This document shows, piece by piece, positions 1 through 38,729 of a DNA stretch of 38,729 nt (positions are counted from its first letter, which is position 1; the number at the start of each line of letters is the position of its first letter). The position numbers and the translations under genes are program-made. The stretch is from a candidate division FCPU426 bacterium (GTDB taxonomy: Bacteria; Oederibacteriota; Muellerivitia; Muellerivitales; Muellerivitaceae). Under the pieces are notes generated by a model. That model saw only the letters and a list, made by a program, of their open reading frames with translations. It was not told the origin of the DNA and made no database searches. The stretch lies in assembly GCA_963847625.1 (NCBI GenBank), contig CAWKAR010000061.1, positions 1 through 38,729 of the forward strand, in the 5' to 3' direction.

Positions 1-8
1 TTTAGGCA

Positions 9-335
9 TCAAATATCATCCCTTGTTGTGCCAATTCCCGATTGCTTAAAAAAATTGATAATTCGACGCTTGATGAGGTTCGATTCGACGAAACTTAATA
101 CCCTTCCTAAAAGTCCCGTGGCCTTCCGGTGTGCGTTAAGGAAAACGACGTCGAAGGTGTATTCGAGCCATTGGTTTTTTTCTTCATCGTCGAGGTCGTC
201 ATATTGTCCCCGGATGTTATTGGGGTAAGGGATCGTCTCGATCATTTCAACGTTTAAAAAGTCGTTCATGAAGGTGGCAATCCGCACAACATCATTTTTT
301 TTAGGGCCCATAGGGAAGGACATTGAGTGGCACAT
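9..335 (-). CDS. Hypothetical protein, paralogue of 4971..5261
   Basis: ORF. It aligns by eye with 4971..5261 (RIATFMNDFL/RIAHFLNGYL ... VESNLIKRRIINFFKQSG/VELNLIKRRVMDFLKQSG). Start codon uncertain. Confidence 0.65.
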   Translation of the reverse strand: MCHSMSFPMGPKKNDVVRIATFMNDFLNVEMIETIPYPNNIRGQYDDLDDEEKNQWLEYTFDVVFLNAHRKATGLLGRVLSFVESNLIKRRIINFFKQSGIGTTRDDI

Positions 336-567
336 CTTGCTAGTTATTTTATTAAATGGGGATTGGGGGGGCTACATATAAAGAAGGGTCATTGTGTAGA
401 ATAAATTTCTACACCGCCCGCCCACAAGCCTCTGGGTTGAGGTCTCAAGCCGAAACCCAAGCTTTGAGTGTGTTGGAGCCAATATAAAAAGGTTCCAATG
501 TGGGCGTTGTGTGGTGCGGAAGTCAATTTAACCGGCTCTGCCGGATTTATATTATTGGGACTTCTGC

Positions 568-894
568 TCATTTATTGTTCTCAAGTTGGTCATTTTCAAA
601 CTTTTCCTGGGCTTTATTCGGCAGCAATAGGTGGCAACCCATTAAGAATCGGTTTAGAAGCTCCTCGATGAAGATTTTGTCTTTCTTATCCAAAATGATG
701 TGATTTCCCTTGGTCACAATAGATAGAATTTCTTCGAGCACTTTATCCCGGACATCAAAATCCGAAATCCTCCGGTCAGGGGTCAGCTTTTGCAAGTGGT
801 CAAACCACTTTTCAAAGAGAATGATGCCTTCCCTTTGTAGGATAATCCTCACAAAATTGCTGATGCCCGCGTTCCTGGCCGCCTTGGTACCCAT
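568..894 (-). CDS. Hypothetical protein
   Basis: 108-aa ORF with GAGG RBS upstream, co-oriented downstream of the HEPN gene. Confidence 0.55.
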   Translation of the reverse strand: MGTKAARNAGISNFVRIILQREGIILFEKWFDHLQKLTPDRRISDFDVRDKVLEEILSIVTKGNHIILDKKDKIFIEELLNRFLMGCHLLLPNKAQEKFENDQLENNK

Positions 895-922
895 GCCTTA
901 CCTCTTATCCCTAAAAATAGAA

Positions 923-1258
923 TTATTCGGACAAATATTTTTCCAAGATTGGAATGAGTGGGGGGAATTCACGGAAGACGACGCCCAAAACGACCCCATA
1001 ATCCACACTCAAATAATCGTGAACAATCTTATGGCGCGTTCCAATTATCTTTTCCCAAGGAATATCAGGATGGGCGGTTTGATAGGCGGTGCTGACATGG
1101 CGGGCGGCTTCACCGAAAGTTTGAACGTGATAGGCCAGGACAATGCAAAAATCCTCGTCCAATTCGCATTCAGTTTGTTTCCGGCCTTGGATTTTCAGGA
1201 CGGCCTTTTTGGCCGTATCGAGCATGTGACCGATATAAACCCGGTCATCCCTCTGCAT
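923..1258 (-). CDS. hepT: HepT-like (DUF86/HEPN) RNase toxin
   Basis: RX4HXY motif RHKIVHDY and the IPW..I.G.R signature. Start MQRDD overlaps the MNT gene. Confidence 0.88.
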   Translation of the reverse strand: MQRDDRVYIGHMLDTAKKAVLKIQGRKQTECELDEDFCIVLAYHVQTFGEAARHVSTAYQTAHPDIPWEKIIGTRHKIVHDYLSVDYGVVLGVVFREFPPLIPILEKYLSE

Positions 1259-1544
1259 ATTGGACTTCCGCCGAATTGAGCACGCGGTCACGAAGGCGCT
1301 GGTTGAGGTATTTCTCCGTAATCAAATCCACCTCATGGCCAAACACACCGGATAATTCTTTTTCGATGTCAAAAACCTCAAAACCAACGACTTTGCCAGG
1401 CTGATACTGCACCAGGACGTCCACGTCGCTGTCAGGGCCAAAATCATCGCGTAAAATCGATCCAAAAAGGGAGAGTTTTTGAATATGGTGTCTTCGGCAG
1501 ATTTCAGCGATTTTTCCTTTATCAATTTTTATAGCTGTTTTCAT
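1245..1544 (-). CDS. mntA: MntA-like minimal nucleotidyltransferase antitoxin
   Basis: LFGSILRDDFGPDSDVDVLV (GSX10DXD) and VDL motif. Paired with the HEPN gene. Confidence 0.9.
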   Translation of the reverse strand: MKTAIKIDKGKIAEICRRHHIQKLSLFGSILRDDFGPDSDVDVLVQYQPGKVVGFEVFDIEKELSGVFGHEVDLITEKYLNQRLRDRVLNSAEVQYAEG

Positions 1545-1795
1545 TTCAATGACCCCTGGCCGTCTCCTCGACAACTATAAGCATTTTATGCTTATTCAAC
1601 TGGGGCGACAAGTGCTTGGAATTACAGCCCCTAATCATTGTGGGGCCAAGACGGAGAGACCCGGTAACCGAAGCCCTGAGTAAACCAAAGCGCATCGAAT
1701 GGGCTTCGTAACGGGAGACCGTCCTGAAACCCACAGCCACCGAGGTTTTTAATCGATCTCCGGTGTGCTAAAGTAGTCCGATAAGGAGATTTTCC

Positions 1796-2023
1796 ATGTC
1801 CAAAGTGGCTGTTCAACTCGACAAAAAACAAGTCGAATCCGCCTTCCGCCAGCTGGAGTCGAAGGAAAAATGGCGTTTGGCCCAGGAGGTTGTGACGGAG
1901 CGTTTCCTCGAAACGGTTCGGGAACTCCGGGCCATGGTCAAACGCAAGGGCTGGTCCCCCAAGCACATCCAACAGATGATCGAGGAATCCCGTGAAGAGT
2001 TCCACTCCAAGCGTCATCATTGA
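1796..2023 (+). CDS. Small putative antitoxin preceding a PIN gene
   Basis: 75 aa with AGGAG RBS. Overlaps the start of a PIN-domain fragment. Confidence 0.65.
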   Translation: MSKVAVQLDKKQVESAFRQLESKEKWRLAQEVVTERFLETVRELRAMVKRKGWSPKHIQQMIEESREEFHSKRHH

Positions 2024-2171
2024 TACCAATGTCTTCGTCAGCATGGCCCTGGGCGGCCGGGTTTCCTCCGAAATCCTCCGACAATTCACCCAAAACCGTT
2101 TCAGGCTCCTTTATTCCCCTTATCTCCTCCAAGAGTTGGAATACGTCCTTTCCCGGAAACAATACATCTGA
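1992..2171 (+). pseudogene. Truncated PIN-domain (VapC-like) toxin, 59 aa
   Basis: Manual translation: MKSSTPSVIIDTNVFVSMALGG...YSPYLLQELEYVLSRKQYI*. It has the DTNV and E motifs but lacks the C-terminal acidic residues. Confidence 0.75.
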
Positions 2172-2181
2172 TTTTCAACAC

Positions 2182-2210
2182 TTGATATCACCGCTGATAC
2201 AAGCTAATAT
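2182..2210 (+). promoter_or_regulatory. Putative sigma70 promoter convergent on DUF3800 gene
   Basis: TTGATA, 17-bp spacer, TAATAT. Confidence 0.5.
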
Positions 2211-2215
2211 TAATT

Positions 2216-2256
2216 CATGGCTGGGAACTGCGTAGCGGGTCCTGGCCTATTTTTTT
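2216..2256 (+). ncRNA. Putative DUF3800-associated small hairpin RNA
   Basis: GGCTGGGA-ACTGC GTA GCGGG-TCCTGGCC hairpin followed by a T-tract, just after the promoter and abutting the DUF3800 stop codon. Confidence 0.5.
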
Positions 2257-2987
2257 GGCAAAACCACAAGTCCGACACCATCATAAGTTCCCTCAGCGCT
2301 CCGCCGAAATTTCCGTTCAATAACCTCGAAACTCGGATAAATACTCCTCTTTCCTAATATAAACCTACCCACAGGGGAAACAACCTGGTCTGCGATTTGC
2401 AGACCTGAGATATTCTCGTTTTTGTGCCGACTAAGGATGCTAATAATCCGATTCTCTATGGTTTTTGCTTTCAGGAAAGTTGTTCCCTTGATTTTCAAAT
2501 TGAGCCAAGCCAAATCCAATTCGTGGTCCAAAGTCGGCCCCCTTTTTTCGGCCACCACTATTCCACCGTCGCTTTGATCACCGATCTCAAAGCAAAACCT
2601 TTCCACCAAGATATCCAGGCTCATCATGTACGGGTCCAGCGCCGCGACACCGTAACGTGTCAAAAGCTCATCTTTCCGAACGGCGCAGGCAACGACCTTG
2701 AAATTTAACTCCCCCAACAACTTTTCCAATTCCCGGTAAAACCGAGTTCGAAAATCGACATCTTTAATCCCCTCAAAACCGTTCCGGTTCCGGGTAATAT
2801 CGGCGGTGTGAAGAATGATGTCTTCCATTCCAAAAATATCCCTTTTGAACCGATTCAACTTTTCCGTCATCTCCCCCTCGGCGTATTCCTGGTCGGTGAT
2901 GATACCGCCCAGGACGAACAACGGATATTGGGGATCAATCACTGAAAGATTATGGTCACCCGATTCGTCCAAGAACATGATTTTCAT
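2247..2987 (-). CDS. DUF3800 family protein
   Basis: N-terminal MFLDESG, FVLGG and LHT.DI, and C-terminal GLQIAD. Confidence 0.88.
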   Translation of the reverse strand: MKIMFLDESGDHNLSVIDPQYPLFVLGGIITDQEYAEGEMTEKLNRFKRDIFGMEDIILHTADITRNRNGFEGIKDVDFRTRFYRELEKLLGELNFKVVACAVRKDELLTRYGVAALDPYMMSLDILVERFCFEIGDQSDGGIVVAEKRGPTLDHELDLAWLNLKIKGTTFLKAKTIENRIISILSRHKNENISGLQIADQVVSPVGRFILGKRSIYPSFEVIERKFRRSAEGTYDGVGLVVLPKK

Positions 2988-3638
2988 TTACTTGCCTTTT
3001 CTTCTTCCCCCGAAGCCCAACGGATACCAATCCTTCTTTGTGGGCTTCAAAGGTTTCAACCATTTTGCGACGGGTGAACCTGGTTGCGTTGCTTGCAACC
3101 GAAATCTGTGAATAGAGCGTGGATTCAGCCTTAGTATACGGCTTACTTCTTTTAAGCTCCGCCCCCGCTTAAAAAGCCACAAGATGAAATGAAGACGCAC
3201 AACTTTTCGAGGAAAACCCATCAGCCAAAGATTTACTAATCCTTCGTTTTCAAATTTCTTTAGTGGAGGTTTGGTGAAGGCGCGGAAGTAAAATTCAAAG
3301 ACTTTTTGTGAAAAAGATTTTTTACCACTCAACGAACAAATCTTGAACCAGAGCTTTCTTAGCTTAATAGTTGAAGGACTATTCGCCTTCTCCCTGAATT
3401 GAAAAATGAGCGTGTTCCTGTGTAATCCGAGGGTTTTAGAAAGCCTGCTGGCATTTCCGTTTTCGTAGGCCAGCCAAGTCATCAAAAAATGGTTCTCCAA
3501 GTCACTGGGAAATAAGCCTCTTTTCCAAAGGGAGCCCAATACTTTTAGGCCCAGTATGTGGTTGCATTTAGAATTTGCGGTTTTAAGGATCTGTGGATCT
3601 GTTGGAGTAAATTTAGGCGTGTAGTAAATATATTTAGT
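2988..3638 (-). CDS. Protein with two HTH motifs (one Fis-like); 5' end interrupted by IS4
   Basis: GNASRLSKTLGLHRNTL and SLKEVSRILRLNPRSIHR. Removing the IS restores ATG AAA ACT AAA TAT (MKTKYIYY) from 4974. Confidence 0.7.
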   Translation of the reverse strand, partial: TKYIYYTPKFTPTDPQILKTANSKCNHILGLKVLGSLWKRGLFPSDLENHFLMTWLAYENGNASRLSKTLGLHRNTLIFQFREKANSPSTIKLRKLWFKICSLSGKKSFSQKVFEFYFRAFTKPPLKKFENEGLVNLWLMGFPRKVVRLHFILWLFKRGRSLKEVSRILRLNPRSIHRFRLQATQPGSPVAKWLKPLKPTKKDWYPLGFGGRRKGK

Positions 3639-4959
3639 CACTAGTGTCCGGTTAAGGAACTGACAGAAGCTCTGAAACCTTTTCCCCTCAATGTTTTTAG
3701 GCCCCAATCGTCCTTTTTCGATTTCAATTTGAAACCTCCTATAACCGTCCTTTACTCCCCGTAAAGGATGGTTTCCATGAACCCAGGCCGTACCGTTTTC
3801 GCCCAGTTAATGGATTTCTTACCCCGTCATGAATTCCAAAAATGTGTCAATCGCTATCACGGTAACTTCCGAGTCCGAAGTTTCTCCTGCTTGGATCAAT
3901 TCCTCTGTATGGCTTTCGCACAACTAACCTACAGGGAAAGCCTCCGAGACATCCAGGCTTGCTTGGGTTCCTTCAAAGCCAAGCTTTATCACATGGGCAT
4001 CCGTGGAAAAATCGCAAGAACCACTCTCGCGGACGCCAACCAAAACCGAGACTGGCGCATTTTTTCGGACTTCGCCCAAGTTCTCATTCATATAGCCCAA
4101 CCCCTTTACGCCGGGGATGATTTTGGCGTCGAATTAAACCAAACAGCCTATGCCTTTGATTCCACCACCATCGATCTTTGCATGTCTCTCTTTCCATGGG
4201 CCGGCTTTCGGTCTACCAAGTCCGGTATCAAACTCCACACCCTTCTTTCACTTCGGGGAAACATTCCCATTTTCGTCTGTATTTCCAATGCTTCCACGCA
4301 TGACGTCCGACTACTCGATGTTCTCCCCATCGAAGCAGGTTCTTTTTATATCATGGATCGTGGCTATACCGACTTCGCCCGCCTTTTACGCTTCACCGAA
4401 AGTCTGGCTTTCTTTGTCATACGGGCCAAGTCCAATTTCAACTTTTACCGTCGCTATTCAAATCCCGTGGACAAGTCCTCAGGCCTCCGTTTCGATCAGA
4501 CCGTAGTCTTGGCCGACCCAAATAAGTTCCGAGAATATCCACTCCCTCTGCGCCGAATCGGCTTCATCGATCCCATCACTTCCAAATATCTGGTTTTCCT
4601 CACCAACAATTTCTCTCTTCCTGCCTTGACCATTGCTCAGCTTTACAAATCCAGATGGCAGGTGGAGCTTTTCTTCAAGTGGATCAAGCAACACCTTCGT
4701 ATCAAGACCTTCTTCGGCAACTCTCCCAACGCCGTCAAAACCCAAATTTGGACGGCCATTTGCGTTTATGTTCTGGTTGCCATCGTCAAGAAAAAACTCG
4801 GGTTCTCCCAGAGCCCCTACACAATTCTACAGATTTTGAGCATCTCGCTTTTTGAGAAAGCCCATATATTAGAAGTGTTTTCAGACGAAGCTTACATCTC
4901 TGAATCCTTCACCCCCGAAAACCAGTTGTCTTTATTACGTTTTTAACCGGACACTAGTG
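3639..4959 (+). mobile_element. IS4-family insertion sequence, 1321 bp
   Basis: Perfect 17-bp TIRs CACTAGTGTCCGGTTAA (3639-3655 and 4943-4959). 9-bp TSD ATATTTAGT at 3630-3638 and 4960-4968. Confidence 0.96.
3768..4946 (+). CDS. IS4-family DDE transposase (DUF4372 N-terminus)
   Basis: DSTTID, MDRGY, and the YKSRWQVELFFKWIKQHL (YREK) motif. Confidence 0.96.
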   Translation: MVSMNPGRTVFAQLMDFLPRHEFQKCVNRYHGNFRVRSFSCLDQFLCMAFAQLTYRESLRDIQACLGSFKAKLYHMGIRGKIARTTLADANQNRDWRIFSDFAQVLIHIAQPLYAGDDFGVELNQTAYAFDSTTIDLCMSLFPWAGFRSTKSGIKLHTLLSLRGNIPIFVCISNASTHDVRLLDVLPIEAGSFYIMDRGYTDFARLLRFTESLAFFVIRAKSNFNFYRRYSNPVDKSSGLRFDQTVVLADPNKFREYPLPLRRIGFIDPITSKYLVFLTNNFSLPALTIAQLYKSRWQVELFFKWIKQHLRIKTFFGNSPNAVKTQIWTAICVYVLVAIVKKKLGFSQSPYTILQILSISLFEKAHILEVFSDEAYISESFTPENQLSLLRF

Positions 4960-4970
4960 ATATTTAGTTT

Positions 4971-5261
4971 TCATTTTTTGTACTTCATTCCCGATTGTTT
5001 AAGAAAATCCATTACACGGCGCTTTATTAGGTTTAGTTCCACGACTCTAAGTTCCCTTTTCATTTCATCGGCAATGTACATTGCCGACTCTTTAAAAATA
5101 TCATGAAATACGAATTCGAATAGCTCATCCTGTTCCTCGGTGGTCATTTCCTTGTAATTTTTAGCGAGGTTTATTGGAATAACAATGGCGTCAAGAAGAT
5201 CATTACCAAGGTAGCCATTCAAGAAATGGGCGATCCGCTCCGGAGCGGATATTTCAGACAT
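4971..5261 (-). CDS. Hypothetical protein, paralogue of 9..335
   Basis: Aligns with 9..335. Its stop overlaps (ATGA) the original start of the HTH gene. Confidence 0.65.
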   Translation of the reverse strand: MSEISAPERIAHFLNGYLGNDLLDAIVIPINLAKNYKEMTTEEQDELFEFVFHDIFKESAMYIADEMKRELRVVELNLIKRRVMDFLKQSGMKYKK

Positions 5262-5419
5262 TATTTTAATCCCTGGATGAAAAACCTGCGTCCCGTTTCG
5301 AGGTCACAAGCCGAGAAACTAGCTGGGCTGTGTCAACAGCCAGAAGCTGTTGACGTAAGTCGGATGTCTTTTTCTTACCCGAATTGTAAGGTACAGGTAT
5401 CTCTGACATTGGTACTCTT

Positions 5420-5824
5420 TTATTTATTGGGCACACTGGAAAGGCCAATTTGTGGTGTAAAAAGTGTTACAAATATGAACCCCAAGGTAAACCCTAAAAT
5501 CATAATAATTATTACCTCTGTCCACTTATTCACCCAACCTCTTTTGTACAAATAAACCGAAATAGCGTATAAAATCGGTGGAATTGCAATTAAAGCCCAG
5601 AGGTGATTCAACCATTGCAAGTTCTCATTTACGAAAAACAAAAACTTGAGGTTTGGAGAAAACCCTTTGCCATTTCCAAAACCTTCATAAACTTCCTTAA
5701 AAGGTTTGACGACACTTGCCAAAATAAAAATTTCAATTAATACCCACAAAAAAATAACGTGTAAATAAACTAATCTGGCGTTAAAAGAAATCCACTTAAA
5801 CATATTAATAATACTCCATGCCAT
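5420..5824 (-). CDS. Membrane protein, about 3 TM segments
   Basis: Three hydrophobic stretches. Confidence 0.6.
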   Translation of the reverse strand: MAWSIINMFKWISFNARLVYLHVIFLWVLIEIFILASVVKPFKEVYEGFGNGKGFSPNLKFLFFVNENLQWLNHLWALIAIPPILYAISVYLYKRGWVNKWTEVIIIMILGFTLGFIFVTLFTPQIGLSSVPNK

Positions 5825-6036
5825 CGGCCCTCGTAGCCGTCCTCACTCAAGTGGACGAAGCTAAGTGTCGAAATCAAATGGGCCAAAGGCCATTTGATAA
5901 ATGGATTTTGACCAAGCCTAAAAAAAGAATTTTGCCTGGTTGGATATTTTATTAAAGGGTTGTTGGAGGGTCTATAGAAGCCCTTACCTTATGGATAGAC
6001 TCCAGAGGCATTAAGAGGGCAGAGCTTTAAACGGCT

Positions 6037-7044
6037 TTAATAGGTTGTATAGGTATATACAACCGACACCGGTTGGTTGGAGAGGGGGGCCGCTACTGCG
6101 GAAGTGACCACCGAATCCATCGGTGCCAAGGCGCATTCGGCGCAGGAATTACAGGTCGAAGAAGTTACGCCAATCGTCACCAAGTTAGGATTCTCACAAA
6201 CGTAGTTGATGGTCAAGATCGTGTTGTTGCATGGCTGTGTCACAGCCGCGATCACCAGCATTTGGGTGCTGAAATCCACCGGGGGCGTGGCCGGGGTGGC
6301 CGTAGGAGTTACATATATCATCGAACCAGAAGTGTTGTTGATGAAGTTGTCCCATTCCGTCATGTTGTGAATAACGTTAACCCCGGCATCGGTCAAACCA
6401 TAATTTCCCAATGATATGGAAACAGGCGAAACACCGCAGCCAGGGAGTGGCGTGGGTGTGATAGTCGGCGTGTCGGGCAGAATCGTCACAGGAATTGTCG
6501 GAACGATAGTTATAACCGTGACGGGAATCGTTGGTACAAATGTAGTGGGAGGAACGTTAATCCAAGTCGGCGTAATTGTAGGGGTGGCGGCCACGGGTGG
6601 AACCGGACTCATCGTAATGGGAATTGACGGTACGGCTGTCACGACCGTAATTGGAATCGTCGCTACGATAGTCGGGGGAGGAACGGTAATCCCAGTCGGG
6701 GTGATCGTAGGGGTGGCTATTACGGGTGGAACGGGGCTCATCGTGATGGGTATCGACGGCACAGCTGTTATGACCGTAATTGGAATCGTCGCGACGAAAG
6801 TTGGGGGTGGAACTGTAATCCCAGTCGGGGTGATTGTAGGGGTGGCGGCCACAGGTGGAACCGGACTCATCGTGATGGGAATTGACGGTACGGCTGTTAG
6901 ATCTGTAACGGGACCCGCATTAGGGGCAATCGTTGATGTGGGAGTAGGTGCCGTAGAGGGACTGAGGGGAACAGTTCTCTCACAGGCCAAGCTCGTAACC
7001 AACAAAACCAGAAATAATGAAAAGACGTATCGTTTCATCGGCAA
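6037..7044 (-). CDS. Lipoprotein with Pro/Thr-rich 43-aa repeats and a PrcB-C-like C-terminal domain
   Basis: Lipobox SLAC. About 3 repeats of TAVPSIPITMSPVPP.... C-terminal EW...PPVDFSTQMLV pattern. Confidence 0.75.
   Translation of the reverse strand: MPMKRYVFSLFLVLLVTSLACERTVPLSPSTAPTPTSTIAPNAGPVTDLTAVPSIPITMSPVPPVAATPTITPTGITVPPPTFVATIPITVITAVPSIPITMSPVPPVIATPTITPTGITVPPPTIVATIPITVVTAVPSIPITMSPVPPVAATPTITPTWINVPPTTFVPTIPVTVITIVPTIPVTILPDTPTITPTPLPGCGVSPVSISLGNYGLTDAGVNVIHNMTEWDNFINNTSGSMIYVTPTATPATPPVDFSTQMLVIAAVTQPCNNTILTINYVCENPNLVTIGVTSSTCNSCAECALAPMDSVVTSAVAAPLSNQPVSVVYTYTTY
6520..6900. repeat. Intragenic tandem repeat, 129-bp unit x ~3
   Basis: GGGAATTGACGGTACGGCTGT recurs 258 bp apart, with a diverged copy between. 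Confidence 0.8.
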
Positions 7045-7150
7045 CTTCTGTCGGAATATTTATCTTTTAATTATACCGCTTCCTTTCATCTTCAACCACC
7101 CCCAAGGATTACTTAATTAAAGGGTCAATGAAGAGGCTACATAATAAGGA

Positions 7151-7261
7151 CGTTGGACCGCCTGGCGACCGCCCTGGGCCACGTCGAGGATACATGCCCG
7201 GATCTCCCCGGCCCGTTTTGCGCGTCCAAGAAGCTCCTACAAGCTGGTCACCCTTGTGGCC
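7151..7261 (+). repeat. GC-rich dispersed repeat, copy 1
   Basis: 7151-7191 matches 8582-8622 at 39/41. The 3' part resembles 29688-29771. Confidence 0.7.
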
Positions 7262-7328
7262 ACGGCCACGAGGTTAAAAGAAAGGCCAACGGCGGGGTTA
7301 TCTCTGTTTTGACCCGAGTTATATCTGT

Positions 7329-7985
7329 TTAGTTCCCGGCCTTGCCGGGGGTTAGGATTTCGAGCCTTGAATTTATAATTTTCATCTCCGTGGCCATGGG
7401 CTTAAGGATGCCCCGGGAGTCGACTAGGTCCTTGCGGACCAGGAGGAGCTTGCCGATGAGGGCCCGGTCCTGGCTGAAACTCGCCACCGCCCGGTCAATG
7501 AGGGTAATAGTTTCCAGGCGGCAGGCTTCCTCACGGCGTAGCAACATGGGAAGGCTCAAGTCCTCCGCGCCAGGCCAAAAGGGCAATTCCAGGATGAGGG
7601 GCGCGGCCGACCTTGAGGACAACTCTTCCCATAGAATGCGGAAGTGTCGCCGGGCCAGGGCCAACAGGGGCCGGACGACCCCCGTGGCATTCACGCTTCC
7701 ACTCATATCCACAGCTCCGGTCAGAAGGACCATTCGGCGGTGGGAAAGCTCTAAAACCTGGAAGGGGAGTGAGGCCCGTTTCAAGAAATTACGGCTGTAT
7801 TTCGCCTTATTCGATAAAAATTTCTCGATTTCTCGAGTTTTTTGGGCGCACTGATCCAGAACCTCTTGGTTGACCTGACCGCTCCGAGGGCTGGTCCGAA
7901 AGGCATTAGAAGCCAACTTCTCTAAACCCTGTTTCATGTGCTGAAGATCACGGTTGATTTGTGATAGAGAAATATAGAATTCCAT
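7329..7985 (-). CDS. Hypothetical helical protein
   Basis: 218-aa ORF with AAGGAG RBS. Confidence 0.6.
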   Translation of the reverse strand: MEFYISLSQINRDLQHMKQGLEKLASNAFRTSPRSGQVNQEVLDQCAQKTREIEKFLSNKAKYSRNFLKRASLPFQVLELSHRRMVLLTGAVDMSGSVNATGVVRPLLALARRHFRILWEELSSRSAAPLILELPFWPGAEDLSLPMLLRREEACRLETITLIDRAVASFSQDRALIGKLLLVRKDLVDSRGILKPMATEMKIINSRLEILTPGKAGN

Positions 7986-8068
7986 AAGATAACTCCTTCA
8001 AGTTTGGACGCCAGGGAACTAGGGAAGGTGTCGATACGCAAGTTCTTACCTTAATAATGTTAAGAATA

Positions 8069-8320
8069 TCATTTTGTTTGGATGAGTTTTTCTACGACCT
8101 CGGTAGCCTTCTCTACGGATGTCATATTAAAAAGCTGGTCTGGGTCAATTACGATATTGAATTCAGTCTCTAACTTTGCCAAAAACTCAAGCGCCCGCAT
8201 GGAATCGTACTTAGCCATATCCGGAAAAGGTTTTGTATCCTGAATATCCTTCGGCTGAAGGTCGAACATTCCCGCAATAATGTTCTTTATTTTTGACTTA
8301 ATTTCCGTCGTTTCTTCCAT
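8069..8320 (-). CDS. Acyl carrier protein
   Basis: 83 aa, acidic, with DSM phosphopantetheine site and the LETEFNIVI...SV pattern. Confidence 0.85.
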   Translation of the reverse strand: MEETTEIKSKIKNIIAGMFDLQPKDIQDTKPFPDMAKYDSMRALEFLAKLETEFNIVIDPDQLFNMTSVEKATEVVEKLIQTK

Positions 8321-8513
8321 GATTTATTTTCTCCGAGTCATTCATAACCGCCCTGAACAATTTCTCATAATTATCGACTTTTATTTTGTCTGGTTTGGTG
8401 AGTGAATAGAAATAAATCAATTCGTTAATAAAGAAAAGGTTCTTCGGTTCATTATGATGGGATTGAAGAAGCTGTTGTTCTTTTTCTTCAATTGAAATTT
8501 CAGAAATGTCCAT
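8298..8513 (-). CDS. Hypothetical protein overlapping the ACP start
   Basis: AAGGAG RBS before MDISEIS. Confidence 0.45.
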   Translation of the reverse strand: MDISEISIEEKEQQLLQSHHNEPKNLFFINELIYFYSLTKPDKIKVDNYEKLFRAVMNDSEKINHGRNDGN

Positions 8514-8581
8514 AAAAAGCTCCTTTTCACCGGCTGGCGGCCATGCCTGCACGTTCGAGGAATAAGGCCCTGCAGACCGGG

Positions 8582-8640
8582 CGGTGGACCGCCTGGCGGC
8601 CGCCCTGGGCCACGTCGAGGATCCCCTTCCGGATAGGCCC
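8582..8640 (+). repeat. GC-rich dispersed repeat, copy 2
   Basis: 39/41 identity to 7151-7191. Confidence 0.7.
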
Positions 8641-9107
8641 TATTTTTCAGGGATGAACGAATTTTTAACTTCCATGCAATTTTTGTTTATATCCTGACGG
8701 AATCCAGTAAGGTAAAAACGCAAGCCAAAGGAAATAACCATCAACAAACAACCAAAGATAATTTGTTGTTTCCAATTTTTGGATACAAGCGGGTTGTCCT
8801 TGTAAAAAGAAAGAGTTTTAAGGCTTCCCAAAACAAGAACGACGGAAATAAAACCCAGCATAAAAGGCAAATTCCAAAGGAAGCCATCATTAAAATAATG
8901 GGCAGGTTTATTGCCAACCATAACCATAATAGCCCCGCAAAAATACCCTAAGACTAAACCGATGGAGATGCTCCTGAAAGACAACCAAGGGTGGATTGCG
9001 GCACTCAAAAAATTAAGTACAAAATAAAGAAACTTACCAACCGGGTTATTTTTCAAAAAATCCTCAAACCACCCGTTTGAGGGACGATAGTTTTTAGGTA
9101 GTTTCAT
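8640..9107 (-). CDS. Membrane protein
   Basis: 3-4 hydrophobic segments. Overlaps the stop of the upstream gene. Confidence 0.6.
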   Translation of the reverse strand: MKLPKNYRPSNGWFEDFLKNNPVGKFLYFVLNFLSAAIHPWLSFRSISIGLVLGYFCGAIMVMVGNKPAHYFNDGFLWNLPFMLGFISVVLVLGSLKTLSFYKDNPLVSKNWKQQIIFGCLLMVISFGLRFYLTGFRQDINKNCMEVKNSFIPEK

Positions 9108-9391
9108 TTATCCACCTTGGCGATTTCAGGGATAACCAGCTTCTCGATTTCGTCTTTCAAGGGTTTGTTAAAGTAATAGTAGGGTATCTCCTTCCAAACA
9201 GGCTTCCCGTCCTTAACTTGGTCGGTTTTAATGCTTTTACCGTAGGGCTTGACAAATATCCCTTTGGATCCCGAGACGGCCACCAACTTTATTAAAGTGG
9301 CCTCTTTTTTCCCCTCAGAAAAAACGACCGTGAATTCCGCCTTCTTGTTCTTCTGGTTCAAAATCTTTAACCGTTGAATCTTAATAGGCAT
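9104..9391 (-). CDS. SpoVG-like nucleic-acid-binding protein
   Basis: Size and pattern (I..LK....KA.F.V......I.LV....G..GIFV.P ... N..LK..I...VI) resemble SpoVG. GGAGG RBS. Confidence 0.5.
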   Translation of the reverse strand: MPIKIQRLKILNQKNKKAEFTVVFSEGKKEATLIKLVAVSGSKGIFVKPYGKSIKTDQVKDGKPVWKEIPYYYFNKPLKDEIEKLVIPEIAKVDK

Positions 9392-9413
9392 GAAATACCT
9401 CCCATAATTTTTA

Positions 9414-9545
9414 AGAGCTTGCTGAAAAAGTTTCTAATTCAGACTTTTTCAGCTACCGACATTTGTGGTAACCCCACGATTCTTGCGGAATCTTAGGGGT
9501 CAGAGGCCGCTTGGTAGCTCTGTTTTTAGTTTTTCAGCGGCCTCT
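9414..9545. repeat. MITE/REP-like element, copy 1
   Basis: Imperfect terminal IRs (AGAGCTTGCTGAAAA ... TTTTCAGCGGCCTCT) and internal hairpins. A ~95-bp core is shared with 16685-16778. Confidence 0.7.
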
Positions 9546-11037
9546 ATTTAATAGCGGTTAATTCCTTCTGCTTTTCCGCGTCCGCTTTCTTCGTCGCTGT
9601 TTCAAGGATTGAATTAATCTCCGCTACCGGCAACGAATTCTTCAATTCCCACCATGTCTTGTAATTTTTGGCCTTTGACGCGGTGGTTAGATGGTTAAGA
9701 AGCGTGACGGTATAACCGACGGGCCTTTCGCCCTTATCCACCAATTTCATCTTATAAAAAACGGCGTTTTTGCCGACCGTCGGAAGCTTGGACTGGTACT
9801 GGTTGGTATCCGCTTCCCTTTCGGCGTCGAGGTAGGTCTTGGATGCCGACCATTCGGCGATTCCCTGGGAGCAGGTTATATTCCACTGTATGAAAATAGG
9901 CTCGGTCGAGATGGCGTCCCGGATGGGCGATGCGGCCAATTCCTGGTTCAAAACAGTACGGATATTCTTTTCAACCGCTTCCCTGAAACGCTTCCCTTTT
10001 TCCAAGGCCTCGGCTTCGGTCCCCTCGAAGGCCCATAGGAACTCGTCCCCGCCCACGCGGAAAGCCCTGTTGGGGAAATGCTCCTTCAGCATTTTCCCGA
10101 AAGCCACGATGACCCTGTCGCCTATTTCGTGGCCCAAGCAGTCGTTAATGCTCTTGAAAAAGTCTATGTCCAGGCGGCAAATGAAAAATAATTTCGGTGA
10201 TACCGTTTTGGCGTGGAAATTGGGCAAGTAAACGTCAACGGCGGTTTTTGAGTAAAGGCCCGTCATGGGGTCCGTGTATAAGGCTTCCGCCGTTTTTTGC
10301 TCTGAAATGACGGTATTAACGTAGGTGTTGATGCGGTCCACGGCCCAAAAAGGGATGATCCTGAGCAGGAACTTCTCGAAAAAATTCATGCTTTTATCGG
10401 TGCGGATGACTATTTCGGTGACATGGTTCCGGGCCTTCTTGAACAGTCTCTCCAAAGCCGGGTCGGACAGCCCGGCCTTCTTCAGAAGGTTCAAGTAATA
10501 GTAAGCCTGGGGGTATTCGGACATTTTCAAATAGGCCGCCCCCAGGGAAAAATACATGTTGTTCGTGTTGTGGCCACGGTTCAACAAGCTTCTGTATGCT
10601 TTTATGGCCTCGGCAAACTGCCCCTTTTCCAATTTAATGTCGGCCTCAAGCTCCACCGCGTCCAGGTAGCCGTGGTCCATTTCGAGGATTCTTTTTATCG
10701 TCTGGATGCAATCCGGGAATTGCTTCAACTGGAAATGAGCGGTTGCCAGGAACATTGAAAGCTTGATTTCCTCCTGGGTGTATTCATTGAGCTTGGCCTT
10801 GACGGGAATCTTGAAGGCTTTGGCGACCTCCAAGGCTTTTTCCGGAGCCCCGTTATCCGAGAATATCCCGGCCGCCAATAGGTAAGCTTTGATGTTGGTG
10901 GGCTCGAATTTGTTGATGACCTGGTCGCAAAGCTCCAAAGCCTCGTTAAGCTTCCCTTCCTCCTTCAGGAAGTTGGCCTGGACAAGGCAATTACGCGCCC
11001 GCTCGGGGTTTATCTCGTGAACCTGGTCATTATTCAT
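9544..11037 (-). CDS. TPR-repeat diguanylate cyclase
   Basis: N-terminal TPRs, then DPMTGL, DIDFFKSINDCLGHEIGD and RVGGDEF. Confidence 0.9.
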   Translation of the reverse strand: MNNDQVHEINPERARNCLVQANFLKEEGKLNEALELCDQVINKFEPTNIKAYLLAAGIFSDNGAPEKALEVAKAFKIPVKAKLNEYTQEEIKLSMFLATAHFQLKQFPDCIQTIKRILEMDHGYLDAVELEADIKLEKGQFAEAIKAYRSLLNRGHNTNNMYFSLGAAYLKMSEYPQAYYYLNLLKKAGLSDPALERLFKKARNHVTEIVIRTDKSMNFFEKFLLRIIPFWAVDRINTYVNTVISEQKTAEALYTDPMTGLYSKTAVDVYLPNFHAKTVSPKLFFICRLDIDFFKSINDCLGHEIGDRVIVAFGKMLKEHFPNRAFRVGGDEFLWAFEGTEAEALEKGKRFREAVEKNIRTVLNQELAASPIRDAISTEPIFIQWNITCSQGIAEWSASKTYLDAEREADTNQYQSKLPTVGKNAVFYKMKLVDKGERPVGYTVTLLNHLTTASKAKNYKTWWELKNSLPVAEINSILETATKKADAEKQKELTAIK

Positions 11038-11594
11038 TTTTGGTCCGTGGCCATGTAAAACCCCACGATCTTAAAACCTTCCGTGAATTTTTGGACGATA
11101 AGCCTGAAAGAAAAAGGGATGTGAATGGAAGAGTTGTTCAACTGTGAGGTGTATTCCATATCGCCGGTAAGCCAGGATGCAACCTGGTTATCGTGGACCT
11201 TGCATTGGGCGGCGACTATGTTCTGAGCCGTGCAATAAAGCTTCTGGTCCGTGATTTGGCGCTGCAAGTCCATCGTGAAAAAGTTGTTTTGGAAGTCGTA
11301 TAAGACGTCCTGGGCGAAATACTTGCTGTTATCCGCCAAGTAGGTCTGGACGTTGTGAAAACCGATGTTGCAGATGGAAATGGCGACTTTTTGGGCGAAT
11401 TCCTGGTATTCGTGGACCTGGTCGGCCGGGATCGCCCCCGACGAACTAGAGGAGGAGAAATCGGGAAAACTCAGTTTCAAAGCGCCTCGATGCGAAAACA
11501 AAGCAAACCCCACAAGGATCACCAGGGCCACACCGCCGATCAGGTATTTATTTATCCCGGATGACTCGTTCTTTTCGACTCTTCCAAGTTTCAT
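11034..11594 (-). CDS. Bitopic VirB8/TcpC-like (NTF2-fold candidate) protein
   Basis: One N-terminal TM, then an alpha-to-beta pattern ending GFKIVGF. Coupled to virB4. Confidence 0.55.
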   Translation of the reverse strand: MKLGRVEKNESSGINKYLIGGVALVILVGFALFSHRGALKLSFPDFSSSSSSGAIPADQVHEYQEFAQKVAISICNIGFHNVQTYLADNSKYFAQDVLYDFQNNFFTMDLQRQITDQKLYCTAQNIVAAQCKVHDNQVASWLTGDMEYTSQLNNSSIHIPFSFRLIVQKFTEGFKIVGFYMATDQK

Positions 11595-14164
11595 GGTCTG
11601 CTCCTTAAAAATTCAGGATCGCGGTTCAAGAATTCGTCCTCCACCAGATGGTAGATGGCCCTCCAAGTCCCCTCGACGTTGCTGTCGGGGTTGAAATGGT
11701 TCATGTATTTTTCCCGCCTGGGCTTGTCCAGGGGGTGGGATGTGGAGATCCAATAGGAGACGGGATCCGGGCAGATGAAGGCCAAACCCTGCCGGGCGGT
11801 GCTCTTGATGAAACACTTGCTGTGGACGCCCTTGAGCATGAAGAGATCCGAGATAATCGCGGCTTCTTTGTCCCCCAATTCGAAGGCTTTCACGCATAAG
11901 GCCCGGTCGGCGTCCCCTAGCTTCATGAAAATCTTCGTGGCGGCGTTGTCGAGGGCCGTTTTAGCCTTCTCGGTGGCCATGCAGTCGGCTATTTTTTGGG
12001 TGGCGTAGATGGTGCAAAGGGACAAATGGCGGGAAGTCCTGGAAAGGATGTCCGCGAAATCCTGCCCGGCCGGGAAGGAAAGAAGATCCCAAAACTCGTC
12101 TATGACGATGATGGGGAATTTACCTTCCTTTTGGCAAAGCCTGGCCCGGGCGAAACAATAGGTGGAGGTGATGTAGGTAACCAAAGCCTTGATCTTCTCG
12201 CGCTTGGCTCCAAGGGAAGTGTCGAAAACGATGAACTTGCTGTTGCGGTCGATGTTGGTTTCCCGGTCGGTAATGTTCGCGTAGGTGCCGTCCTCGACGA
12301 ACTGCGAAAGGATGTCCGCGAAAGCGGACGATAATTCACGCGCCGATTCTGAACGGTTCTTATCCTTTGACATTTCCGATATGACTTTACGGAAATCCCT
12401 TAGCAGGGGGAAATGCGGCCCGCCTTCTTTACCTTTCGTTTCGTCGTATTTGGTCTTGTAGGTCTTTTTGATGGCTTCCAGGAGAACGGCCGTCTCAGCG
12501 TTCTTTAAGGCCTTCTCCCCCGTTTCGGTCAAAAGGGTCGTGAGGTAACCCAGGACCGTTTCCTCCTGGTCCTCCGAGACGACACCTCTTTTGACGTAGC
12601 TTTCCTCGGGGCAGTCGAAGGCGTTAATGTGCTTGTCGCATTTCAGGTCGAAGTAGATGTATTCCCCGCCGGCAACATCGCAAAGCGTCTTATAACAGCC
12701 GGACCGGTCGATCACCATTACTTCCGGAGCGCGCGGCATGAGCCGGGTGAGGATGAGCTGGGTGCCGAAACTTTTCCCGCTTCCGGGTGAGCCGAAAATG
12801 CCGATGTTGTAATTCTCAACCACACTCGACCAGGGATTTAGCATGAGGGGCTGGTTCCCCGCCGTATGGCCCACCAGGACGCCCTTGTCGAAAGTAAGGC
12901 TATCAATGAAAAACGGCCAGCAATTGGCGATATCCACGGTCGTCTGCAGGCGCTCGACCCGGTCCCTGGTAATGTTGGAACACAAGGGGAGGGAGGAAAA
13001 GAAAAGATCCTCCTGCTGGTAATAACCGTCGTAACGGTGGATCCCCTCAAACCGGGAGTAGAAATTCTCGTAATTGTTCTTTAAATCCTTCTCGTTATCC
13101 CCGTAAACGGAGATGAACATCGAAATCCGGGCCAAGCCCGTTTCCCTTTGGGCGATGGCGGCCAAAACCGTGCTTCTATTCCCCATATTGGCGTGTGCCT
13201 CATAGTTGGGGGTGCTGCCCTCGTCGCTGGTGGCCTGGTCGATGCGCATTTGGCCCCTGATGATCGACTTCCCCAGTTCCTGGTCCAGGCCACGGATAAA
13301 TACCGTAACCTTGAAATCCTCGTTTTGTTGAAGGAATTGAGAGAGGAAATGGGTAAGGTTTTGAACGTTGGGAAAATTGGTGATCGTCATGGTCCGGACT
13401 AGGCGTTCCCCGATTTTCAACGATGAAGGCGTTGAAAGTATCGGCTGTACGCAAAGGGCTTCCCTGAGCGTTTCCATGCTTCCGGGCCCGCCCGCCACCG
13501 GCGCGGCGTTCTTGAATCCGGACGTGTCTCCCTTAAAGTTCAAAAGGTTAATTTCCGAATATAGAAACCGGTAAATTTCCTCTTCTTTGAGTTCCCGGGC
13601 GGTCACGCCTGAGACGCCCAGGACGTTGACCCAGGCTTTGGCCCTTCTACTTACTTCCTCCAATTGTTTGACAAGTTCGTCCGTTGAATCCGGCTTGGAA
13701 TTATTACCACCCAAGAACCTTGAAAATAAATTTACGGCTGATTCCGTAAGGGGCTTTAGGTTGAAATCGATGCTGAATAAGAGAAAAACCTCGTAGTCGC
13801 AAAGACGCCTGTTCTTGACGAAATCAGAGATAAAACCCTCGTAGTATTGGACAAAGTTATTTTGAAAGCCTTCCGCCGCCTCCGGACGGCAGGTGGATTT
13901 GAAATTGTCTATCAGGACCATATCGTCCGCCGGGACACGGCGCAAAATGATTTGGATTTCCTCATTTGGCCTGAGTTGCCGGATGGCGTTCTCAAAGGCT
14001 GAAATCTTGGCCAAAACCGAGTTCTGGTCCTCCGTCTGGGGGTTTACCCCGCCCGTGACCTGGTAAACGGCGGCAAACCTGCGGTTCCGGAGCTCGATAT
14101 AACCCTCGCCCACCCGGGCAAGGTTAAGGCTTTCGGCTGGTACGCCGATAGTTTGGGTGGCCAT
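11591..14164 (-). CDS. virB4: VirB4-family T4SS ATPase
   Basis: 857 aa. Walker A GSPGSGKS, VID...Y, INAFD, Walker B IVIDEFW, SRH...YATQ. Confidence 0.92.
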   Translation of the reverse strand: MATQTIGVPAESLNLARVGEGYIELRNRRFAAVYQVTGGVNPQTEDQNSVLAKISAFENAIRQLRPNEEIQIILRRVPADDMVLIDNFKSTCRPEAAEGFQNNFVQYYEGFISDFVKNRRLCDYEVFLLFSIDFNLKPLTESAVNLFSRFLGGNNSKPDSTDELVKQLEEVSRRAKAWVNVLGVSGVTARELKEEEIYRFLYSEINLLNFKGDTSGFKNAAPVAGGPGSMETLREALCVQPILSTPSSLKIGERLVRTMTITNFPNVQNLTHFLSQFLQQNEDFKVTVFIRGLDQELGKSIIRGQMRIDQATSDEGSTPNYEAHANMGNRSTVLAAIAQRETGLARISMFISVYGDNEKDLKNNYENFYSRFEGIHRYDGYYQQEDLFFSSLPLCSNITRDRVERLQTTVDIANCWPFFIDSLTFDKGVLVGHTAGNQPLMLNPWSSVVENYNIGIFGSPGSGKSFGTQLILTRLMPRAPEVMVIDRSGCYKTLCDVAGGEYIYFDLKCDKHINAFDCPEESYVKRGVVSEDQEETVLGYLTTLLTETGEKALKNAETAVLLEAIKKTYKTKYDETKGKEGGPHFPLLRDFRKVISEMSKDKNRSESARELSSAFADILSQFVEDGTYANITDRETNIDRNSKFIVFDTSLGAKREKIKALVTYITSTYCFARARLCQKEGKFPIIVIDEFWDLLSFPAGQDFADILSRTSRHLSLCTIYATQKIADCMATEKAKTALDNAATKIFMKLGDADRALCVKAFELGDKEAAIISDLFMLKGVHSKCFIKSTARQGLAFICPDPVSYWISTSHPLDKPRREKYMNHFNPDSNVEGTWRAIYHLVEDEFLNRDPEFLRSRP

Positions 14165-14165
14165 A

Positions 14166-14450
14166 TTAGAACTCCGCCTTTTCCCGGCCTGGTATCTTCA
14201 GGCGGGGGGTGGTGTAAAAACGAAGCATTCCCCTGAAAAAGCCCTTCGGGAAAATATTCTTCAGGAACACGGCGATTAAAGCCGACAAAAAAATTAGGAC
14301 CGTTAAACCGATGGAAGGCAGGAAGGGCATTTTTTTGCTTGTGGCAATGAAAAAAAGGCCGTCCAGGAAAAGAAAAGCCGCCAGGAAAATGGCGTCGCTG
14401 AAAGGAATAAAACCAAGGACTTTGGATGGTTCGTCAAGCGGTCGTCCCAC
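14166..14450 (-). CDS. VirB3/PrgI-like small membrane protein
   Basis: 94 aa, R.LDEP.KVLGF start, 2 TM, directly upstream of virB4. Confidence 0.7.
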   Translation of the reverse strand: MGRPLDEPSKVLGFIPFSDAIFLAAFLFLDGLFFIATSKKMPFLPSIGLTVLIFLSALIAVFLKNIFPKGFFRGMLRFYTTPRLKIPGREKAEF

Positions 14451-16320
14451 TGCCCCCTCCTTTTACATTGCTTCCCTTGATGTCGTAGGGGCTCTTGGAA
14501 CCTTTATAGGATGAATTCGCCGACCGGACGGCGGCAAAGGCTTTGCTCGGGGAATAACCACTTTTGCCTTTTGAACCTTCCCCGCTTGGAAAGACGTTTT
14601 GGATGTAGGGGCCCAAACCCTGGCTGTGCTTGCCTGCCAAGTTATTTGAGACGGCGTTGATGGATTTCGTGGAATGCTCCCCCGCCTTGGAACCAAAGGA
14701 ATAACCGGCCTTTGCCAAAGCCATTACGGCACCGGGTCCACCCGCTAAACCGACAACACCCGCGGCCGCTCCGACCATTGCGCCTCCCGCGAAACCGGCC
14801 CCTTTTTGGGTGACAATTCCGGACGATGCGGCCGCCACCCCGGCCACGGTCCGGACCCCGGCCATGGCGTCCCTCATAAAGCCGTGGGCGCTCCCGCCTG
14901 ATCCCCAATTAAAACTCGAGAAAATACCCGCGAAATCCTGGGTGTTTTGGATGATGGAAAGCCCGGCCAGGATCAGGAAGGCCGTCATGATAGATCCGGT
15001 ACCGGCTCCACCCTCCGTCCCCCACCGCGCGAAAATAACGCAATTCATGGCCAGCAAAGCCAGGCCCCAAATGGGGCCGTAAAGATGCAACTTCAGGAAA
15101 AGTTTCAGGCCGCCCAGGGTGATGTTCTCCGTCGAGGGGTGGCCTAAAAGGCCGATCAGGGGGAATCCCAAGAGAAAAAGGATGAATATTGAAAAAACTT
15201 GGTAACCTTTCGCGACCAATACACCGATACAAATAAAGAGGCCCCATAAAGCGACGCAACACTTAACCACCGAGCTAATGATGTTTTGGAATGTGTCCTG
15301 GGTATCGTACTGGGAAGTGGAAGTCGGGCCGGGTTGAGGATTGCTGCCGGTATTAGGGACGGCGATAGCCAATTGGGAGGGAGTCTGTTCCCCTGGCAAA
15401 ATGAAATTACCCTGGTTAGGGACAAAATTCGCCGTGGGAAAATTCTGGCTGGAACCCGTCCCGCCCGGCATGACATCCGAGTTTTGGCCGGTTCCCAGGT
15501 TTTGAAGCTGGGCGGTGTTTGAGAAATAAGAGATAAGGTTAGGGGTGAAAAAAATCATCATTAAACAAGCCGTGGCGGTGGCCAAAATTCCAAAGCCGCC
15601 GTTTTTACCCTCTTTTATCCTCGACCACCCGTAGATCAACCCCACGACACCCAAAAAAGTCGCAAGTGAATAGGCGAAATATTTCAAAAGGTTCACTTCG
15701 TAAATCAACGACGCCTTATGGGCCTGGCCGACCGATCCGCCCCCAAGTGGCTGGGTGGCGTCCAGGTTGTTGAGGCCGTCCAGGACGTTCTGGGTGTTGA
15801 AAAGGTTCTGGTGGTAAAGGTAGAAAGCCAGGTTCGTGGAAATCTTGGCTGATTCGGAAACGATAGTCGGCCAAGAGAACAATAAAAGGACGGGGCCGAT
15901 AAGCCTAGCCAAAGTCAAAACGGTAAAAGACTGGCCCGTGAGCCCCAAGGCAAGGCGGCCCATGTAAAACATGAACATGACCGCCAACAAAATAAAACCC
16001 ATCCATTCCATGATGTGCATGACGTTAAAAACCATGGAGGAGGCCCCGGGCGCTCCTGAATAGGTTTGGGGATCGGCAAAGTCAGGGATGTATAAAAGCC
16101 TCGTACCTAGCCAGCCGTAGACCTTAAAAAGGGCTTGGACGAAAAAATCCGCTCCCCACCTGAAAAAAGAACAGATTAAATGCCATGCGTGTGTTGTTAC
16201 GAAATTCCACAAGCCGGTGGTGACGGCACTAGGATCGTCACCCAAGAGCCCGGCCCTCGCCTGGGACCGGGCAAGCAGAAAAACGGCAATGAATAAGAAA
16301 AAGCCCTTTAACCGCTTCAT
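14434..16320 (-). CDS. VirB6/TrbL-like polytopic membrane protein
   Basis: Many TM segments, a Gly/Ala-rich C-terminal tail, and position in the T4SS operon. Confidence 0.7.
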   Translation of the reverse strand: MKRLKGFFLFIAVFLLARSQARAGLLGDDPSAVTTGLWNFVTTHAWHLICSFFRWGADFFVQALFKVYGWLGTRLLYIPDFADPQTYSGAPGASSMVFNVMHIMEWMGFILLAVMFMFYMGRLALGLTGQSFTVLTLARLIGPVLLLFSWPTIVSESAKISTNLAFYLYHQNLFNTQNVLDGLNNLDATQPLGGGSVGQAHKASLIYEVNLLKYFAYSLATFLGVVGLIYGWSRIKEGKNGGFGILATATACLMMIFFTPNLISYFSNTAQLQNLGTGQNSDVMPGGTGSSQNFPTANFVPNQGNFILPGEQTPSQLAIAVPNTGSNPQPGPTSTSQYDTQDTFQNIISSVVKCCVALWGLFICIGVLVAKGYQVFSIFILFLLGFPLIGLLGHPSTENITLGGLKLFLKLHLYGPIWGLALLAMNCVIFARWGTEGGAGTGSIMTAFLILAGLSIIQNTQDFAGIFSSFNWGSGGSAHGFMRDAMAGVRTVAGVAAASSGIVTQKGAGFAGGAMVGAAAGVVGLAGGPGAVMALAKAGYSFGSKAGEHSTKSINAVSNNLAGKHSQGLGPYIQNVFPSGEGSKGKSGYSPSKAFAAVRSANSSYKGSKSPYDIKGSNVKGGGSGTTA

Positions 16321-16323
16321 GAG

Positions 16324-16665
16324 TTATTGGCCGTTCCAAACGTTGGTGGCAGGGGTGGCTCCCGACGAAAAAAACAGGCCGTAAAGGTATTGCCCGAGTG
16401 AAGGCACGAACGGGACCGCGAAAATGGCAAAAATAAGCCAAATGACCTTTTCTTTTTCGCCCGGCTGGCCGCTATGAATCTTAGCCATGTGGAAAATGAG
16501 TTGGATAACCAAATAAGCTTCCACAATTCCGACAAAAAACGCGGACAACATGCCAAAAGCGGTGTTTAAGGCCGGAAATCCCGGGACTCCAAGCGCCCAG
16601 GATTGGGAAACCGTCCCGAGTAAAAATGAAGCAAAGAAACCACCGATCAAAATGTTCCGTTTCAT
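16324..16665 (-). CDS. VirB2/TrbC-like pilin
   Basis: 113 aa with signal peptide (SWA) and two hydrophobic helices separated by a short polar loop. Confidence 0.65.
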   Translation of the reverse strand: MKRNILIGGFFASFLLGTVSQSWALGVPGFPALNTAFGMLSAFFVGIVEAYLVIQLIFHMAKIHSGQPGEKEKVIWLIFAIFAVPFVPSLGQYLYGLFFSSGATPATNVWNGQ

Positions 16666-16682
16666 CCTTGATCCTTTCTAAT

Positions 16683-16899
16683 AACTTGCTGAAAAAGTCC
16701 CTAAGTCGGACTTTTTCACCTGACGACATTTGCGGTATCCCCACGATTCCTGCGGAATCTTTGGGGTCGAAGGCTGCTTTGCGCCGATTCTCATATTTTC
16801 AAAATCATGATGAAATCGGTGCTATGCCACTTTCCAAATGATTCATGAAATTAAGAAAAGTGGTATGTGTGCCTATTTATATTTTTTTGCAGCCTGCTA
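16683..16899. repeat. MITE/REP-like element, copy 2
   Basis: CTTGCTGAAAAAGT...GACTTTTTCA...CCCCACGATTCCTGCGGAATCTTTGGGGTC core, ending TTTTTGCAGCCTG. Confidence 0.7.
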
Positions 16900-16901
16900 T
16901 T

Positions 16902-17756
16902 TTATTGACCTGCGCTCGGCAATGAACCGCTATTCCCTGCCGGTTGGCCGGAAGGTGCGGTCAATGTGTTTATTTTCGTATTTGTGTAATTAGTGGCCTG
17001 GCCGGACGCGTTATACGCGGCCGCGGCCCCCGTGTTGTTGGCCACCGACCCGCCCGATTGTCCGTTGGCCAAGCCCATCGCCCCGGTGCTTAAAACACCA
17101 CCCATACCCAAACTTCCAAGCCCTAAAGAAGTAAGCAACTTCGCGGCCGCGACATTGGACAAAGCTCCCAATGCCGCTACGGCCATGCCCGAAACAGCGG
17201 TATTTAAAGCTTGGGCAAAAACGGATTCCTGCTGGCCCGGCGTGTAACTCGGCGAAACATAAGGCATAGGCGTTGAGGAAATTTGGTTTGCGATTTGCCC
17301 GGCCTGGCTCCGGTCCCCCTGCTCGACAGCCGTGGCTTCCTGGTTCATTTCCGAGCCTATTTGTTGAAGTTGGGGATCGCCTGAGGCGTTAAGCTGGGTG
17401 GCTTGCTGCCGCAATTGGTTCGCGTTGTCGAACGCCAAGGCCGTTCCGGCTGTTTGCGCCAAGGCTTGGGCCAAAGTCCCCATTTGCTGGATGATTTGGC
17501 CTTTGACGTAGTTGCGGGAATCCCCTTCCGGAAACTGGTTCAAGTTGTAATTCATCCTGGATGACCTGCCGGCATACCTGGCCGCAATGGCGGGTGAGCC
17601 GTAACGGACATAACCCAATTGCGGGTCCGCCTTGAATTGAGCGAATTTATCCTGTAGGTACTTGCTGAATGAAGAAAACTCGTCCGCGCACGGCCCGGAG
17701 ATGGCGGAAAGGGGCGAAAGAAAAATTGCCAAAGCGATAAAGGTTTTGAATTTCAT
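16902..17756 (-). CDS. Secreted Gln/Ala/Gly-rich protein (VirB5-like candidate)
   Basis: Signal peptide, coiled Q/A-rich core, Gly-rich hydrophobic C-terminal part. Confidence 0.55.
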   Translation of the reverse strand: MKFKTFIALAIFLSPLSAISGPCADEFSSFSKYLQDKFAQFKADPQLGYVRYGSPAIAARYAGRSSRMNYNLNQFPEGDSRNYVKGQIIQQMGTLAQALAQTAGTALAFDNANQLRQQATQLNASGDPQLQQIGSEMNQEATAVEQGDRSQAGQIANQISSTPMPYVSPSYTPGQQESVFAQALNTAVSGMAVAALGALSNVAAAKLLTSLGLGSLGMGGVLSTGAMGLANGQSGGSVANNTGAAAAYNASGQATNYTNTKINTLTAPSGQPAGNSGSLPSAGQ

Positions 17757-17766
17757 TAAGAGTCTC

Positions 17767-18285
17767 CTATTTCAAGGGCAGGATCGAGGGGTACTGCTCC
17801 CCGTCCACGATCACCATGATTCGTAGATTCATTCCCGGCGTGAATTCACTAGGCTGGTCCACGACGAAGCTGTTTTGGTCGTTTAATCCGCCCTGGGCGA
17901 TCACCGTTTTGTCCGCGTCGTCCTTCTCAAGGATCCATTTCTCGGCGGCCGCCGTGGATACGACCTTTAAGATAAAGTGGGTGTGGTAGTTGGTCATGGT
18001 TGCGGTCATTTCCGACCAGGCGGATTTAGATTTGAAAACCTGGGTCACGGGCGGGGGGACGCTGGATGCGTCCGATCCGGTTTTGCCGACCCCCTTTTGC
18101 CTGTTAGAAGCCCTCCGGGCTATGCTCTGCCCGGGCAAGGGTTTGATTTTGTAATCCTCCCGGTCGTTGTAACGCCGTGAAACCTCATTGAACATGTCCG
18201 CGTGGAATTGGAAAAAGGACGGAAAGTCCGTTGAGGCGGCGGTGGTGGAAACAGCAAAAAATAAAATAAAAGGCGCATATCTCAA
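17767..18285 (-). CDS. Secreted hypothetical protein
   Basis: Probable TTG start overlapping the upstream stop. Signal-like YAPFILFFAVSTTAA. Confidence 0.55.
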   Translation of the reverse strand: MRYAPFILFFAVSTTAASTDFPSFFQFHADMFNEVSRRYNDREDYKIKPLPGQSIARRASNRQKGVGKTGSDASSVPPPVTQVFKSKSAWSEMTATMTNYHTHFILKVVSTAAAEKWILEKDDADKTVIAQGGLNDQNSFVVDQPSEFTPGMNLRIMVIVDGEQYPSILPLK

Positions 18286-19564
18286 AACTCGACCTCGCAG
18301 GCCAGGCTGTAGGCCCAATTGTCATAACCCTTGGAAACCAACGGGAGCTCGAGGATGGGAACCTGGTTGGCCAAGCCGATAGGATTGGAAAGCGGGAAGG
18401 CGGAATTGTTGGACAGCACCCGCGCGAAAGTGAAATCGCCCGGGGTGTTTGTGAGGGAAAAAAGGATATTGACGGCTGAAATTCGGGCTTTCACATGGCC
18501 AAAAAAGGATTCCTGGGGTGTGGACGCCAAACCTGGGGAGAACTGGTTGCCACCGACGAAGATGTTATTTTCTGAATTGGTTAAAGGCAACTGCATTTCG
18601 ATGGCGGCCTGGTCAATGGAAATAGCGCCAAAGGTGTATATCTTCCGGGCCTTCAAGCCGATACCGACAACGTCCGTTTCGGAGAATAGGTTGGAATTCT
18701 GGTCGCCGAATTCGCCGTAAAGGTTGAAGTCCGGGGCGAAAGTACATTCGACGGCCCCGTCGTAGGCCATATTTCCGCTTAAAGTGGAGTATGTAAAGTA
18801 ATTGGTGGACGTCCCTGCCCCATTGAAACGAAAGACGAAAGGCATATTGAAGATAGAGGCCGCGATCCTCAACTGGCCCAATAGGAAAGATTGGGAAGTG
18901 TCGTAATTGACATATTGGGCCGATAAAAGGCTGGGAAAGTAGTAAAAGCTCAAGGCCGTGGACGTGGATTCGATCTTCTCTAAATCCTGGACGCCCAAAC
19001 TAACTGAAATAGGAAGGGTTACTTCAATGCCATCCGCCCTGGTGATACCCATAGTGGAGTAATTCCCGAAAAACTGCATCGGGCTAAGGGATTCACCCAT
19101 GTTCAAACGCCCTACCGTGAAGGTGAGAAATGGCGGTGAATAGGATATTTTGCCGGTCATAATTTCCAAAGTTTGGGCCGTGTCGGAGTTGGAAAAGCTT
19201 TTTCCCACCCTGATATCCCCTTCCGCGCTCGTGTCGTACTGGTCAAGCCTCCTGCGGAAAATAATGTCCGCGAAAGTATCCAAAGAAGAGCCGTTGTTGC
19301 CGTTTTGGTAAGCAGAAAATAGCTGGTACTTCAAGAATCGGTCATCGTCACTTATCGGCGGCGGCGGCACCCACCTCGGCCGGGGGGTGGCAGTCGGCGT
19401 GGGAGAAGGTGTCGAGACTGCCTTTACCTTCTTTTGCCTTTCTTTTTAGGCGTCGTTGTTGTATGTGGGGCCGGATTAACAGTTGGCGTTTGTTGGGATA
19501 GAACAAAACCTGGGAAAATTAGAAAAATACCCAATACGACTGAAAAATATATATTCCTTTTCAA
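18282..19564 (-). CDS. Probable outer-membrane beta-barrel protein, frameshifted near 19430-19447
   Basis: Alternating beta pattern and C-terminal YSLACEVEF. The signal peptide (TTG 19564, AGGAG RBS) lies in a different frame from the 18282..19370 body. Confidence 0.55.
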
Positions 19565-19577
19565 AGTTCATACTCCT

Positions 19578-20358
19578 TTATGGAATTGAATACGAAACAA
19601 CTAATTGAGGGTGATATAAGGCTGTAGCATCGGTGTTAGGGTAAAAATCAATGTTACCTGTCGGTTCCCCTGCGTCGCTGTTGCTGGTGATTACAACCCC
19701 GTCATTAACCCCGGTGATCCAGGCTTGGACAACCGAGGGGGTAAGGTTCCACGCGTAAACTTTTGTCTGACCGCTTAGCTGAAGTGGTGAAGGTAACAGA
19801 GTCCATTGGGGTTGAGACAAAGTGATAACCTCTTACAAAACCAATACCACCAAAATTGCAGGTACTCCATGCACCAGTCCCGTTATATAAATTCCAATTC
19901 GCCCCAAGGTTCCAGGTACACCCCCCGGAAATCATTAAAGGAATGTCCATATCATTCACGCCGATTAAATAAGTGACACCACTTGAAATACTTGTTGTTG
20001 TTTGGGTTGTAAGAAACAAGGCGGCTTTTAAAACAGTTGCATTTTGGGGCATTGAAGAAACATCGAATTTAATCAATGTCCGGCTATAGGTAGATGTGCC
20101 TGAGTTTGCCGGATTAGGCCCCATTGCCACTCTTAAAGAGGCCGCGCCCGAATGTGAGGTAGTGGGATTAGATGCGTCCACCCAGGTATTGGTTGTTCCA
20201 CCATAAGTAGAGGTGGGGAAAACCCCGTCTTGGTAAGTTATTTCAAAGCTTGTAGGGCCAGGGTTTCCTTGCGGTCCCTGGGGGCCGGTTGAACCCTGTT
20301 TTCCATCGCATCCAATCAAAACCAAGCAAAAAATGATTGAGAAGTTTAAAAACTTCAT
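19578..20358 (-). CDS. Lipoprotein with short collagen-like GPQ repeat and DNRLRE-like domain, frameshifted near 19780
   Basis: LIGC lipobox and SRTLIKFDVSSMP...A.L.L. The domain end (WNLT..VVQAWI...NDG...PQLVVSY) is in ORF 19578..19820. Confidence 0.65.
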
Positions 20359-20367
20359 TTTTACCCC

Positions 20368-21435
20368 CTAAAAATTTGCATTAATAATCGTTGTGTCGTT
20401 ACCTGTGTTCCAGGTTGGTGCACCTGAACCCGAAAATGTGTAACCATTTCCTGTCACCGTTGCCGCAAGAGAAACACCAGAAACAGAATCATTTACGTCA
20501 TCTACATATATGCCTAAACCGTTCTTTGCAGCGCCACTTCCGGAAACGTATTTGCTTCCGTTAATGTAGTAAGTCCAAGAAATATCCCAGGTGACACCAC
20601 AATCATCTGTTGATGAAACCAATAGACTTACAGGACCCATGAAACCGCTCGAAGGTCGTACAAAGGTTTGTATTAACTTAAAGTTTGAGGTGAAGTTTTT
20701 AGTGATGGTTTGCGGGTCGGAAATAAAAGAAATTGCGTTGATTTTTGTACTAATGAAATTAAATACGGGTACGTCAATCGTGCAAGGGCTGGGCGGAATA
20801 GTGACGGTGACGGTTCCGGAATTAACACCATTTCCGGTGCCTAAGATTGCCGGATAAAAAGTAACCCCCCAGCCCGTGGGGAGTATTCCAGCAGGGCCAT
20901 AGGACATGGAAACGGGTTCGTTAAGATTTCCTGGCTGGACATAACTGACACCATAAGAAAGAGCGGTACCCGTGTTATAGGGATAGCTTTGGGCGGTTGT
21001 AATATTCCAAACGGATACGCTCTGGGAAGCGGCCGTGAAGTAATAATCCCCTGCTGTGTTGTTTGTAACAGTGATAGGAATAGTACTGTAGCCAAAATAT
21101 GATTGCTGACTGACTCCGGCGGTCCAGATGCCGTTGGCGATATTTTTTACACTAAATGACGCATATCCGACGACTGGCTGTGTGATGGAGGAAAGAGTAT
21201 TGCCGGATGGATCGACCAGAAATACAGTGACTCCGTTTATAGGGGTGGTCCCATCCACTACGTAAATGTTAAAACTGCCGGTGGTTGGGGTGGGGGTGCT
21301 GGTCGGAACGTCGAAACCGTTTGGGGCGACCAAGCCTAAGGGGTTGTTGTCCTTTTTACATCCCCCCAAAACGTACACTGCTAGTAAGGCCGAAAATAGA
21401 ATTGCTGGTGTGCCAAAAAGAAATAACTTCTTCAT
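20368..21435 (-). CDS. Lipoprotein with beta-rich (Ig/carboxypeptidase-regulatory-like) domains
   Basis: LGGC lipobox, TPTPT linker, and the VVDG.TPINGVTVFL pattern. Confidence 0.7.
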   Translation of the reverse strand: MKKLFLFGTPAILFSALLAVYVLGGCKKDNNPLGLVAPNGFDVPTSTPTPTTGSFNIYVVDGTTPINGVTVFLVDPSGNTLSSITQPVVGYASFSVKNIANGIWTAGVSQQSYFGYSTIPITVTNNTAGDYYFTAASQSVSVWNITTAQSYPYNTGTALSYGVSYVQPGNLNEPVSMSYGPAGILPTGWGVTFYPAILGTGNGVNSGTVTVTIPPSPCTIDVPVFNFISTKINAISFISDPQTITKNFTSNFKLIQTFVRPSSGFMGPVSLLVSSTDDCGVTWDISWTYYINGSKYVSGSGAAKNGLGIYVDDVNDSVSGVSLAATVTGNGYTFSGSGAPTWNTGNDTTIINANF

Positions 21436-21445
21436 ACGTCCCCCT

Positions 21446-21640
21446 TTATACGTCGGCTATCTTGGGCTTTATTAAGTATCTGTCGTTCAACTCTTCCCGA
21501 ATGATGTCGGAAATGGTCAACCTCTGACCCTTGGAAGCTTTCTTGGAAATTTCCTTTTCCAATTTCTTCCTGTGAATCGGCAAGATATTCGCATCAATGC
21601 GTTCAACCTTGATCCTTTTAATTACTCTTATCCGTCCCAT
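21446..21640 (-). CDS. Small basic RHH/CopG-like protein heading the T4SS-like operon
   Basis: GGAGG RBS before MGRIR. TISDIIREEL helix motif. Confidence 0.55.
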   Translation of the reverse strand: MGRIRVIKRIKVERIDANILPIHRKKLEKEISKKASKGQRLTISDIIREELNDRYLIKPKIADV

Positions 21641-22015
21641 TAAACCTCCTGGAAAGTAATTCACACACATAGAATGTGATCGGTGTTGAGTGAGCGGGTG
21701 AGAGGGATATAACACGAGAAAAAAATATTTGGAAATAAATATTAAGTAATAAATTTAATTGTTAAAAAAAGCTTTTCCTAAAAATGATTTCATTATGCAA
21801 TTTTAAAAAGGGCCAAAATAGTTGCAGTTATTTTGTTAAACGTTGATTTAAAAAGAAAAAAGGGGAAATTCTAAAGTCTGGGGTAAATGTTGGGAGAATA
21901 CTGTGCAGTTATTGAAAATTGGAGTGTCAAAAACGTCCGATTTCGAAATAAATAGACTTGGAAAAGAGGCGGGGATGATAATAAGCCGTCATTAGGCCAT
22001 TACGGGCGAGGAAGC

Positions 22016-22378
22016 ATGGAAAGTATAACTGTCAGCATATCCGAGCACCCAAAAAACAAGAGCATTACTCTTCTCTCCGTCAAGGGATTCATCGACACCA
22101 CGACCGCGCCGGAGTTTGAGAAAAAATTCCAATCGGTCCTCAACGAAAATAAATTCAAGCTGGTAGTGGATCTAAGGGACGTGGATTACATTTCCAGCGC
22201 GGGATGGGGCATTTTCGTCAGTGAGATCAAACGCATACGGACCCAAAAGGGTGATTTGGTATTATCCGGGATGAGCCCTGATGTCACGGAAGTGTTCAAG
22301 ATGCTGGAATTTGACACCATCTTGAAGGCTTTTCCCAACGTGGAAGCAGCCATCAAGCGGGGTTTCGGAGTGGAATAA
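22016..22378 (+). CDS. STAS-domain anti-sigma-factor antagonist
   Basis: G.IDTTTAP, VDL..VDYISSAGWG. Confidence 0.92.
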   Translation: MESITVSISEHPKNKSITLLSVKGFIDTTTAPEFEKKFQSVLNENKFKLVVDLRDVDYISSAGWGIFVSEIKRIRTQKGDLVLSGMSPDVTEVFKMLEFDTILKAFPNVEAAIKRGFGVE

Positions 22379-22467
22379 AAGGTTTATAGCCATTTGATGG
22401 GAATAGTAAAAAATAGTGTTTCGACAAAAGGGTATTAGCCGGATTTCTCTTATTTTGAAACTATGGT

Positions 22468-22845
22468 TTATTGAGAGTTAGCGTTGTCGTTTATCATTTG
22501 CTCCAACAGATATTTTTGATCATTGGTAATTATTTTTTTGCCATTCAGTTGGAAAAACTGTAACTCTTTTTTGCGGATGGTTTCAATTCCATACATTAAT
22601 GCTTTCGCCTGTTCTTTGGTCAGATTACCAAGCTTGTGATCTTTTTTGATTTGTTTCATCTGTTTTAGAATAATTTGATTTATTGCGTGAACATTAGGGT
22701 CAACAGGTGCAGTTTGAACTGTAGGCAAAGTGCGATTTATCGAGATGTTTTGCGCCCAAACTCTTGCCCCCAAAAAAATCAAGCCAAAAGCTAAAGCTAA
22801 AACCAATGACGCTCCCCGGGGCTTGCCCCGGGGAGCGTCATTCAT
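22468..22845 (-). CDS. Secreted helical protein with a palindrome inside its N-terminus
   Basis: Signal peptide ending VWA, and G.LT..QA pattern. Confidence 0.6.
   Translation of the reverse strand: MNDAPRGKPRGASLVLALAFGLIFLGARVWAQNISINRTLPTVQTAPVDPNVHAINQIILKQMKQIKKDHKLGNLTKEQAKALMYGIETIRKKELQFFQLNGKKIITNDQKYLLEQMINDNANSQ
22806..22843. repeat. REP-like palindrome
   Basis: AATGACGCTCCCCGGGG-CTTG-CCCCGGGGAGCGTCATT. Confidence 0.8.
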
Positions 22846-22923
22846 CCTAAGTTGTTACCTTTTCTCAATCCGCATTGGAAGGAAATTTGATTTTTCGGAG
22901 GCGGACCTGTTTAAAAATAAGGG

Positions 22924-23217
22924 TTAAATAGTCATTTTTACCGAAAAGCCACGGGCGATTAGAAAAAGCTCGATTCGGCGGCAAACGAAAAGCACCTCCC
23001 CGTTTGTTAAAGGTGGTTTAATCCTCCCCCGCAAGGCGTTATCGGCTATTTCCATTAATTCGATGTGAACCAGGCGGTGCCGTCCTAATATTTCCGGCTT
23101 TGAAAGGTATTTCTCCCCCAACGTTTTTTCCTGAGGGTACACACGGGCAAGTGTATCTGTTGTCAGACAATCGTCCACGATAGACCCTATCTCGAATAGG
23201 CGATCCATAGAATGCAC
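22924..23217 (-). CDS. Hypothetical protein
   Basis: ORF divergent from an XRE gene. Start uncertain. Confidence 0.4.
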   Translation of the reverse strand: MHSMDRLFEIGSIVDDCLTTDTLARVYPQEKTLGEKYLSKPEILGRHRLVHIELMEIADNALRGRIKPPLTNGEVLFVCRRIELFLIARGFSVKMTI

Positions 23218-23267
23218 CCAAAAGGCGGTTGGAACACTAATTCACCAATAAAACCGCTAATTTAGAA

Positions 23268-23285
23268 TAGTAACTATAGTTACTA
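23268..23285. promoter_or_regulatory. Perfect 18-bp palindrome, probable XRE operator
   Basis: TAGTAACTATAGTTACTA upstream of the XRE gene. Confidence 0.55.
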
Positions 23286-23318
23286 CGATAACTACACCTT
23301 GGAATTAATCTTGTCAAT

Positions 23319-23534
23319 GTGAAAGACACCACTTATGCCATATTTGGCCACAACTTAAAAAAAAGACGGTTAAACAAGAAACTCACGCAAAAGGTACTCG
23401 GGGAATTGGCCGGGCTGACTCAAACCTATATTGGTCTTTTGGAACGTGGCAAAAAAAGCGTTACGTTGCGGACGGGTAAGAAAATAGCCGATGCCCTTGG
23501 TTGCCGGTTGGAGGATTTGATCCAAGGTCTTTAG
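23319..23534 (+). CDS. XRE-family HTH regulator
   Basis: FG.NLK..R....LTQ..LG...GLTQTYIG.LERG. Confidence 0.9.
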   Translation: MKDTTYAIFGHNLKKRRLNKKLTQKVLGELAGLTQTYIGLLERGKKSVTLRTGKKIADALGCRLEDLIQGL

Positions 23535-23580
23535 AAGAAAAGAAGGGCCATGGGCAGAGGTATCCTGCAGAAGAGTTTAT

Positions 23581-23625
23581 TCGGAATTTTTAAAAGGGTT
23601 GCCGGCTGGTGGCCGGCCTTTTGAT
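23581..23625 (+). repeat. Short dispersed repeat (second copy 29609-29654)
   Basis: AAAAGGGTTGCCGGCTGGTRGCCGGCCTTTTGAT is shared, with hairpin potential. Confidence 0.6.
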
Positions 23626-23713
23626 TCATTGGTGATGCTATTTGATCCTTCTCCTTGTATCTTTCTTCCCAGCTTTATAAGATATTTACAAGAATTTTTT
23701 GGAAGGGGTTTAC

Positions 23714-23950
23714 ATGAAGACACTTGTGAAACTACCAAAAGCCATAACCTTCTCGCTTCCATCGGTTGCTGGCGAGGAAATTAAGGCTATGGCAAAAAAA
23801 GAGCATCGTTCTGTCAGTGAGCTTCTCCTGGAAACCTTCAATCGCTACCAGGCTAAAAAGGAATTCCACGAATTAGCCGTAAAAACCCAGAAATACGTTA
23901 AAAGAAAGAAGTTGACCCCGAAAGACTTCGGCGGCCCTTTTGCCGAATAA
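23714..23950 (+). CDS. RHH/CopG-family antitoxin
   Basis: ITFSLP......I..MAKKEHRSVSELL, overlapping a PIN fragment. Confidence 0.8.
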   Translation: MKTLVKLPKAITFSLPSVAGEEIKAMAKKEHRSVSELLLETFNRYQAKKEFHELAVKTQKYVKRKKLTPKDFGGPFAE

Positions 23951-24119
23951 AGACCTTCCCATTGTCTGCCTGGATGCCAACGTCATTATCTCGGCTTTTG
24001 CTTTCGGCGGAATTCCATCCAACCTCATTGACTATCTTTATGACCGGGATTTTTCCCACGTGACTGGGCCTAACATCCTCCAAGAAGTTCGCCGTTACCT
24101 CAATGAAAACAGGTTTTAG
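23940..24119 (+). pseudogene. Truncated PIN-domain toxin, 59 aa
   Basis: Manual translation: MPNKDLPIVCLDANVIISAFAFGGIP...ILQEVRRYLNENRF*. Confidence 0.75.
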
Positions 24120-24243
24120 CAAGGACGGAAAGACCCGCGGCCGGCCGGGGTGGAAAAACTCGGAGAGGGGATTCCAAAGGGGGTAACCAAGGTGGGGGAT
24201 GGGGTGGCATAGCCTTAACCACCATGTCTTTAGCTTTGAGTTT

Positions 24244-24462
24244 TTACGCCATCGCTACCGTGACTTGTTCCAACACTACCTTCTTCAACACCTCGTCCAA
24301 ATGCCCGATATGGTCTTGGGCGTCCAGTAATTCAATCCCGGCCACAGTTCCATCCTGGGCGTAATCCACGGCCAGTCCGTCCTCCAATTCCTTGGTGGTG
24401 ACGGTCGTATCCTGGAAGCCGATGTACAGCACGTCCGTTTGTTTGTTGTATGTGACTTTCAT
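24244..24462 (-). CDS. DUF2283 family protein (putative antitoxin)
   Basis: MKVTY....DVLYI.F ... VDY..DG.VAGIE.LDA. Confidence 0.88.
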   Translation of the reverse strand: MKVTYNKQTDVLYIGFQDTTVTTKELEDGLAVDYAQDGTVAGIELLDAQDHIGHLDEVLKKVVLEQVTVAMA

Positions 24463-24473
24463 CTCTGCCCCCC

Positions 24474-24728
24474 TCAAAAGTAAAAAACGTAAACAGTGTC
24501 CACAATAATCTCGTTTTCCAGTTCCTCGAAAATGACCTTTACCTGTTTTGTATTATACGTCTTTCCGTTCCACTGTTTCCTATAGGGGAAGCTTTTCCTG
24601 CATTGAAGCCGGTTTTTCTTGGCTCCTTCCCATTTAGCCTCCCGTATAGCCGTCACTGCTTCTTCTTCACTGGCCCCCCGCAAAGCCATCCTTGAGCGCG
24701 TGTGGCTGTCAAATGAAATAGGTTTCAT
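24474..24728 (-). CDS. DUF4258 family protein (RelE/BrnT-like putative toxin)
   Basis: H...RM..RG.S.EE...AI ... V.VIF......IIV.TVY. Confidence 0.82.
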   Translation of the reverse strand: MKPISFDSHTRSRMALRGASEEEAVTAIREAKWEGAKKNRLQCRKSFPYRKQWNGKTYNTKQVKVIFEELENEIIVDTVYVFYF

Positions 24729-24804
24729 AGACCGATTATATCCACCCGTGAATCTTCGGAAACGACAAAAAAGGGTGAAATACAGGCTATTTGACGGGTA
24801 TGGA

Positions 24805-24844
24805 TTTTGAGAATGCGGAAAGGAACGATGGGCAGTTTGCTCAA
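24805..24844 (-). pseudogene. HicA-like N-terminal stub
   Basis: TTG AGC AAA CTG CCC ATC (MSKLPIV) overlaps the hicB stop, and similarity is lost after about 13 codons. Confidence 0.45.
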
Positions 24845-25059
24845 ACACCAACCTCAATCTGCTGTAATTCAACGAAGTGCGGCATATCGGAGTAAGCTCC
24901 CTTGTTCTCTTCCAGGCACAATTCCAAGACTTCCCGCATGTTCTTCTGCAGTTCGTCCAGGGTTTTTCCCTGGCTGTGGGCGCCGGCTATACCCGGTACC
25001 ACTCCCATGTACTGCTTGGTTTCCTCGTCAAATTCCACATAGGCTGTAAATGTCTTCAT
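24841..25059 (-). CDS. hicB: HicB-family antitoxin
   Basis: Y.GVVPGIAGAHSQGKTLDEL..NMREVLELCLE. Confidence 0.9.
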   Translation of the reverse strand: MKTFTAYVEFDEETKQYMGVVPGIAGAHSQGKTLDELQKNMREVLELCLEENKGAYSDMPHFVELQQIEVGV

Positions 25060-25326
25060 CGGATCACCTCTTCCCCTTTGTCTACCTGCCTTTATTGTAT
25101 CAAAACCCCAAGGCCAAGACCCGGCCGCCCGAGGCGGAAAAAACACGGAACTTAAGGATTTATTTTTCCTGTCCCTCAAAAAACGAGACGTCTATATAGG
25201 TTTAGTGGAATGTAGCCTTAGATACCTTGCCTTTTGCTGCTCTTGTGCCTTTACTTTTATCCCGCGCTATAATAGGCTCACGTTCTATGGAATGCCGCCA
25301 AGTTCTCTTTTCAAAAGGAGAAGATT

Positions 25327-25551
25327 ATGAAATGCGCTATTTGCAAACACGGTGAAACTCATTCCGGCAAGGCAACAACCACCTTGCAACGTGGTAAAAC
25401 CACAGTCATTATCAAGGAAGTTCCCGCTGAAATCTGTAATAACTGCGGGGAAGATTACTTTTCCGAGAAAATCACCCGCCGAGTAATGGCCCTGGCTGAA
25501 GAAGCCGTGAAAAAGGGCGCAGAGGTGGAAATCCTGCGGTTCGCGGCTTAA
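25327..25551 (+). CDS. YgiT/MqsA-type zinc-finger antitoxin (orphan)
   Basis: MKCAICK.G ... VPAEICNNCGE.Y. Confidence 0.9.
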   Translation: MKCAICKHGETHSGKATTTLQRGKTTVIIKEVPAEICNNCGEDYFSEKITRRVMALAEEAVKKGAEVEILRFAA

Positions 25552-25574
25552 TCAGAAAATACCAAACCGTAATC

Positions 25575-25609
25575 AAGGGCCGTGAGATTATCACGGCCCT
25601 TTTCTTTTT
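25575..25609 (+). terminator. Rho-independent terminator
   Basis: AAGGGCCGTGA-GATTA-TCACGGCCCTT followed by a T-tract. Confidence 0.8.
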
Positions 25610-25721
25610 CAGCGAAAATCAAAAGGGCATGAAATGTCCGGTATTGTGTGGAGATCTTTTCCCGTATGAAATTCATGTCAAAATGCCGTTAAGATTTGTT
25701 GTTTAAATAATTGGAGTTCCA

Positions 25722-26261
25722 ATGATGTTCACAAGCAGTTTTTCCGAGCATGAAATCATCCGTTACGCAGGCCTGACAGCCGACTTCATCAAGTCCCAAA
25801 AGGAGGCCTACGCTCCTTACGGGGTTCCTTTACCACCCGATCAACTGAAACCTTTCCGTCCCTATTTCAACGACTTTATCCTGAAACACACCTTGTTTTT
25901 TCAAAAAAAGGACGGGCCGTTGGAAAGTCCGGCTTTCCTGGAGGAATTGAACCGGAAAGGCGTGGAATTTTCGATTGCCAACTTGAGGGCTATCACTTTC
26001 CTGGATGTCGTCGTATATTTTGGAGAATTTGAGTCCAGGATTGTTTTTCACGAACTGGTCCATGTGGTTCAGTACCAAAAGCTGGGTTATAAGCAGTTCG
26101 CCAATAAATACGTCCGAGGGTTGTTGAAAATGGGTAAATACGAGAGCATCCCGCTTGAGACCAATGCTTATTTATTGGACGAGAACTTCGTCAAGGATCC
26201 TTTCCAAACCTTTTCTGTCGAAGATGAAATCCAGAAGTGGATCAACGCAAATAGGTTTTGA
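25722..26261 (+). CDS. DUF4157-like HExxH metallopeptidase
   Basis: AITF.D.V, FHELVHVVQY, Y..IPLE..AY. Confidence 0.78.
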   Translation: MMFTSSFSEHEIIRYAGLTADFIKSQKEAYAPYGVPLPPDQLKPFRPYFNDFILKHTLFFQKKDGPLESPAFLEELNRKGVEFSIANLRAITFLDVVVYFGEFESRIVFHELVHVVQYQKLGYKQFANKYVRGLLKMGKYESIPLETNAYLLDENFVKDPFQTFSVEDEIQKWINANRF

Positions 26262-26358
26262 CGCCGTTTGATGAGGATTTATTCAATAACAATTCTTATC
26301 AAGTTTATTCGGGCGATTTCTAATGGAAATAGAGAAGTCCATCGTGAAAATACTTTCT

Positions 26359-26583
26359 TTAAATTCCCTCAAAGAGTTTGTTGATAGCGCAGGCCAAAGC
26401 CTTGTGGATTTTAACAACATTTTTAAGAGTGATACTTCTTTCACCTCTTTCGACAAAACCAATAAAGTTGGCCGCCAAACCTGACTGGTTGCCCAACTTT
26501 TCCTGGGACCAACCGTGCTTTTTGCGGATATTGCGGACGTTTTCGCCGAATTTAAGGATGATTTGATGATCTGATTTTTTCAT
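26359..26583 (-). CDS. XRE-family HTH regulator
   Basis: FGENVR.IRK..GWSQEKL....GL..NFIG.VERGER. Confidence 0.9.
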   Translation of the reverse strand: MKKSDHQIILKFGENVRNIRKKHGWSQEKLGNQSGLAANFIGFVERGERSITLKNVVKIHKALACAINKLFEGI

Positions 26584-26613
26584 AATTTTATTCCTTTTAT
26601 GTTCTTTTAAAAA

Positions 26614-26982
26614 TTAACTGGCGGCGGCTTTAAGCAAAAAGATCTGTAAAGCTTCCCTAGAGTCATTACTCATCATGAGAAATTGAAGACCAGCGCCCTT
26701 ATTGTCGACACGCACCACTTCGCCGTATAAAGCCACGACATCTTTCATATCAAGCAGAAAAATATCAAATTTGAAGATATTTCCAACCTTTAAAGGCTGT
26801 TCTACGGCAATAAACATTCCCCCCAAACTCATATCCAAGGTGTAAGCGTTTTGTTCTGTTGCCCGCCACTCCTCAACATTCTTGATATTTTCCCCGCCTA
26901 TAATCCACCGGTACTTGACGGGCACCTTAATGGAAACGCGGGGATTTCCCCGTCTCTCAATCGATGTATAGGCTTCTGGCAT
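26614..26982 (-). CDS. PilZ-domain protein
   Basis: RGNPR and DMSLGG. Confidence 0.9.
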   Translation of the reverse strand: MPEAYTSIERRGNPRVSIKVPVKYRWIIGGENIKNVEEWRATEQNAYTLDMSLGGMFIAVEQPLKVGNIFKFDIFLLDMKDVVALYGEVVRVDNKGAGLQFLMMSNDSREALQIFLLKAAAS

Positions 26983-27012
26983 ATCTCCCTCCGAAGCGTC
27001 ACTGTTTTAGGG

Positions 27013-27384
27013 TTACCTGCTGGAAGAGGCCTTGGAAAGGAAAGATTTAAAAGATTTCATGTCTTCCTCGCCAATAGTCAGAAACCTGATACCGCCGCCC
27101 ATTTCGTTTGTCCATACCACCTCAGCAGTTGCATTTAATTTTTTCGACGATCCGGGGATCAAGATTTCTAGGCTCAATATATTCCCGTCCTTGAGCGCCT
27201 GGCCCGCCAATATGAACATTCCTCCAAGGCTTATATCCAACGTTTGATGGAGTTTTTCCTTCTTCTTCCGGTTTTGAAGACTATCAATTCCTTCCTGGTC
27301 ATCGACCACCCTGTAGATAAGCGGGATTTTGAGGGAGATTCTTGGATGGACCCGTTTTTCTTTTAGTAGGAAAGCTTCCGGCAT
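27013..27384 (-). CDS. PilZ-domain protein
   Basis: RVHPR and DISLGG. Confidence 0.9.
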   Translation of the reverse strand: MPEAFLLKEKRVHPRISLKIPLIYRVVDDQEGIDSLQNRKKKEKLHQTLDISLGGMFILAGQALKDGNILSLEILIPGSSKKLNATAEVVWTNEMGGGIRFLTIGEEDMKSFKSFLSKASSSR

Positions 27385-27392
27385 ATGAGCCT

Positions 27393-27815
27393 TCAGGTTA
27401 AAATTTTATGCGTTAGCGGACAACTGTATGGGTACATCACCTTATTGGAAAAGTGTTTATCCATGTAACACTTCAGGCACTCTTTTTCATCATGCGGCAT
27501 TGCCAATAACTTCAAACCTGCGCCCAACTCGTTGTTCCAAGCCACATTCGCGAAAGTTTTCAGAGTTCCCATGCGGCATGGGATCATCAAATCGAGTTGA
27601 ATGATGTTGCCTTTTTTCATCTCATGGTCTGTCACGAGATATAAGCCGCCCAGGCTCACATCTTTTGTTTTTCCGCTTTTCTCTTTTTCTTGCCGTTCCG
27701 AAAAACTTTCGATTACTTTTTGCTCGTTCATCACGCGAAACTTGACTGGGATTTCCAAAGCGAATCTTGGAAGAAGCCGCTTTTCCTTGCTAAGTTTTAA
27801 TTTCCCTTTCGGCAT
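27393..27815 (-). CDS. PilZ-domain protein
   Basis: RLLPR and DVSLGG. Confidence 0.88.
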   Translation of the reverse strand: MPKGKLKLSKEKRLLPRFALEIPVKFRVMNEQKVIESFSERQEKEKSGKTKDVSLGGLYLVTDHEMKKGNIIQLDLMIPCRMGTLKTFANVAWNNELGAGLKLLAMPHDEKECLKCYMDKHFSNKVMYPYSCPLTHKILT

Positions 27816-28161
27816 TTAAACGACCATGTTTGAAACATTGATGGGATTACAATTAACCAAAGCTTTGCCACCATCTTTTAGACGATATAGTAAAACATTT
27901 AACCTTCCGGGTCCTATTTCTTTCATGATTTAAGTCATTTATTGGGCGGATTCCGATGAAACGATCAATGGATTTTTAATTGTTTTTCAATCTTGGTGGA
28001 AGGGTGAATAAAGAACGGAGAGGTGATGTTGTGTTTTCTCGTTAAAGCTTTAAAACTTAGGGAACAATCCAACTGTTTTTAAAATTTGTAAACGGTTTCA
28101 GTGATGAGGACTCCTTAAAGCATTATTCCTGGGTATTGATTCAGGAACTGAAAGCCAATAC

Positions 28162-28338
28162 TTAAAGTCCGTATTTTTTCTTTATTTCTTTTTCGGCCTG
28201 CAGCCAGTCTGATAGTGCGTCTCCGGGCTGGTTGAATGCGGATCTCTTTTTAAAGATTTCCCCGGCAATATTTCGGATTTCTTCCTGGACCGTTTCGAGA
28301 GATGGTTTTTGCTGAGACTTTTTTCCTTCTTTTACCAT
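28162..28338 (-). CDS. DUF2934-like small protein (58 aa, not in ORF track)
   Basis: Manual translation: ...EEIRNIAGEIFKKR....GDALSDWLQAEKEI. AAGGAG RBS. Confidence 0.75.
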   Translation of the reverse strand: MVKEGKKSQQKPSLETVQEEIRNIAGEIFKKRSAFNQPGDALSDWLQAEKEIKKKYGL

Positions 28339-28440
28339 GACAGCATCTCCTTTAAAAAGATCACCGTCCTTTCTTAGAAAGGAACGGGCTGAACAATGTT
28401 TTTGGTTTTATATCCATCTCAACAGTATAAGAGGTGAAAT

Positions 28441-28713
28441 TTAATCCTTTTCCCCGAATTTACTTAAGAGCAAGTCATAAATGGCGGTCCTGGCGTCCCA
28501 TGCATCCACGCCACTGAACATCAACGTGAGTTCCGAACCGAAAGGTGAAGCCAAAGTCATCAGGTTAATCAGGCTTTTGCCGTCCGCTGTCCGGTGATGG
28601 TTTTTTACGAGTATCAAACACTTGAATTTGGAAGCGGTTTTCACGAATTCCGCGGCCGCTCTCAGATGAAGGCCCAAACGGTTGGTGATTTTCATCTTCT
28701 CGGTAATTTCCAT
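28441..28713 (-). CDS. ptsH: HPr-family phosphocarrier
   Basis: ITNRLGLHLRAAAEFV and ADGKSLINLMTL. Confidence 0.88.
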   Translation of the reverse strand: MEITEKMKITNRLGLHLRAAAEFVKTASKFKCLILVKNHHRTADGKSLINLMTLASPFGSELTLMFSGVDAWDARTAIYDLLLSKFGEKD

Positions 28714-29035
28714 GAGTGCCTCCTCACAGTGAAATTATGAGTGATGGTTAGCAAACAAGGCGGAAAAGTAGTTAAGAGCGAATCAATTTAGGGGTTTCGT
28801 GAGGGCACTCACGGAAGAAGTGAGCTTTGAAAAGATACCTATCTACATCCCTATTTTACATCTTTCGCAGTTTGGTGAGAGACAAATTTTAAACCATTTC
28901 CTTAAAAGCTTTTAAGAAATGTTACTAAGGGGTTTATAAGGTATCCCTCCCATGTACACCACCCTATAATATGGGCAGTTCAAATCCATTGCGGTTGTCT
29001 GGTAAAAAGAGGCCGCATTCTCAAGGAGTTTCTTC

Positions 29036-29458
29036 GTGAGAACAGTGGTTCTTTACCAGGGCGGGACGGATGTTACCCAACAATTCGCCAAAGAGATCGG
29101 GGCCTATATGGAAATCCACGGTATAGAATCGCGCGTCATGTCCATCGCTGAGGGCGTCCCGCAGACATGGAATGATTGCCATTACTTGCTCTTAGGTTGC
29201 GAGACCAACGGGCTAAACTTTTTCAATCAACATCCTGACAAGGCATGGGTCGATTATGTTCACGCCTTGCCGGAGATCAAATACCTCCGAGTAGGACTTT
29301 TCACTACATACAAGATCGCCACCGGTGGCATGTTCAAAAAGATGAGACACCTCCTGGCTGATAAGACGGGTCACATTACTATAGAAATAAAGTCGCGCAA
29401 CGGGCGGCTTTCCGAAAAGAACAAGCAGGTACTTGACCGTTTTATCGCTGAAGCATAA
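29036..29458 (+). CDS. Flavodoxin-fold protein
   Basis: VVLY..G...T..FA..I, LLLGC.T, VGLFTTY. Confidence 0.7.
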   Translation: MRTVVLYQGGTDVTQQFAKEIGAYMEIHGIESRVMSIAEGVPQTWNDCHYLLLGCETNGLNFFNQHPDKAWVDYVHALPEIKYLRVGLFTTYKIATGGMFKKMRHLLADKTGHITIEIKSRNGRLSEKNKQVLDRFIAEA

Positions 29459-29687
29459 GAGCAACGACCAAAAGTTTGATCGCCGAATAGTTTCGCGCAC
29501 TGAACATATTTCCTGCAACTCGCCCACATCAGATTTCATAGCGCAATTGGGTTAATCATTATCCAAATAATCTTCAGGACGGAGCGTTTTTACTAAAAAA
29601 GATTCTTGTCGGGGTCTTTAAAAAGGGTTGCCGGCTGGTAGCCGGCCTTTTGATAGCCATAGGAGTAATCCATAAAGTTAAAGTTTC

Positions 29688-29771
29688 GTTGAGGACCCGT
29701 CCGGATCGCCCGGCCCGAAACGGGCCCAGGACGTTCAGGAAACGCCTACGAGCTGGTCCACGTGGTGGCCT
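29688..29771 (+). repeat. GC-rich dispersed repeat, diverged copy 3
   Basis: GAGGA...CCGGATC..CCCGGCCCG...CCTAC.AGCTGGTC...GTGGCC as at 7183-7261. Confidence 0.5.
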
Positions 29772-29814
29772 GTCAAATTAGAGGGTTTAAATTCTTCCGG
29801 TTGCATTGACCAAC

Positions 29815-29944
29815 CGGTTTCAGTCCCCGGCTTTAGCCGGGGACAAGCCGAGTACTTGGCCTGGGATCATGCCCGGCCACCCATCTTCCTATGGAAGAGG
29901 GCCGTAGATAACACGAGTGGCGACCCGTAGGGTCGTCCCTTGAC
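29815..29944 (+). repeat. Multi-hairpin element, copy A
   Basis: Four stems ending CCCTTGAC. Homologous to 35212-35348 and to 33591-33688 (minus). Confidence 0.75.
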
Positions 29945-29967
29945 AAATAAGAATACATCCGTATAAT
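29940..29967 (+). promoter_or_regulatory. Consensus sigma70 promoter convergent on the DUF3800 operon
   Basis: TTGACA, 16-bp spacer, TATAAT. Confidence 0.7.
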
Positions 29968-29973
29968 TTATAT

Positions 29974-30034
29974 ATCTCATCTGCCCATGGCAGAAGGAGT
30001 TGGGTCGTCGCTCTGCGTCGGCCTTTTTTATTTT
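29974..30034 (+). ncRNA. Putative DUF3800-associated small RNA
   Basis: TCTGCC-CAT-GGCAGA hairpin, then a terminator-like GGTCGTCGC-TCT-GCGTCGGCC-TTTTTT. No ORF. Confidence 0.55.
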
Positions 30035-30509
30035 AAGCAGTTTTTTGGTTATATTTCCGTAATAAATCTTTCCTCTTATGATCGTATTCGATCCAGTGAG
30101 CGGTTATTATTCTCCGCCTTCCATCCCTGTACTTTTTCATGATAACAACGTAGTCATGGTCCTTAAGCCATACATAAGAATGTATATCTTTGTTCCCTTC
30201 TTCGTAATCCCATGCCAACACTTCAGGATCCAGCGGATGCTCTATTACTGGTCGAGCCCAAGGTAACCTTTCTGCACGTCTCAAATCCGGCATTCGTTCA
30301 TGGGATTCTTTATCTTCACGGCTTGTTAAGTGCCAAAAAACTTTAATTTTGCCATCTTCTACCTCTGGAAAACACCAAACATCAAATCCTTGATACTTAG
30401 GTTTGGAATTAACAAAGTCTCGCACGAATATCCGGTACAAAACATCAAAAGTATCTTCTTTCCAGGGACTTACACTTGCCATCGAGGGTAGCCATGTTGG
30501 AAAATTCAC
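30033..30509 (-). CDS. DUF3800-partner protein (possible RNase-toxin-like fold)
   Basis: WLP...LY.IF.RDF, FWHLTS, PD.RR.ERLPW.RP.IE, YVVI......IITA. GTG start just after the DUF3800 stop. Confidence 0.7.
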   Translation of the reverse strand: MNFPTWLPSMASVSPWKEDTFDVLYRIFVRDFVNSKPKYQGFDVWCFPEVEDGKIKVFWHLTSREDKESHERMPDLRRAERLPWARPVIEHPLDPEVLAWDYEEGNKDIHSYVWLKDHDYVVIMKKYRDGRRRIITAHWIEYDHKRKDLLRKYNQKTA

Positions 30510-30513
30510 CAAT

Positions 30514-31218
30514 TCAACCCTCTTGTGGCGTGAATAAAAAAAGATTAAATTTTTCCTCACCAAGTGGAGTGGATTCCAGTAAACTTCGGCCCAACCTTTT
30601 TTCGATATCTTCCACAACCTGTTTTTTGGCAGGATTAGAAACCAGCCCTCTATGTCTATACGAGACCGCGCCCAATAGAAAATCGCACATCTGCATTAAG
30701 TCCGATTCATGCGAATGGATGTTTTGAATGTGCTTAATCATCTGGCTCGTAAAGTCGTAAACGTTGTTACATAAAACTTCACGTAACTTCTTAACCTTTA
30801 CCCGGCTCCTGGTATCCTTAATGTCCAAATATATGTTGTATCGTTTATCCGGGCTTAAGATTTTGCTAAGCAGCGAAAAATACATTTTGTAATAAAAATC
30901 ATCGTGTGATCCAAGATTAAACCGGGCATGGTTAAGTTTTTCCTTCTCAAGCACAACCAATGCCCTGAAGTGAATTGCCGTGGATTTAAAAAAGAAATCA
31001 ACAAGTTCCAAATAAAAATCCAACCGCGACCGCGAAACTTTAATCCACTTCAACTCCCCATCGGCTTTATGGGTGTTCTTAATTTGTCTAATATTTATGG
31101 AAAGTCGTTGGGCGTCATCCATAGAACACCAAAGAGCGCCCTGTAGCATTACGGGTTGGTGGTCTTTTTCCAAGTGGCAACTTTCATCACAATAGACATT
31201 AAAAATATTTTGCATCAT
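30514..31218 (-). CDS. DUF3800 family protein
   Basis: YCDESCHLE.D, ELKW.KVS, Y.DIKDT, SHE..LMQ.CD.L.GA. Confidence 0.9.
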   Translation of the reverse strand: MMQNIFNVYCDESCHLEKDHQPVMLQGALWCSMDDAQRLSINIRQIKNTHKADGELKWIKVSRSRLDFYLELVDFFFKSTAIHFRALVVLEKEKLNHARFNLGSHDDFYYKMYFSLLSKILSPDKRYNIYLDIKDTRSRVKVKKLREVLCNNVYDFTSQMIKHIQNIHSHESDLMQMCDFLLGAVSYRHRGLVSNPAKKQVVEDIEKRLGRSLLESTPLGEEKFNLFLFTPQEG

Positions 31219-31316
31219 TTCTCCTCAAACTGATGAACACTCTATAGTTATTTCATGTTTGCATCAAATCCTTTTGAAGTATCCAAGGGTGGTTGGTCCA
31301 ACCGATTAATTATCTC

Positions 31317-31529
31317 TTAACTGCTGACCGATCCGGGGGGTGTTTTGGGGACCGGTCGCTCAAAAAAGGCCGTTTCTTCTAAAAGCCAAAATTTTTCTTG
31401 TCCAGAAACGTCCACCAAAACGCCAATACCGCGACTATGTCCAACGGTCCAGGGCAAGAATTTTTTAAACACGCCTTCTTCGCCGGAAATGACATGTTTC
31501 ACTTGGTCGCCAGGCTCCAGATGTTCCAA
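31317..31529 (-). CDS. Small SH3-like hypothetical protein
   Basis: PGDQVKH..SGEEG pattern and GGAG RBS. Confidence 0.45.
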   Translation of the reverse strand: MEHLEPGDQVKHVISGEEGVFKKFLPWTVGHSRGIGVLVDVSGQEKFWLLEETAFFERPVPKTPPGSVSS

Positions 31530-31702
31530 AATAGCTCCCTAAAAAAGTGAAGCTGAAGTGTTTTACATGCCGTCAGCCCACACGCTGACGAAGCATAGTG
31601 CGGAAGTCAAAAAGTTGGCGAGCCAAATTGCGATTAATAGACTTCTGCCTTTGTCCCCCGGTTCTAAACCATCCATTCGCGCCTCATGCCAGATATTGTT
31701 TT

Positions 31703-32116
31703 TTATTCAAAAAAGAATTCGGCTTTAAGCGCTTTCCCGTCCATCGTGCGAATAACCCATTCGGTCCCTTTGTTATGGAAACAAAACATCATGAAAATAA
31801 TCTTATCTTCTTCGGCGATAGAGGAAAGAAATCTAAGCTGTTCCTGGGACAAACCCCGGACGACATAATTACCCTTTAGACTGGAATCTTGGTTGGATAA
31901 GTAAAATTCAGCGTGGTACTTTGAGAGAAAAAGCGGGAGGCTCTTTTCCCCCTTTTTGCCCGGATTGACAAAATATGACCCCGTGATGTTCCCGTTTTTC
32001 GTTTCCATTAAGGCCCAAAAGGGCTGGCCTATAAATTTTTCATCCGGCAAGAGTTTATTTATACGCTGGCCTAAGTCCTTCAGTGCCCCTTTCTTCGGAT
32101 CGTCCATATTGTCCAC
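31703..32116 (-). CDS. Hypothetical protein (SseB-like LPLF.S...A motif)
   Basis: ORF with weak motif resemblance only. Confidence 0.5.
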   Translation of the reverse strand: MDNMDDPKKGALKDLGQRINKLLPDEKFIGQPFWALMETKNGNITGSYFVNPGKKGEKSLPLFLSKYHAEFYLSNQDSSLKGNYVVRGLSQEQLRFLSSIAEEDKIIFMMFCFHNKGTEWVIRTMDGKALKAEFFFE

Positions 32117-32131
32117 CCCCCGGTCATGTAA

Positions 32132-32491
32132 TTAATCTTTAACCCTTTGAATCTCAATATAAAAAGCGGCCCATGCAAACGCGGCAACCACCAGCCAACC
32201 CCACAAAGCATGGGGAACCATAGAAAACTTATACGTCGGGTGAGCCGCCAACAGGTAAAGAGTTGAAAAAAAACTGTATTTAAAAATAAGTTTATACCAA
32301 GCGACCAAAATTAGATAAAGCAAACCAAACTTGTAGATAAAATAAAGGCCCATAAAAAATACGTGTAAAAAATGATTAAGAAAAAATCTTCCGTGAGCAG
32401 TAATAGGATTATCCGAAATAGTACCAGTATTTATGTTTTCTCCCCTTTCCTCGTTTTCATCCGAGATTATCGGTCTTGTATCTTCTTCCAT
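32132..32491 (-). CDS. Membrane protein
   Basis: GGAGG RBS and hydrophobic segments. Confidence 0.55.
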   Translation of the reverse strand: MEEDTRPIISDENEERGENINTGTISDNPITAHGRFFLNHFLHVFFMGLYFIYKFGLLYLILVAWYKLIFKYSFFSTLYLLAAHPTYKFSMVPHALWGWLVVAAFAWAAFYIEIQRVKD

Positions 32492-32628
32492 AACTACCTC
32501 CTAAAAATCATCAACTTCCTCCCACCTGCTAATTTTTGTCCCCCTTTGCTCCTATAGGGCAAATGAAACCGGGATTATGCCGCATTCATTGAAATAAAAA
32601 ATAAATAGGCGGTATAGATGATGTCTCG

Positions 32629-33111
32629 TCAAAACTCCGTTACCTCCTCCCATCTACTCAATTTTGACGAGGGTTCCGGCTCATGGAAACCAAGGCCGTT
32701 GCACCTGGCGCACTTAACGCCGCCCTCGACCGTCCCCCGCCCTCCGCAATTGCGGCATGAATCATACCAAACCGCCTGTTTACCGCTCCCGTTGCAATCC
32801 CCGCAAGGGAACCTGCTGGAATAATATTCGCCGTCCATCTGAGCCGAGACCTCAAGTCGAGGCTCGTGACTTGATAATGCCGGTTCAGTAGAAGAACCGG
32901 CCATCTGGGCCGAAGACTCAAGCCTCTGTGCCGAAACATCAAGTTGAGGCACAAGGTTTGAGTGCGCCAAACCCTCTGATAATTGGGTTTGGTACTGAGG
33001 ACCGAGCCTTGATTGTGCCGGTTCCATAGAGGAACCGGCCATCCAATACCCAGGCGGTCCCGGTTCGTCCCCGGTCCCCCCGCAACTTTCGCAATCTACC
33101 TCGCCCCACAT
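32629..33111 (-). CDS. DnaJ-type CxxCxGxG zinc-finger protein with internal repeat insert
   Basis: CESCGGTG, CGDCNGSG, CRNCGGRG, CARCNGLG. Confidence 0.6.
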   Translation of the reverse strand: MWGEVDCESCGGTGDEPGPPGYWMAGSSMEPAQSRLGPQYQTQLSEGLAHSNLVPQLDVSAQRLESSAQMAGSSTEPALSSHEPRLEVSAQMDGEYYSSRFPCGDCNGSGKQAVWYDSCRNCGGRGTVEGGVKCARCNGLGFHEPEPSSKLSRWEEVTEF

Positions 33112-33131
33112 ATCACAGTCCTATCAGAAAA

Positions 33132-33521
33132 TTACGTTGAATAAGTTTTATGACCCGGTCCATCCCAAAACTCCTTAAAAGAAACCCCGTAAGACCTGGC
33201 GATTTTATACAGGGTCAAATAATTAGGGTTTGAATTGGTGCTTACTTCCTCCAACTTCTGGTAGGTGGCCATGCTGCACCCGGACCTCTTCGCCTGGTCC
33301 TTTTGCGTCCTTCCTGCCGTAAGCCTCCATCCCCAAAGTAATTTCCCAAGTTCGGCCTGGGGCGTATGTTTTGAAAGCTTTTCAAAAACAGACGGTTTGT
33401 TATTTTTAACCCATTCGAACCAATTATCCGGCGTTAAATAATTAACCGGTTCCCCTTCCTGGGTTCGCGTAATACCGCCAATCTTTTTACCTGCCTTAAG
33501 GGTAGATTTGTGTTTTTTCAT
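33132..33521 (-). CDS. XRE-family HTH protein
   Basis: LG..L..WR...GRTQ...A...G.S.ATYQKLE....NP...TL.KIA..YGVS. Confidence 0.8.
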   Translation of the reverse strand: MKKHKSTLKAGKKIGGITRTQEGEPVNYLTPDNWFEWVKNNKPSVFEKLSKHTPQAELGKLLWGWRLTAGRTQKDQAKRSGCSMATYQKLEEVSTNSNPNYLTLYKIARSYGVSFKEFWDGPGHKTYST

Positions 33522-33527
33522 GCTTTT

Positions 33528-33555
33528 ATTATATACCTATTATAATAGGTATCAA
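33528..33555 (-). promoter_or_regulatory. Promoter with embedded 20-bp palindromic operator (leaderless XRE mRNA)
   Basis: TTGATA-16-TATAAT ending 6 nt before the ATG. Perfect palindrome ATACCTATTATAATAGGTAT at 33533-33552. Confidence 0.65.
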
Positions 33556-33590
33556 TAAATAACCCTATTTACCCGCCCAAAAACCACCCA

Positions 33591-33688
33591 TCAAGGACGA
33601 CCCTTCGGGTCGCCACTTGGCCGGGATTCCTCGGCCAAGTACACAGCTAGCCCCCAGCCATTGCTGGGGTCTTAAATCAGCCGGTAAC
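33591..33688 (-). repeat. Multi-hairpin element, copy B (one stem missing)
   Basis: Reverse complement reads ...GCTGTGTACTTGGCCGAGGAATCCCGGCCAAGTGGCGACCCGAAGGGTCGTCCTTGA. Confidence 0.7.
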
Positions 33689-33699
33689 TATCGGTACGC

Positions 33700-34686
33700 C
33701 TAGTTAGACTCTCCCGGCAATTCCTGCGCCTCATTCCGCGAAACACCTTCAACCGGTTTAACTTCCTTGACAATCCCCGCAATCTTTTTAGCCGTCTCAA
33801 TGGCCCAAGGGTTACGGTAAGCCTGCCATGCCCCAATGGTGGGCGTCCACCGGAAACCCCTGGACTTTAAAAGCGTCCTCACATCCTCAGCCGGTTTCCC
33901 AGGGAAAAACAGCCGGACCCGGTTTTCTTCCGGGCAATCCTCGAAACGGGCGTTGGACCCCTCAAGCTCGGTGGATTCCTTCGCCTGGTCCCTGCCGATA
34001 GTTTCCAAACGCTGTTTCATCCTTCGAAGGTTGGCGTGGTTGTTGGTCAACTCATAAGCCGGTATACCAACACGCCCCATGTAATCAGCTTTCAATGCGT
34101 TTAAAACCATCTCATCTGAAAGACCCAAATCCTTCAATGCCTTCTCCTGCGCTTCCCTTCCCGCCTTGGCGTATTTGCGGATCGTGGCGTTAAATTTCTT
34201 GGCCATTACCTGGAATTCCTCGGCCTTTTTGATCTTCTCCTTAAGGCGGTCCTGCGCGTTGCTGTCCCCGGACATGATCGGCCTCCACTCCGGATGGAGG
34301 GTTTTCTTAATGGCATCAAGAGCCCTTTTCCTAAACTCCGTCAAAGCCATTGAGCGGTTATCAGCCCACCGGCTGTATTTTTGAGCCCTGGCCACCGGGA
34401 AATTAGACGGCCCGGTGATAAAAGACGAGATACAACGGGACGTTGAATAAAGCCAAGCCGTATATCTTTTAGCGTAGCCCTCCCGGTAACGGGTAAACTC
34501 CGCTTCCAAAAGCGATTTTTTCTCGTCCGTAGCCGCATGTTTTGACAGTTCCGCAAAATCATATTCCAAGGTATTAACGTAATCCTCAACCGCCCTATTG
34601 CCCCTTTTATCCGGGTCCATACTCACCCCCTGGAAAGCCGTCCTGGCCAACTCCTGCGGTATGTCCTTTATGAAATCTTTATTCAT
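33700..34686 (-). CDS. Phage/plasmid protein of DUF3560 / polyvalent-protein type
   Basis: SRC.S.FITGPSNFP motif and C-terminal NRVRLFFPGKP...VR..LK.RGFRW.P...AWQ. AAGGAG RBS. Confidence 0.7.
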   Translation of the reverse strand: MNKDFIKDIPQELARTAFQGVSMDPDKRGNRAVEDYVNTLEYDFAELSKHAATDEKKSLLEAEFTRYREGYAKRYTAWLYSTSRCISSFITGPSNFPVARAQKYSRWADNRSMALTEFRKRALDAIKKTLHPEWRPIMSGDSNAQDRLKEKIKKAEEFQVMAKKFNATIRKYAKAGREAQEKALKDLGLSDEMVLNALKADYMGRVGIPAYELTNNHANLRRMKQRLETIGRDQAKESTELEGSNARFEDCPEENRVRLFFPGKPAEDVRTLLKSRGFRWTPTIGAWQAYRNPWAIETAKKIAGIVKEVKPVEGVSRNEAQELPGESN

Positions 34687-35211
34687 TTCAGCAACTCCTT
34701 TTAATTATTTGAGGAGAGAGCACCCTCCGGGTGCGCCCCCTCACAAAATCCTTGGGGGCGCAAACGGAGCAAAAGAGGTGTTGGCTATGGAAAATCGATG
34801 CCGGGGGGAAGTGCGTCGTTGGTTTAAGCATTATTGGGATTCCGACAGGCCATGTTTTAGGCCGGATAAGACGAGGAACGAGGCCCGGCCTGGCCTGTCG
34901 GAAAGGCGCTGACCGGTCCCAACGGCAGAGCCGCCCCCGGATCGGTTTTCGTCCACGTTGTCGTTCGCGGCGGGGGCCACCTGGTCATACGCCACAACCC
35001 CTGCGGGGAGACAACAAGTCGAGCCGCGTGAATTGGGTGTGCCGAATCACTAAATAATAAGATTTGGCAAAGGATGACCGTGATTTGGTTGTGCAAATAG
35101 CAAAGGGCTATTTGCCTCCGGGGGATCTTCCCTCCGGGCTAGGAGAGGGTCAAAGGGAGGGGGTTTACCCCTTCCCTTTTAAAAATTACCGAGGCCTGGC
35201 CATAGGGAAGG

Positions 35212-35348
35212 TTACACCAGCCGAATTTTGCCCCGGTCATAAACCGGGGCTGGCTGTGTACTTGGGCGGGTATTTCCCCGGCCACCCGTCTTCCTATGGA
35301 AGAGGGCAGTAAATACCACGAGTAGCGGCACGAAGAGCCGCCCTTGAC
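35212..35348 (+). repeat. Multi-hairpin element, copy C
   Basis: Shares CCCGGCCACCCRTCTTCCTATGGAAGAGGGC and CCCTTGAC with copy A. Confidence 0.75.
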
Positions 35349-35484
35349 GGCCGCTGTTCTGCGGACGGCGAAGCTTCTTCAATCCCGCGAGGGTGGCCAG
35401 GCCGAGTTCAGGGCCGGTCCGCCTTTATTAACAGGCAAAGAAGATAATCCTCTTCTAACAAACCGTTGGTTAAAAGGAGAGGTA

Positions 35485-36315
35485 ATGAAATCAATCAGCA
35501 TCCCCAAAGTGTCCATTCAAGCGGTTCTTTATGTCCGGGTATCCTCCAAAGAACAAGAAAAAGGGGGTTTCTCCATCCCCGCCCAATTGAGATTACTTCG
35601 GCAATACGGGGAAACCCAAAGGTTTACCATTCTTAAAGAATTCCGGGACGTGGAAACCGCCAAGCAATCAGGACGGGAGGGGTTTGGGGAAATGGTTAGC
35701 TACCTTACAAAAAATCCAAGCTGCAAACATCTATTAGTCGAAAAAACTGACCGTCTTTACCGCAATTTCAAGGATTACGTTTCCTTGGAGGAAGTCGGTA
35801 TAGACATCCATTTGGTTAAGGAAGGGTCAGTCGTATCAAAAAAATCTAAATCCGCCGAGAAATTCATACATGGCATTAAGGTCTTAATGGCCAAGAATTA
35901 CGTTGATAATCTTTCGGAGGAAACCCGAAAAGGGATGACCGAAAAAGCGGAGGAAGGGATTTGGCCTTCCGTTGCCCCTGTTGGTTATAAGAACGTATTG
36001 GGAAGATCAGGAAAAAGGACGATAAAGCCCGATTCCCAATTGGCCCCGTTTATTATCAGTCTTTTCAAAACCTATTCATCCGGTAATTATTCCCTTGAAG
36101 ATATTACGAGAAAGTTCAGTCGAAAGCGGTTGGTCCTCCGGAAAAGCAAAAACCCTTTGCCCAGGAGTACGGTTTATAAGATCCTGTCCAACCAGATGTA
36201 TTCAGGAAAATTCAGATGGAAGGAAAATCTTTATCAGGGAAAATACACGCCCTTGATCTCAGGGAAACTTTGGAAAAAGGTACAAGGTGTGATGAGGAAG
36301 CGATCAAGAAGGTAA
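35485..36315 (+). CDS. Serine recombinase (catalytic + recombinase DNA-binding domain, no Zn-ribbon/coiled coil), 276 aa
   Basis: YVRVSS.EQ, ETAK..GR..F, DRL.RN, G.WP..AP.GY, IL.N..Y.G, P.IS..LW..VQ, then stop. AGGAGAGG RBS. Confidence 0.9.
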   Translation: MKSISIPKVSIQAVLYVRVSSKEQEKGGFSIPAQLRLLRQYGETQRFTILKEFRDVETAKQSGREGFGEMVSYLTKNPSCKHLLVEKTDRLYRNFKDYVSLEEVGIDIHLVKEGSVVSKKSKSAEKFIHGIKVLMAKNYVDNLSEETRKGMTEKAEEGIWPSVAPVGYKNVLGRSGKRTIKPDSQLAPFIISLFKTYSSGNYSLEDITRKFSRKRLVLRKSKNPLPRSTVYKILSNQMYSGKFRWKENLYQGKYTPLISGKLWKKVQGVMRKRSRR

Positions 36316-36322
36316 AATAGTT

Positions 36323-36352
36323 TTGTCTACTACGCCTCCCCGTCGTGGACAG
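36323..36352 (+). other. Putative recombination site 1
   Basis: TTGTCTACTACGCC-TC-CCCGTCGTGGACAG, 7 bp after the recombinase stop. Confidence 0.7.
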
Positions 36353-36369
36353 CTTTAAAACCCAACTTT

Positions 36370-36717
36370 TTAATACTTCCTGTGACAACTTGAACATTTA
36401 TTTAAGTGACCAGAAACAGCCTTTAATATCCAATACGAAACATTCCAATTGAGCCTTTTCCCACAGTGGGGACAAGCAAAACGGACCATTGGCCAGAAGC
36501 CAAGAAACATGAGTACTGCGAAACAAATTTCCAAGCAAATAGAAGTCGGATCGCTTTTCAACATTGAGCTTGGGAAGTGTTTTGAAAAAGAATAAATCAA
36601 TAAAAATAAGATGCCCATTGTAGCAAAAAACCAAACTACAGTTTTTCGAACATTAGCCAAAGTCGCTTTTCGTACGGAGAGCATTTCTAATAAGATGAAT
36701 TTAGAGCGATTCGCCAT
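36370..36717 (-). CDS. Membrane protein with zinc ribbon (cassette 1)
   Basis: 2 TM, CPHCG...CSSC. AAAGG RBS. Confidence 0.65.
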   Translation of the reverse strand: MANRSKFILLEMLSVRKATLANVRKTVVWFFATMGILFLLIYSFSKHFPSSMLKSDPTSICLEICFAVLMFLGFWPMVRFACPHCGKRLNWNVSYWILKAVSGHLNKCSSCHRKY

Positions 36718-36738
36718 TGGTCACCTTTCTAAAATCTA

Positions 36739-36768
36739 TTGTCCACGACGGGTCCCCGTCGTGGACAA
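36739..36768 (+). other. Putative recombination site 2 (perfect)
   Basis: TTGTCCACGACGGG-TC-CCCGTCGTGGACAA, with perfect 14-bp inverted arms. Confidence 0.75.
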
Positions 36769-36800
36769 GCCAAATTAACCCGGAGGTTCTGGATGTGTTC

Positions 36801-38135
36801 TTAATTCAGGTCAAATTCTACGAATTTCATTTTTTCGTGGGTTGGCTGTAGGTTATTGGCCGTTGAAGCCACACCCGATTTAGGCCTTGGTATTTTCGAA
36901 ACCCTTGCTTTTTCATCGACGACACTAATGATCTGGTTGGTTTGCGGGTTTAATTTGCATGGGTAGCCCAAGACCGATGGGAAATGGATAATTTTTTGTG
37001 GCGATCCGGAGGAATCAAAATAAACCACGACTGAACTAGAGGCGGGGATTTCCCACGTTCCTTCCTTGATGAACACCGCCCAAAAACCACCCTTGGCTTC
37101 TTCTGGAAAAACTTCCCGTACAAGGTAACGTTTTTCCATTCGATCCCATAAAAAAGTAGTTTGTTTTTGGGCGTCTTTCATTTGCTGTTCATTGTTGGGG
37201 TCGTACTTCTCGCTTTGACCAGTTTTAAGGTCCGTCCATTGGGCCAAGGTTCTTCCATTGAGTTCATAAATCCTGTCTTCATGGCCAGTGTCCAGGGCGA
37301 AACCCCGGACTCGACCGCTTTCCAAGTCATCAAAATAGACTTCTTGAACGGAAAAGGAACCTATCACCTTTTGGTTCGAACTAATAAAGGGTGAACCCAA
37401 TGGCAAATCGTTCAAGGTTCGAACCCTTTTAAAAGAAGGTGCTTTCCAAAAAACCATTTTCTTGAGGCTATGAGAAATTCCGAAAAAAGTGGAGGGGCTC
37501 AACTGTAGGATGTTTCCATCTAAAGGTAAATCGGCGGCGGGATCGACCGGGGTGATTCTTCCTCCGTTTTCAAGGTCCATGACGCCCGAACCCAGGATAA
37601 ACCGGTCGTCCCCAACATAATGGCCGATACTGAACCATTTCTTTTTATGGACAATTTCCTTCAGGGAGGGAATTTCAAAAACCGAGTCGAAGTACAAGCC
37701 GTCGTCCGTCATTCCCAGGGCGAAATATTTCCCATGCGGGCTAACGTAAATCAAATGATCCGAACTTTGATAAAGGATCTTTTTTTCATCCCTATCCACC
37801 AAATAGTTGGTGGCAACGGTGTTAATGGTGAAATATCTTCCATCTTGATCGCAATTAAAATCCAAGTTTTTGGCGTTTTGAACGGCGGGAGGAAGGAGGT
37901 TCAACACCTCCAAGAACCGATCATGGTAAAAATCTTCGAACCGCCCCCCGATTCCAAAAGAATAGACCTCCGCGATGAATATGCCGGTTTTCTCATGGTA
38001 GTCCTTCCAGGACAGGGTCTTTTTTATGATGGCTTCTTTATGAACAACGGCCTGAGCCCGAACCGGTTTTACCCAACTCAAGTGGAAAAGAATCAAGGCA
38101 AGACATATATACCCGAGTTTATTCGAAAATCTCAC
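36801..38135 (-). CDS. Secreted beta-rich (propeller-like) protein (cassette 2)
   Basis: Signal peptide ending VRA. DGRYF and SPHGKYFAL propeller-type motifs. Confidence 0.65.
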   Translation of the reverse strand: MRFSNKLGYICLALILFHLSWVKPVRAQAVVHKEAIIKKTLSWKDYHEKTGIFIAEVYSFGIGGRFEDFYHDRFLEVLNLLPPAVQNAKNLDFNCDQDGRYFTINTVATNYLVDRDEKKILYQSSDHLIYVSPHGKYFALGMTDDGLYFDSVFEIPSLKEIVHKKKWFSIGHYVGDDRFILGSGVMDLENGGRITPVDPAADLPLDGNILQLSPSTFFGISHSLKKMVFWKAPSFKRVRTLNDLPLGSPFISSNQKVIGSFSVQEVYFDDLESGRVRGFALDTGHEDRIYELNGRTLAQWTDLKTGQSEKYDPNNEQQMKDAQKQTTFLWDRMEKRYLVREVFPEEAKGGFWAVFIKEGTWEIPASSSVVVYFDSSGSPQKIIHFPSVLGYPCKLNPQTNQIISVVDEKARVSKIPRPKSGVASTANNLQPTHEKMKFVEFDLN

Positions 38136-38237
38136 AACTTCACCATCCTCAAAAATTTTTTATTCCGAACCATTTTAAATCTCCCCGCATTGGACGACTT
38201 AAAGAGCTCTTATTTTACTGTTTTGAAGTCAAAAGGG

Positions 38238-38267
38238 TTGTCCACTTGGGGTCCCCGTCGTGGACAC
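38238..38267 (+). other. Putative recombination site 3
   Basis: TTGTCCACTTGGGG-TC-CCCGTCGTGGACAC. A degenerate right half-site TC-CCCGCATTGGACGA lies at 38182-38197. Confidence 0.7.
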
Positions 38268-38278
38268 CTCTAGAATGC

Positions 38279-38728
38279 TTATTTCACTTTTGACAATGCT
38301 TTCAAAACAGCTTTACCAATTTGTTCAGGAGTAGATTTATTGCTGATTTGGAAAATACTTTCTACGATTTCTTCCCCATTTGGTTTAAAAGGGGTGAAAT
38401 CCAGATGTTTCCCATCATCAAACACATCGATATAAACAGCGTAGTCTTTAAACTCTTTCCAGGTTTTAACGCCTGCCAAACCCAGTAAAGGCTTATAGAG
38501 GGATTCTACCGGTTGGTTGCCCATATAAGGAAAATCCTTGGAAGACAGACTTAGGATTTCCAGGATCATTCTTCCAATTTCCGCCGGTGGCGCCGTCACT
38601 TCCAAGGCTTTGAAAGGCTGGGATGGACAATAGGTTTCCTGTTCGCCATTAAAGAAGTAATCTTCGCTGGAGAACATTGGATAAATAAAAAGCTTGTCTT
38701 TGCGTTTCTGAACGCATGCCGTTTTATG
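38279..38728 (-). CDS. CdiI-like (DUF1436-type) immunity protein, 5' end outside window (cassette 3)
   Basis: Frame open to the window edge. P...L......EIG..IL..L..S, LAGVKTWKEF and S.PEQIG.AVL.ALS patterns. Confidence 0.65.
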   Translation of the reverse strand, partial: HKTACVQKRKDKLFIYPMFSSEDYFFNGEQETYCPSQPFKALEVTAPPAEIGRMILEILSLSSKDFPYMGNQPVESLYKPLLGLAGVKTWKEFKDYAVYIDVFDDGKHLDFTPFKPNGEEIVESIFQISNKSTPEQIGKAVLKALSKVK

Positions 38729-38729
38729 A

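Follow-up and report, generated by a model that had tools for sequence, protein, structure and literature searches.

Short palindromic sites of 29-30 bp bound co-oriented runs of one- or two-gene cassettes that occupy many chromosomal places, and these arrays are common to a bacterial family. In the window, by which we mean the whole stretch of 38,729 nucleotides analyzed here, a conjugative element ending in a short serine recombinase gene sits inside such an array. The best explanation, which we hold with modest confidence, is a family of recombination sites together with an array-inserted conjugative element whose short serine recombinase acts on them.

Integrons are the only well-understood system for storing and reshuffling single genes by site-specific recombination, for which they need tyrosine recombinases of a single family together with attC sites in folded form. 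The family of uncultured soil bacteria described here keeps arrays of integron logic with another site and without an integron integrase, and a minimal serine recombinase, encoded by a conjugative element, is the one enzyme found linked to the sites. Should this recombinase prove active, gene-cassette systems would have arisen more than once, cassette exchange would be linked directly to conjugation, and its small size of 276 aa, its 30-bp site and its lack of inherent directionality could make it a useful tool. Standard integron finders would probably miss the arrays, because an integron integrase is absent and the sites lack attC ends as these are generally given. Neither arrays of this kind nor a recombinase clade lacking the zinc ribbon turned up in the literature searched, a limited collection.

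The Site Family and Its Distribution

A window scan with the 29-nt pattern TTGTCYAC-N6-TCCCCGTCGTGGACA gave matches with 0 mismatches at 36323-36351 (site 1), 36739-36767 (site 2) and 38238-38266 (site 3), all on the plus strand, against 0.00 expected from 100 shuffles; the fourth match is the second copy read in reverse. The three direct copies listed at 36323, 36739 and 38238 in a preliminary description of this DNA are thereby confirmed, as is its account of the second copy as a perfect 14+2+14 inverted repeat around TC (36739-36768, core at 36753-36754). The sites are spaced 416 and 1499 bp apart, and the core of site 3 lies at 38252-38253. Site 1 is a hybrid, formed where the conjugative element meets the array: its left arm (36323-36336) belongs to the element, its TC core occupies 36337-36338, and its right arm (36339-36351) belongs to the first cassette. 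Derivation of this left arm from the recombinase gene was considered and set aside, as the resemblance is weak and a recurring left-arm subtype explains it better. The half-site previously noted at 38182 is present only as a weak match: 3 of the 13 positions that the right-half consensus specifies are mismatched in TCCCCGCATTGGACG (38182-38196, plus strand), which falls below the site-scan thresholds.

Across genomes, 139 distinct short (30-nt) and 13 long sites were collected, and the 29-30-bp repeats follow the consensus TTGTCCAC-NNN-GGG-TC-CCC-RYC-GTGGACAA. Ten sites of 54-55 nt form a long variant in which an internal 9-bp hairpin stands between the left arm and the core. These have an outer stem, an internal loop with an invariant TCCCC, and a covarying inner hairpin with compensatory changes at 8/9 pairs. 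This long variant does not fit the earlier proposal if the 14-2-14 sites are taken as purely double-stranded.

In the bacterium's own genome (G000), 66 matches to a 13-mer were found at no more than 1 mismatch, compared with 0 for the reversed control; merging left about 60 sites, grouped in 27 clusters and spread over 19 contigs. Of 24 other genomes of the same family, 23 contain an exact 15-mer; outside the family it is present in 6 of 16 genomes, at 1-3 copies. The geometry in G000 is regular. All 13 multi-site clusters are co-oriented, of 60 sites, 40 have a stop codon within 120 bp in the expected geometry and 5 have one in the mirror geometry, and 46 of 51 genes run antisense to the site strand. 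One ORF is present in 20 of 33 units and two ORFs in 7 of 33. The G002 genome carries an array of 13 sites over 10.5 kb. Cassette content is accessory, comprising toxin-antitoxin pairs, acetyltransferases, small hydrolases and proteins of unknown kind, and sites are also found 3' of large ordinary genes such as those for HflX and a 2283-aa glycosidase. In G001, G002 and G018, some sites are interrupted by group II introns. The flanks of one G000 array (contig C19) are conserved in G001 but lie 81 kb apart there, and two G000 cassettes recur elsewhere in G001 without flanking sites.

The preliminary description had suggested a genome-wide scan for the motif, with scatter that had no link to the recombinase as the outcome that would refute it. 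The sites are indeed scattered, with 1 of the 27 clusters beside the recombinase, yet every recombinase copy examined abuts a site.

Cassettes and Their Breakpoints

As previously described, each interval between sites in the window holds one minus-strand gene, packed close to its sites. Cassette 1 extends from core to core over 416 bp (36337-36752, minus strand), and its ORF (36370-36717) encodes 115 aa with hydrophobic segments and a CxxC...CxxC motif; its start lies 21 nt before site 2. Cassette 2 (36753-38251, minus strand, 1499 bp) contains an ORF at 36801-38135 for a 444-aa protein with a hydrophobic N-terminus. The ORF of cassette 3 (38279-38729, minus strand) is cut by the contig end and encodes at least 149 aa. 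None of the three products matched a Pfam family. Reading rightward from sites 1, 2 and 3, the stop of the adjoining ORF is reached after about 18, 32 and 12 nt, respectively.

The repeats are recombination sites that bound mobile cassettes, because homology between copies breaks inside the GGGTCCCC core. The clearest case is the stretch 36337-36767, which is 100% identical to a segment of contig C28 in G042, a genome of another genus, although the flanks are unrelated. This identity begins exactly at 36337, the T of the site 1 core, and runs to the end of site 2. By comparison, the conjugative elements of the two genomes are only 68-77% identical. Four recombinase-linked copies in G042 share ...TACTGAGTGTTCCTTTTGGGTCCCC and diverge from the first right-arm base onward, and in a cassette pair within G000 (contigs C3 and C21, 92-95% identical) homology starts at CTCCC. 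In a contig from one public sequencing run (X2), the switch to other sequence falls exactly before 36337. The DNA of cassette 2 had no match in the related genomes searched. By sequence comparison, cassettes thus move as units with a crossover inside the site. The breakpoints are resolved to the 8-bp GGGTCCCC and not to the central dinucleotide, and a crossover within these 8 bp would also fit a tyrosine recombinase.

The 100% identity of cassette 1 could partly reflect assembly, because 30-bp repeats are places where assemblies can misjoin. Among the public-run contigs compared, no independent contig covers the junction of recombinase, site 1 and cassette 1, and in the likely source run (X1), available as contigs only, the recombinase and cassette 1 are uncovered. 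Neither deletion joints between the window sites nor circle junctions were seen in these contigs, which cannot show rare forms; the sole joint in them is a contig with two sites around another insert of 432 nt.

The Conjugative Element and Its Short Serine Recombinase

Positions 1-36336 are the right-hand part of an integrative conjugative element. The window contains 36 kb or more of this element, whose left end is beyond the contig start and whose full size is about 37 kb. It carries type IV secretion ATPase genes, GGDEF and PilZ genes and an IS insertion at 3768-4946. An 857-aa protein encoded at 11591-14164 matches PF19044 (TraG P-loop, TraC-like), and a TraG/VirB4-like ATPase and ArdC are among the element's genes; no relaxase was recognized in the element. 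The element is collinear with about 46-80.8 kb of contig C8 in G042, with 40-82% amino acid identity over 20 ORFs. Direct sites at 44052 and 80863 enclose the G042 element, and in G045 a 7-kb relative lies between sites at 5899 and 12933. Type IV secretion genes, an integrase at one end and, in G042 and G045, flanking direct sites all identify the element as integrative and conjugative. An empty-site search for the flanks of the G042 element in 3 congeners did not find them.

The recombinase gene (35485-36315, plus strand) is the terminal gene at the right end of the element. As the preliminary description had it, site 1 follows directly, the stop at 36315 lying 7 nt before the site at 36323. 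No second recombinase was found among 41 ORFs scanned in the window, nor among 41 in the G042 element. The 276-aa product consists of a catalytic domain (PF00239 at residues 13-159, YVRVSS, Ser20) and a "recombinase" DNA-binding domain (PF07508 at residues 187-273, profile positions 4-102 of 102). It has neither a zinc ribbon (PF13408) nor a coiled coil and ends about 10 residues before the CxxC of its 507-515-aa paralogues. An AF2 model (pLDDT 80.9) finds its best fold matches among large serine integrases, namely 9dxd, 9iu2, 9rah, 4bqq (the NTD and RD of phiC31 Int) and 4kis.

The short form appears to be a conserved clade of large serine recombinases that naturally lost the zinc ribbon and coiled coil. 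It occurs in 5 of 31 family genomes and in 4 genera at 71-81% identity, and all short forms end at the identical position, immediately ahead of where the long paralogues have their zinc ribbon. All 19 of the closest protein clusters are 275-283 aa long and lack PF13408, and the 7 unsaturated pairs out of 10 give dN/dS values of 0.08-0.16. The conserved short form and these ratios rule out a truncated pseudogene (276 vs 507 aa). An integrase split by its own integration, as in SSV1, was likewise rejected: no orphan C-terminal piece was found in G000, G002, G018, G042 or G045. We know of no active large serine recombinase without a zinc ribbon. Zinc is reported to be essential for DNA binding by phiC31 integrase (PMC3152356), and the LI integrase model assigns to the zinc ribbon and coiled coil the control of directionality and of attP/attB discrimination (PMC3783163). 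About 13 inner bp would be left to the catalytic and recombinase domains, matching the 14-bp arms of the present sites.

The link between enzyme and site is real. A site lies within about 50 nt of the stop in 5 of 5 full-length orthologues, one of the five sites being interrupted by a group II intron, and a site adjoins all 5 recombinase gene fragments examined; in G042, fragments occur at three further places. The idea of an integron-like system with a serine recombinase therefore stands in part, with its recombination sites, mobile one- or two-gene units and repeatedly linked recombinase; what has to be given up is a resident enzyme, as the recombinase belongs to the roughly 37-kb conjugative element. 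It is not a resident platform enzyme, and the element sits in the array like a giant cassette.

Proposed Mechanism and Alternatives

Under the favored explanation, the element would have inserted into the array at site 1, the left arm coming from the element and the core and right arm from the first cassette. In the manner of serine recombinases, the enzyme would make a double-strand cut at the TC in the middle of the 14-2-14 site, so that every site of the family could serve for insertion or excision of the element. It probably also excises and reinserts cassettes between sites, because these are directly repeated in the arrays and share one asymmetric core, and because the coiled coil that enforces an attP x attB choice is missing from the enzyme. 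Neighboring cassettes would probably be carried along as the element moves between hosts. For the short recombinase itself, the movement of cassettes is a candidate role. A broader reading makes the enzyme a serine-recombinase counterpart of the integron, recombining any two 30-bp TC-core sites, shuffling single-gene cassettes among dozens of dispersed arrays and carrying them between genera. We put this forward tentatively and would not yet bet on it; if true, the identical 416-bp cassette in two genera would represent one intergeneric transfer event. Evidence against the favored explanation comes from the 19 of 31 family genomes in which a PF00239 match is absent; among those with site counts, several have large arrays: exact 15-mers number 25 in G011 (99% complete), 46 in G006 (98%), 39 in G023 and 30 in G022, and the sites in such genomes look as well kept as elsewhere. 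In addition, only 1 of the 27 site clusters in G000 adjoins a serine recombinase.

Arrays in genomes without a serine recombinase lend weight to an explanation in which the sites are attC-like folded single strands served by another enzyme encoded elsewhere, such as a tyrosine recombinase or some uncharacterized type of nuclease, and the serine recombinase of the element merely lands there. Integron attC sites are used as landing pads in this way by IS1111-attC elements and group IIC-attC introns, and group II introns lie in the present sites in three genomes. The long-site layout with its covarying inner hairpin resembles attC, and such a hairpin would be neither needed nor easily tolerated by a purely double-stranded mechanism; the 8 conserved core bases fit the overlap region of a tyrosine recombinase. 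However, an integron integrase is absent, with none of 18 TIGR02249 matches in the whole genome reaching the cut-off (best 45.3 vs 265 bits). All 18 PF00589 matches are more than 10 kb away from any multi-site cluster, comparison of arrays in 5 genomes revealed no recombinase gene that is repeatedly their neighbor, and the stems of 120 distinct short sites have no strand bias of G-T over A-C (78 vs 92). We consider attC-like folding with a different enzyme unlikely, though it deserves to be taken seriously.

A resident integron analogue, with the window recombinase as the dedicated platform enzyme of the adjoining array, would account for the 14-2-14 site geometry and for the adjacency of gene and array in all five genomes with a full-length short form and at all five fragments. 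It is nevertheless improbable in view of a gene that belongs to a conjugative element collinear between genera, converges on the cassettes, has left fragments at three further G042 places and is missing from the neighborhood of most arrays. It is very improbable that the repeats are REP-like or terminator-like palindromes that spread, or are retained for a role at transcript 3' ends, and are not recombined, the arrays being many small accessory genes with one palindrome each. Sites directly after stops, even behind HflX and the 2283-aa glycosidase, their genome-wide scatter, the two cassettes that lack sites in G001 and the hairpin covariation would all suit such a role. In contrast, three independent comparisons each place the homology breakpoint exactly within the core, orientation is strict in 13 of 13 clusters, and the sequence itself, beyond pairing, is conserved across many genera. 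None of the three Y1-transposase (PF01797) loci in the genome (C39:22987, C22:5849 and C24:100290) is near a site, so that no RAYT stands beside the sites. An IS110-like element that targets the sites was also examined and rejected, as the flanks of its 8 copies show another target and only 1 copy is near a site-like sequence.

Relation to Known Systems

Sites of the attC type have RYYYAAC...GTTRRRY ends and are about 57-141 bp long. The present sites end in TTGTCCAC and GTGGACAA and are 29-30 bp long, and neither IntI nor a platform with a divergent integrase, attI and Pc at the array head is found; the recombinase instead converges on the 3' ends of the cassettes. Co-oriented cassettes of an ORF followed by a site are present as in integrons and CALINs, and the likeness goes further: most units consist of a single gene whose stop is followed by a palindromic site, the content is accessory and includes toxin-antitoxin genes, breakpoints fall within the site, a central hairpin makes site length variable, and many arrays have no recombinase in their vicinity. 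Group II introns home to the sites as well, comparable to the group IIC-attC introns (PMC3001079). Here, however, dozens of dispersed arrays replace the one platform, and the sole linked enzyme, a serine recombinase, is encoded by a conjugative element.

The crossover site of small serine invertases and resolvases is about 26-30 bp with a 2-bp core. In site size and, on the proposed mechanism, in core and freedom from a built-in attP x attB rule, the present system resembles those of Hin/Gin, Tn3 and gamma-delta, but their small helix-turn-helix is replaced here by the recombinase domain of a large serine recombinase. With the large serine integrases (phiC31, Bxb1, A118/LI, SPbeta; TnpX, CcrAB) the enzyme shares catalytic and recombinase domains and fold matches, a gene at the element end beside the attachment site, and a short pseudo-palindromic site around a central dinucleotide. 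It differs from them in having no zinc ribbon and coiled coil, in an element site and target sites that look alike, and in the many targets per genome. REP/BIME sequences with RAYT are also short extragenic palindromes present after genes in many copies; the present sites differ in the lack of a RAYT link, strict orientation, arrays and core breakpoints. Finally, tandem islands such as SCCmec composites at rlmH and the Dehalococcoides ssrA islands (PMC3146451) likewise combine a serine recombinase, direct-repeat sites and serial units, whereas theirs are units of many kb at a single chromosomal site and those described here are single genes at dispersed sites.

Sites and Arrays

Three directly oriented repeats, site 1 (36323-36351), site 2 (36739-36767) and site 3 (38238-38266), match a 29-nt pattern without mismatch, against a chance expectation of 0.00 in the window (100 shuffles). 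As the preliminary description had stated, site 2 is a perfect 14+2+14 palindrome centered on TC, and site 1 lies 7 nt past the stop codon of a serine recombinase gene (35485-36315, plus strand). Each interval in the window likewise holds a single minus-strand ORF packed against the sites, with stops 12-32 nt right of a site. The half-site reported at 38182 is present as a weak match with three mismatches, and the contig ends at 38729. A search of this region against Rfam matched no family.

Motif searches show that the site belongs to a widespread family and is not local to the window. In the genome that holds the window (G000), the right-arm 13-mer gave 66 matches with at most one mismatch vs. 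none for the reversed control; after merging, these represent 60 candidate sites in 27 clusters on 19 contigs. Of 24 other genomes in this family, which covers many genera, 23 contain the exact 15-mer TCCCCNNCGTGGACA, at up to 84 copies per genome; outside the family, it occurs in 6 of 16 genomes, with only 1-3 copies each. Genome-wide scatter, which the preliminary description had counted against its own reading, is found; the lack of a link to the recombinase and the fixed gene order that it had named alongside are not.

The 13 multi-site clusters of G000 are all co-oriented, and 40 of the 60 sites have a gene stop within 120 bp in a single fixed geometry (mirror geometry, 5/60). By crude ORF calls of at least 60 aa, 20 of 33 inter-site units carry one ORF and seven carry two, with 46 of 51 genes antisense to the site strand. 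Relatives share this layout, as in G002, where 13 sites stand in a row over 10.5 kb. The gene content of the arrays is accessory and includes toxin-antitoxin-type genes (PIN/FitA, MazEF, HigBA, RelE/MqsA, and BrnT), GNAT, glyoxalase, DinB, HAD hydrolases and numerous unknowns; a site also stands behind some large ordinary genes.

Recombination at the Site Core

In three independent comparisons, homology between aligned sequences breaks at the site core. Copies of the recombinase 3' end, four in the related genome G042 and others in G019, G045, and G046, agree through the stop codon, TCAGTAGTACTGA, a left arm and GGGTCCCC, and diverge as soon as the right arm begins. Cassette 1, the unit between the cores of sites 1 and 2 (36337-36752), matches G042:C28 at 100% identity from 36337, the T of the site 1 core, to 36767, the end of site 2. 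Neither the left arms nor the flanks on either side are related, and the conjugative elements of the two genomes are only 68-77% identical. Contigs from two public runs carry the G042-type junctions, their sequence switching exactly at 36337 and 36767. Within G000, a pair of cassettes on C3 and C21 (92-95% identity) shares homology from CTCCC onward, the sequences to the left being unrelated. A mazEF cassette common to three genera (~85% identity) also has both ends of its homology near sites. Counting against mobile cassettes, two G000 cassettes were found again in the related genome G001 without sites.

The Conjugative Element and Its Recombinase

The recombinase is part of a conjugative element. 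Left of site 1, the window carries a TraG/VirB4-like ATPase gene along with further transfer-type genes, and this part is collinear with G042:C8 at ~46-80.8 kb. Direct sites at 44052 and 80863 bound the G042 element, and sites at 5899 and 12933 bound a 7-kb relative in G045. No further recombinase was found among the 41 ORFs scanned in the window or the 41 in the G042 element. A site follows within ~50 nt of the stop in four of five full-length short recombinase genes, and in the fifth (G018) a group II intron interrupts the site. All five recombinase gene fragments also end at a site. On the 5' side they break off irregularly, as decayed insertions at different sites would. None of the long paralogues has a site close by.

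The length of the enzyme (276 aa vs. 507-515 aa in its paralogues) first suggested a truncated large serine recombinase. This was ruled out, as the short form is conserved and under selection; the five genomes examined hold no separate C-terminal half. Five of the 31 family genomes, representing four genera, carry the short form at 71-81% identity, and its C-termini agree within a few residues just ahead of the zinc-ribbon CxxC. Seven of 10 pairs are unsaturated, with a dN/dS of 0.08-0.16, and all 19 of the closest protein clusters in a large database are 275-283 aa long with PF00239 and PF07508 and without PF13408. The best structural matches of an AlphaFold model (pLDDT 80.9) are large serine integrases, and the model matches both 4bqq, the crystallized N-terminal-plus-recombinase-domain construct of phiC31 integrase, and 4kis, the DNA-bound C-terminal domains of LI integrase (rmsd 2.6 over 133 columns). 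The enzyme is a large serine recombinase by descent, differing from that class in the absence of two defining domains.

Several other features of the element were observed. An IS (DUF4372 and DDE_Tnp_1 transposase) is inserted at 3768-4946, and the ORFs on either side (9-335 and 4971-5261) match a single gene of the G042 element, which suggests that this place was duplicated or rearranged. The element also bears cyclic-di-GMP signaling cargo, namely a gene for a TPR-GGDEF protein and three PilZ-domain genes in tandem (9544-11037 and 26614-27815), and the GGDEF gene is kept in the G042 and G001 elements. Short stretches at 29825-29944 and, upstream of the recombinase, at 35117-35218 and 35348-35414 recur at 79-91% identity in G001 and G002, on C55 and C20, and in the window itself; they may represent internal repeats of this element family. 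Part of the same family is also found in G001:C5 (locus L062, 814-7592 and 8003-11164), where its opposite end adjoins a site array; this genome has no short recombinase.

Proposed Mechanism and Alternative

The element would carry one site directly behind its recombinase gene and recombine this site with any array site, making site 1 a hybrid product of element and array. Without zinc ribbon and coiled coil, the enzyme would need only ~13-14 bp per half-site, which matches what the family sites offer. The same enzyme should not tell partner sites apart, and could excise and reinsert units lying between direct sites.

A substantial alternative is that some other enzyme builds the arrays and the conjugative element only lands in them. 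The serine-recombinase domain is absent from 19 of the 31 family genomes, several of which bear large, well-kept arrays. A long site variant of 54-55 nt (a few are 78-96 nt), found in G000 at C13:9268-9322, C13:109317-109371, C3:143186-143240, and C63:81563-81617 among others, is built of an 8-bp outer stem, an internal loop in which C(A/C)CTG faces TCCCC, and a covarying inner hairpin of 9 bp. In ten 54-55-nt sites the hairpin parts the left arm from the invariant TCCCC, and compensatory changes at 8 of 9 pairs point to an attC-like fold that a double-strand mechanism leaves unexplained. A strand-bias test on the sites gave no signal, and the window's recombinase-site 1 junction has no independent cover among the public-run contigs. 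Because of these points the alternative is retained beside the recombinase mechanism.

The observations of the preliminary description stand as a whole, while its integron-like interpretation is upheld only in part. The system behaves as an integron or CALIN would, yet it does not qualify as one by its integrase, site or platform. In G000, no integron integrase, no tyrosine recombinase within 10 kb of a multi-site cluster and no RAYT link to the sites were found. The literature searched, with most subscription papers outside its reach, contained no description of such a system.

Introns and Insertion Sequences

Group II introns lie within sites, oriented like the cassette genes, and parallel group IIC-attC introns in this. 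Two ORF-less copies in G001:C4 (locus L053, 6937-7676 and 10845-11584) are 99.7% identical and match Rfam RF02005 and RF00029; others encode a reverse transcriptase/maturase of 436 aa (L067, G002:C2, ~10544-12400) or 398 aa (L105, G018:C9, 104-1450), the latter splitting the site beside the recombinase. A 1,055-bp IS30-like element (326-aa HTH_38 and rve transposase) has ~40 near-identical copies in G000, three of which (C3:143898-144960, C26:64837-65897, and C38:55741-56795) lie ~100 bp or less from a site, more than by chance. A second IS of ~1,052 bp splits the C21 cassette. Trios of adjacent tyrosine recombinase genes occur in G001:C4 (L053, 12640-15922), ~1 kb from a site-array head and beside ArdC and RadC genes, and in G000 (C20:38768-42101), 25 kb from the nearest site. 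A 37-38-nt sequence in G042:C8 (L140, 2205-2242) recurs many times at 95-100% identity, both within G022:C12 (144-156 kb) and across several contigs of G043. G000 also has ~10 copies of a 1.53-kb IS110-family element, and two of its three Y1-transposase (IS200-like) genes directly adjoin one (C39:21376-22905 and C24:98681-100210).
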